Positions 1-64,000 of a DNA stretch of 64,000 nucleotides are shown in pieces. How positions within the stretch are numbered: the first letter of the stretch is position 1; the number at the start of each line of letters is the position of its first letter. The notes under the pieces are model-generated. The model did not search any database and was not told the DNA's origin. It was given only the letters and a program-made list of their open reading frames with translations. The translations under genes and the position numbers were made by a program. Source of the stretch: Dimargaris cristalligena (taxonomy: Eukaryota); contig ML002229.1 in assembly GCA_003614675.1 (NCBI GenBank), positions 1-64,000 of the forward strand, read 5' to 3'.

Positions 1-54
1 CCCATACACGTATATTGTAAAACCTTATACAGCTGGTTTGAATTTTACCCATAT
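1..54 (+). mobile_element. Partial copy (3' end, cut by window edge) of the 144-bp MITE-like element
   Basis: cccatacacgtatattgtaaaaccttatacagctggtttgaattttacccatat aligns by eye with the last 54 nt of the copies at 47197-47340 and 14218-14361. Confidence 0.8.
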
Positions 55-2610
55 TGTCGGTGAACTTTCGGTCCTAGACTAATTCATACTGCGGGCAGTT
101 GGTGTGGTGTGGTATCGGTCGGTGGAGAGTAGCTTGGTCAACGCTGTTGGGTGTAGATACATTGAATGGCAAGGGATAGTGATAAAGGTGGTGGTCGCCC
201 ATTGAGTTTATCCAACGCCGCCTCTGTTTCCCCACCATCTCTATTTCTCTTTCTAAGCCTACTGTACCTATAGCTTCCAGTGATGGACAAAAGTGTGAGG
301 TGAGGCTATTGAATCCGAGCTTTCTGCATAAACCGCTTACGTTATCAGAGATTGCCCAAGGCGAGAGGGAAGGGATCGGGGAGGAGACATTATTAGTTGG
401 TAAAAATAGCTTCATATACTAAAAAAATAGGGGCCGGTTGCCGTTGGTATCGCCCTGGGTCCCACCAACCATCGCCATCTATTCCCTGCAGGGTTCAGTC
501 CAATTAATCATGGGTAACTGCTTGGACCATATAGTTAGCCCCACCAAGTCCTTACTGTGTTGGGAAGGGGTGTTCAAACTGGCGAACAGTACAGTATAGA
601 ATGGGCGGTATAGTGTGCGATACGGAGCTTGTTTCCAATACGCACGGATGAATAGCCAGCCCGCCGGTGGATTCTCGATCGACGGTGTAGGGATTGCCCG
701 ATCATCTTGGCACGAATCCTCCCCAGCCTTGTTATCAGCTGTGAAGTAAGTGGGAGCTGGACGGCAACGATCATTTCGACACAGCTTCCTTTCCGCCACG
801 TCGGCAGGAGGGGGGGCCTATGGTAGACGGTGGCGGATTAGCCTCTGGCGGTGGGAAAGAAAGAATTGCGGCCGTCATTAAGGGGTTTTTGTGAAGGCAA
901 TGCGCCGGAACTGCCATGTGGTGTGTTTGGTGGCTGCTTCTACTGCGGGGCATTGCATGGTGGGCCGTATCCAGCTGAAACTCGTCTCCTTTGGGAGGGG
1001 GGCATGCTGATGTGCATTCGACAAGTTTGATAGTTGTGCCTAACTGCCGGCTACTTCGTTTTACATACTAACCCGTATTGCTTTGCTCGATGGTACTAGT
1101 CCGCTGCTGGAAGAGGGAGAGTGGTATTGTGTAAGGTGCATGGGACCACCGCCTTCCCATTAGATTTGGGCAGTGGATGTGGTGGTACAAGTCACGGCTT
1201 TGCATGCCCAGGAGGGTGTGGGTGGTACGGTACAAAGGCAGTAATTTCTCAGGGCATTTCCATGGGTATGTGATACGAGAGGGATGCGCGAGAGCGAAGG
1301 TTTCTTGGCTAGTCGTCGGCGGTGGTGGTGGACTTCACGGAGTGTGAAACCTTCGCTGGAGGGGGAGTTGTTATGTAGTTCATTAGTAGGGGTGGGATGG
1401 AAGAGGGAGGTTTCACTGGGCCATGGACAATTAGCCAGAGGCCCCGCATACTAAAATGGCCCAGGGAGAGGGATCGGGACCATATACCCTTTAGGAGAGG
1501 TGCAGCATCCCTTCTTCACCCAAATAGAAAATAGCCTTCCGTGGGTACACTATATACTACTACTACTATTATTATTATTATTGTCATCGCCTACTTCGCA
1601 ATATATGCGTCTTGGAAACCCCGCTGATATTATAACCTTGGCCGGCCCTCTTCACCCTTCTCCGTCTTATTCTTTACGTTCCACTCCATTCTTCCAGCTT
1701 CGCTTCTCTACTCTTCTTCCTGCTCTCTGTTTCCATTTCACTTCACTTCAGTTCCGTTCATTTCCTCGCACTTACCGGCTGAAGGTTCTCGGTTTAGCTC
1801 GTTTACGGCCGATACCCGTGCGTCTATTATACACACGCTAGTTAGACGACTGCGGGACGAAGTACCCCCCCCCTGTTCTCGGCCCATTGGACCAAGCCCG
1901 CTCGAAGAACTTGTTCATTCGTTCCTTATCTATCTACCCTTCCGCTGGCGTAATCGGCTCACACTGGAGTGTGCGGCCCGGCCTTTCCTAGTCTATTGAT
2001 TATATACTACTATTACAATATTATACTACGCCAAGCGTCCGTCGCCTCCTCCTTGACAACCAAGGGCTAGTGGTGTTGCCTTATTGTCTACCCCCCCTGT
2101 CCCGCCCAGAATTCGGTGCCCGACCAGTATAACTTCTGTCACTCCCCTGACTTGAGTGGTTCACTCACCAGGCTGGCTGGACGTTTCTTATAGCCGACTA
2201 CTACTGCTACTCGTGCCGCTAATAGCCCTCACTGTGTTATATACACTACACTCCCCCATTTCCCCTATTTTATCCCACCCGTCTTTGTTCACTCGGCCTG
2301 TGCCCTATTTTTTCCTTCTCGGGCTGCTAAGCCGTTGGCCGCTTTTTTCACTCTCCTATTATTAGTTCTTTCTATATTAGTCTTGTTCTCATCTCAACTT
2401 CTCGGTTGACTCCAAACCCCGCTAGCCTTTTCCTTGGATAGTCTCTATTTGACGTCCGTTTTAGTTGACCCCGTCTCATTCCGCCCCTCCTCTGGGTAGC
2501 ATTCCGGTGGGTTCTCCCCCCTCCCCCGCTTCCATTTGCTAACTTCTGGCCCTTTAACGACCCATCTACTTTAGCCTTCGCCCCCCTTCTTGTTTCCTTT
2601 CTTTTTGCCC

Positions 2611-4941
2611 ATGGCCTCCCAACGCCCCATCTCGGACTCGTTCCATCTGGGCTCCGACCTCCTGTCATCGGGACCTAACCCGTCCATGGCCAACCAGGCC
2701 AATATGTTTGGCGGCATCGGGCTCCACCATCACCCACACCACCACTCCCACCAGACCAACCGGCCTGCCTCCGAAGTCTACTTGCAGAGTATGGCCCCCC
2801 GGGTTTCCGAAACCGAGGTTATTGACCGTTGGGTGGAGGACCTGAACCACTTTGAGAAGATTATCGACGACATGGCCGCCATCAGTCTCGAGCCTTCGTT
2901 CAAGGATGAACTCAACGCCATTGAACAGTGGTTTGTGGTACTGTCCGAAGCGGAGCGGACCACCGCCCTCTACTCCCTTCTCCAGAAGTCCTCCCCCGTC
3001 CAGGTCCGCTTCTTCATGACCGTGCTGCAGCAAATGGCCCAGTCGGATCCCATGAACGCCATCCTGACCTCAGGTCCCGGGGAAGACAAGGATGGGCCCG
3101 TCAAGGGCCGCCGTCTGTTCGACCGCCACTCCGTTACCCTGGGGGGCACGACCACTTTCGGGGAGACCCAGCCCCGCCTGGGGGGCGGTGGATCCTCCGC
3201 CAATCTAGTGGGCATGACCAAGAACCTGGGCCTTAACCCGGCCGTCTCCATTCCCAGCTCGACCTCCCTCTACCCTAGCGGTAACCGTGGCAAGGTGGAT
3301 GGCGTCGGTTCCACCGACCCCGCCGGCGGGGCCTTTTCCAACCGGTGGTCTCTCTCTGGCCTGAGTGGCGGTAACAACAGTACCACCAGCACTAACGCCA
3401 CCCCCTCCCCCCATACCACCGGTGTCGATTCATTCGGCCGGCCCACCAACAGTCGGCCTTCGTCCTTGATGGGGTCCGACCCCCTGGCCATGTCCATGTG
3501 GCGTAACCACCGGGACCTGGCGACCGGATTGGACGGTAGCGGTAGTCTCACCAACAACGGGCACCCCCTGGGCAAATCCACCAGCCTGCACGTCAAGTCC
3601 GAGCGTCCCGGATCGGCACTAAGCGGCGACATTGGCTCCCTGTCCAGCAGCCACTGGGGGTTCGGCTCGTCCAACAACTTGACGGGACTCAAGGGTGATT
3701 CATCGGGTTCGGGAACTACTGTAGAGCGCCCCAAGTCAGCCACCGACCTGGACCTGATCCCGGACTGGCGCGCTGTACACCACCCCATCACCTCCCAATC
3801 AAGACTGCAGTCCAACCTGCCGGAAATTAAATCATCCCTGCGTCAGCCGTTGATCGGCCAGCCCAGCCCCACCGTCGACGGATCCATGCCCTCTCCCACT
3901 GCTGGCCCGAATGGCCAGGGCAACGGAAGCTTGGCCGCCCGTCGATTGGGCGCCCACAAGTTTTCGGTGGCGGTATACGATAACCCAACGGACGCACCTG
4001 GTATGGCCGCCGCACTCAAATCACCATTAAAATCCCCTTTATTCGCAGCCGGTCTCAAGGGGGCCCGGCCCACCAGCTCGCGGCCCACGACTCCATCTGT
4101 GCCACCGGGTTTCTACCCGCCCCACTCCCCCTGGGGTCCTAACAGCCACAATGGCGGGGATATGAAGCCCCCGCTTACCCCCAATTCCCTGCGCAACCCG
4201 GCCATCGGCATCCCTACCGTAGATGGCTTTGTGCACTACCCCAGCCACCTCGGCCACCACCCCTCGCAGGCCGGTGCTTACCCGCACCCCCATGCCCATT
4301 ATGGCCACCACCCCCAGCAACAGCCTCCGGCGCATAGCCACCACCGCGGCCTCAATTCGCCGGTGCGGGCCAAGTTTGGATTTATGAACCACCACGCAGC
4401 GGGAGGACCTCCGGGATCGGTCCCGAATTCGGCTCACACCAGTCCCAGTCTAGCCGCCAAGGTTAACCGGGGGCCAGAGCCATTGGATCCCCAATTGCTT
4501 GAGGATGTGCCCGCCTGGCTTCGTTCCCTCCGCCTCCACAAGTACACCACCTGTTTCGAAGGGCTGGACTGGAAGACCATGCTCGAAATGACCGATGAGG
4601 ACTTGACCAACCGTGGCGTGGCCGCTCTAGGGGCCCGGCGTAAAATGCTCAAGGTCTTCGAAACCGTGCGTCAAGAACTCGAGGGTAAGGGCCTTGTGCC
4701 GCCCAAAGGAGCCGTGGATGGAGGGGATACGACATCCGCTGATGCCGATATGGCTCTCACTAGTTCGACTGCTGCTGCCGTTCGGGTAGGTGCGGTTAGT
4801 CTCGAGTCCGATGACAGCCAAGCGGGATCGTCGACCGGATCGGCCGCCTCCTCTCCGCCCCAACCGGTGGCTAGTCAACTGGGGGAGCGGGACCCGTCGG
4901 CCATCGCCAAGAGCGGTGGTCCTTCGCCATCTGCCATGTAA
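2611..4941 (+). CDS. VTS1: Vts1/Smaug-family SAM-domain RNA-binding protein
   Basis: Single long ORF, first ATG at 2611. N-terminal Vts1 motif (ELNAIEQWFVVLSEAERTTALYSLLQ..QVRFF) and C-terminal SAM domain (DVPAWLRSLRLHKY...GVAALGARRKMLKVFE), joined by a long low-complexity region. Confidence 0.93.
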   Translation: MASQRPISDSFHLGSDLLSSGPNPSMANQANMFGGIGLHHHPHHHSHQTNRPASEVYLQSMAPRVSETEVIDRWVEDLNHFEKIIDDMAAISLEPSFKDELNAIEQWFVVLSEAERTTALYSLLQKSSPVQVRFFMTVLQQMAQSDPMNAILTSGPGEDKDGPVKGRRLFDRHSVTLGGTTTFGETQPRLGGGGSSANLVGMTKNLGLNPAVSIPSSTSLYPSGNRGKVDGVGSTDPAGGAFSNRWSLSGLSGGNNSTTSTNATPSPHTTGVDSFGRPTNSRPSSLMGSDPLAMSMWRNHRDLATGLDGSGSLTNNGHPLGKSTSLHVKSERPGSALSGDIGSLSSSHWGFGSSNNLTGLKGDSSGSGTTVERPKSATDLDLIPDWRAVHHPITSQSRLQSNLPEIKSSLRQPLIGQPSPTVDGSMPSPTAGPNGQGNGSLAARRLGAHKFSVAVYDNPTDAPGMAAALKSPLKSPLFAAGLKGARPTSSRPTTPSVPPGFYPPHSPWGPNSHNGGDMKPPLTPNSLRNPAIGIPTVDGFVHYPSHLGHHPSQAGAYPHPHAHYGHHPQQQPPAHSHHRGLNSPVRAKFGFMNHHAAGGPPGSVPNSAHTSPSLAAKVNRGPEPLDPQLLEDVPAWLRSLRLHKYTTCFEGLDWKTMLEMTDEDLTNRGVAALGARRKMLKVFETVRQELEGKGLVPPKGAVDGGDTTSADADMALTSSTAAAVRVGAVSLESDDSQAGSSTGSAASSPPQPVASQLGERDPSAIAKSGGPSPSAM

Positions 4942-6131
4942 AAACCCGGGGTTTTACTTGAGCTACCCATTCCGAAGACCCTTCGTTATATTTACGTTAC
5001 CTCCCTGTTATACGATAGTCCCAGACTCGACTAGCTCACGTATATTTTTTAACAGTGGGTGGTTCGCTTGGAATCAGTTTTTGCTTTCTACTTTTGAAAA
5101 AATCTACTACCCAAGTATACATATATTTACACATTTACCTCGCCTTGATCGGTGCTAAATGGATTATATCTTCACTTATATCAATTTGGGGGTAGATGAC
5201 TAAAAGCTAGCTATGCTACTTCTTCTCCCCCTGCACATTACCAAAGGCCGGCCTATCATCAATTTGATTATTTACACGAGGAGGTTGTGGAGTACGGCCT
5301 GACTTCTCCGCCACCCCCCCCCCGAATCCACCTTTTTGATACCATCGGTATATAGTTGTCACTATCCGTTACTGACATCCTACCTCTCTTGGCGGTGTTA
5401 TTATTGGATTTATTATCTGCTGTTGGCCGTTGACCGCAACTGTCCCTTACTTCTTTTGCTTTTCTCATTTATATATATATATATATATATGGCATTTAGA
5501 TCAATAAGTCTTTTGCCATACACTGTTCTTCGGGAAATCATTCTAGGGTGGAATGTAGTTTGATACGAGTTTGGACTGAATTTTCGGGCGTTAATGATGG
5601 TAAGAACCACAGAGGCATAACCAAAAGCAGCTAACCTGCCTTCACATTTAAGTTGTTTAAGCCCTGCAAGGAAAACTCAGGAAACGTAATCATGGCGTTG
5701 GGTTGTTTTACGGTGGACATACCTTTTAGCTTATAGGGTTTAGTAGTTGTTTGATTAACATGTAATGGCTTAGGATAGGAGTTGTATTAGTAGTTCCTTG
5801 TGACCACCAGCCCAAAAATATCCATCATTATATTTTGATTTGAATATTGCCTGGCCATTCGAAAATAGCCGTTAAACCTCGCCTTGATTCACTGTTATGC
5901 TCATTATTATTGGTTAGTTTTATGCAGGTTCCTTGGGCTTCTTTCCCTCTATATACACTCCTCACACCACACCATACCTCCCTTTACTTTACACATACTA
6001 CTCTACACCTCTCTGTTTCATTTCAGCTCATTTTTCTTCTAGCCCATTTGCCTTTGATACCTCTACGGCCTTTAAGATCCCTCCACCCCTCATTACCCCT
6101 ATATTTCCCTTTCAGTTAATTCATTGCAACC

Positions 6132-6164
6132 CACACACACACACACACACACACTCTCTCTCTC
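6132..6164. repeat. Compound (CA)n(CT)n microsatellite in the CHORD gene 5' leader
   Basis: cacacacacacacacacacacactctctctctc read directly. Confidence 0.9.
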
Positions 6165-6197
6165 TTTCTTTCTCTCCCCCCCTTACTCACCACCACC

Positions 6198-7316
6198 ATG
6201 CCCAAGTGCACACAGCGCGGTTGCCTCCAGCCCGAGTTCGATTCAGCATCTAATGGACCCACCGCTTGTCAGTTCCATCCCGGTAAACCCGTGTTCCATG
6301 AGGGGCTCAAGGGCTGGTCGTGCTGTAGCAAACGGGTAGTGGACTTCGATGACTTCATGACCCTACCCGGTTGTACCCGCGGATACCACAGCGAAGCCCA
6401 AGCCGAGACCGTCCAGTTCGGTGATACCACTACTCCTGTGGACGACGCTGACCTTCAAAGGGGGGGAGGAGGAGGAGGAGCTGCTGCTGCTGCCGCCCCC
6501 TCGACTGATAACAACAACAACAACAACAGCTACCCGCAGCAGCCGACCACGGTCGCTGCCGTTGCCACCAAGACCGAGGCCGAGGCGGCGGCGGTGGCGG
6601 TAGAAACCGATAAAAAAGAAACTAACAAGACAGCGGAGGAGGAACAGGACCCCGTTGATGCCATTATTACATCGGGTACCCCGTGTCGCCACCGCGGCTG
6701 CAATTACCAGTTTGAATCCGATGCCCAGTCGCGCGATTATCCTTCGTCCCCCGCGGCCCACTGTCACTACCATCCCGGTGCCCCGATCTTCCACGAAGGT
6801 TCCAAGGGCTGGAGTTGCTGTAAACGCCGGGTCTTGGAATTTGATGAGTTTATCAAGATTGCCGGCTGTCGGGAGGGTCCCCACCGGTTTACGGCCGAAA
6901 CTACGACGGCCTCCCCTGACCCTACCAGCACCAACAATGGCCAAGGTGAGGGTGAGGGCACCCCCGTCGACTGCCGGCGCGATTGGTACCAAACCCCCAC
7001 CCAAGTGATTGTCTCCATTTTCGCCAAAAATGTGGTCCGGGAGCGGAGTTCCATCAAGTTTAATACGCAAAGCATCGATATCCACCTGGTATTGCCCCGC
7101 GACCAAGTGTATCGCACCACCCTGTTGCTGGCCTTCCCGATCCACCCCGACCAATCCACTTTCGAATTCTTATCCACTAAAGTGGAACTCACCCTGCAGA
7201 AGACTAACGGCATCTCGTGGGGCAGCCTCGAACCGTCTGCTAATTTGACCTCGTGGACGACGTTCGGCCAAGGTGACTCGCCTTTGAATGTCGCCAACGG
7301 AAACCGTCTGAACTAG
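6198..7316 (+). CDS. CHORD-CHORD-CS domain Hsp90 co-chaperone (CHORDC1/Chp-1/Morgana-like)
   Basis: Two CHORD repeats (C.FHPGKPVFHEGLKGWSCC; C.YHPGAPIFHEGSKGWSCC) followed by a CS domain (CRRDWYQTPTQVIVSIFAK...STKVELTLQK). Intronless. Confidence 0.93.
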   Translation: MPKCTQRGCLQPEFDSASNGPTACQFHPGKPVFHEGLKGWSCCSKRVVDFDDFMTLPGCTRGYHSEAQAETVQFGDTTTPVDDADLQRGGGGGGAAAAAAPSTDNNNNNNSYPQQPTTVAAVATKTEAEAAAVAVETDKKETNKTAEEEQDPVDAIITSGTPCRHRGCNYQFESDAQSRDYPSSPAAHCHYHPGAPIFHEGSKGWSCCKRRVLEFDEFIKIAGCREGPHRFTAETTTASPDPTSTNNGQGEGEGTPVDCRRDWYQTPTQVIVSIFAKNVVRERSSIKFNTQSIDIHLVLPRDQVYRTTLLLAFPIHPDQSTFEFLSTKVELTLQKTNGISWGSLEPSANLTSWTTFGQGDSPLNVANGNRLN

Positions 7317-7891
7317 AGAAGAACGGAGAGAGAGAGAGAGAGAGACGGCTGGTCAGGCAGAAACTATTATTATTAAAATAGGCGTTGAATCTACTGGTAC
7401 ATTCTCCCCTTCCCTTCCCTTCTTTTCCTTTAACTAGTTAGTTAACCCCCGATTCAATTTTGAGCTGCCATTCTGAAGCCGCTAGTTTCCTTACTTTGCC
7501 TTTGTTTTCCTTTACCCCCTAACCTAACCGTCTGACCATAGCCATGCTTTCTCTTGAGCAAGACCATTTTTAATTTATACGCCTTTTTTTTATTACTCTA
7601 ACGTTGATTACTCCCACCTCCTCCTCATACCAGTATTAAATTGTTTTTAATCCACCAACGACTTTAGTTTTGGGAATTTAGTGATCAAAATTTCAATCGA
7701 CATTTTCTACTTGAGGTAAGATCCAGGGGGATCAGGACATTTATTATTAGTATAACTCACATGCGAGGATAAAAGCTGCACGTATCCATCCCCATTGATT
7801 TTGCTGGAAAAAAATACCACTCTATTCCGAGAAAGCAGGGCATGTGGGGGAGGGGGATTTCTGTTGATTTTTATAGGGGGGTGTATATTTT

Positions 7892-9468
7892 CTATCCACT
7901 CAGTGCTTGCAGCCACTCATGAGCAATGGTCCCCAATTGCTTGGTAGATTCGGCGGACTTGGCATCCGCTTTTTTGGTCGCAAGACTATATATCTCGGTA
8001 ATCCTTTCCGTGGCTAGAAGGTCCAGTTGGTCCAGGGTAGTATTTGACGAGCCCGAGCTTCGCAAATGGGCAAGACACTAATAAAACCCCCACAATAAAG
8101 GCATATTCCCGATCATATAATAATGAAACAGGGGGGTTATCGAGTAATTAAACCAAAAAACCAAAACAAAATAAATAAAAAAACAACGGTGAATAAATAA
8201 GTGATTAGAGAACAGAGTGGGGGATGTATCAAATTAAAACCAAGTGGAAGGCCCCAGAGTCTCGGGCAAGTCCATCCTTAAAATATTAATTTCGCGCGAC
8301 TGTGGTCACCGCGTACTCTCTCATATATATCCCTTAACTTACCAATTTAATGCCGTAAAGACCCCGCAGGTAATCGGTGCAGAGCTCAATGGCGCGACAA
8401 AAGTATTTGAGCGCAATGTCGTAATTCGTGAGTGTATACTGGATTTCGGCGTATTTTTGGTTGTAAATATGGTTGCGCGGTTGGAGCATAATGACTTCCT
8501 CGACACAGAAGGCGGCCTGTTCCAACCTATTTGAGCGAATTTGGGCAGCGCCAATGCAATAGTAATAACAGCAGCAGCCGTGGCGAAGGAGGGGGGCATG
8601 AGTAAGACACGTTTGATGCGGTTGAACCAGTCAGAAAGGAATAAACATTTTTAAGGGGCTTTTATACTAAGTGAGGCAAATGCAATAATGTATCATTTTC
8701 ACCAACCGCCGTGATTGCCGGAACAAGGGCTACTTACATGTTTTGGTGAATATACAGTTCGCATAGTTCGAGCCAGGCCTCGTGATCATTGGCCTGATTC
8801 CCCAGGTACTTATTGAGCTGCGCGGTAGCATCGCCCATCCGGCCCTGGGCCTTGGCGACGGCGATTTTGCGCTTGGAGGCGAACTATACGGTAGTTAAAA
8901 ACAAACGCGGTAATCAGTCACAGGTAGAGTTAGCGGACGAAAAGTGAGTGGGGGGGCATCTATTGTTATACAAATGACAAAATCAAGTCCTAGAATTTAA
9001 GGCTTATTCTGTCTGATTTAGCCCATTTATCCCATCCCGTTCTCTGCTTTTAATAAAAATTGATTCCCTTTGACTTACTATGTTAGTTTCATTATCGGCC
9101 AGAATTTTGTTATAAATTAGGTCGGCATCCTTGTACTGGCCCTGGGCCTCGAGTAATAGACCGGCCAAGACGTCGACCCGGTCGGAGCGGACAAATTGTT
9201 TGCGGAGGGTGGTCAAGAGCGTGTTGGCGAATTCCCAATCGCGTACATCCAGAGCGGCGGTGAACACCTGCTCGGTGATGAGCCAGTAGCTGGGCTGGGC
9301 GGATACTAAACCCCCTCGACCTCCAAACAGGCCATGACCACTGGAATGGCCGGTATATTCGAGGAAGAACCACCGACCGAGTTGACATACTTCAACGGGA
9401 CGGCGTTCACCGGACTGACGGAGGTCGGCTAAACGAGTCGTGACCTGGTCTAATGTATATTGGGGCAT
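7892..9468 (-). CDS. EMC2: ER membrane protein complex subunit 2 (TPR protein), 4 exons: ~9468-9079, 8883-8738, 8526-8343, 8077-7892
   Basis: Spliced product has WLITEQVFTAALD, SDRVDVLAGLLLEAQG, DNETNI|FASKRKIAVAKAQG, NDHEAWLELCELY, AAFCVEE and ALKYFCRAIELCTDYLRGLYGIKL. GT-AG junctions keep the frame. Confidence 0.88.
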
Positions 9469-11282
9469 GGTGACAGCGACGATGGTGGTAAAGGGGGGGA
9501 GGGGTTAATGGGGGATTTTAGCGTGAGCTGTTTTGTCCGGTGGGGTAAGAAAACGAATAGTAATAATAACAATACTGACAATGTGGTATGTATATAGATA
9601 AAACGAAGTAGGTTCAAGTAAATCAGCAAGGTCAACTGGGAAAGAGAACCAATGGGGATGATGGGCATGCGGGGAGGTGCATTCGTGGACCCTAAGCCCT
9701 TGTGGCAGTACCTCTCTGCCTAATCTACCGGTTTGGAGGGCGATTTCTGAGTTTCGGGTACCTGGAGCTTCTAGACTTGTTTTTCACCGCTTGCCAGCTA
9801 TTAGATAAAGGTTGGTAAACCTTCTCCCCCCTTTTAGTAGGGGAATTAAGTGCCTTGAAGACATCGCCACTCTACTATCTGTAGGACCGAGTCCGGGTCC
9901 CCTCAAACACCTCTCCACAGGCGCGCGTTAGTGGAGCCGCGGCCGGAATAGAGTGGGCCCGGAGACCCAGCTATGTAGAGTAGTATCCCGTCTTTAACTA
10001 TAGATGCTGACAATTTATTGACGCTGGTTTAGGTTGTCCTGGGCTGTGGTACCAAGCAGTGTGTTATCCCAACCCACCTTAGTTATATTGGACCTGGCAC
10101 TGTATTCCCCTAGGGCAGTATGGCTTGTATCTATCTAGCCAGCACCACAGGATACCACCCCCGCTTTCACGGTAAAATAAAAAATTGCTTCTCCGCCTCT
10201 ATTGCGGGTAAGCCGTATTGGTATGATTGCCCATTGCGTAGTCCATTGGTGCGCACGGAGCCGTATAGAGAGAGAGAGGAGGATTCGTAACTCTAATCCT
10301 ACGGGGATATATGGGTGTTCCACGGACTCCTCGTAATGCATCCCCTCCCCAAAACAATTGGGAGGAGGGACTTATGAGATGGGTGGGACCTAAGCCATTG
10401 GCGTAAAGGGAAGATGCGGTATGTTTCATAAGAGGGAGGTGCAATGAAGTTGAAGTGGCGACGGTCGGTGACCCGCGTCCCCACAGTCTTTGGGCACGGG
10501 TCCCCGCGGCGATGGACCGTATATGGGCTGCGCGGGCTTACAACCAAAAAAGCTATTATTAACCATAGCCATCGTTGGTTAAATCCGAGGAAAACCAGCG
10601 AGTGGCGACGATGACGAGACGATACCCCCTGCCATTCCTATAGTTGGCGCAGATATAAGCAGTATGGGTTTGACCGTGTGTCGTCGTACCTTATAGAGAG
10701 AGAGAGAGTCGGAATCATGATACCCGAAATGAGTGGCGCGTTATATGATTAGCAGCAACTCGTTTTTCGATTTCGGAGTACAGCTGGTCGGTCGGCCAAC
10801 AACCCTTCCTTGCCTCTAGTCATTGGCTTCTCGAGTGCCTCTTGGACGACCTTTGTTTCACCTATTCGTGTTCTCTACTCTATTTACATAGAGAGGAGGA
10901 GGTGTGTGGTTCTTCGGTTCGTTCGATTCTCTCCTACGCGCGCCTTGCCTAGGCAGCCTATTATAATAGGGGGGCCTCTCACCACTGCAACCAGCCCAAA
11001 TTCCGGCCATTGGGTCAAGCATGCCTTTCTGTATCACCAACATTTGGTTTTCCCCTTTGCGTCTTTCCTGTCAGCGTATCCTTTATATGTCCCCCTCGAT
11101 ATGCCTCCCCAGGTTACCCATCTGTGTTTTTCTCTATATTATCCCTTCTTTCCCCTCCCGCCTCTGTTAACTCAATAGACTGCCCCTTTTTTCTCCATTT
11201 TTATTTATTAAAAAACCATATTCGTATCATTTTTAGATGTTTAGTAGCCATATAGACATAGGGAGCTGTTGACCATCTCACA

Positions 11283-14102
11283 ATGCATAATTTATCACTT
11301 ATACAAATGGTAGGCACGCCATTTCACCTAGTCTCAACTCGTTTCTGGCATATTCTTCCATTCTCCGAGCTAAAGGGCGCGGAGGGGTACGTCGTTGTAA
11401 TACCAGTTGACCCAGAGACTCTCACCCATGCTCACTTATTAAATCACATCGTTTGATATTTATTGATACCCTACCGCCATCCCCTTTTATAACTATAGAC
11501 TCTACGGTGCGCCTGCTTAATGGGCGTGCTCCACCTCTCCTTCATTGATGCTACCCAAGACTATTCCCGTGCTAGAAGCGCTGCGGCCAGCTCATATGAC
11601 GGGCGACGGAATGGCGTCTACTTCGATGATGAGTACCCCTATACCCCTGCCCGACGAGACTCGTACACACCCTACCGTACCAATAGTAACAACCCCAACC
11701 GGAATCGCTATGCGGAACCCTGGGAAACGGACCAAGCCTATCCGGAAAACGAGTATCGCCGATACTACGCCGACTACAATAGCTGGGGGCCCCCGTATAG
11801 CAGATATGGGTACAGGGATTACGATGAAGAGGAGGGTAGTCGGCGAAGGAGCTCCAGTTGGTACGTCCATCCCAATGCCTACCACTATTCCAGTATTAGG
11901 GTACCGCACCGTAGCTCCCAATACTCCTCTAGGGCTCACCCACCGCCCTACCCAAGTCAGCGGCTTCCACCTCCCTTGGAAAACGGTGGGGAAGAGGAGG
12001 AGGAGGAGGGTCCTCTTGCCATGCGGACCCGAGTACCACCCCATTCGTGGAACGTCCCTCGGACCCCTTATGGGGGGAGACCACCTACTTCATTTCAATT
12101 GGCGGAATCCCAGTATTCCGCTGCCGGTCCATTTTTACAGCCACCTAGACTGACCTCCCGGGGGTCGCTTCGAGGAGGGTCGTCGGCCACCTATTATTCC
12201 TCCTATCAGCCGCACCAGGGGCACGGGAGGTTGAACCTGGAAGAAGAATACCGGCAATCGGCGCTGATTGCCAGTGGGACGACGGCGGTCGAGTATACGG
12301 GCAACGAGTCGGATGGCTACGAAGAGGATGGCGAAGAAGAGAATGAAGATGAAGGAAATAAGGTGGTGGCGGAGAAAGACGGGGGCCCCTATGGACCAGC
12401 GGAGTGGGGTGAAGGATACCAAAACAGCCGAAATACTATGACTGACGCGCAGAAGGGGGAGGAAGAGGATGCCCATAATTATCTACCCGCTGCCCAAGCC
12501 AAGCCAGTCGGGGAAGCAGCGTCATATTACAACTTCCTGGACCAGAGCCACCCCTTCAACCGTAACCAGTATAATATCTACGGTAAGCAGCCGGCGGTAT
12601 CGCCCCAGGGACCGGTCAACAACAACCCCTTTGGGCCATCGTTACAGGTACCCGGATATTGTAGTTACCCCTCGGTCGCTGCCAGTTTGAGTAGCGCGGG
12701 CCTAAGTGAAATGATGGATCATCTGGGTATGGCGGAGCAGAAGACGGACCCCATCGACAACGACGGTAATGGCAATAATGGCAATGGCAGTGGTGATGAC
12801 CAAAACGAATCCGACGACGGTACGTCCTGGGCCGGCCGGTTCCTACGCCGGATTTCATCGGGGGCCAGCGCTTTAAAACCCCGGTGGTCATTTAAGCGGA
12901 CCCAATCGAACCCCAATATTGTCGTGACCGCCAGCAACGAGAGCGACCAGGGAGAAACTAAAGTGGCTAGCACGCCACGCGAAAAACGCCTAATTGCCAA
13001 GGAACGGGTGGATCCTAAACTTGTCCAAGTGCTGACGGAACGATCCAAGTAAGTGGTTGCTGTTGCTATTGTATTTTCTTGTCGGCCGAGTCTCTAGACA
13101 TCCATTTAATCCCAGCCGCTGCTTGGGGGGAGGGGTAGGCTCGTATTAATACTGAGTTGATAGAATAGGCGTCCGGGGCCCTTCTCTTCTACCACTGTCC
13201 CACCGGAACACTAAACTAACCGCTCTTCTATTTCCGTCGTATTGGCCTACTCTTATTTAATATAATTATATTTTAATTAACAACCATTCGAATTTAGGTT
13301 TGCCCTGGCTACCTACCTCCCATTCCAACACCACGGCTGCCATCTTATGCCGGTCGACCGTTCCGAGTTCGAAATTATTGAATCCATCACCAATTTCGAC
13401 AAATCGGTACACGGGTTTATCGGCTACTATAAACCCCGTAACGAGATTATCGTGGCGTTCCGGGGCACGACCGGGTCGGACCTCAAATCGTTTCGCACCG
13501 ACTTTAAGTTTACCAAGAAGCTCTGCCCCCCCTTCTGGCCCGACTCCGAGGTCCACTCGGGGTTCTGGGGGGCCGCCGAACATGCTAGTGGCCTGTTGTT
13601 ACGGTACATTAAGCAACTGGCGGATGAAGATCCCAGCCGACGCCTGGTGTTCATTGGCCATTCGTTGGGTGGTGCCATCGCCCAGTTGGTGGCCCTCCAT
13701 TTCGCCTTTAAGTACCTGGATTTGCTGCCCCGGATCGAAGTAACGTTACTGGGTCCGCCCCGGGCGGGTAACGCCAACTTCGTTAGTCACTACAATGATC
13801 TAGGTATCCCCACGTTCCGCGTGAACGTCGGTAACGATTACGTGCCCCAATTACCCCCGGCGTGGATGGGCTACCGCCATGTGGATATGGAAATCTACGT
13901 GTACAATAAGCTGGATTTGGTGGTGTATTGTCCCATGGACCGGATCACCTTGAAAACCGACCCCGACTGCGCCCAGAGAGTCAATTTTGGGAAAAGCAAC
14001 TCCCTTGACCACCGTATCTACTTTGGGGTCAGTCGCTGGGACCCGAAACATCGGGCCTCGAAACAAGGCAAGGGAAAAAATAATGCAGTCGCCGTCGCTT
14101 AA
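11283..14102 (+). CDS. Secreted class-3 lipase with very long low-complexity N-terminal region, 3 exons: ~11283-11309, 11499-13048, 13298-14102
   Basis: The intron 13049-13297 (GTAAGT...TTTAG) joins the 510-aa ORF in frame to the lipase ORF. Motifs IIVAFRGT, VHSGF, GHSLGG (Ser), NDYVPQLPP (Asp), LDHRIYFG (His). A small first exon gives MHNLSLIQM|TLRCACLMGVLHLSFIDA, a plausible signal peptide; the start exon is less certain. Confidence 0.8.
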
Positions 14103-14217
14103 GCAACCTGGGAAAGCGGGAGAGGGGAGGAGGAGTCCCGACCGATGCAACATTCCAAATACATATTGCTAGTGGCGTTGGGGGCGGCCTTGTCTTGAGA
14201 GTATTTAAGAAGGGTTT

Positions 14218-14361
14218 ATATGGGAGAGGTTCAACCGAGCTGTATACCGAAAAATCCGTTGGATGAAGCAAATAGTACTGGTTAAAAATAAATCTCCCAT
14301 ACATTATCCCATACAATTATCATTTAAAACCTTATACGGCTGGGCCGAACTTCACCCATAT
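14218..14361 (+). mobile_element. 144-bp MITE-like element, copy A
   Basis: Begins ATATGGGAGAGGTTCAACCGAGCTGTATA and ends TATACGGCTGGGCCGAACTTCACCCATAT, giving imperfect ~30-bp TIRs. Non-coding. Confidence 0.8.
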
Positions 14362-14396
14362 TCTTTAAAATAAATAAATACGGGAGGCCCCAATAC

Positions 14397-14540
14397 ATAT
14401 GAGTGAAGTTCAGCTTGGCTGTATAAGGTTTTAACCAATATGTGTATGGGAAAATCGGTGGGATGTTTATTTTCAACCAGTAGTATTTGCCTCATCAAAT
14501 GGATTTTCCGTTATACAGCCTTGTTGAACTACTCCCATAT
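14397..14540 (-). mobile_element. 144-bp MITE-like element, copy B (inverted relative to copy A)
   Basis: Reverse complement (atatgggagtagttcaacaaggctgtataacggaaaatccatttgatgaggcaaatactactggttgaaaataaa...ttaaaaccttatacagccaagctgaacttcactcatat) is colinear with copy A. Confidence 0.8.
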
Positions 14541-14754
14541 AGACATGGTATTCTACTACTAGGGCGACCCATGGACCGATGATGGCTTAAAGCGAGGGGA
14601 ATGTTGGTGAAGTATTGGACTCTATTAATAAGTATAATTAAGTCGGTCAGACAGGGGTGCTAATAGAGTGCAGGTCTGGACGTAGAATCACGAAATGGGT
14701 ACGTGAGGGAAGCAGCCGGTTAATGGGGATGGGCAGGTTCATTCTCGCATTAGT

Positions 14755-15400
14755 CTAGTCGGAGGTCGAGCAGAAGGATTCGTATTCCTTGGCGTCCATC
14801 AAGTCCTTGAGTTCCTCAGCCGAGTCGACCTTGAGCTTGAAGATCCACGCTATGGGGGGGGATAGAGCAAGTAAGTAAGTGGGTTAATAAGCCAGCCACA
14901 TGTTAGGGTTAGTCTATCGGCAAGGTTCGTGGTTCAACCGGGAGTTAGGGTTAGAATTACTATTCCTATTACTATTGCTTGGAGCGCCCCTTTCCGCCTT
15001 TCCTATCCCATCCTTTCTTTTCTGTACATTGCTGAAAGTAGTTGAGGAGATCATATCACACACAGACTGACTAACTAACTAACTAATCAGCCTTATTACC
15101 TTCGGTGGTCGGGCTCTTGTTGATCAAACCGGGGTTGTTTTCCAGCTCCTCGTTGGCCTCCACCATCATACCGCTGGCAGGGGCGTAGATATCACTGGCG
15201 GCCTTGACACTTTCGACGCTACCGACGGCCTCGTTGGCTTCCACCGTGACTTCAGTTTCGGGCAGTTCGACGAAAACGACGTCGCCCAGGTGTTTTTGGG
15301 CAAAATCGGTGATGCCCACCGTGACGGTGCCTTCGTTATAGTGTACCCATTCGTGGGTCTTGGTGAATTTGGTGACTAGGGCGAATGGGTAGGGATCAGC

Positions 15401-15431
<31 letters not shown>

Positions 15432-15671
15432 GTGGATTGGTCAGTACAGTGCGAAGTAGGGCCAATAAGAAGCAGAGAAAAACAGACTGGAGGAGGTGTG
15501 CCCTGTCCAAGGCTCTAGGGCTGACTGGGCCAAAGAGGGGGAGGTGGGCAGAGGCTTACAGTGAGCGCCGCTCGAGTAGTACCGGCAAAGAGCGAGCGGG
15601 GCCGGGCGCACCAGAGGGGTCCGGGGCGAGCAGCGAGTCATCAAGCGGGGGAGCATGGCGGAGGCGAGCAT
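14755..15671 (-). CDS. GCV3: Glycine cleavage system H protein (mitochondrial), 3 exons: ~15671-15560, 15375-15100, 14849-14755
   Basis: Arg-rich presequence, then KFTKTHEWV, GITDFAQKHLGDVVFVELP, lipoyl motif VESVKAASDIYAP and AWIFKLKV. Confidence 0.95.
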
Positions 15672-16410
15672 GGTGAGAAATAGAATAGGGAAGCTACTAG
15701 CAACAACGGGGGAATGGAGGTATATACTGGAGTAAAAGGAGGGAGGGGAAAACAGCCAGAGAAATGCAGCAAGACGGAGTGGATCTTAAAAGGAAGGAGG
15801 AGAGTGAGAAAACAGTCCGACTTGGGCGGGTGGGTACAGAGAGAGGGGTCTGAAACCCTCCTCCCTCCACTCCCTTACCATGCAGGCCAGTCGACTTAGC
15901 CGCGTGCGAATAGGAGGATTACAATTGGGGCAGTCTGGCTTGCTTTAACGAGTGGTTCACCCTCTACCTAAACTACTACTGGACATTGGGGGCCTCAGTA
16001 ACGTTGGTCAGTAATATGTCTGTTTAAATTATTGATCTATTTTACACTGCACTGGCTGAGGGGGGTATGACTCCTCATTCCCTCCCCCTCAGTATAATGT
16101 CCAATATATAAAGTAGTGATCATAGTGTGTTGTAAAATGATACAGTTATTAATATCCAATAGCAAGTCACAGGTGCTATCATATATATATATATATATAT
16201 ATATGGTGTTGGGTTTAGACAGGTGGGGGTAATCCAAGTTTATATACGAACTGATCAAACCAAACGGCTGCTAGCTAAAGATAATGGCGGGGAAGGCTAT
16301 TCTACAATGTTCCAAAGAAAGGGGTGCGAAAGGAGGGGGGGGAGGTAAAAAATGTACGGAGGATTAATATCAATAAGTAAAACCACTACTGTTATCCAAG
16401 GAAAGTGAAT

Positions 16411-17439
16411 TTAGAACAGCCGTGGAACCACCCGGGCCGGGTTCTTCAGAGCTAAATGTAGTTTGCCATTCCGCAATTCTAGATAAGGGACGGCCTCTGT
16501 AGTAGTAGTAGTTGTTGGAGACGAAGGGGGCACACTGCTGCTACTTATCACAAACGGATTGTAACTCGACCGAGGCGTGGTGTACTGGGGAAGCGGCGCG
16601 GGTGAGGAGGGTTGGTGGTGGTAATGGTGTCCCGCCGAATGATGCTGGGCCGGGGTTGGCAATGTGGGTGTGTTCTGTGGAACAGCGGGGCGTCGCTGCT
16701 GCCGGGAAGTTACCGACCGAGTCGAGGAAGCACCGGGAGTCGCCACTCCAAACATATAGTAATTCGGCCGGGTGGGGCGATACGAGACCGGGGCCACATA
16801 GGAGATGGTGTGGGTAGAGTGGAGGGGCGGCGAAGTCGAAGTAGTAGTCGATTTCCGGGGCGACAGGTCAATGGCCCGCAGGTCGCGCTGCAACCCATTC
16901 TGCAGGGTCCGTTTACGCTGGGGGTTCCAGTGAATGGGTTCGGCCTCGTTATTAGTCTCGGTAATCCCGTCACGCGCCCGTTTGCTGCGACGCGCTGTAA
17001 CCGGTGGGGCAGGGGCAGGGCTAATCGTAGTGGTAGTAGTGATCCTAGTAGTAGTCGTAGTAGCCGTGGTAGGGGCGGTGTTACAGCCCCGCTGAATACC
17101 TTGGGGAGCTGGTATGGGTACGGGTGGTCTCGTTGAGACAATGGATGGTTTCGCCAGGTTCACATGGTTCTCGGCTGGGGATGGTTTGGCCAGGGCGCAC
17201 TGGTGAAGGGAGGAACTATTTTTTAGGACGCGTGGGGTCGGTTTCGTGGGCGTTTTCGGCTCAGGCGTCCGTGTCGCAGCAATCGGAGGGGCGCGGTTGG
17301 ATGGTAGTGGGCCGGGCCGGGGTTTCACGGACCCAGCTGACTTATTAGGTAGAGCAGCAGAGCGCCGGGCTCGGGGGGGGCCGCGCATTATTATTCGAAG
17401 AAGAGGCCGCGGGTTTGGCTGGGTCCATCCCGTCCTCAA
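16411..17439 (-). CDS. Hypothetical Pro/Thr/Ser/Arg-rich protein; probably the 3' exon of a gene whose 5' part lies at ~17700-18000
   Basis: 342-codon open frame of low complexity with no recognisable domain. It has no ATG at its 5' end, and the upstream splice could not be resolved. Confidence 0.5.
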   Translation of the reverse strand: MRTGWTQPNPRPLLRIIMRGPPRARRSAALPNKSAGSVKPRPGPLPSNRAPPIAATRTPEPKTPTKPTPRVLKNSSSLHQCALAKPSPAENHVNLAKPSIVSTRPPVPIPAPQGIQRGCNTAPTTATTTTTRITTTTTISPAPAPPVTARRSKRARDGITETNNEAEPIHWNPQRKRTLQNGLQRDLRAIDLSPRKSTTTSTSPPLHSTHTISYVAPVSYRPTRPNYYMFGVATPGASSTRSVTSRQQRRPAVPQNTPTLPTPAQHHSAGHHYHHQPSSPAPLPQYTTPRSSYNPFVISSSSVPPSSPTTTTTTEAVPYLELRNGKLHLALKNPARVVPRLF

Positions 17440-18422
17440 CAGTGACCTTTCTGGACCGGAAGAAATAGGTGAGCTTCATGGCCAGAGGCAGTATATAGAA
17501 TGGGTGGTTTAATAAAGGGTAGGTATCTCCGGAATAGATAGGTTATTTACATTCAACGTATTAAAGGGTTAAGACGGCAATGGAAGATGCGCTGGTTAAT
17601 TAATGAATGGAAAGGAAGGCAATGTAATGGTGGTTAAAGGTGAAACTAAATAAATGGAAGGTCAGTGGAGCGGAAAGAGGATGCGCTGGTTATATATACG
17701 AGGGGGAAGGGCTATCCGGGATTGTCACGAGGCGGAAGGTACATATCGTGGGTGTCTGGTCTGGTCTGGCCTCGTCTAGCGTATGGGGGGAGTGGCTGCT
17801 AACTTCTGGTGGGAAGGCCGGGTCGGCTAACCAAGCAAGGGCGACGGGCAAATTGACTTGGTGGCACAGGTTCCTTCCGTAGCTATGTGGGAGCTGGTCA
17901 CACAGCTCAGACGTCTTCACAGCAGCTGGGGGGAGGAGTTCCGGACGGGCTGCAGGGCGAGGATAGTTTGCTGGTAAAAGGGGTCCTAAGCCAGAGGAGG
18001 CTTCCCTCTGCCCGGCGGTTTAAGTGGTACAGCGGCTTATGTTCCAACCAACCAGCCAATATAATACTTGGCCATATGGATTGTATTGAATCGAACAGTT
18101 AGTTGTGTTTCAGCGGCTGACTGAGGAAAAGGGGCTTGAATTAAACTTGGTGATAGGAGAAAGAGTCTCGGCCATTATAATCTGATAGAATGGCCGCGGT
18201 TTAACCTCTTTCTCTCTCAAACACCCCCATAAAAGACACAAGTGGCTCTGCCGAGACCATCAAAGCCACCCCCGATGGAGAAAGCCTGCCGTGGGACTTA
18301 ATGAGGGAGGGGAACTGGCCCCGCAACTGCGTTCCCCCAGGCGCAATACCCTAGGGCCAATGGAGGTGTTGTCAAGGGCACAGGTCCAGCTTGCCGTCAT
18401 CCCAGCTCTATTCATACTCCCC

Positions 18423-18961
18423 ATGTTGACCCCATCACCCCCGAAACTCCGCATCGCCTTTGTGCATCCCGACCTTGGTATCGGTAAGGCTTCTCTAGAT
18501 AACCACCGTCCCCCGCTATTAACCAATTGCAGAAGGGTACCCCATTCGACAGGTGATTGCTCCCCGAATCTGCCCCGGCCTGTCCAGTCTGGTACTCCAT
18601 GGCTGTAACTCACCCGACTCTCGATCGCCCTTATTGACTAACATACCGGTTGGAATGGGTTCCTAAATAATAGGTGGTGCCGAGCGTCTCGTCGTGGACG
18701 CCGCCGTTGGCCTTCAGGAAGTCGGCCACGACATCACGGTTTATACATCACACCATGACCCCTCGCACTGTTTCCGAGAGACCCGCGATGGTAAGTAATT
18801 TGAGCTTAGTAGTAAGTAGATCAAGGGTCTCTCCTGCTCTATTATAGCCCACATCAAACCGACCGCATCTACCCCACTCACCACCACTTAGACGAACTAG
18901 CATGAAAAACCTTGGACTTATGCGGCCATCGCTCTAAATTCTTTCCCCCCCTCTCTCTCTC

Positions 18962-18992
<31 letters not shown>

Positions 18993-20396
18993 AATTTCCA
19001 GGCACCCTCAAGGTACAGGTCCTCGGTGACACTATAGTGCCCCGCACGTTCGGCGGCCGTTTCTACATTTTGTGCGCCATTCTCCGCGGCTGGCTCCTCG
19101 TACTCCACCTCCTCTGGCACCACCGGAACTCCTACGACGTGGTCATCTGCGACCAACTGTCCGCCTACATCCCGCTCCTCAAGCTATTGCATACGCGCGT
19201 GTTATTCTACGGCCATTTCCCCGATCAATTACTCGTCCAGTCCGGCGGGGGAGCCCTCAAAACCCACCTCTATCGCCGGGTGTTCAATGCTCTAGAAGAA
19301 CATACCACCCAGCTGGCCGACCGAATCGTGGTGAATAGCCAGTTTACGGCCGCGGTGTTTCAAAATACGTTCCCGGCTTTAAAGGATAGGTTGACCGTGT
19401 TGTACCCCGGCATCAATTTGGAGCTCTATGACACCCCCGCGGACCTAACCGACCCGCGGCTCCTTCCACTAGAGTCTCCCAAACCCCCATTGCTCTCCAT
19501 CAACCGATTTGAGCGCAAAAAGAACATTAACCTGGCGATTGAAACCCTGGCTTATTTGCGGAAGGAATGTGGGCGCACCAACCTACGGCTCGTGGTGGCC
19601 GGTAAGCCCAATCTTTCTCCTGGGGATTAATACCAACCCAGTGGCTTACCCTCTCGTATAGAGGGAATCATATGTGGTTTTGAATTGAGTGAACCGAGGA
19701 ATCATTACGCATACTCTCCGGTTTACTCTATTGTCGGACTAGCTGGAAGACTAAATTGACTGCCTGATGGCTATTATACTCTGTATGCATATATTTACCA
19801 TACAACTAGGCGGCTACGATCCTCGGGTAAGCGAAAACGTCGATCATTTAAACGAACTCGATGCCCTGGCCCAATCCCTTGGTTTGCAAACCCGAATCAT
19901 TCGCCCGGACGACCAGGGGCCCACCGACCCCGCCACCCAGGTCCTCTTCCTCCCCTCCTTTTCCGAAAACCAGCGAACCTATCTCCTCCGCCACGCCTTG
20001 TGCCTCGTGTACACCCCCAGTAACGAACATTTCGGTATCGTTCCCCTCGAAGCCATGTACTCCCGCCTCCCCGTCATCGCGGTGAACAGCGGCGGGCCCT
20101 GCGAAACGGTTCGGGATGGCGAGACCGGGTTCCTGAGACCCCCCACCGCCGCGGAATTCGCCCAGCCTATCCATGAGATTCTACTGAAAGAGGACGATCC
20201 GGGCCGGATGGGTGAGTGTGGTCGCGAGCACGTGAAAGCCCGGTTTGCCTTAAGTACCTTTGTCAAATCCCTAGATACCCTGATTCGGGAAATGGCCGCG
20301 GAGCCGGCCTCGGACTGGTTTGAAACTCTCACGGGTGCTGTTATTACGCTTGTGGCTCTGGGGCTGTACGCATTCATCCGGATGACAAACTACTAG
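18423..20396 (+). CDS. ALG2: Alpha-1,3/1,6-mannosyltransferase, 4 exons: ~18423-18483, 18674-18790, 19002-19601, 19810-20396
   Basis: [77 protein letters not shown], and a C-terminal TM helix. Confidence 0.95.
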
Positions 20397-20747
20397 TGGG
20401 CAAATGGGACAGTGTTCAAACTAATTAAAGCATTAGCCACTTCCGTGTGAATAGCGAGGGACCAATTACGAGGGCCTTACTTCTAATTGCCACTAACCCT
20501 TCCATTACGTTCAATCATTTTTTAATATATACAATACAAACATCTTAGATGATTTAAACTAGCCCAGGTGAAGTTTGTTATTTTAATACGGCGCTAAGGA
20601 TAAAACGAAACATAAAAAAATATATATGACAACTTATGTATGGCACTGTTGGTAAATCCGGGCTCGATATCTAACCGAGTTTGACCCCCTTTTTAATACT
20701 TGGTACATAAATTTCGAACAATGGTACATATATATATATATATCGGG

Positions 20748-21648
20748 CTACAGATCGATTTTAGAATCGGGGAAGATATGTATCTTGCTACGGTTTTTAG
20801 CGAAGCATTTACCAGAAAGGACAATCACTCCAGTAAACATAGTCGTAAGAAAAGCTACGACCAGAGTGGTGTAGCCAGTAGCCCGAAGCAGGTCCAGGCT
20901 TTTCGTGACGATGTCATCGGTATGGCCGACTTTAAAAAAGATGTCGTTCACCGATAGGCATTTGAAGGTAACACTGGAAATAGCGATTAATTACAAATAA
21001 CAACACCGCATAAATAATGATATATATAGTTAGGTTTAACGGTGTAGTCGGAGTTCAGCTATGACAGAGGTATGATTTCACCAATCAACATATATATATA
21101 AAAGACTGACACAAAAGTATCATATACCTGTATGGTTCTGACTTTAGGAAAACAATCCAAAGTGGAGATCAATCCAGCCAATAGACACTTACATAAAAAG
21201 CAAAAACACTACGTAGGGCCAGTGCTCCAGTTTATATTCGTACCCGATCTCTATGCTTCGGACTCGGAGGGCGAGCATCATTTTAACCGCCATTCCGATA
21301 ATCGCTCCAATAATAAGCAGATTGAGAATGAGGTCGTTGAACAAATGAAAATTCTATCGAGCGACAGATGCCATGGGGTTGGACAATATGCATAATAAAA
21401 TATAAAAGAATGGTGGTTAGACAGGGAGAAATAGGATGCCAGAGGAAATTGACGGGATATAATATAGATCGCCTTGGTTAGACAACAAATGTCACGGCCA
21501 TTACCTCAGGGATTTCATGGGCAGTGGCGCCACCAAATATGGCGATTGCGGCAACATCGAGGCTAAACACGGCCATAACGACCGCGGTTGCGACGATTTT
21601 CAGCAGCTTGATGCGGCTACAGATGAGTAATCTGAGGTTGGCGAGCAT
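20748..21648 (-). CDS. Hypothetical small multi-pass membrane protein (spliced; internal exons unresolved)
   Basis: Hydrophobic coding segments at 21648-21505 (KIVATAVVMAVFSLDVAAIAIFGG), ~21350-21245 (FSICLLFGAIIGMAV) and 20975-20748 (TTLVVAFLTTMFTGVIVL), separated by intron-like sequence. TATAAATA-like box at ~21745. Confidence 0.4.
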
Positions 21649-24600
21649 GATGGGATACAAGCAAGTGGGGTTTGAAAAGGTCGGAGCCGCGAACCAGAAA
21701 TTATAATCAGGGGTGGATGTGGAGTTGCTGTCCGAAGTATTTATAAATTAATAAGCGAGTCGCAGTCGAATATAGCTCGGTTGGCGTAAAAATGTGAAGG
21801 GAAAGGAGCTGGATCAAATAGAAGGCCCAGGGTTCCAGGAGGAGACAGACTGGGTTAGGCGGAAAGCGTAGTGGGGGGGGGGTGTCACTAAGTGAAAGAA
21901 CGGCAAATTTAGACGAATAGTTTCCTAATGGTAAAAGAGCCCACACTTAGCATGGGAGTAATTTTCAACTTATGGTTTCAATTAGCGCAGTATACCGACG
22001 ATAAGATTGCGACACCAGCGGCTTTTATAGATAACCGATATTTATCTCGACGGAGTTGGGTTTCCCAAACGTAAATACCGAATCAAGTGGGCGCTGTGGT
22101 TAGTCAGAGTCCGATGCAACCAACTCTCCTTCGTAACCTCAATCATGAGCCACCATCACGAGATCCCATAATGCTCCAACGACGCACCACCTTTGTATTA
22201 TTCGCGGTATAAGGGCATATAATGCATCGGGGGAGGAGGGGGCAAAAAAAGATAAAAAAGTTGAATAGAAGGGGATCAAGAGCCCTCTCGTTGTACCTGG
22301 AGTGGGGCGCGTTTTGGCTGGTCTTGGTTGCTTGATAAATCAGAGTTTCTGGCGGCTGTACCAAAGAGGCGTCGGTTTCACCACATTATACCCGCTGGAA
22401 TGCACTTTGATCACCAGGTAATTATATACCATGTCCATTACATTCAACTGAAGCCTCCCTGGTCACACTTTCGCCTACCCCAATGTAATAAATAATACAA
22501 TGGCAAGGCGGCGCGGCCCGTTCTATGTCCTAGGCAGGATCGATTAGGTTCGTCGTTACAAAGGATGCCCTCGAAGCCTTGGATCCAAGTATACTAGCCG
22601 CCACATTCCTGATTTTCAGGGTTGATACAATAAATCCCAGCATTGTTGTATGGGTGTACAATCACGCTAAAAAGAATTACACTCGTAGGGACAAGGATAT
22701 TCTTAGCCACAGGCCGCCCTATGCATTAGTTTAATATGCATGTGGATTGAAATATCCCGACTTATTGTATGGTTTGCCAGTGTCGATTTGACCCATAGGG
22801 ATGGAAACAGTCTCTAAAAATGGATTCATATAACGGTGTTTATCAGACCAACCTACGCAAGCTAACTACATAGTATTTGAAGATTAAAACATACCTCCAG
22901 AATCGCCATCCCGCGTCGATTCGGGAGTTCGACGGAAAAGCTGGACACTTTTACACTATACAGCCGGTCGTTCACTAGCAGTGTGCGAAGGTCAGTCTTG
23001 GATGCAGGCATCGGCTGACTGTGCCGGGTCCGCCCGGCCATCAATTTCGACCGAACTAATCCGTTTACCATAAACCAGTGACTGTCAACGTGTATCCATT
23101 TGCCCCCTGTGTCCGCTCTATTGGACTGGAAATGCCGGATTACAGTAACCCCAAATAGCCATTATTTTAAATGCTTAAAATCCCCGGGATTACCACACCC
23201 TATTTCCCGGGGTTTAAACCAGAATGCCAATCCAATGACAGCGGTAGAAGCAGGAGCACCCCCGGCGTGAGACTGTCTTTTGGCATAAATTCGAGAAGCA
23301 ATGTAATATATATTGAAGTCGTTGAGTAGCGGGGTAAGAGTAAGCGGGAATGCATTGCGGTATTGCTGAACCCCTAACCGCCCCTCCCCCGGGCATCGAT
23401 TTCCGACGGACCCTGTTACCTCTACATAGAGGCCGGGACTTGCGAGTTCCGGTGGCGAGAGGGGTTTGGCTGCCGTTTGCCCGCCCGCATCCAAAATAAT
23501 ACCTTGTTTAACTGGTTGAGGTGGTGGCCCAACGTATATACCCACCACGTTCACCCTCACATGAGGGGCCTAGTTACATTATGGGGTGGTAGTGGTGGTA
23601 TGGAACGCCGTGTATCTTGAGACCTCACTGCACCTGTTTTATATATATTATTTTTGTTGCTATTTTTTGGTGTAGGGGAGACGGGCGTTGGCATGCGCAT
23701 GCACTTTGGCTTGGTGTGGGTGAGCAATGTGACTCGCTTCGCACGACTAATTACCGGCAAACGGAGAATAGGGGTGGCAATGCGACAGCCCTTACGTTTT
23801 TATTTCCAGAGAAGGGGAATGTGCCGAGATTTACGGAGTAAAAAAATAAAAATAATAAATAAATAAAATAAAGGGTCATTGATATCACTAGTAAATAAAA
23901 GGACGACGTTTCGTAGAAGGTGGCCACGGCTGAATAGGGCCAACTGGCCGGCTATTCGTTTAGGTGACATCGCTAATTTGGGTAATTGCAGAAGGTCACC
24001 CGGTGGTGGAATTACTTAATGCAGGGGAGACTGTAATATCTCTAGAACACCACGGCACCGAAGAGGAGGAGGAGGGCTCGTCATCTAAACAGTCTGCTCT
24101 ACACTGCCTCATTTTTATTAACTCGAGTGATTCGGTGGGGGGAGAAGGGGTGTGTATAAATCACCAGGTTGACCGATACTACATCCCCTCTCCCCCCACG
24201 TGAACTCGAATTTGAACCCACTTGCCTTTTTGGTTTACTAGTATTAATTTCCCAGGTGACATGATGCCGACGGCCACTGGACCTCCTCCAAGGCCCCTCT
24301 CTCTCTCTCTGCATGCAAGCGACATGGCAACAAATGGGAAGGGGAGACATTAGCCATGTCGACAAAACATGCACAGTATCGACCGGGCCGTGTAACAACA
24401 TCAACAGAGGGTGGTCAGATGGATGCGGGTAATGGGTCCGTATAATGCCGCCCAACCGTCCCCGTTGGTGTGCGATTCGGGAGGGGGCGCTTTTTCTCTT
24501 TTGTCTTACACTTATGGTTTAACACCCCACCGAAAGTGGGGGAAGGAGTTCCCGTGATGTGCAGCCGAATAGAAAGAGAGAGAGAGAGCCTTGGGGATTA

Positions 24601-27600
24601 CAGGCAGAGGTATAGGAAGGTCAACGTGGGCTCAAAATGGCGAAATTACCCCTGAGAACCCTGGATCCTCTCCTTCACCACACACCCCACTATACGCTCG
24701 GGTACTATTGGCTGTTGAGGTAGGGGAGCTGGCTCAATGGTAGTGCAAGGTGGCGGGGAGTGTGTTTGAAAAACCCACCCGGACTTAGTATACATCTCCT
24801 AAAATTGCAGCTGAAAGATTCCCGAGCTCAAGCAGCCAATATAGGCAGGCGGATCAAAGACCAAGGCGCAAGTGAACGAGATCCACGCCCTGCGATGCCG
24901 TGGTTTAGGACCGGGTGACTTGATAAACCTGGCCAGAGGGGAGGGGACAGCAGCCCGTCTCCGCCTTGGCATGTTCCACTTTAGGCCTTTCAGGTGACGA
25001 TGGCCGATGGAAAATAGCATCGTTTCCCGTCTCTAAGCCCATCTACAAACGGCTAAATTTAAAAGGGTTAAAAGATACCTTTTATGATCATCCGCCAGTC
25101 TACTGGCAGGTTCGATTGGGCTCTGGGCACCACGGTGCTCCCAAAAATTATCAAGCCACTCTGCTCTACGGGAAACGGAGGCACCGGAGGCGTACCAACC
25201 ATCCCATACCGACACCGCTATGGTGGAAGATGGCCATTGTAAATAGGTTTAGGTAAGTGATATAGATACAGTGGTTTATTGAGAAGGTGGGAGGAGAAAG
25301 GATTGGCGTTTTTTTCTACCATTAGCGGCCACAATCATACCAAAAATACTACCAGCCCACCCTCCCAAACCTGCCTAGCGAGGGGTAGTAGTATTGTAGG
25401 AGAGGTTCCAGCGGATAAACCATGGCTTATACACACTTCCCCGTCGCTCTATATGGAAGACGGGATATGCATGGCAAGAAGCGAATATATATAGCCCATC
25501 TACGTACATGCGTGTACCGCGCTTCATTTGGCCAATACCAAACCAGGAAGAAAGAGAAGAGGGAATGCTAGACCATATTCTAGAGCCCGGATGTACATCG
25601 TGGAGCCCTATTTACGAATACCCACCCCTCCTCCCAGTGAGTAACGGCTGGGCTATAATAACCTGGACGTTATCGTCTAACCCAGTGTGTAGTATATACC
25701 CCCCCCTCCTTCGCTGCTTCCAACTTTACCCGGGATGGTCAGAGCCAGAATGGACGCTGGAAACTGCTGGCGGGATTGGTCAGTTTCTAGGCTAGACCGC
25801 CGCCAAGCTTCGGTTAGAATATTCAGAGATGCATTGGGCGGTTCCTAATATTTAGTGCGGCGCCCGGACAATACAGCCTCCCCCCGTATATCCACTGTAA
25901 AAACAAATGACGAAGAATGCCCAAATGGAATGGTAGGGTGGAGATTGTGTATAGTGCCATTGAAGACCTCCTGTAGGGTCTAATGGTGTAGACTATGATG
26001 GGGCGCCCCTTCTCCGCGCTGCCTTTTTCCTTGGATTTATCATGTTTTATATTTCATCCCTATCCATCCCGACTTGGTATGTCGGTAGGGCATGCAGCGA
26101 CTTGGCAGAACTGCATCAACCCACATCCCTCACCACCACCGGGTTTGATAAGGAAGGTCCAAGGTAAATGGAGAGGGGGGCACCTTGCTGAACAATACCG
26201 GCCAAAGGGGGGGTGATTAACTGGCCTAGCCTAGACCGCAAAGTGAAGTGCAGTGCAGTGAAGACGGATGGACCTCGGTGGGGCATTTAAACTGGGCCGG
26301 TGGGACTGGAAATAGCGGCGCCCCGTTTGGGGTCGGCTGTTTGGATACATGAATTAAGGGGATTGCCCGGGACTGCCCCTGTTCCGGCGAATCTCCTTCT
26401 TCATCCCCCTCCTCCTCCTAGGCTTATACACCACTTGGTCGGGCTATAAAAGATGCCCCGCTCGCTCCCCTTTACCCGTGCTACCTACAATAGTCTTCTC
26501 ACCCTCTCCTGTGCGCAGTCACTCTGGCGTGGCCCTTAGCAGCGCTTCACCACCTGTTTCCCCCGTTTTATACTGCGCTGTTTGTATTATTCCCTTTTTT
26601 AGCTATTGGACAATCTTGCTCACCTGTCCAGCCCAAAAACAGACACACACTCTCCCCCATTTTTGCTTGGACTATAGTTCATTGGCCCTTCAGATATATA
26701 GATATATACGTATTTCGTTGGTTATTGGCTCCAACCGGACCCTGGCGTTTCACACCCATTGGCGTGATTACTTTATATTAAACCTTTACACCCGACCGTG
26801 ACTGTTAATCCGGGTTATTTCATTTTATTCCCGCTTTCTTCGCCGCTTGCAGGCCGAGTATATAGTATCCCGGGTTCCTCCCCTCTTATCTCGACCCTTT
26901 CGCCGCTGTCTACGTCGTTATTGTCGTCCCGACCGCGTCTTCCCCAAATATAACTAGAACTTAGTGGCACCCTAAGGGCGAATTCCTTATTGGTGTGGAA
27001 TCAGGTAAATATACTAGGCCCGCTGGGCTTTTTGTATCTTGGACGGATGCAGTTTCAGCCCCGACTGTATAGAGTTGGGGCGGTGGTGGTGGGGCGTTTC
27101 ACTATTGTTGTTGTTGTACCTTGAAGTACATCGCCCCCCGGTAGACCCCAACCGTCGGAGCATTTGGGAATACGTTCTACTATATTGGGGGGCGGGCCTG
27201 GATGGGCGGGTGCGTGTGATGTGTGGTTGTCGAATGTGTATGGTTGGTGTGTGTGTTAGGTGTGAACAACGATGGCGCTGAGAATCCGTGGCAGACCGAC
27301 TGTACTATTCGTTCCCGCCTGGTATCCACCCCTTGTGTATTCCTCCTTTTTCTCCACCAGCCAGCCATTCGGTACATTAATCAACTCAACTGCATCCTCT
27401 CATTTCCAGTCGACAATTTTGCTCATACGGTTCTTCCAGTACACCGGGCTCATACTATTATCACCTCCCCCTGAACTGTGGTTTGGGTCACATGGCTTCT
27501 TGGGTGAGAATTGGGCTGGGTATGAACGGTGCACGGTACCTGCACTCTTAGGGACATGGTTAATGATGTCGGTGGCCCGATTTCACCTCACCCCATCGAA

Positions 27601-28158
27601 TAACCACCACCACCGGCGCCCCTCCCCTCGTCCAGACAAGAGAAGCAGAGGACCTGGGAAAAGGGGTGGTTTGTGCTGCCTATTCACGGTGATATACGTG
27701 TGTGTATGAGGGTCCCCCACCCGGGTGAATTTAAATCAGATAATAGCTCTCGTCATTAAAACTGATCTTGCCCAAGCGTGGCTTACCTGGACTGAATGGC
27801 CTTCACTAACCCACACACTCCCTGTTGTCTCGTATTCTGGCATTACATTCCGGCTGTCCCCTCGGTTCTTCCCCCGGCCGAACCTATCAGTTGAAATCAA
27901 CCTGCATCCGCCATTAAACCCCGATCCGTCTAAAATCGGCTAAATCCCACCTAGAATACCCATGCTGCTTCAGTGGACTCGTATTGCCAATTCTACAATT
28001 CCTTCTGCCCCCATCCTCCACCGCGGCCTTTAATCATCTCTAGTGACGCATTCCTCTCAGCTTCTCTTTCTGGCTTTGCTCATTCACCCCTGATTATTTA
28101 TCAACGCGTATCTGAACCGCCCTCGTTCACTCCAACAGCCTATCACTTGCTCATCGTC

Positions 28159-30109
28159 ATGGCGCCCAAACTGTTTATCACTTCGGCCCACGAATATACA
28201 GGTAACTAGCACAACAACTTTTCAGCACCGTCCCTCCCCCCTGACATTTCTAAACCGGCTGTATCAATCAATCAGATGGGATGGCCGGGTGAATCACTTT
28301 ATCCATCGTTTAATCGGGACATGAATCGGGCCACCGTCCGTGACTACTGACTTCCCCCCTATTATTCTTCTCCCTGGCCCCATTGTCTTTCCGTCGATCA
28401 CTAACGCCCATCCCATCCCTTTCCTTTTCCATATCCAAATTTACCCCCTTTTATCAACCCCGAATCCCCCCGGTTATCACCATGGCATCGACCCCCCAGG
28501 CTTCAAGATAGCCCAGTACATTCTCCAATTCCTGGCAGATTACCCGCGCCACCGCGGTGACGAAACTACCCCCCTAGACCCCGTTCTGGCCACGGGCCTG
28601 GAGCTCTTCGTGGGGTTACCCGATGGCCACTCGACCCAGGCCCGAGTCCTGGCCCAGTGGGGGGCCCACGTGGTCGAGTGCAGTGCCTCGGCCCCTTGGC
28701 CTTCCCAGCAGCCCCCCGCCGGGGAAACCGACTCCGTTCTTCCGGCATGGACGGGCATGCTCTCCGATACCCTTCGGGCCATGGACTACGTACTTATTGT
28801 GCCGTCCGCCCAACTAAACCGGGTCGGCCATACTCTGCAATGGATGGAAGCTTGTCGGGCCTGTCACGTACCCAACATCCTGCTGTGGTCGTCGATTTGT
28901 AATCAACAGACCAACTCCAAATATTTAAGCCAGTACCGACGACTGGAGCTGGCTTTGAGGGAGTTGGAGAACGCCCATTATTCCCCCACTACTACGACTA
29001 CGACTGCTACTGCTACCACCTCATCATCATCTACTCACTCGGGGCCGGCTCTTACCCGTCCGCCATTAAATTGGGCCATCGTGCGGACCGGTTGGTATAT
29101 GGAGTATCTCTACTTGCACCAAAGCCAAATCCAGACCCAGTCCCACCTGGCCCTGCCCATTCGGGCCGGCTACATGGCTCCCGTCCGACTCCGGGACGTG
29201 GCTATTGCGATTCTGAAAATCCTTGATCAAATGGCTTCTTTCGTGCACACCGGCCCGGGCGGCGGTGGCGCCCAGTCCTACCGCCGGACCTTCAATTTTA
29301 CTGGATCGGACCTTATGACCGGTCACTGGATGACCCAGGTGGCCAGCCAAACACTGCAAAAGCCCATCGAGTTCCGCCATACTTCATTGGATTCGACCTC
29401 CCAGTTTTTATTGGACCAACAACACCAGCACCTCCTCGTGCGACGGACCCCGTGGGCCACCAAGTCGGAGCATTTACCCAAGGCCGGGGCTGGGGCAGTG
29501 GACCCGCAGCCCTTGACCCTAACGGTCCCCCATTGCGATTCCGACTCCGGCTCGTCGGCTTCCTCGTCCCTCTCGGCCTCCTTGTCGCCGTCGGTGGAAA
29601 GTTCCCCCGTCCCCATTCCCCAACGCACTCTACCGCGGGCGGTAGCGGCCCTGGGCCGTCGACAGTTGGCCGATAATAATGACGCGGCGGGCCTCTCTAT
29701 GACTCCCCCTTCCGCGGTATTATTCACCGCCCGCCGGTGGCTCGTTCCAACCGCTTCGGCTACTTCCACACCCACCAACGAGGTCACCGGTGGCGGCGGT
29801 AGCGGGGGCGACCACCTCCTCCTCGATCTTCCCACCGATCGGTTCTCGTCCGCACTGGCGTCCCCGCGCGAGGGAAGCCTGCTAAACCACTTGGATCATC
29901 ATCAGCATCCACCCACCCACCCCATCAAATTAATCGGGGCGTTCGATATTGAATTTGTCCTGGAAATCTACGAAATGGCGCGGCGTAGCCGGTTCGATCT
30001 CATCACCGGCGATCTGGGGCGGGTATTGGGACGGGAACCGGAATCGCTGGGCACTTTCTTGAGTAAAAAACGGTCCGATTTCCTGCACCCGTTTTTAGAC
30101 GCCCGCTAA
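28159..30109 (+). CDS. NmrA-like / atypical SDR NAD(P)-binding protein, 2 exons: 28159-28201, 28500-30109
   Basis: MAPKLFITSAHEYTG|FKIAQYIL (Rossmann start with a degenerate Gly motif), WAIVRTGWYMEYL, MAPVRLRDVAIAI, FNFTGSDLMT, and C-terminal ITGDLGRVLGREPESL, typical of NmrA/QOR2-like proteins. Confidence 0.75.
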
Positions 30110-30879
30110 ATTCACCAGGATTGATTTTACTAGTGCGTAAACTTACCGGTCTTGGGGGCTATTCCCCCCAGTTTTGTTCCATTGCAACCTTCCCTCCGGA
30201 CCTCCTATACCAAGGGTTTTGCTTACCTATTCGTCTATTTAATACCACCACTCATGTATAACCACCCCAAGTTTGTCTGGCGCTATTTTAGTTCAAGGTG
30301 TTTTTTAGTGCCATAACACTCTCCCTTCGACTTCATTTATACGTCACTGTCCTTATTCGTATTGGTTTTTGTATTCGCTTACCACCCACTGATTATCGCA
30401 ATATATCCCACATGATTCGTGATAACGCAATAGCATTATCAGATAAATGTGAGCACTCATTTGTTGAGATGCGGTTATTATTGTGATAGTTCATTTGTAT
30501 ACCATACGTTTGCATTACTAAACCCAGACCAGTTGATATTTTTACCACCTCCTTACTTGAAGGGTTAGAATGACCTATGGTCAACCAATAAATTTGCTGT
30601 AATCATAGTAGAAATGCCTTTATGGCTGGTTATTAAGGGTGCCGGAAAGGACTTGTAATTGAGTAAGTGAGGATATGTAACCTGGTGGACTTTTTTGTAT
30701 AATTTGCCCTGTGTAATGAGGGGTTGGGGTAAAGGGAATACAGAGTACAGAGTACAGGGGGGGGGTTGGTTTTTGATTAGGGGGGTTAAATTAAACCCGG
30801 GTTCATATCCAAAGAGTTCCTCCTCTCTACATTTGCTGCCATTCCTATCCTTCTTTTCTTAACTCGACTCGCCTTGACC

Positions 30880-32285
30880 ATGGGCCACTACCTCATTCCG
30901 GCCCTCCTTCTCGTTGCCACAGGGTATGTATACCGCTCATTGTATAAGGCTGGTCAATTGCGAGCGGGCGCTAGGCAACCTGGTGAAGTAGTCGTCATTC
31001 TGGGCGCATCGTCGGGAATCGGCCGGGAACTAGGTAAGTCGCTTTTAAATGCACAGAGAATGGGATAGAACCAAAACACTCTACAGTCCCTTTTCCTTCT
31101 TGGCCCAATCGAGTGCTCCATTTGAACACCACCGGGCCGGCATTGCTACCAAGTCGAGGCTCAACTATACAAACACCTCAATTTATTAACGTACTGTTTA
31201 TTCCATTTATTTTTTTAACCCCCACCCCCTCCTTCCGGTACCTTGTCGCATTCTATATTTCAGCCCTACAGTATGCCCAACGCGGCGCCCGGTTGCTTCT
31301 AGTGGCCCGACGACAGGACCGACTCCGCCAATTAGTCCAAGAGTGTACGCAGTGCAATCCTTTGAGTCAGGTGGCCTACCAAGTAGCTGACCTAACTTCT
31401 GATACTGATTTAGCCCAACTCAGTCGCGCGTTGGACACCTGGTTGACCGACAACGACAACGACGACAAACATACCCCCATCGATACAGCTATTTTATGCG
31501 CCGGAGTTATCTCTGTTCGACCGTTCGTGGATTTAGCCTACGCCGCCGATTCCCTAACAACTCCTACTACATCCCCAACAACATCAACTGCGACACCAAA
31601 ACCTTCTCCTTGGTGCCTTACTCCGCCGACACTCATTCAGGCCCGGCTTCCCTGGGTGACCGCCCGGGTTCGGGATTTGCTCAACACCAATGTCACCGGA
31701 CTGGTAGCCGCCACCACGGTGGTCCTACCCCGCCTCGGACTGGCCCCGGCCGGCCGGTTGCTGGTCGTTTCATCGGCGGCCGGCAAGTCGGGCACCCCCA
31801 CCCGCGGCCTCTACGCCGCGAGCAAACACGCCCTCCACGGGTTCTTCGATACGTTACGCATGGAATTGGCGCCCACCACCCGTATATCGGTGTGCCTCGT
31901 TTGCCCCAGTACGGTGGATACCGAATTGCGGAACACGGCGGTGGACAATCAGAGCGATCCCAATCGCCCCTCCTCCTCTCCACCCAACATTTCGGCAACT
32001 GCGGAACCGGTCCCGAATCGCCAGACATTGGAAGAACCATCCGCCCGGGCCGATTCAGACTCGCAGACCACTGGGCTTATGCCCACTACCGGTTCCCATC
32101 CCGTCCCCGGTTCCAAGCGGGGCAAACTATCCCCCCAGGCCTGTGCCGCCCGTATTATCCGGGCCGCCGATAATACCGTGGAGCGGGAAGTGTATATCCC
32201 CGGGTACTTTGCCGTAGTGCCCTGGCTACAGTTAATTTGTCCCGCATTCGTGGATCGGCTTGCTCGCCAAAAGTACGGAATGTAG
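30880..32285 (+). CDS. Membrane-anchored short-chain dehydrogenase/reductase (DHRS7-like), 2 exons: 30880-31033, 31264-32285
   Basis: N-terminal hydrophobic anchor, GASSGIGREL|ALQYAQRGARLLLVARR, VSSAAG, and catalytic YAASKHAL. Confidence 0.9.
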
Positions 32286-32516
32286 ACGACGGTCGTATCG
32301 GTCAGGGATTGCATGCGGATATATGATGGAATATATACACTTTCATTTTTCAGCTGGGCTGAAACAGCCTCCATTTTTTTTTTCATTTCTAGCTAACTGC
32401 TGCACGCCTCCTCTGAAGCAAATGATGGTGTTTACAATTGATACTTCTATTATATATACAATTATGTACAGCTGGGTACGGAGAGAGGCTCATGTATGGC
32501 ATTAAATGGGGTAAGG

Positions 32517-35500
32517 CTATAGAGACAGGCCGCCAATGGCCGGATCCAGTTCTTCGGGGTTGTAGTTGATGTCCTGTTTATACGATTCTGAATAAGTCAT
32601 GGTGCGCACCATACGGTGGATGATTACGCTCTTTGGAAACGGATTGATGACTTTGAAATGGGAGATGGAGAGACCCGTGGCGGTAAATTTCGGGATATGG
32701 AAAGACAGGCTAGGGTACGAAATTGGCCGGAAACCCACAAAAATAGTATTAATTATAGTTTTGCCGTTGGATGATAAGATGCCTTCAAATGCAGCTATGC
32801 TGAATATCGCCGTGTTAGTGGTATTGGAAATGGCCATAAAACCTACCTAATTGGCCCTAGTTCGGATGGGTGAAGTGAGGATGAATCCGAAAAGGCCTAG
32901 TTGAGTTTAATGTCCAGGGGGAGAAGAGCATTAGGGGTTGGTCATAAAATACGGTTAGATAATTAAAAGGGCGGAGGGAGGTGGTAGAAAACCACATTAA
33001 CAACCCTCTCTATCGCTAACTATACGCCATATAGTATTCCTCTATTTAGCTGATTACCTACCCTAAAGTCCAGGGTCCGTTCGGTTCCTCCGGGGTAATG
33101 GGGGAAGGTGTACCTCACACAGGCAGGATGGGGGTCAAACACTGAAGTCACCTGCAGGGCCTTTGTGGCGGGATAACGCGGGGAACTCGAGGGTAAAAAC
33201 TGGACTTCCGAAGTATCGAAAGGCAACGGGATACTAACCACGAGGTTTTCGGCCACGCGGCTTTCACTAAAATCACCCCGGAGTCGGAGATGAAAATCGA
33301 TCGAATAGCGGGTGGGTGGGGGTAGGGGGACCGGTGCGCTTGGGTCACAAAATGAAGCACTTAGAGCGGATCGAGCGTTTTGCGGTAGGGGCCGGGCGAA
33401 TGGACCGGCGATCAGCGAAGTACTGAGCGATCTAGCACCTGGGTAGCGCGGAACCGGGGAGGGGCGTAGGGGTTGCCATCGGATCAGCTCCGAAGGGTGG
33501 GGGAATAGGTCGGGTTTACTTTCCACAATATCGTCCAGAAAGCAGAACAGTCGGAATAGGACGGGCACCTCCCAAGAGACTCGGTAGCTAATGCGAGGGT
33601 TAGATAGAATGGGAGTAAGGATGGTGGTTAGGAGCCAAACTTGGGCGAGGGGTCTGGTAGGTCAGCAATTAACCAATATGTTAAAAATTGGCAAGATTGT
33701 AAATAAATCCGAGGCAATCCCCATATAATGTATTATGCCAGCCTAAGGCCGCTTACCTTAAAATGTCAAGTTGGTGCTGGGGTTGGGTGGGTGTAAATAC
33801 GTATATGGGTTGACGCATGTGGTTCGACCGCTTGATTACCATCGGATGAGTGGCAGTTTCGGAAAAAGGGATTACAGAAGGATGCAGCTCGGCCAGATCT
33901 GGTGGGATAAGATGCAGAAAATTAACAATAACGAGCAATACCGGTTAGTATATAGGACAAGTTGCTCGACTACTATCATAAGTCGCTAATGAGGATTTAA
34001 TAGATATTTAGGGCACAGGTATTATAAACCTACCGGGATAAATATCTTGGTGTACATGGTGGGGGGATAACCCGATTTCAATAGGAAGAAGGCACGCCAA
34101 ATCCGTTCGCAGACTGAGGACACCCTTGATTTCGGCACTATGGATTGATCCCTAAATATCGAGAATATCATGCAAAATGGATAATGATATTGAGGAAAGA
34201 TAGGTCTTGTATATAACTGTCAGCTGAGAGACTTGGATTAAATACGCACCCTATCCAGTACATATAGCATCACTTACCACAGCATCGAACTGGATATGCA
34301 CAGTCTCAATCAGGTCGAGGCTCACCGAGCCCGCCGGTGGATTTTCGGGGGGCGATGGGCTGGCAACTTGAGGGGATATTGGTAGAGAGGAGCTTAACGG
34401 CGGTGGCTCTGTGGCAGCGGCCTTATAGAAACAATTATTGAGGTAGTATAGCATTGAATACATTAGTACCCACATTTGCACAAAGAACTGGTATTAGCTG
34501 TTCCATAGCTGATGGTATTTGGCCAAGTCTGGGGGTGCTTTCCATCGCCCAAAACCTCCACGAATGGTTCAAGAAACACATTAATGTATACCATATAAAA
34601 CACACTTACTCCGGTAAGATCGCGTACAATCTCATCGTACCACGTGCGTATCAATGGGCCCTGGGCTCTAATTAGCGCAGGGAATATATTGCCAAGGTGT
34701 TTTTTCATACGACTGCTAAGCCGCATAAGGGCCGTCAAAGCGGTGACGACGCCCAACGAAAAGACGGCGGACCCCATGCCCGCCCGACTGGGGGGTCGTT
34801 CGCTGATGGTGAGGGAGCGTATGGAGCGACTACTACTGGCCAATATGCCCCCCATCTGGGCGGTAGACCGGGTGGGGGATGAACTGCTGCCCCCACTGGT
34901 ATCAGACCGCAGACTGGAGCTCAGTAGAACGGGATGGAGGAGCGGGGAGCCTAATACCGGCGTATTCGAGCGTGATCGGCCCGGGGCTGGCGGGGCTGTG
35001 GCGGCCGTAACTAGCGGGGGTGGATACGATGTAGTTGGGGTTGGTATCGATTTCTTCATCGGTAGTCCAGTTAGGGAGGTGGGCGGGGGAACTTGGCGGG
35101 AATGCAGGGTCTCCTCTTCGCCCATTCGCACCACCAAGTAAATACATTCGTCAACCAGAAAGTACACGAATTGAGTCACACCAACCGCGACGGTTCCACT
35201 GGACACGGGGGCTGGGGTCTGAAACTGGTGGAGTTTGGCTAGTAGAGGCGTAAGCTGGGTAGAGCCTGGGTACCATGTACCGTGCCGCCATTTAATTCAG
35301 ACATTGTTAATAACTTGAGAAAGTTAGACTATGAGCTCCCTTGAAACTGGATTTATCGTAATATCCCCCTCCCGACTTTTTCCGAGACAGCAGTACTACC
35401 ACCTCCTCGCCATCCCAGAGCCGAACCATCCGCAGCCGGTGGGCCATTTGGACAATGTAATAGGTAAATGAGCTCATGCTAGTATTGTATTGTATTGCAC

Positions 35501-35600
35501 AGAACGGACTAGCAACATGCCAGGCCGGGCGGTGTTTGGACTTACCGGTGGGCCCGATGAGCAGTTCCCCGTCTGCAGTGAAGACCAGTAACTGGCCCAT
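32517..35600 (-). CDS. Divergent adaptor-protein complex mu subunit (AP-4 mu-like), multi-exon
   Basis: N-terminal MGQLLVFTADGELL (longin-like start). Mu-homology-domain blocks: VSLDLIETVHIQFD, VAENLVVSIPLP, YTFPHYPGGTERTL, SLSFHIPKFTATGLSISHFKV, RMVRTMTYSESY. Not all exons resolved. Confidence 0.65.
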
Positions 35601-36364
35601 GGCAAGAGGGTTTTAAATGGCGCTGGGTTACGGCGAATATAGGAGGGAGGTGTAGGAAACTTTAAGCGAAGGGGGTATGGAGCAAGAAAAAACACACTAA
35701 GTAGACGAAAGAATGGTTGGCCCATGGGTGAGAATGACTGCTAGTTAAAAATGCCAGGCAGCTTAAGTTCCCAGTGGCCTGCGGCGAGTGGCGAGATCCA
35801 TAGGTATGTGACCTGGGGGGATTTCAAGCGGACCCTGAATCAAGGGGAAAAGGGGGAGGAAGAAGATGGGGATGAGGATGATGGGCCCGTGCCCGGTCAC
35901 ATGATTAACCGCCACTACCTCAGTTAAAATTGTAGTATCGTGAGCATGTCGGCGATCAGCTTTCGGTACCCGGTTATCAACTCACCCGGCAATTATTATG
36001 ACACAACTGATGATTACTGATTATTCCAACAATTGCAACAGATTCCAATTAATACGCCGAATCCCATGTACATGTTTCCATGCCTTCTAGAAGTAAATGC
36101 CCAACTAATGACTTCAGTTTTATGATAACAACCATGTGCCATGCCGATTTTATAATGATATTTTGAATTATGGAACGAAACCTGGCATGTTTATAACGAT
36201 TGATTCACGACCTCGGCTGGGGGAGCCCTATTCCATCTGGAAAGCAAAATGTACTTGTTCATAGCTCCTTTACATTTTCATAACCTGACTGAAATAACTA
36301 TTATTAGTTAATATTCTATTCTAAACATCGGTTTTCCTCTATATTCTGATACCTTCGGGAGATT

Positions 36365-37945
36365 TTAGATATCGAGTAATAGCTCATCGCGAATTGCGTC
36401 GGGGAGGAAGGGCCGCTGTACTCTCGGTCCTGGCAGAGCCTGCTTGAGCTGGGTTATATCTGCCAATATGCCTAGAACCGAGGCCCCTTCAAAATGGATA
36501 TAGAGTGGATTGTAAAGTGTATCCAGGCACAGCTGCCCCCAATCGTGGCCATTATTGACCGTCACCTGCCACAGTTTCCGCATCCTCCGCATCCCCTGGA
36601 GCAGTCCGAATTCATCGGCACAATAAATCAGTCTCTCCCGGTCGGTATCTTTCGGCACCCAGTCGGCAAAGCGACCGGGGGCCCGGTCATGGAGTCCGGT
36701 TTCCATGGCCCACAGCAAAGCCAGCTGCCGCAGTTCGGTGGGGAGACGGTGGGGGTCATTGCCCCTAGTAGGTATGTGGTTGAGCACCTGAATCAAGGCA
36801 TCGGCATTGCCTTCGGCCACTGCCAGGGCCACGATGAAGGTGGTGTAGTGGCGGTACAAACCGGTCCAGGCCGTGTCCATATCCACCAGATTGACATAGC
36901 GGCGGTGCCGGGGGTTGGTCAAAACGCCTATGCGAGGTGGGAGGGACCGGCCCAGCGAATCGCGGAACTCCACCTCCGCTAGCCGGTCCTGGAGCAGGTT
37001 CAAACTGGCCCGCAGGGTATCAAATTGGCCCCCCCGGATCAGACTCAGGATCGGAAAAGACTGAGCCTTTTGTAAGGGCGTCAGGGAATAGTATGCGACA
37101 TAATGCCAGCCCACCAGGAGTTCGCCACGGTGGCGGTTTCGGTAGTGGGCGAGGTAGGCCCGCGGACCGACGGGAAATTGTAACAGTTGGAGCTCATGTC
37201 CCTGGAGAATGCGGCTATAGAGAGTTTCGGTCCGATCCATAATACCGATAATTTCGTGACTCGCGAGGGAATAAAGGGCTACGGCCGATAACGCCAGCAG
37301 GGCGGAATCCGCGGCTTCCACCGATCCGTTACTAGAGCTGCTCAGTAGACTCGAGTATTTGCCATTATTCTACGAATTAGCCGTCATTATAAAAGCAGGA
37401 AGTGGATGTCATCGGGCCAAGATGCACAAATACACACGAAAACAAGTCAATGAGTCGGCTAATTGGCCAGGATGCGGTGTGGTACGACTTGAAACCCAAT
37501 TGGCCCACGGCTCCTCTTCCCAAATTAGGTATTACGGTCAGGTTAGCAGAGTAGGCCAGCAGGACACCACCCCCTTTTCCCTGAAACGGGAATTTGGGAT
37601 AATAGAAAGCATACTTACAATAATATCAACATGCTGCGCGGTTCCCCTGATTAAATGATCATGTAGTCGAGATGTCTGCCGCATGCGAGCGAGAGTCGGG
37701 GGGGCCATGTAGCCAAGCATTATCTTTCGAAGTTCCAAAGGAAGGTGGTCAAATTGGTTTCTTGAAGAGAGATGTTGGCTCGGTGGTGGTGATGGGTAAT
37801 TTATCGGTCGAGTGGCTGGGTATGGTGCAACAGCCTGTCTACGACTGTCCTTCGAATTCGAATTCGAAGAGTTAGCCAGGCCCGGTAAAGTAGCGGCTAT
37901 CAAAAGGACCCCCAAGGCACTCAGGAGAAGCCGCCACTTATCCAT
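36365..37945 (-). CDS. Secreted protein with an N-terminal F-box-like motif, 2 exons: 37945-37619, 37369-36365
   Basis: Signal peptide MDKWRLLLSALGVLLIAATLPGLA, then FDHLPLELRKIMLGYMAPPTLARMRQTSRLH. A phase-0 intron (GTAAGT...CGTAG) joins it in frame to the 318-aa ORF. Confidence 0.75.
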
Positions 37946-38555
37946 GTACACGATTCAAAATAGCCGAAAATGGAGTGAGTGGGAGAAATTAAAAACAGAC
38001 GGGCGGATGCAATGGCGTGATTGATGATGGAGATTTTCTGTATATATTTAGGGGCGAAGTTACATCTTTATATATAGATAATTCCCTTTTAGTACACAAA
38101 AAATCAAAAACAATAGTGCTGCATTGAGCAATTATAGAGATAATAGACTAAAATGATGCGCAGTTAAGCCTAGCCAGAGGATTTCATCGAAAATAAAATG
38201 TTGTACTTTGTATTCCCTATAGTCGATCCGATTTTTGGCAAGTGGCACCAGTAGTATGAAGGGATTGAGGGAGAGTAAAGGTGTTCTACATAACTATTAT
38301 TATAATATGCTAAACAAAATGTACCATTGGTGGCTAACAGAGAGCTACAGTATCTTCTTTTTGGGGATTTTATGCAACGTCGGAATGTCGCACGAGATGC
38401 AGTGTGAGAGGCCAATCGTATCGCTGACGATTAGCTGCCGCTGCCATTATACTTTAACTAGATCGCCTTTTATTTTCGTTTAACAGACTTAAATATATAG
38501 TTAAAGTCAGGGACTCTCCAATATAGCTCGCTGTCAGTAAATAGGATGCCGACTT

Positions 38556-38583
38556 TAATAATAATAATAATAATAATAATAAT
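38556..38583. repeat. (AAT)n microsatellite
   Basis: taataataataataataataataataat read directly. Confidence 0.9.
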
Positions 38584-39837
38584 ATTCATTGGTAATGTGC
38601 TTCAGAAGATGAGAAATAGGTGACTATCGCAGACTGTAGATGCATCCGAAAGTCCTCTCAGCACTATTATCCGTGAATGTTGTCATTTGAATATTTACAT
38701 GCCCAACCGCCACCCGTTGAGTAGTTCAAGGTCAACCACGTAGGAAGGACTCAAACGCCAGCGTAGCGGACACCTTTCCGTAGCAGTTGTTTTTGATTTC
38801 ACAGCTATTTGAATTATAATTATCCGACAAGTGTGTGTGTGTGGGAGGATAGGGGTTGTGCTTAATTTTAAAAGACTAGTGGGCGTATCAGTTGATTCCA
38901 AATTGGTCTGACCACCCGGCCAAATGAAAAAAAGGGGGTACTACGGCCGTGGACCAATACAACTTTTTTTACACCAATGTACCAAAACCAATGGGTAGAA
39001 CTAAAAGTTTCGGTATAACCAATTTTCCGGACGAAAGCTAACCATTGCCTCGGGGGGTAACCCGAAACGGCGCCCTAGTGAAACTTAGGCAGCGATGGCT
39101 AAAAATAATAACTGGGTCAGAGTTAGGGAAAGCGGAATCCTTTTTCTTGACTATATACTATTGGGGTAATGCAGAGTGGACCATATTTCCATCAATACAT
39201 AATGGAGAGAGGGGACGCTTATGGCCAATTGTGGGTGAGACGAGAGGGATAAAGACCTAGGATCCCGATCGATGGGTATCAGATACCTAATGCCCAAGCC
39301 AGCCGATGAGGAAAGGGCCCTGGCAGTTGGAAAGATATCGTGATAACAGCGCTTCCGTCGTCAGCCGGCATTGTGAAAGGGAAAATGTGAATAAAACCTA
39401 AAGTTCCCTATTTAGTCATAATTGCTGTAATTATCAGCAACCGTCGCCCCCAATGGGCAATGGTAATGTAACCGACCACACTAGTATTACGCCGCAGCGC
39501 TATAGGAGATTTGTGTAACAACCAGTTTGAGAGAGGGAGTGAGGACATTCCCCCGAGTTTAGTCAGCAGCCGTATACTTTAAAGTAAATTTCTCTTATTG
39601 ATTTCTCGCTTATAGAGTAAAACTATTCGACAGGCAACTGTAAGGTGTGCCTATCCCAATTGGCTGCTTTGGTGTGTTTCAAAAGGGTTTATTGTTTGAC
39701 ATTAACTATAGAAACAACGCAACGGCTTCTCTTTAAACGACAGCTACTTATTCACTAAAATTGGCCCACTATCCCATCCAGCAGACCTCATTTCATTAGT
39801 AGGATTAATCTTAATATCGGTACTATTATTCTTTGGC

Positions 39838-41184
39838 TTACAAGTAGATATCGGCCTGCTGCATCAACTCCCGGAACTCATAACGCATTTGGTCACAATA
39901 CGCGTCGAGGGGCAGGTCATTGCGATCGTATCCAAAGGGGTTTTCGATTTCCGCCGAGATGCCCTCCATACCGTAAAAGATAAAGGCGGAGAGGGCCATG
40001 ACGGGAACAAAAGACCAGCCCAGGGCCGGGAAGAGGACCATGGGAAGGGCCATAATGTAAAGGGTGATGATTTGCTTGAGATAGATCTTGAAGACCAGCG
40101 GGGACGGGGTGGTGAGGATCCGCTCGCAGGTCACGAAGACTTCCTGAAGGGCCTGGACCTGGCTGATCAAAGGAGCGATCAGAGTGGGACCAATCGGGCC
40201 ATCCGATATGGCCGTGACGGTGGTGTTGGCCTGATCGGGAGAAGAAGCAGGCGGGCTGGTAGGGGGACGACTGGCGGTCAAAGTACGGAGGTACAATTGG
40301 CGAATTAACAGCAGAGGCAAAAGGTTATCATCGCCGAGCAGACTGGCATTAACTGTGTGGCAGAGCGACGGGTCACCCAAGGGGGAAGCGGACAAAGGCG
40401 GGCTGCTGCTGTTTCCGCCGATGTTGGATGTCGGAGCGTTGGGGCCGTCATGGATTTCACGCAGGGCCTGCAAAATAAACGACCGCTCCCGCTCGGAATC
40501 GGTCCGGAAATAACCCGCCTTTTCGAGGGCGTGTCGGTGTTCTTGGGGCATAGCCTGCAGCGAGGCGGGATCGAGTAGAACTAGGAAATCGGCGTAGAAT
40601 AAGCCGTTTTCCAAACGGAGGTAGTGTTTCAAAGCAATTGCATAGGCGAGGGCCAGACGGGCGATGGTCAGATAGGCCGCTTTGGCTTCCGGTGAGGGAG
40701 TGGTGTCGGGCTCCGAAGAGGTAGACGAGGAGGAAGAGGAGGTGGAAGTCGTCGTCCGCACGGGCCCACCGAGCGCTTGGCGAACTTCGGGGTCAAGGGC
40801 CAGCGAGACCTGGCGTTGGATAGTACGCACGTGACTAAATAACGCGGACCACTGTTTACGGCCCTCCCAGTACCGGTCGTAGGCCTGGTTACTCCGGAAC
40901 CCAAGCATGAGCCCAAGGACCATGGACAATAGACTGACGAAATGACTGGCCATGCCACTCCGTTTGGCTTGGTTGGCCTCAGGGGTCGGGGTTCCCATCA
41001 CGAAGGCATAGGTAATGGCGTAGACAACGGTCAGGGTAATGGGCAGAAGCGCGCGGGGGAGGACGCTGCCCCGGATCGTGAAGAAGGTCCACGGCGGGCG
41101 GAGGGCCTCTAGGCTGTACTGTTGACACAGCTCCCAGGCGGACAGCTCGGTCAGGTCATCTTCATGGTCCGAATCGTTCGACAT
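39838..41184 (-). CDS. Bestrophin-like UPF0187/YneE-family anion channel
   Basis: Motifs LGLMLGFRSNQAYDRYWEGRKQW, CERILTTPSP and EIENPFGYDRNDLPLD, with hydrophobic helices. Intronless; ATG at 41184. Confidence 0.9.
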   Translation of the reverse strand: MSNDSDHEDDLTELSAWELCQQYSLEALRPPWTFFTIRGSVLPRALLPITLTVVYAITYAFVMGTPTPEANQAKRSGMASHFVSLLSMVLGLMLGFRSNQAYDRYWEGRKQWSALFSHVRTIQRQVSLALDPEVRQALGGPVRTTTSTSSSSSSTSSEPDTTPSPEAKAAYLTIARLALAYAIALKHYLRLENGLFYADFLVLLDPASLQAMPQEHRHALEKAGYFRTDSERERSFILQALREIHDGPNAPTSNIGGNSSSPPLSASPLGDPSLCHTVNASLLGDDNLLPLLLIRQLYLRTLTASRPPTSPPASSPDQANTTVTAISDGPIGPTLIAPLISQVQALQEVFVTCERILTTPSPLVFKIYLKQIITLYIMALPMVLFPALGWSFVPVMALSAFIFYGMEGISAEIENPFGYDRNDLPLDAYCDQMRYEFRELMQQADIYL

Positions 41185-41719
41185 GGCGGTGGTGGGCAGT
41201 AAGAGATTGCGAGCACCCAAGGGTAATAATGCCTATTAACAATACGCAGGGTGGAAAGAAGTCTTAGAGTTGAGGACAATACCAGTTCTCTTCCCAGCTA
41301 TTAAATACAAATGCATTCGCTATGAGGGGAGGGGCTAGCGGAGCCTCTCCTCCGTTCTTCATGGTGTATATCGGCCGTTGAATGCTTGGCGATGCAGCTG
41401 AGTATAGTCGTGTGAGTAGCGAGGCATATTCGCGGAGAGTAATAGACCAAATAAACTGTGGGAAGGGATTCGTCCGCTATTTTCCTTCACATTGCCTGGT
41501 CTTGGCGCTGGATAATCATATAATTATTATTATTTTTACTAGGACAAATACGAGTTCGGATCAATGACGTTTGGTTTATTGGAAGGGGGGAATATGGAGG
41601 TTGAATGGCTGAGCTGATTAGTAACATGTTGCATACATGAAACACCTCCCCGAACTCTAGGGCTTCTGACATGTAGCAAAAAACAATAATATATATATCC
41701 TCAGCAAACTCCAACACGT

Positions 41720-42887
41720 CTATGACCTATCTCGGCGGCTATCATGGCGATCCTCCGGGTCCCGTCTGGAATGGTGCGATCGGTGCCGCCGGGGGGAACG
41801 TGGCCGATAGCGATCAGGCGACCGACTCTGACGCCGGCTTTCATGACCGTGTCGCCGCTCTTCCGATGACCTATCGGACGGGGTTTCCCGGGGACGGTCG
41901 GGGTTACGGTCCCGGGGCTTGGCTGAAGCCGGCAAGGCTGACGATGGCGATGATGGTAGTGGTGGTGGGCGTGATGGTGATAGGGGCGGGGAAGTCGGCT
42001 GGCGGTGGTGGCGGGAAGTGGAGGAGCGAGAAGTCCGATCACGGCTCTGGTTTCGACGTCGGTGGCGCTCACTACGTTCGGAAGTCCGGTGACTGCGCTT
42101 ATCAGATTTGCTATCGGTTTGGCTACGCTTCTGCTTTTTAGCCTCCTTTTCCGCCTTCTTGAGCCGTTTGGCGGCCGCCCGTTGGGCCAGTAGTTTTTGC
42201 ATGTAGACCTGTTCCTGCTGCTTGATTAGGAACAGGGGGTCTTCGCGCACTTTGGCCTGGGTGTCCCGGAGACTGTTGGCGTTGGCGTGGGTGTTGCCCA
42301 GGGTCGAGAAATCTTCGATGCCCTGGATTCGTGGATAAGGGGGGGATTTTAAAAGGGAATATACCAGCAGTCGGGGAGTGTTAGTTACAGATGCTGCAAT
42401 TTAGTCGAGGTTGTCAAATTATATGGCCAAATAAGCCGACTCAATAATCTATATATATATATATATAGAGCGACCCTTATTGAGGAACGCCGATTATATT
42501 AATGCATAAATGTAGAAGAAAAATAGAGGGGTGAGGGCTTACCTTGGCTTCAGGGTCAGGTTGACGATCAAGTAGGGTATCGACTCTCCGGCGACCCAGC
42601 AGGTAATCTTCTCGTTCCTCATCGTTCTCCACCTCGCCCTGGGCGCCCATGCCCGTACCACCCCCGGTGTACATCCAGTCCAGGCGTTCGGATTTAGTCT
42701 TATGACCCGCGTTTTCTTGCAGCTGCTGTAGTTCTTCGAGGGCCCGTTCTTCGGCCCGCTCCTTCCGGAGCTGCTCGGTTTTGGCCTTCTCCTCCTCCGC
42801 GCGCTGTTCCGCTTTCCAGAGTTTCTCCTGGTTGCGGAACGTGAGCGGGTGCCACGATTTCTTCATGTTCAAGTCGCCGCCCCCCAT
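41720..42887 (-). CDS. CWC25: Pre-mRNA splicing factor Cwc25, 2 exons: 42887-42543, 42322-41720
   Basis: MGGGDLNMKKSWHP, ERLDWMY, EDYLLG, RDTQAKVREDPLFLIK, and an RS-rich C-terminus. Confidence 0.93.
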
Positions 42888-43629
42888 GGTGTCGTGTCTG
42901 TGCTATACGCGTCGGGAGGTGGGGAAGATAGGTAAAGGATGGTGGTGGTGGTACTAATGATACTGGGGGAAGTAAAAATAGAGTACAGAGAAATTGGCAA
43001 TGTGAAGAAAGAACAATGTCGGAATGGGAAGAAAAACCAGTCAAATACGGTGGCTCTATTTCTCCCATACTCTAGGAAATAAGAGGCCACTTTATCCGTC
43101 ACCCTTATTCTATTGCATGGTTAGAAGGGGAAAGGGGCTTGCTGTTGGTTCCTCCTACTATTTATTTAATGCTATAATCTTTATTGGGCGTTGAACTTAC
43201 TGCAACTAACTGGTCAAGCAAGGCCGCTTGCTTCGTATACTACTTATATTACATTATGATTATACTATTACTACGGCACTTGGTAGGCTGGGGAAACCCT
43301 GCTGCTGACGCCCCTTTTATCGGAGAATTCCACCAATGTTAGCCGCCTTCGTATGTATTTATCACCATTACCTTGTCAAAAGGGCCGAAACTGTTACACG
43401 TCACAGCAGCCAGCGGTTCCCCCAGTATATATATATTTCACTTATTTATTAACCCTCTATACGCCCTTTTTCGAACGGACCTTTATTTACCGAGTTGTTG
43501 GTTAAACCACCAACCCCACCAGAGAGTTTATTTCCCAAGTATTTCTTCCCTATACCCCTCCCCTTTCCTTCATACACCACCACCACCGCTTACACCCTTC
43601 CCTTGGGAGACCTCTACCTGCCGCCCCCC

Positions 43630-44352
43630 ATGGTCCGGCCCCTGGCCTTCGGGTACCGTCTCGCTTCGGCCGCGTACTTCACCTATATTATCGCCATTCT
43701 CCCGGTCCTCCCGCCCGCATTGGCCGGTCTCGGCGGCCACTACCAATTCCTGACCATCAATGGCCTGACCCTAACCACCGTGGCCCTCTACATTGGCGCA
43801 CTGGCCGCCCTATTCGATTCCCCCCACCCGAACGGCAACGGCAACAGCAAAACCAACCCCGGTAGCCCCCCCGCAACGGTTCTTCAGGCCGTCTGGCATT
43901 TCCTGTTGGCCGTGGCCCTACCCGTCGAACTCATCATTTCCCTGCTCTACTGGTCGATTGTGTCGTTGAACAGCGACTTCATGTTCATGGCCGGCCAGGT
44001 CATTCTGTTTCCCCCGTGGCTGGACCTTAGTCTACACCTGGCGCCCGCCCTGGTATTGCTCGTCAGTTTCGCCCGAGCCCACGGCCAGATCGTGCCCCGT
44101 CGGGCCCACCTGGTCTTCTTGACTCTGTTCGGCCTGGCCTACTTCGGGTGGATGCACATCGTATTCTACTACGGGGGTAACTGGCCCTATCCGTTCCTGG
44201 CTTTGATGACCCATACCCAACGTATTTTGTTCTCGGCTTCGGCGCTGGTGGTTCTTTTGCTGGTCTACTACGGCAGCTTTACTTTGGCCCGTCTTGTTCT
44301 GGGAACCCCTCAAACATCCGTCCCCACCATCCCGACTAAGAAGGCCGCTTAG
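43630..44352 (+). CDS. FAR-17a/AIG1/ADTRP-family membrane hydrolase
   Basis: GGHYQFLTI (Thr nucleophile motif), LIISLLYW, DLSLHLAP (His), WPYPFL; six hydrophobic helices; C-terminal KKAA fits a KKxx ER-retrieval signal. Confidence 0.88.
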   Translation: MVRPLAFGYRLASAAYFTYIIAILPVLPPALAGLGGHYQFLTINGLTLTTVALYIGALAALFDSPHPNGNGNSKTNPGSPPATVLQAVWHFLLAVALPVELIISLLYWSIVSLNSDFMFMAGQVILFPPWLDLSLHLAPALVLLVSFARAHGQIVPRRAHLVFLTLFGLAYFGWMHIVFYYGGNWPYPFLALMTHTQRILFSASALVVLLLVYYGSFTLARLVLGTPQTSVPTIPTKKAA

Positions 44353-44581
44353 TTGCCCGAATCAATGCGCTTTATAATGTATATATATATATATATACTT
44401 TATTATATAAATGGAAATAAACACCTGTATCTAGAGCCCCATAGCCAAATATTGGAATAGAGAGAGTTAGGCTGGTACTTATGAACAATATCGCCTTATC
44501 TGACGCATGTGGATTGTACAGCTTAGTTATAATTAGTGAGGTGAGGCCTAATGCGTAGGGGTCTTCCTCCTCATAAATTGT

Positions 44582-46636
44582 TTATTCGCCCTTGTAAATC
44601 GGGGTGCGCTTCTCTCTGAATGCAGTCAGTCCCTCGATGCGATCGGTAGTGGGCAGAACTTGGGCGTAGCAGAGCTGCTCTACGGTCAGACCCGAAGTCA
44701 GATCCAGCTGAACACCACAGTCCAGGGCCTGTTTGGCCATGCGGATGGCGACTGGTCCCCGGGGGATGATGTTCCGACTGATTTCAAGTGCCTTTTCATA
44801 ACTGGATTCTTCAGGCACGGCGTGGTTCAGGATACCTGTAGGACCAATGCGCCAGTCATGGTATATATATATATATAGATATATAGATTTTTGCAAGGTT
44901 AACATGGCGAAGTGGGATATACTACAGCTATCAAAAGAGCCTTGTCATGCTTTCATTGCAAATAAACATGGTCTTCATTGCTTATAAAGATGTATGTATG
45001 TAAACTTTTCGAACATTACCTATACTTTGGGCCTGAGTCGCATTGCAAATTTGGGCTGTATAGATCAGTTCTTTGGCCTTGGCCAGTCCAATGAGGCGCG
45101 ATAGGCGCTGGGTGCCTCCCGCACTACAAGCAACGTTCGAGTACCAAAAACCAAGATTGTGTGAGATAAAGTTAGATGTTTCAGCTCGATAGCCACTTTA
45201 TATATTACCTGCCTGCAACGTAGTCATTACATATACGGTATAGAAAATGGTATTCCGAACTTACCCAGGAATAATGGCCAAGCGGGTCTCGGTCAAGCCC
45301 AATTTGGATTTACTGCCTATTAATGAACAGGTGATGCGTTAGAAAAAGGAAACAATACAGCAACGTGAGCTCATTATTCGAAATTTAAGTAGTCGCCGGG
45401 ATTGCGAACAGCCCCGGCGGTTTCATCAAGTATAAATGCAAGTAAATTATATTCTACTTACCGCCTACTCTCATGTCACAACATAGGGCCATCTCTAAGC
45501 CTCCCCCGAGCGCGGCGCCGTCAACAGAAGCTATGGTCGGAACGGGAAGGGCCTATAAGGAGGAGGTTAATCGATAGTCGAGATTTAATCATTGATGTAC
45601 GCCAAAGTTAATTGGAGTTGAGTTCTCTCGATTATATCCGAATCCACCTGATAACACCACGTTAATATATAAATAATGAAACTATGATGTATTTACCTCC
45701 AGATCACAGAATGTCTGTCGTAGAGTAGCCAGGAACTTGCGAACTTCGGGCGTGGTCATTGTGGCACGTTCCTAGTGCGGATAACGAGTAGGAGAGATAA
45801 GGCACCAGGGCCAGTTAAATATTAGGTATTGTCATAATGGCAGGAAAATGGTGGTGTTCTATGTAGGTCAGAGTTTTTGCAAAGTCACCAACTTGTCAAT
45901 ATAGCTTAATTGAGCAGAAAGGTGTATATTTTTATAATGAATAGCTTACTTTGAGATCCGCACCGGCGCAGAAAACGCCATCGACTAGACTGCGGAGGAT
46001 GACCACCCGGGGTTGGCTAGACGTTATAATAGTAATAATAATAAGCACAGGGTATGTGTGAGTGGGATCATATAGAAGGTCAGCTATCAAATTTTTTACC
46101 ATAGGCGGTGCCGGGAGAAGTGCGTTGGGAGTAACGTATGTGTGTTTACAGGGTCGGTGCCCTTCGTGACTAGCTCTAAATCATTTATAAATCCGCACTC
46201 CGCCAGTTACCTTTCGAAACGAAGCTTGTCGATACATTGGCGGAATTCAGTTAGGAACTGAACCGATATGGCGTTCTTGGCCTTGGGGCGGTCCAGGTTA
46301 ATGATGCTGATACCTGAGTACGTATAGTCAACATTGAGCGGAGTAATTATCGTTAGAGGAGTAGCCAAAAATATATTTCTAGGGCGACGGTGGTGACGAG
46401 TACCTATGGAAGAATAGGAGGAAGACCATCGTGGTAGATTTATATGTATGTGGCTAATAGTTGGGGGGGGTCGACCTACCTTCGTCGGCCCCTTTGAGTT
46501 CTTCGAGGTAGCAAACGGCCGACTGGGCGTGTATGGCGGGGGCCACGGAATGACAGCGAGTGCCGGGTAAGCGAGCCCCTTGGACAGCGCCCATGCGATG
46601 AGGCAAGCCACGAACGGAGCGGAGGATGAGAGACAT
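44582..46636 (-). CDS. Mitochondrial enoyl-CoA hydratase/isomerase, methylglutaconyl-CoA hydratase (AUH)-like, 8 exons
   Basis: Spliced motifs [83 protein letters not shown] and [22 protein letters not shown]. Confidence 0.92.
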
Positions 46637-46678
46637 GGTGTGGCGGGGAATAAAGAGGAGGGTGTGTAGGTAGGGGGA

Positions 46679-46684
<6 letters not shown>

Positions 46685-46716
<32 letters not shown>
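46685..46716. repeat. (GA)n microsatellite in the hydratase 5' leader
   Basis: Run of about 15 GA units read directly. Confidence 0.9.
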
Positions 46717-46720
<4 letters not shown>

Positions 46721-47196
46721 GTTACAAGAAGAAACGAAGGAAACAGCCAACCTGAGTTTTGTGGGGAGAGGGGAAGCAAGTCACAAACTTGGTCAACCCC
46801 GCCTATTTCGCTCTCCTGAAGTAGCTGGTCTCTCCCCAAAGGATACTGCTGAGCCACTTAGGTTGGCCGAAGGAGAGGAGGATGTGAACAAAACCCAACA
46901 ATATCACTAGTTATGTATGGCATGAGGCTGTCTTTTGGGGCGGGGATTAATCCCATTAAGTAACCCTCTTGCTGTGCAGGTGATGGGTGAAAAGCAGATC
47001 ATTAGAGGTGCGAAATATCCCCCACATTGGCTCTGTTAATTTGCCTGAGGCCTCATTACACACAGCTACGGGTAACCTGGCCAATCGTATTGGAGGAGCA
47101 TTACCGTCACTATAAATCACCGCCATTCCAATCGAGCGTGATGGGCGGGGACGGCCGGCCCCGTTCCGAGAATTAAGATGTATAAGGGTTGGGTAC

Positions 47197-47340
47197 ATAT
47201 GGGAGAAGTTCATCCAAGCTGTATAACGAAAAATCCATTAGATTCGGCCAATATTACTAGTTAAAAATAAAATTCCCATATATTCTCCCATACACGTATA
47301 ATGTAAACCCTTATATAGTTGGGCTGGATTTCACCCATAT
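47197..47340 (+). mobile_element. 144-bp MITE-like element, copy C
   Basis: ATATGGGAGAAGTTCATCCAAGCTGTATAACGAAAAATCC...TTATATAGTTGGGCTGGATTTCACCCATAT; same length as, and colinear with, copies A and B. Confidence 0.8.
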
Positions 47341-47820
47341 TAAACCAAAGGTGCTGCGAAGAGCCCCCCACTCGCGATAAATAGAGACATACGGTCAAGA
47401 CGTATTTCTGAAGGCCAAATGTCCGGTAAACTGGCAGCGGCAAATACAAAATAAAGACGATTTGCAATTTATTGATTGATATCGAATGCAGCTTAACTGC
47501 CCCTCAGCACGACTACACCGATCAATTGAAAATAAAAATGGATTTTAAAAGGGCCAGGAATTCGCTAATGCCGAGAAATCATTGAAAACCCGGCTCAATA
47601 AAAACAGGCAATGCTAATAGCAGCTCCGGGTATAAAAAATAATAATATAGAAAACCGCTATTGTCATTACCAAATGGTAAATAATTCGCCCGAAATTGGA
47701 ATAGGCAAAAAAAATAAACAAAGAAGAAGCCGCCCTCTCCTCGGGGGACAGGAAAAGCGGACATCTCTATGATCCACCCACCCTCTATGAGGCCAAAAAA
47801 GAGTTCGGATATAATTTAAT

Positions 47821-48637
47821 CTAGACATTATAACCGACCACGTTCCGTCGACCAATCATTTCACCAATCAGGAAAAAGCCGCTGATTTCAATGCCCACCA
47901 AGGCACCCTTGGCCAAGTCCTCCTTGGTCAAACTCTTCAGCCTATCCGTCTTGAGCAGGTCCATCAGCTGCTTGCGGGCCTGGTGCCATTCCTGGGGCGA
48001 AGGAGGCGCGAGTTGCTCCTTGTTGTACACCTGCTTGGCGACTTCCTTGGTAACACGGGCCCAGTACACGGTGCAGTCAGCGAAGCCTATCGGGGGAAAA
48101 TAAGGGGGGCGAGTATGCAACATAAAGAAGGGTTAGTGATATGGTAATAAACCAACAAAATAACAACACGCGACTCGGATACGAACTGTCCAAGGGTATG
48201 GCAAGTAACCGGTGACCACCCCCCCCCCCCCTCGGCCCACCTGATCGTATGTCAATGGGGAATGCTTGACGGAGGACGAGGACCAATGCAAGTCCTACTA
48301 CATCCAAAGTACCCGCGATCCGACCAGGCGCGCATATATTCACGTAGAAAAGAGTACCTCTCAGGTTAGGTCGTTCTCCCACCGGTCCGAAAGCATTTCG
48401 GCAGCGGTGGTAAGATATTATATATATATATATATATATATATAAATGTAGAGACATACCGCTAATTTTGGGGGACAGACCAGCGACGGATTTGGACAGA
48501 TTACCGGCTTGGGTGGCGGCGATGGACGAGGCCTTGGAGGCGAAAACCTTGGACTTGTCCAGGATCTCCTGGGTGTTGATGTTACGGGTGAACTGGCGAG
48601 AAGCCGCGGACACACGGGAAAACAGTTGGGCGTTCAT
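47821..48637 (-). CDS. ATP20: Mitochondrial ATP synthase subunit g, 2 exons: 48637-48460, 48086-47821
   Basis: VYWARVTKEVAKQVYNKEQLAPPS and GIEISGFFLIGEMIGRRNVVGYNV signature. Confidence 0.93.
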
Positions 48638-49372
48638 TGCTTTAATGTATGAGTGTGCGGGTTATTTTAATTAAAAAATATATATAGGAGGGGAATGGGG
48701 GTAATGTCAAGGAAGACGGAATAAATATACGAACTGGACAGTCGAGGAAAACAACAAGAGGACGAATTCCAGAAGAGATCGGTGCTAACAAGGCAGGTAG
48801 GCTGGTCCACTCACTAGGAAAGGTAGGAGGGAGACTAAGAGGGGCGGGTCAATAATACTGGGGGGATGGGGCGTGCATGTGGGGTGGGGTGGGAGAGATA
48901 GACTGATATCCAAAGGACATACACAGCAGTAAAAAAGGCCCCTCCTCCTCCCCTTTCTCTCTGTATGCTGTGATTGGAATGGGTCAAAAAAGGACCATGA
49001 TGCGATTGGCGATTATCCCATCCATTCGCCCCAATCTTTCTCATTTCATCAACTATGTCTTTTTACAGCACAATTGACATATCCCGCGATAGGCCAATCC
49101 AACATTTATAAGGTGTATCTTTTAACGATTTTGACAGATGATTAAAGTGAGGACGACAAGGGCTTCATAGTGGGATGTCATCCCCCTATAGGTAATGAAT
49201 ATATATTATATATATTTCAATAATGGCAATGTGGGTGGCCCGTTGGAACACTCTATATCCTATACGCCACTTTGAAGAATTTAGAATAGAAAGGGAAATT
49301 ATAGATTAAAATTGAAACTAAAAAATGGACTATATAGGGGTATTCAAACATCAATCAAATCAATAACTATAA

Positions 49373-52042
49373 TCACGAGTAATTCTCAATCGCCTGGATA
49401 AGCTGGTTCGACTCCTGGACAAAATCAATCGGGGAAGCCGTGAAGATCTGGTAGCGGACCTTGCGACTGTCATTGTAATTCTCGGCCTTAGCCTTACAGC
49501 GGAAGAGGTAGGTCTTGAGCAAGGGTGCCTCGATCGTTTGCTTGAATGCCGTCGGGTCGGATTCCTAAGATATCACAATAGAAGGATATATATATAAACA
49601 GTAGAGAAATGAGTAAAAATTAGACCACCTTCGCTTGAGAGGTTGCTTAAAATACCCTTCGATCTTGTCATATCACATATTTACTATTTAACTTACCCGA
49701 AGAGCCTCCAATTCATTGGCCGTGATGCCCAAGAGCTGCTCGGCCACTTCATTAAAGCACTGCAACCAAATCTGACCGGCATGATCACAGGTATTGATGG
49801 TCATGATGTAGCGGTACTGCGGATTGGGGAAACTCTGGTCACATTTCTCACAGCGCCAGGCACTGCCGTTATTCACCACCTTCTTCTGACACCCGTCGTT
49901 GGGGCAGGCTGGGTAGGCGAAGTTGTCCGCCTTGATGTAGGTGATGGTGCCCCGGGTACTGAAGTAGTCGGGCTTCTCCCCGTTGCCCAGGTTTTCGTCC
50001 TTCACCTGGGCGAGGTTCTTGCGGGCATCCCGACGCTGGCCGGCACCGCCCGCGGCCATGCCCCCGAAGTCACCCCCTCCACCACCTCCCATGGATGAGT
50101 ATCCCAGGGGCTGGATGGAGTGTTGTTCGGAATCGAACCACCCGCGCAGCCGGTGGGCTTCGGGGATATCCGGATTCGCGGACACCGTGGCGGTGGACAT
50201 GAGGGAGAGACAGCGACCCCCAAAGTCACCCACCTTCACGCCCTTGATGGCCAGCACCGGGTGGTCGTCGCCATTAAAGTCCTGCGCATACTTGCCCCAC
50301 AGGGTCAGGCGAACCGCGTAGCGCGACATGTCCATCAGTTGGATATCCCGCTTAGAGTAGGGCTTCTGGGTATTCTTCGAGATCAGCTCGGTCACTGGAG
50401 ACACCTCCTTGACCACCCCAATGACGTCAATGTGGGCGTCCTTTTCGTGGTCGTTCAAGCGGTCCAGAGGAACAAAATTGTACTTGATGGATGGGACGTT
50501 AGCCGCCTTGGTACACAGGGTCACCTCGGTGGTGCGCTCGAAGCCTAATTCGTATTCGTTCTGGAGGGTGTTGAACTGGGCCCGGGCCATATTTACCTTA
50601 GGGTTGGCGATGTAGTATACTTTGCCCTCTTCCAGGACGTTGATCAGGGAATCGGCCATCTCGTTAAAGGCCGTGGCCTTGATTTCACCACTCTCGTCGA
50701 GCAGGTTCACGCTGAATAGCTTGCCCTCCCCTTTGGCGTTGCGCCAGAAACGCATGTCGCTCTTCTGGGTGACCCGGGCCTGGATAGTGGCCTTGCCCTG
50801 GTAGGGGTTGAGACCACGAATGGGGATCACGTTCGGTGGGGGGGCTCCTCCGCCGCCCACGCTCGAAGAGTTGTTTACGTTGTTGCTGTATAGGTGGGGG
50901 TGGGCAAGGTGTTTACATAGACATACCAGAATTAGTTAGGGTACAGTAACAGGTGAAGCGGGCTGTACATGGGATGGGAGGAGTCTAAAACCACTGGGCC
51001 AGGGGATTTAGTCACGTAGAGAAGAGGGGGTGTCTTACTTGTAACTTGAAGCGGAAGGATTGTTGTGGCCATAGCCCATGTTGGAGGTAGGGGGAGGAGG
51101 GGCTTGGTGGCTATTAGAGAGAGGGAATATCGGATCGGGGTCGTAGTGGGTGGCGCAGTAAAGTCACGGGGTTAGTAACCAAACAAAGGGCTAGGATTTG
51201 GGCCATTGATTCAAGAGGTAATAAATAATACGCACTTTACACATAAGAGGAGAGGGGGGTATATGGCCCGATAAACCACATACTCCTGGGTGCCTGAAAT
51301 GTAGTGTAATTATAGGAGGGCAGCTCCTTACCTGGGGGCTCGGGGCGTACTGTAAGAAGTCGCGGCGGGGTTGACCGGGGCGGGCGCGGGAGCGGAAACA
51401 GCCGCCGCTGATGAGACATCCGCAGGAGCGCCGACAGGAACGGGGGCCCCGATGTTTGCACTGGCCTGGTGGACAATTTCGATTTGAAGGAGCACCATGA
51501 AACTAAAGGAGGGGGATGTCGATTGATTGGCATACACCGAATTAGATATCATTAAAAGCCATTGTAAAATTATAACATTTAAACTCGCCACCAGTGTCAC
51601 TGGCGCATCCGGTCCGTCGGGGTTAATCGGATCAAGCCGCCGACTGGTCTGTTCGCTTCTAGTCAGCCCTATAAAATGATACGTTTTACATATAGGTGGT
51701 ATTGGGGAAGGGATTCACTGGAGCATATACTACGACCACTTACGGCTTTTCCTTGATGCGGTTGCAGGTGTACTGGGTGGCCCGGAAAACCGTGTTGGCC
51801 TGCAGCTGGCCGGAGGTGATCAGGTGGAACAGCTGGGTGGTCAGCATGCCGTGTATGGTGTTCACTCCGTCGGACAACAGTAGGCGAAAGCGAATGGGCG
51901 GGGGACCTCCGGTGTTACTATCGGTAGGCGGCTGCTGCATTTGACGGAGGGCCAGCACCTGGAGTACCGGGTTGTGGGCGAGGGGGGAAGTCCTATCTTC
52001 GCGGAAGACGGCCTCCACGGCGCCTTGGGTAAGTGCAGTCAT
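49373..52042 (-). CDS. RFA1: Replication protein A 70-kDa subunit, 5 exons
   Basis: MTALTQGAV, RFRLLLSDG (RPA70N), GLNPYQGKATIQARVTQKSD, GEGKLFSVNLLDESGEI, KGVKVGDFGG, zinc ribbon YPACPNDGCQKKV..WRCEKC; ends IENYS*. Confidence 0.96.
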
Positions 52043-52872
52043 ATGGTGTGTGTGGTGGGAGAGAAAGTGAGGTGAGGGGGTATCGAATGAAGCAGAAAGG
52101 CTAGAGAGGGTAAATAACCTCGGTGCACTGGGAAAGAGATGGGATGACGGTGGTGGTAGTGGCTTACTAGCCAAATGGAACGAAACAGTAATTGTAGATC
52201 AAAGTGAAATAAAAAGCGAAAGCGAACGCGAGTTGGGAAAGTTGTGGCATAAACCTGGTGGGGTGTGCGAAAGGAGGTGGTGGACACGAAAGACGCCTGG
52301 CGCAGTCGCTGAAATAGAAGAGGTGGTGCATATATTTTAGCTTCCTCCTCCTCTCTGACAGCACCTTTAGGGAGGTAAACAAAACACGGGATTTGTATTG
52401 CTATAGAATAGTATGGCATAGTATAAAGAATAGCCGATCTGCCGGTGTTTTGGCCTATTTCATGGGATATTTCTCCTGGAATGCGCTCATTACATTTCCC
52501 ATGCCTTACCCACTCTGATTGGCCACTATATCCTATTATTGAGTGTGCCTCCCACTAGCTAGTTAGCTGATTCTGACAAAGTCGGATGGGGCAATGATAA
52601 CAGTGTGGTTCAAGGTTATACACGCCCTACAACAACCCATGCTGTTTGCCTCGCTGGTAATGAAGCACTAGAATGTCGTTAAGCAAAGCAGGTTTAATAA
52701 AATGACAATCACTATTTACTAGTCGGTAGAGTAATCTCGCGTAAAGACTATAGAGCGGCCCAGTCGACGCGACGCCGAAATCAGCCAGCCCACCACAGCA
52801 TACATCTCTCCATACATAATCAATGTAGGCAACATGATAGAAGAGTGCCCCGTCTCGTAGCTATCTATCCCT

Positions 52873-55328
52873 CTAGGCAGCCTGTCCCGCCATCAAATCA
52901 TCCAGCACCTGGACGAACCGGTAGACGTCTTGGAACGAGTTGTAAAGCGGGGTAGGGCCCACCCGAATACAGTTGGGTTCCCGTTCATCGCAGACGATGC
53001 CGGCCTCGGACAGGCCCGCGAACACGGGTCGGAAAGCCGCCGCCGGGAGAAGCAGCGACAGTTGGCAGCCGCGGGCCTCGGGGTCACTGGGGGTCATAAT
53101 TGTGATGCCACCGCTCTTACCCTCCCCCTTCCCGCTGAGCCGCGGCCGCCGAGTCAGCTGGTATTCCAAATACCCGGTCAGCAGGATCGATTTCCGGCGC
53201 AGGGCGGCCATGTCGGTGCGGCCAAAGACGGTGAGACTGGCCAGGAGGGAGGTCATGGCGAAAACATTGGGGTTAGACACCTGGTAACCGGCCGTTTCCT
53301 GGATGGGGTCCAGTTGGTCGCGCATCTGGAAGCGGGTCGCCTTTTGGTTACTCCACCAGCCGGCCAGACGGGGTCGCTCCTCGTCGGGCTGGGCGTACTT
53401 TTCGTGGACGTAAATGCCGGCAATGCCGCCCGGTCCCGAATTGAGATACTTGTACGTGCACCAGCAGGCGAAATCGACCGCCCAGTCGTGCAGGTAGAGC
53501 GGGACATTGCCCACCGCGTGGGCCAGGTCGAAACCCACTAAGCTGCCCTATGTCGAGAAAATATACCGCATATCCATTTGATTATGATATATATAGTGAG
53601 TAAATGGGTGATTTTTAATTAGTATCGATAACATTGGGTGCTGTGTGTCAAACAGTTGGCTTAGAAAGGTGTTGGCATCCACCCACACAGGTTGAGCGAT
53701 CTACATCCGGGAAGGGTTAGCCCAGGGGTCTACAAGACTCTCCGGGTTTTCTCAACTTACCTGAGCGTGACCCGCCTCCGTGATCCGTTTCATATCAAAC
53801 AATTGGCCGGTATAGTACTGTATGCCACTGAAGAAAACGAGGGCAGTTTGGGAGCCCTCCTTCTCAATCGCCTCGAGGATATCCTCCGTGCGCAGACAGT
53901 GTTCTCCTTCGCGAGGGGCCAGTGTAACCAAGGCTTCCGCGGGGTCCAGACCATGCCAGCGGATCTGAGATTCAACCGCGTACTAATAGGTGCCATTGGA
54001 AGGAAAAGGGATTTATACCCCAATGCAGTAATAGCAGAAAATAATACATAGGATGGTAATGCCGTTAGAGAAAGTGCAACTGGTAGAACCCCAGTGGGGC
54101 CCGTGGTAATTTAGCGGTAGATAGCGGTGGGGTAATGTAGCTCGAGGCAGGAGCTAGCGGTTACTTACCCGATCCGAGGGGAACGCCTTCGCCTCCATAA
54201 TAACCTTGAATCGCTGGGGGGTCGGTTGGTAGAAGGCGGCAAACAGGAAATGGATATTCACCGTCAGTGTGTTGAGGATTGCGACCTCGGATAATTTGCA
54301 GCCTAGGTTAATAGCCAAGATGAATTAGACCAGATCATATAGTGTTTTAGCTATAGAGGGTCAGTACCCCGCACATTCGTAGCAGTGGTAGGCGGCGGGG
54401 TGCCATCATCAGCCATGTAATTTGTATTGGTCATGCTCAAAGTAGAGGGAAGGGGGCTCCTACTTACCGACAATGCGGGCCGACTCCTGCAGCACATTTT
54501 CGTCCGAGGTAAGCCAGGGCCGTTGGTAAGCGTGACTGTGGTGTCCAAGAACCCCTCTGTTTCGATGGAGGGATTAGCCAGGTGATGAGCAACAAAATGG
54601 ATCACAAGGTTGGTTAGATGTGAGACCTTTACTACAACAGTTTCCTAGGACCTATTGCAGCAAGCCAGTCACTTATCGCGCGGATCCTTCTCCCACGCCA
54701 GTATACAACCCCAGCAGCATGTTGTCCGACCTGAAACAAAACGAGTCACAAATCCGCCAAAACAACCTAACCTACCGTTTGGCCCAGATCTCGAGTTCTT
54801 CCAGCAGGTACTGCTTGGTCGCTTTAGGCTGTAGGCCCAGCGAATTGCCGCATAAATAGGTGCAGAGTTGGTCTTCGGTGGTGTCCTTGGGGGTCGAGTT
54901 AGCGGCTGCCGGTGGTGGCATTAAACACCAGTATCCAAAATCGTGGTAGTGGGGTCGTTAGTAATCTGTGATCTTATTGGGGCGAATGCCTTCGAAATGG
55001 GGGTATCCAACCCTCTCCTATTACCTTGCTGAACCGTGCTAGTGGTTCCTTTGGGGGTTTCCACCAATCTCTGGATCGCTAGATAATATATTCCCTAATG
55101 AATGAAGAGGGGTGGTGGGCTAAATGTTGTTAAGAATACAAGGCATATGGTGAGACTATATTACGTACCGGAAACACCCTTCACCTCCGCCCGGGTGGGG
55201 TAGCAGAACTCGTCTCGGAAGTGACGAAGGGGGTCCTGGGCGTCGAGGGCTTCGGCGAAGGCACTCCCGAGCGGGTCGAGATTAGTGGACTGGGCCAAAG
55301 CCTCGAGTTGGTCGGCGGGGGAAGGCAT
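52873..55328 (-). CDS. BNA5: Kynureninase (de novo NAD biosynthesis), 6 exons
   Basis: [56 protein letters not shown] lysine motif [12 protein letters not shown], and [11 protein letters not shown]. Confidence 0.95.
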
Positions 55329-55921
55329 AGTGCAATAAGGGAGGAATAGAAGTAGAGAAGGGTTGGGTCAAACAGACAACGAGAAGTGCAGTGAAGTGAA
55401 GCTGAGTGAAGTGTACAGTCAGTAGTTAAGAAAGTAACGGGGTTGGGCAACGAATGGTCTATAAATAAGAGAGCTGGTTGGGGACAAAGGTATTATTAGG
55501 GAGAGTTTTATCAGAGTGGTCTAATGATAAATTTCTCAAACTTAGGGGCCCTGGGAAAACTAGTGACCGCCTTCTTTCTCCCTTACAAGGGCGTAAGGGC
55601 TCCCAGAGGTTCAGCCCGGCCAATGGCGCGCGCGGGGAATCAGTAAACCTACTTTACCAGGATTTTGGAGGGGCCTTACTCGCTCAAGGTCCGAGAAGTT
55701 TGTCACAGGCGCTGCTCAGCCAAGGGAAGAGGAGGTAGCATTGTGGCTCAACCACACTCCTCCTCACTTTAACTACTTTTTGGCTCATTTTCCTCGCATT
55801 TCTTTTACATACCATCCATCCGCCCATTCCACTAGCTAAACCATCTACTTTACCCGGCTGTTCTATTGAAGACAGCACCGCCCCCTTCTCTTTATCTCCA
55901 CACCCCCGAATCCAAGCGACC

Positions 55922-58061
55922 ATGTCCCATGGTGTACGGCGCGTAAAAACCACCGCCGAGGTACAGCTTCTTAAGAAGCAGAAGGAAGCCAAGCTCATCG
56001 ACGAATACCGGCAATTGACCTCCGCCGTCTTTCAGAAGGTTAGTTGCTCTTAACCGTGGTAGGGAAGCAGTAATCCCCCTTCCTCTATTTAATTATATTT
56101 GGCTTGTCGGAGTTCTCTCTTCCCTCTCTCTTCATTGTTCTACCCGGGTTACCTGGGACTACTAAACCTAAAACCGTCCGTTTTGTTCGTATACTATGGA
56201 TGGTTGTATCATCGCAACTGCCCTTCCCCGAAACTCGGATATTAAACTCCCATGCGGATGGTATCCCTTAGCGTAAAGACCTCTGCTACGACGACGAGTC
56301 ATTTCAACTCACCACCCGACTTCTGCGTAACAACCCCGAGCTATACACTGTTTGGAATTACCGCCGGGAAATTCTTCTTTCGCGGTTCGATAGCTGGTAA
56401 GCCCCTTTCCCTTCCCCATCTGACGTGGCTTTGCCGTTTTATGAAGCTCTGGTACTACACGCCCCCAAATAGCTGGAGTCAACATGATTTCATAAGTTTC
56501 CTTTACAATGTATGATATTTTATCCCTTGGACCAACCCATTATTACCACCATTGCCGGTGTCCCAGTTCGGAAGCTGAGGTGACCGAGGCCTGTCAAGCG
56601 GAACTAGACTTCTTTATGGAGGTCATTCGCTTCAACCCCAAATGCTACTGGATTTGGAATCATCGGCTGTGGGCCTTGAGTACCACACCTTCGCCCAACT
56701 GGGATATGGAGCTCCGCCTGGTCGGTAAAATGCTCGAGCTCGATTCCCGTAACTGTAAGTCTGGGAATTTCATATAGCCCGCTCACCTATCCTTTCAATT
56801 AGGCCATCGAGTAACCCCCTCGTTTCGTCACCCCCCCCTCCCTCCACCTGAGTTGAGTTCCCGCACAGTTGTCTATGTTATATCAAACTAGGGGTTCCCA
56901 TTGTTGGATGAAGCTAATCTCAGGCCAGTATTTACTCTATAAATCTATCCACCGTGTTACTGTTTCCGACACTTACTCCTCTCCTTCTAGTTCACGGCTG
57001 GGATTACCGCCGGTACGTCATCGATAAAATCTGTAGTGTCCAACCCGAAAATATCCTGGCCATCAATACCCGGGAATTTGATTATACTACTCAGAAAATC
57101 ATGGAAAACTTCTCGAACTTCTCGGCTTGGCATAATCGCCTAAAGCTACTGGAGATGATTTTACCCGGGAAGACCCTCGAGGAACGCCGGGCGTTAATTG
57201 CTAATGGTAGGTTTTATTTAGCTCATTAAGCCGTACTACCCTAGTGGAACTACTTTTAGTTGCTTGTATATTTTCCCCGATTTTCCGCCATGCCCTTGGT
57301 TGTCTAACCGTTGAATGCAATTCCTACGGGCGGGTCCCATTCAATATATACACATGTATTTTTTTTTTTTTTTTTAGAATTTGAGCTGGTTCAGAGCGCC
57401 CTATTCACCGAACCCCAGGACGAATGCGGCTGGCTACATTGGCGTTGGCTCATCGAGCAAGGTAATTGTCCGCTTTGGGGGGGATTTGTTATAATACCAC
57501 CTAACGTGTATAACATCTGATTACTAGCAATATGCTTGGAGGGTATTAAGTTAATTGTATGTTGACAATGATGTGGGCTATACAATTTCCACAAATAATC
57601 TGTGGTTTAACTTTTAGAAATATCATTGACTGAGGCGATTTCTGAGCAGCTTGCCACCGTGGTCCGCGAGACTGATACGATTGCCGAATTATTGGAATTG
57701 GCCCCCGATGGAAAATGTAAGTGGCTCTAAGTTCAATTCATTTTGGGGATATACTTTAGTTAGGCCATTGTGTACTTTGTGGTGGTCTGCTATTTGCCTA
57801 TTACACTGCCCTTATTTCAATATGTGTCCTCACTGCTAATGTCCGTTACTTGATTTCATTTTACAATTGTCCAACTATACCTTTCGCGTGCGACTATATT
57901 CTACATTGATAGTGGTATTGCGGAATATTATACTCCTTTACCGTATAAAGCACGGAATCGAACCCTTGAACGCTGTTGATCGGGCCAAAGTAGGCCAGTA
58001 CGTACAGCGGCTGGCTGAACTCGACCCGCTGCGAGTTGGGTTGGACGAAAAGTGGTGGTGA
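55922..58061 (+). CDS. BET4: Rab geranylgeranyltransferase alpha subunit, ~7 exons
   Basis: MSHGVRR start and prenyltransferase alpha repeats: NPELYTVWNYRR, NPKCYWIWNHR, ELDSRN|.HGWDYRR, NFSNFSAWHNR, FTEPQDECGWLHWRWL; C-terminal LDPLR. Confidence 0.9.
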
Positions 58062-59819
58062 GGATGCTGATGCGGTAGGGTTTGCCCGGCCGACTCAGTT
58101 GGGTTGGACGATGGAGTCATCAGATATATTTTGGGGATTGGCTGGGCGTTAGTTGCCGCCTAATGTACCTGCTATACCTTATTACAATAAACGTCCATAT
58201 ATTAATAGAGACAGGTGGTTGATTTAAGTACCAGTAACACCCGTCATGTCGCCTACCAATAATTGAAGCAGCATGTGAGTCGAGTCTTCACGGTTGGGGT
58301 CATGGGATGTAAGCGAGGAAACCTAAATATCCGTTTCTGATGACGAACTCCCGATTGGGGAGAGGCAACCATGCCCTAAAGTGGGCTAAAAAGGCTTGGT
58401 CTGATACATGAAAATAGATGGGGGGAGGAGGAGGAGGAGGAGTGGCTCAATAACACTATTCGAAGCCCGCCTGATCCAGGTGAGGCAGCTGGCTAATCTA
58501 AAGGTGGCCATAACGGCCGTGTGCGCGACCGTTTCGGGTTACTTGGTACCTTACGCTCCACCCCCTCCAATTTTAGAGCGATCGATGGGAAGCCGTCGCT
58601 TCTTTTCGCTTTCTTCGACCCCTTCTTTATTGGCGTTGCTTGTGTGACGGGCGGGTCCGTGCCTCCCAGCTGACCACTTAGGCCAGCGAGTCCATCTTAA
58701 TCCAGAAGGAGGGTCGCGGCATTAGGTATAGAGGCGACGAGGGGTTGATCGGCCAGCTTCCCTCAAAATACACCTTCGCAACATAAAACACGGCTTTTCT
58801 TTTCTTGTTTAAAATAAAAACACTATTTTAAACCGCCTCGAGTTAGTAGCGGAGGAGGCTGAGCACCTCCCGTCTTCTCTATTTGTATTACTCGTTTCAG
58901 GTGATCAGGTGGGTTGTTCATTAACTTACACGTAGGTAACCGTTTCATCCTTACAATAGCGTTGCGGGAAAAGTCCCCCGTGCCAAGGGCAGTTCCTAAT
59001 CAGTAACGGGGGCCTCCACTAGACATTGGGGCATGTGCGATTGTAGATGAATAAAGTATTACAGTGGGAGTGGGCGACTGACTTCCGGTTTAGCATTTTT
59101 GTAACCCATCAATGATAGTTTACAGTGTTACACCTTTCTCTATATGGCAGAACCTTGCCTTCGCTTTTTGATGTTAGGGGGCTTGTGCAGCTGTTTCCTA
59201 TTTCAAACTTGCGCTACCGAAGCGACGAGTGTTTTCTGTATCGCTTTTCCCCCCCTGAGATCTAAAACAAAAACCACGAACCTCAGAGGTAAGGGTGTTT
59301 GATACCAAAATTAGATTAGGAAATCCTGCCGGTTTAGATGCGCCCTTGGGGTAACGAACCAGTGGGTGTCTGATCTATGCTAAAGCAAAGCAGAGGGGAA
59401 CAGAGAGTTTCACAGAGGATTGAAAAAGTCATTCGGAATATATGCTTCGCCCGTCGGCAAATACACCTCCTGTTCAGTGCCAAACGGAGCACCTGTCTGT
59501 AATCATTATAATAGTTGCAGCTGTTTGATAATAATATGACATTTATCCAGCCAATGATGTGATTGACAGCCCCAAACGCCCGTCTAAATGACTGGCCGTG
59601 CCTATATCCAAATCACTACTTTCTCTCTTGTGAGGTACTTGGGTTGGGAGGTCTATAAAAGGATCCCCCGCCCACCTTTTATTAGAACCATATCCCGCTC
59701 CCAACCATCGTCACCTGACTGTCGACCGCGCCATCAGCCCCGTCTACACCCCATACCACTACTTTCCTGCATTCCTAATCAGTTTCCGCCCCTTTTAACC
59801 CCTCCCACTCCTTGTCATC

Positions 59820-60410
59820 ATGAAGACCACCGCCCTCCTCGCCAGTTTTTTCGTCGCCGCTCTTGCTGGTGTTCAGGCCGGCCCCACCGTCGCCACTCAA
59901 ACCTGGTCAGTTTCGGAACTCGAAGCACTCGGCCCCCACGGTCATAATCCCATCATCGAGAAACTCAAAACCGCCGGTTCCGACGACGCCGAGTCCAAGG
60001 GCACCGTCGCCAGCCATTTCTACCAGAGAGAGCAACTCGGCATCCAGTCCCCCCGCCACTGGAAGTACTCGGCGGCCCTGTTGATCCTGATGGATAACTG
60101 TATCGCCGCTTTCCAACTGCAGCAGGGGCCCAGTCCCGCACTGGACCTGGTGGCAAATCCCGCTGGGGATCAGTCGGCAGACTCCATCGAACGGGTGTAC
60201 TTCCAGATTTTGGAGGGTCCAGCCGAGGCCGGGGGTCGCCATTGTGTGCCCACCCAGATTCATGGCGCGGCCCAGGGGGGGCCGTACCATATTCAGAGTT
60301 TCCGGAGCGACTCCTCGGATAGCATCGACGGCCTCCTTTTGCAATACATCCAGGAAAACCCCCTGATCCAGACCACCAACGCTGATGGTACCTCTTCAGC
60401 CAAGCTTTAA
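59820..60410 (+). CDS. Small secreted hypothetical protein (196 aa)
   Basis: Clear signal peptide MKTTALLASFFVAALAGVQA, GC3-rich codon use, and TATAAAA at ~59655. No recognised domain. Confidence 0.75.
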   Translation: MKTTALLASFFVAALAGVQAGPTVATQTWSVSELEALGPHGHNPIIEKLKTAGSDDAESKGTVASHFYQREQLGIQSPRHWKYSAALLILMDNCIAAFQLQQGPSPALDLVANPAGDQSADSIERVYFQILEGPAEAGGRHCVPTQIHGAAQGGPYHIQSFRSDSSDSIDGLLLQYIQENPLIQTTNADGTSSAKL

Positions 60411-60737
60411 TTATTATGAATTCTGTCCGATCCTAGCTAATAGGCAATACTGAGAACTATGAGAAGTTGGTCTATCCACTTGATCCTGGGGATTTCGGTC
60501 ACTCGATACTGCGTCCCCTTTAACGAATCTGCACTAAAGTTTAAACTATACAATGTTATTATCCAATTACCCCCATCCGGGTCTATATTATTTGTTATCA
60601 AAATAAAAGGAGCTGATGAACTCACGTAAAGATGGCAATATTTAGGCAATACTTCAAAGCCGCGACCAATGTAAAGTCATATTTACAATGTCAGTAAGCA
60701 TACAATCAACGCCGAATAGTAGTTGTTATTTATATGA

Positions 60738-60770
<33 letters not shown>

Positions 60771-60796
60771 GAGTATTGACCCATACTATCCACAAG

Positions 60797-62117
60797 TTAG
60801 AGAGCCCGGTACCACCGCAAGCTCCGGTCTTCCGACACCGAGACCAGGTGGTTGCCCTGATCATTGAAGGCCACGTCCCATACATGGTCCTGGTGGTGGG
60901 AGAGCGTTTCAGTGCACTGCCGCATCCGAGTGCTCCAAAGTTTCACGGTGTGGTCGCCCGATGCGGTGGCAATCTGGTCACCATCGGGGTGAATGGCTAC
61001 GGAGAGGACCCACGACGAATGGCCGGAGAAGGCCGCGATGAGGTTGCCGTGTCGGGCGTCGTAGACCTGCACCCGGTGGTCATCCGAGCCGGAATATAAG
61101 CGGGTGGAGTCTGGGCTAAATGCCACCGTTCGGACTACAGTAGCATGACCTAGGTAGTCCAATGAAAGAATAGGTGGGCAAAGGCCGGAGTCCAGTCAGT
61201 GGAAGGTTGTCGGGGGAACAAGAAAGATTAGTACATTGTTCGTTTAGTGTCTTGACCAAGCGATCTTCATCCATGAAGGTCTAGCCCGTTGCTATTTATC
61301 AAACCAGCGTGGGGCTAATAGGGGGTCTGGGATTAAACTGACCATCAACCGAATTACCAATGGCCATATGCACAAACATGATGCTTTGTTAAGAAAACCC
61401 CCTCACATATGGCATATCACTTACCGCTTAAGCTGTGTAGAAGTTTGCCTGATTCGATATCAAATACATCGACATTCCCGGCCTTCGTCCCGCAGGCCAG
61501 GTACTTGCCGTTGGGGCTGTAGGCCACGGCCATGGCAAACGACGGGGAAGCCTTAACTTCCTGCACCGGGGTGTCGGAAGCCACGGACCATAATCGGACG
61601 ATGCCGCCTTCGCCTCCCGTGGCGAACCCCTGGCCGTCGGGGGCTAGCGTGACCCCCCACGTCTGGGCCGGTTCGGTCTGCCAGCGTTGCAGGGACTGAC
61701 CCGTGGCCAAATCCCACCTGAACAGCTGGCCGTCTAAGCCGGCGCTTAAAGCTACGGTCCCGGCAGCGTCGGTGGTGACGGAGGTGACCCCAAGGACATG
61801 CCCCGGCAGGGACCGGATAAGGTCGCCGGTGGAGGCGTGCCAGCAGTGAATGGACTCATCCACGGAACCGGTGATGACCATATTGGCGCCACTGGCCCAG
61901 GCGACGGCCCAGATGCCGTCGGTATGGGCGTCGGGGGTTTCTTGGTCTACGGTGTACATGGGCTGGGGGTAGGAGGGTATGCAATGCGGATAGTCGAGGC
62001 TTAAGGGACTGTAAATGTATAGGCAGGTAGTAGGTAGTCGACGAGGGTAAAATTAGAACGGAAGAAACTCGGGAACGAGGCAGTCGAAACTCCTATTGGC
62101 AATGGGGTATTCACCAT
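60797..62117 (-). CDS. SKI8: WD40-repeat protein Ski8/WDR61, exons ~61962-61425 and 61149-60797, probably with an ATG-only first exon at 62117-62115
   Basis: DAHTDGIWAVAW, GHVLGVTSV, VRTVAFSPDS, AFSGHSSWVLSV, HQDHVWDVAFN. The start could alternatively be the ATG at 61959. Confidence 0.85.
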
Positions 62118-62485
62118 AGAACCACCACGCCCCCTTGCACTTTACAAATAGGCCTTACTTGTCAGTCGTGGTGGCTATAAGGGGGAGAGGGTTGGTGCCA
62201 GGAATTCTGTACAGTATGGGTTCCAAATAGTCACGTTATCTATTGGGTTGGTTAAGCGACACACTTTAGGTGAGAGGTTTGGACAATTAACCTACAAAAA
62301 TATTCGGGGAACTACTCCAAATTGTAAAAAAAAACAACATATATCGAGCCAATACACCGAATTCGGGCTAGACCGTACTCTGCAATCGCACTTCCTTTTA
62401 TCCTTGTCCATTCTCTCCCTCTGGCATTGCAGTGCCCGGCCCCCCTACCCTACGATTCCATTAACTTTTCCTTTCTTAATACACC

Positions 62486-63859
62486 ATGTCGCGCCCCGAA
62501 CACATCGCCCCGCCCGAGCTTGTAAGTCAGGCCCTTCGAATGGGCAAACTCTATCGGCTATAGCTTAAGCTCTGGTCCCTCCTGCGTTATAAAACCCCCT
62601 CAGTGCCAACCCCAACTTACCTTCGCTTATATTTACGTACAATTCCACACTCCCCCCGTTTAGTTCTACAATGAAACCGAGGCCCAGAAATACACCAGCA
62701 AGTAAGTTTGCCTTTGAATCAATATCGCTGATAGAACCATTCATACCCGTCGATCAATATCAAGTTCAAATGGGTAATATACGGCATGGCCATTTCCAGC
62801 CTCATCCCGTTTATGTTCTTGGAAAAACCGCAATCCTCTTCGATTGGTTTTACCAACTAATATGCACCTCTATATTCCCGATCGCCACTATCTATACCAA
62901 TAGTTCCCGCATTGCCTCCGTCCAAGCCGAAATGGCCTTCCGGGCCATCGAATTGCTGTGCCTCCCCGAAGACAAAAGCTGTCTACTTCTCGATATTGGA
63001 TGCGGTTCGGGTTTGAGCGGTGAGGTGCTGGAGGAGGAAGGTCACACCTGGGTCGGCCTGGATATTTCCCCATCGATGTTGGAAATCGCCCGCGACCGTG
63101 AGGTTGAAGGTGATTTGATGCTGCAGGACGTTGGCCAAGGCCTCGGATTCCGCCCCGGTACTTTCGAGGGTGCTATTAGGTAAATATCTTTAAAATATCC
63201 TCCCTCCCTCATATACTCTATTTTTTTTTCTTGGTGATATAGCCCAGAGGCAATATTGTCGATTTTACTATGTAAAAAAACCCCCCCTATAGCAAACTAA
63301 CCCCGTATTCCCACGCAATTCATTAATTTCGTCCACCTTGCCCTAACGATCGACCCTCAGTATCTCCGTACTACAGTGGCTCTGCAACGCCGATAGCAAA
63401 ACCAATATTCCCAAAGCCCGGCTCATGCGGTTTTTCACCACCCTATACAGTTGCCTGGTCAATGGGTCCCGGGCCGTTTTCCAATTCTACCCCGAAAACG
63501 ACGACCAGTTGGATCTCATCATGGGCTGTGCGACGCGGTGCGGGTTTACGGGTGGTCTAGTCATTGACTACCCCAACAGTAAGAAGGCCAAGAAGTTCTA
63601 CCTCTGTTTATTCGCCGGCCAAGGCCAGGGTGCTAAACCCCAGCTGCCCCAGGGCCTGGGCACGGATGAGACGGCTGACCCCCAAGGAGCCCAGTTCTCC
63701 CAAACCCGGAATCGTACGCGAGGCCCCAAGGGCGGACCCCGCGTGTCAGTCAAGGACAAGCACTGGATCATGCGTAAAAAGGATGCCGCCCGGACCCGGG
63801 GTGAAACCGTGGCTAATGATTCTAAATATACCGGCCGCAAACGTCGCGTAAAATTTTAA
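62486..63859 (+). CDS. BUD23: 18S rRNA m7G methyltransferase, 4 exons: 62486-62521, 62664-62701, 62904-63179, 63361-63859
   Basis: [77 protein letters not shown]. Confidence 0.96.
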
Positions 63860-64000
63860 ACGGTCTCTTGCTATATTTGGAGGGAGAATCGGCTGGATTT
63901 TTTTGGGCCTTTTTTTTATTTTATTATTATCGTATTTTTGGTAGGGGAACGAGTAGCCTCCTGTTCAACTCGGTTGACGCATTGAAATTATAAACCCCAT

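Follow-up and report, generated by a model that had tools for sequence, protein, structure and literature searches.

A two-exon gene lies on the minus strand at 36365..37945 of a 64,000-nucleotide stretch of Dimargaris cristalligena DNA (contig ML002229.1; this whole stretch is called the window below), where a sequence-only reading had placed it and where we located both its open reading frames and its splice signals. It is a real gene, restricted to this species, with a predicted product of 443 amino acids. Its features, in the direction of transcription, are as follows.

38067..38074, minus strand: TATA-box-like element TATATAAA, 129 nt 5′ of the ATG at 37945
37619..37945, minus strand: exon 1 (P0001), 109 codons, with its ATG at 37945
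37874..37945, minus strand: signal-peptide-like N-terminus, residues 1-24, with putative cleavage after Ala24
37766..37873, minus strand: low-complexity linker rich in Ser, Asn and Pro, residues 25-60, where codon-usage scores reach their minimum for the gene
37637..37765, minus strand: divergent F-box-like segment, residues 61-103, with LP at residues 68-69
37370..37618, minus strand: intron of 249 nt with a GTAAGT donor, a CTAAT branch-like sequence and a TAG acceptor
36365..37369, minus strand: exon 2 (P0002), 334 codons plus stop, encoding a Leu/Arg-rich orphan C-terminal region
36728..36745, minus strand: second LPxELR motif HRLPTELRQLALLW in exon 2, with weak local similarity to the first

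The consensus donor GTAAGT (37618-37613), the CTAAT at 37380 and the acceptor TAG (37372-37370) join the two exons in phase 0, and the splice signals of this intron are those of other genes in the window. Indeed, the one public model of the gene, KAJ1983604.1, uses the identical junction but starts at Met88; the two-exon structure proposed from the letters alone is thereby corroborated. Exon 2 has the codon usage of an ordinary gene (score +0.265, GC3 0.66, with the housekeeping genes of the window at +0.15 to +0.44). The coding signal of exon 2 sets in right at the acceptor, 5′ of the first in-frame ATG (37240), and therefore an upstream exon is required. Along the minus strand from 38600 to 36300 the only consensus-type donors are the GTAAGT at 37618 and a GTGTGT at 37437. 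Alternative 5′ exons were rejected on this basis, as was an extra intron that would splice the low-scoring linker out of exon 1, since no consensus-type donor lies there. A tRNA scan of 33000-42000 found none.

The source organism is a haustorial mycoparasite, described as biotrophic (PMC6784888), in keeping with the earlier suggestion that the DNA came from a parasitic and possibly haustorial mycoparasitic fungus. The AT-rich, gene-sparse flanks claimed at the same time were recovered in part: the 1.9-kb 5′ flank has a GC content of 39-45%, but the window is gene-dense, and Pfam recognises at least 20 housekeeping genes in its 64 kb. No effector-type genomic compartment was found in the window, where the locus stands among ordinary housekeeping genes.

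The frame of exon 1 is open from 37954 and contains in-frame Met codons at positions 1, 76, 80 and 88, of which Met1 is the only one 5′ of the F-box-like segment. Between 38065 and 37945 the minus strand carries no ATG, so a transcript initiating 3′ of TATATAAA would meet its first AUG at 37945, and from these features of the sequence we infer that translation probably begins at Met1. Were it to begin at Met76, Met80 or Met88 instead, the upstream frame would be a 5′ UTR, the N-terminus would fall outside the protein, and the product would be a cytosolic orphan with neither a signal peptide nor a complete F-box. Such a downstream start has to be reckoned with because the only public model begins at Met88, past the signal peptide and the motif, and because the codons of exon 1 are atypical. 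The codon-usage score of exon 1 is non-coding-like (-0.167 per codon, GC3 0.47, with linker windows falling to -0.73); all 276 in-frame 109-codon windows of training genes scored higher, and 7% of off-frame windows scored at least as high as exon 1. In addition, residues 1-87 occur in no database protein, and an A stands at the -3 position of Met76 where Met1 has a T. There is also no ATG in any frame between 37945 and 37720, and this ATG-free stretch of 225 nt has the look of a 5′ UTR as well.

Nevertheless, a downstream start would demand several coincidences. The 87 codons 5′ of Met88 would be open by accident, with a chance of ~0.015 at 3 stop codons in 64; a textbook signal-peptide-like start would have arisen by accident at the first ATG of this frame, when 4 of 131 ORFs have one; and a language model and a complex predictor would both have treated the encoded segment as an F-box without cause. 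Moreover, Met76 falls within the first predicted F-box helix, a TATA-like element lies 5′ of Met1, and the public Dimargaris model is an ab initio one, RNA being reported in the available text of its source for another species only (PMC9866270). We therefore consider a start at any of the three downstream codons rather unlikely.

From Met1, the predicted protein begins with MDKWR, continues with 19 uncharged residues, LLLSALGVLLIAATLPGLA (L6-A24), and then reads NSS. This is the layout of a signal peptide, namely K/R, a hydrophobic core of 15-19 residues and P-G-L-A with Gly/Ala at -3/-1, and it runs on into a stretch rich in Ser, Pro and Asn; AF2 places a helix at residues 3-19 (pLDDT ~80). 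By our own crude heuristic, this start is one of 4 that are signal-peptide-like among the 131 ATG-ORFs of at least 60 aa in the window. The signal-peptide start and Ser/Pro linker described previously were found again, the former as a prediction of this heuristic. Codon-usage scores in the linker range from -0.36 to -0.73 per codon, and a (TTCGAA)x3 repeat lies within it at 37851-37868. Judged from this candidate signal peptide, the protein may be cleaved and secreted, in which case the mature form would comprise ~419 aa and contain no more than 2 Cys and 2 sequons.

The charges flanking the hydrophobic segment are nearly balanced, and a membrane anchor is for this reason conceivable. The gene would then encode an endogenous F-box protein anchored by its uncleaved N-terminus in a membrane, be it that of the ER or a different one. 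Its F-box and C-terminal domain would face the parasite cytoplasm, where it would serve as a membrane-tethered SCF substrate adaptor. Such a protein would share the F-box evidence given below (Atlas neighbours and Skp1 docking), and it would remove a topological paradox, as no delivery into another cell would be needed. The 19-residue uncharged run L6-A24 can span a membrane, with a charge of +1 on its N side (D, K, R) and +2 in the 15 residues past A24 (K, D, R, R), after which comes a Pro-rich hinge. Charge layouts of this kind are found in N-out, C-in anchors, for example those of microsomal P450s. The housekeeping neighbourhood and the lack of a gene family also fit an endogenous protein. 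A precedent is offered by FBXW7, whose isoform with a transmembrane domain is the beta isoform, located at the ER. This isoform, which has been drawn with a transmembrane domain (PMC8573206), likewise carries a hydrophobic N-terminal segment before its F-box, but it comes from animals, ends in a WD40 domain and shows no homology to the Dimargaris protein. On the other hand, K3 and R5 lie directly next to the hydrophobic core whereas the charges on its C-terminal side begin 8 residues past it, P21-G22 and the small residues at -3/-1 form a typical signal-peptidase c-region, and the AF2 helix stops at residue 19. We regard a membrane-anchored adaptor as unlikely, if deserving of serious attention; it would enlarge the varied F-box repertoire of fungi only modestly.

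The evidence for an F-box starts with the string FDHLPLELRKIMLGYMAPPTLARMRQTSRLH, which is present exactly as quoted in the sequence-only reading, at residues 65-95, but fits the pattern given for it imperfectly, the Ile coming one position early and the expected 'YL' being 'YM'. The segment has the ~40-50 aa, the LPxE start, the hydrophobic spacing and the three helices of an F-box motif, and the LPLELRKIMLGYMAPPTLARMRQTSR pattern is present; the helices are placed by AF2 at 70-78, 84-88 and 90-103, with low confidence (pLDDT 49-63). A loose F-box pattern, run over the window in six frames (127,996 positions), matched only this site, and it matched once in 2x10^7 random residues; this rarity is optimistic because the pattern was written after the sequence had been viewed.

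Searches by sequence and by fold gave little. Pfam-A hmmscan at E<=10 returned no family for exon 1 (109 aa) or for sub-stretches of 50 aa and 57 aa, in a setting where HMMER filters discard most matches above ~E 0.1 and very weak F-box matches may hide. Similarly, a PDB sequence search with both exons returned chance-level rows only (E 0.67-0.99), and Foldseek, run on a model with a pLDDT of 61.7, gave 3 matches at E<=10, all of them weaker than E 0.001. Fbx4 (3l2o_B, E 8.8) was among these 3 weak matches and was dropped, as it fell below Z 2 in VIA-align; the realignment retained only a spliceosome chain (Z 2.5). In the ESM Atlas, by comparison, the neighbours of residues 58-109 were F-box clusters (top match 0.91), and all 10 of the 10 best family-bearing matches share the F-box family or clan, with a shared-feature count that is low (125/256) and a method that is uncalibrated for protein parts.

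Complex prediction pointed in the same direction as the Atlas. Residues 58-109 folded together with a Skp1 stand-in by ESMFold2 scored 0.79 vs 0.01 for the best of 3 controls, the stand-in being taken from a metagenome contig and thus neither the parasite's nor the host's own Skp1. The docking mark that was passed here is reached by 51 of 78 solved complexes as against 2 of 108 mismatched pairs and, for eukaryotes, by 39 of 65 solved pairs without a like older complex as against 2 of 126 unrelated pairs. Across the docking runs at least 93% of contacts agree, with a partner pLDDT of at least 77. The predicted interface is made up of Skp1 residues 94-160, which are the C-terminal helices and the canonical face, and residues 61-96 of the protein, so that attachment to the Skp1 C-terminal helices was seen, in silico only. 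Because F-box-Skp1 complexes have already been solved, a pass of this kind shows likeness and not binding by this particular copy; the protein may bind Skp1 in fact. The F-box identity put forward earlier is thus supported in silico by the language-model neighbours and by the predicted docking, but not by Pfam, by PDB sequences or by any significant fold match.

A product in which LPxEL is merely F-box-like would be a secreted or lumenal orphan, for example an extracellular or cell-wall protein, that never meets Skp1. This would account for the silence of Pfam, of PDB sequences and of significant fold matches, and a complex predictor can pass on likeness alone. Furthermore, the second LPxELR motif in exon 2, identical to the first at 9 of 21 positions (E 0.27 in a single comparison), hints at a recurring helix-start motif and not at a dedicated F-box. 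Yet the docking score stood at 0.79 against 0.01, on the canonical C-terminal face of Skp1, and the Atlas neighbours were uniformly F-box. An N-terminal motif followed by a domain of ~330 aa is the usual layout of F-box proteins, and the present protein fits it; with 2 Cys and 2 sequons, it also gives no sign of an extracellular fold. A protein that has nothing to do with Skp1 is thus, in our estimation, quite improbable.

The 334-aa C-terminal region is an orphan, as had been noticed from the letters alone: it is without relatives and without a Pfam family. When exon 2 was searched with phmmer against 1.84 billion representatives, the protein matched nothing but itself, KAJ1983604.1 being the only database relative. 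With exon 1, P0003 alone was found, via 22 shared residues, and a second search mode gave no match; exact look-ups of the unspliced 135-aa ORF, the 291-aa ATG-ORF and exon 1 showed all three to be absent from the protein collection. No paralogue is present in the 64-kb window. The expanded lineage-specific family that had been envisaged finds no support in these results, which cover the protein representatives and the window; unannotated paralogues may lie elsewhere in the genome. Homology to a known effector family was likewise not found by sequence, either among these representatives or in the PDB. For P0003 (C-terminal domain) the AF2 model was uninformative (pLDDT 37.9), Foldseek on this low-confidence model gave nothing at E<=0.001 and scattered helical proteins only, and the ESM Atlas gave no usable match. 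By eye, several stretches of exon 2, among them AEGNADALIQVLNH, had suggested degenerate helical repeats of an ankyrin-like type; the idea was dropped because Pfam was silent and self-BLAST found no internal repeat. The exon 2 product is presumed to be the target-binding part, supposing that there is a target.

With a start that resembles a secretion signal and a divergent F-box for which docking on Skp1 is predicted, this protein is a possible secreted hijacker of host protein degradation. We tentatively favour such a secreted SCF-mimic effector over the other readings, as a possibility that stops short of a probability. The 443-aa protein, in which an apparently cleavable signal peptide and a disordered Ser/Pro-rich linker precede the divergent F-box and the 334-aa orphan domain, would enter the secretory pathway of the parasite and be released at the haustorial interface. 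It would then have to get into the cytoplasm of the mucoralean host, where the F-box would dock on host Skp1 and the C-terminal domain would present one or more host proteins to the host SCF ubiquitin ligase for degradation. Among the features that we counted against an effector are the large mature protein (~419 aa) with its only 2 Cys, the lack of paralogues and the lack of an effector-type compartment.

F-box mimicry is a familiar trick of bacteria, viruses and at least one insect; to our knowledge, its use by eukaryotic microbes is hardly documented, and we know of essentially no effectors from biotrophic mycoparasites among the early-diverging fungi. Our literature search found no report of F-box mimicry by a fungus attacking another fungus. 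In full-text literature, the phrase 'secreted F-box' was absent, and no fungal F-box effector appeared among the matches listed, as judged by titles and the starts of abstracts; in the available text of two of these papers the F-box effectors cited are bacterial only (PMC13382533, PMC8602583). A fungus-against-fungus SCF hijacker, in which a Sec-secreted F-box binds host Skp1 and is joined to a new 334-aa target-binding domain without known relatives, is a doubtful proposition, though not a far-fetched one. If correct, it would have no reported precedent among fungi as a secreted F-box mimic effector, SCF hijacking would have arisen independently in fungi, and there would be a concrete molecule for testing how Dimargaris controls its mucoralean host.

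Known systems resemble the secreted SCF-mimic effector to different degrees. For example, SSGP-71 of the Hessian fly (Mayetiola destructor) is described as a secreted protein that interacts with Skp proteins of the host and as a presumed mimic of the host's F-box proteins (PMC4617103). From the same account, it too is the secreted protein of a eukaryotic parasite, with an N-terminal F-box and then a C-terminal target-binding domain. However, SSGP-71 comes from an insect, ends in LRRs and belongs to a gene family, whereas the Dimargaris protein is the product of a single fungal gene with an orphan C-terminus that lacks recognisable repeats; no sequence similarity between the two was detected. 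VirF of Agrobacterium is a bacterial F-box effector. So are Ralstonia RipG/GALA, of which RipG7 is described as a secreted mimic binding host Skp proteins (PMC4617103), and Legionella AnkB (PMC2916131). In all of these an F-box recruits the SCF of another organism, and an N-terminal F-box is combined with a variable target-binding domain, but the bacterial proteins enter their host through type III or type IV injection systems, have no Sec-type signal peptide and carry LRR or ankyrin C-termini, and none is homologous to the Dimargaris protein. Endogenous fungal proteins provide a further comparison, since ascomycete proteins with an N-terminal L-P-x-E-R motif are described as a remote F-box type without a secretion signal (PMC3914424). 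They share with the Dimargaris protein an N-terminal LPxE(L/R) and then lineage-specific C-terminal regions; the motif in Dimargaris, in contrast, follows a signal-peptide-like segment, and does so in a zoopagomycete. In this case the informative N-terminus would have been lost from the ab initio annotation, and complex prediction can recover a divergent F-box that Pfam misses.

The studied gene lies on the minus strand, and its two exons, analysed separately in all tools rather than as a joined sequence, give a spliced product of 443 aa.

Features of the studied gene
TATA-box-like TATATAAA, minus strand, 129 nt upstream of the ATG at 37945, with no ATG in between
37945-37619, minus strand, exon 1 (P0001), 109 codons, opened by the ATG at 37945
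37618-37613, minus strand, consensus donor GTAAGT, exactly at the end of exon 1
intron of 249 nt, minus strand, between exon 1 and exon 2
37380, minus strand, branch-like CTAAT ahead of the acceptor
37372-37370, minus strand, acceptor TAG, phase 0 into exon 2
37369-36365, minus strand, exon 2 (P0002), 334-codon open frame with its stop at 36365

The two-exon splice proposed in the sequence-only reading was borne out by the GTAAGT donor and the TAG acceptor in phase 0, and by a database protein that shares the exact junction (HVDII before it, NNGKYSS after it). Only two consensus-type donors occur on the minus strand between 38600 and 36300, at 37618 (GTAAGT) and 37437 (GTGTGT), and introns elsewhere in the window share the signals of this one (GTAAG donors, CTAAC/CTAAT branches, gaps of ~80-400 nt between exon ORFs). 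The database protein, KAJ1983604.1 of Dimargaris cristalligena (356 aa, 'hypothetical protein H4R33_004684'), was the single match when exon 2 was searched against 5.8 billion clusters. Across the 356 residues shared with the window there is one difference (N152D of exon 2, codon 36916-36914, minus strand; Asn in the window, Asp in KAJ1983604.1), and the window therefore represents another isolate or assembly of D. cristalligena; no database protein for this gene was found from the window's own isolate or assembly. In KAJ1983604.1 the first residue is Met88 of exon 1, which lies beyond the signal peptide and the F-box-like motif alike. The accessible part of PMC9866270, on low-coverage genomes that include D. 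cristalligena isolates, reports RNA only for another species; if the record stems from that project, its start was chosen ab initio.

Codon log-odds were trained on eleven Pfam-supported ORFs of the window, which themselves score +0.15 to +0.44. Exon 2 is clearly coding, in line with these ORFs (+0.265, GC3 0.66). The coding signal of exon 2 sets in at the acceptor itself, 43 codons ahead of the first in-frame ATG (37240), and thus an upstream exon must supply the start. Exon 1 scores -0.167 per codon (GC3 0.47), with windows in the linker down to -0.36 to -0.73; among 276 in-frame 109-codon windows from the training genes there was no score as low, and 7% of 552 off-frame windows scored as high. 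From 37945 to 37720 there is no ATG in any frame, a pattern as in a 5' UTR. An untranslated N-terminus, as in the public model, would fit this codon score, this ATG-free stretch and the Met88 start of KAJ1983604.1, but we consider it unlikely: the frame upstream of Met88 is open for 87 codons (chance ~0.015), a TATA-box-like element precedes the Met1 ATG, residues 61-96 look F-box-like in two independent predictors, and the first ATG of exon 1 opens one of only four signal-peptide-like starts that our own crude heuristic finds among 131 ATG-ORFs of at least 60 aa in the window. Since Met76 falls inside the first predicted helix of the F-box-like segment, F-box behaviour of residues 61-96 is sensible only with translation from Met1, which is probably where translation begins.

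The N-terminus reads MDKWR, LLLSALGVLLIAATL, PGLA, NSS, with basic residues adjoining a hydrophobic core, a Pro-Gly helix breaker and Gly/Ala at -3/-1; AF2 places residues 3-19 in a helix. The predicted signal-peptide-like start of the sequence-only reading thus held up, as judged from these n-, h- and c-type features and the heuristic. The uncharged run is, however, 19 residues long, and net charge is similar on its two flanks (+1 before, +2 within 15 residues after), which leaves room for an uncleaved anchor with a cytoplasmic C-terminus. In that case the F-box would face the parasite's own cytoplasm as an endogenous adaptor, for which an isoform of FBXW7, depicted with a transmembrane domain in the part of PMC8573206 available, offers a precedent; basic residues abutting the core and a cleavable-looking c-region make this rather doubtful. 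Within the linker, a (TTCGAA)x3 tandem repeat (37851-37868) codes for NSNSNS and may vary in length among strains. Elsewhere in the window, a 196-aa ORF at 59820-60407 (plus strand) begins MKTTALLASFFVAALAGVQAG, a cleaner signal-peptide-like N-terminus than that of the studied gene; no Pfam family was found for the ORF at 59799-60407 (plus strand), and its product, going by sequence, is probably a small secreted parasite protein.

Evidence on the claimed F-box motif was mixed: helix layout, ESM Atlas neighbours and predicted Skp1 docking favour it, and Pfam and PDB sequence searches do not. In the suggested F-box HMM check, no Pfam-A family matched exon 1, or its 50-aa and 57-aa sub-stretches, at E<=10, and phmmer of exon 1 against PDB chains gave a chance row only. 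Foldseek with the low-confidence AF2 model of exon 1 (pLDDT 61.7) returned three matches at E<=10, of which none reached E<=0.001; Fbx4 (3l2o_B, E 8.8) was among them but was dropped by the VIA second look. Directly after the LP, AF2 places helices at 70-78, 84-88 and 90-103, an F-box layout at low confidence. When residues 58-109 were used for an ESM Atlas feature search, the matches were F-box clusters (best match 0.91, PF00646 in 58% of cluster members), with the same family or clan in all ten best family-bearing matches, although only 125 of 256 features were shared, ten concordant matches also arise in a third of shuffled proteins, and the search is uncalibrated for protein parts.

For docking, metagenome contigs were scanned for a short conserved Skp1 motif, yielding 118 loci; the ORFs of all 118 were read, 30 were intact at 140-230 aa, and 20 of these were aligned, the alignment not being used by the predictor. 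The first of these stand-ins, a Skp1 from neither parasite nor host, carries Skp1_POZ and Skp1 domains (Pfam). At 160 aa, it gave with residues 58-109 a complex score of 0.79, against 0.01 for the best of three controls (contact agreement at least 93%, partner pLDDT at least 77). Among solved complexes 51 of 78 attain the score mark, as do 2 of 108 mismatched pairs; for eukaryotes the figures are 39 of 65 solved pairs that lack a like older complex, against 2 of 126 for unrelated pairs. The predicted interface joins the C-terminal helices of Skp1 (residues 94-160) to residues 61-96. Because F-box-Skp1 complexes have already been solved, this pass measures F-box likeness and is not proof of binding. 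The segment is best described as a domain that is F-box-like but divergent, not as a member of a Pfam family, and the models make it likely that these residues fold into a working F-box with the capacity to bind Skp1. That the protein is secreted and its segment merely looks like an F-box, never encountering Skp1, is quite improbable.

We tentatively favour, at somewhat less than even odds, a secreted effector acting on a host SCF ligase, because basic residues lie directly against the core, the c-region appears suited to cleavage, the gene is confined to one species and its bearer lives as a biotrophic parasite. The guess of a parasitic, mycoparasitic fungus was correct according to the available part of PMC6784888, which lists D. 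cristalligena among the biotrophic mycoparasites sequenced. The signal peptide would be cleaved and the protein secreted at the haustorium; it would then enter the host cell, where the F-box would dock on host Skp1 and the C-terminal domain would deliver proteins of that cell to its SCF ligase. As precedents, the secreted F-box-LRR proteins SSGP-71 of the Hessian fly and the injected F-box effector RipG7 of Ralstonia are both reported, in the portion of PMC4617103 available, to interact with host Skp1-type proteins. The phrase 'secreted F-box' had no match in about 8.4 million full texts. The F-box effectors cited in the accessible parts of PMC13382533 and PMC8602583 are all bacterial. In ascomycete proteins without a secretion signal, PMC3914424 reports an L-P-x-E-R motif of remote F-box type at the N-terminus, and PMC8146833 calls the role of F-box domains in eukaryotic pathogenicity unclear. 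A Sec signal joined to an F-box in a fungal parasite would be, at the least, an uncommon form of an architecture already known, and the effector, if real, would be without fungal precedent.

The proposed orphan status of the 334-aa C-terminal region was confirmed by phmmer, which found exon 2 itself only among 1.84 billion representatives. The region is Leu- and Arg-rich, with two Cys and one N-X-S/T sequon; searches gave neither a Pfam family nor a PDB relative for it, its AF2 model is unusable (pLDDT 37.9), and no internal repeats were found. A second LPxELR motif, HRLPTELRQLALLW (36745-36728, minus strand), matches the first weakly when the upstream H..R....H context is included (9/21 identical, E 0.27) and could be an internal duplication or chance. 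Antisense to exon 2 lies a 168-codon open frame (36476-36982, plus strand); such a frame is to be expected across from a gene rich in GC3, and this one is unlikely to be a real gene.

Gene content in the window is dense and unremarkable.

Pfam-recognisable genes of the window
39841-41232, bestrophin, upstream neighbour of the studied gene
Vts1/SAM, CHORD-CS, class-3 lipase, glycine-cleavage H
GT4 glycosyltransferase, SDR, adaptor-complex subunit
CWC25, FAR-17a/AIG1, enoyl-CoA hydratase, RPA1
kynureninase, WD40 proteins, methyltransferases

Of the AT-rich, gene-sparse flanks described earlier, the AT-richness stood for the 5' side (1.9 kb intergenic, 39-45% GC; 3' gap ~1.1 kb), but the surroundings are not sparse and other parts of the window hold comparable AT-rich intergenic DNA. 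The suggestion of an expanded lineage-specific family found no support, with no paralogue in the 64-kb window and exon 2 finding itself only by phmmer among 1.84 billion representatives; unannotated paralogues may exist elsewhere in the genome. No tRNA lies near the gene. A (TAA)x9.7 microsatellite (38556-38584) in the 5' intergenic region may vary in length among strains. Three long open frames without a Pfam family (E<=0.001), at 11499-13049 (plus strand, 517 aa), 16414-17475 (minus strand, 354 aa) and 28325-30106 (plus strand, 594 aa), are candidate lineage-specific genes amid this housekeeping region.
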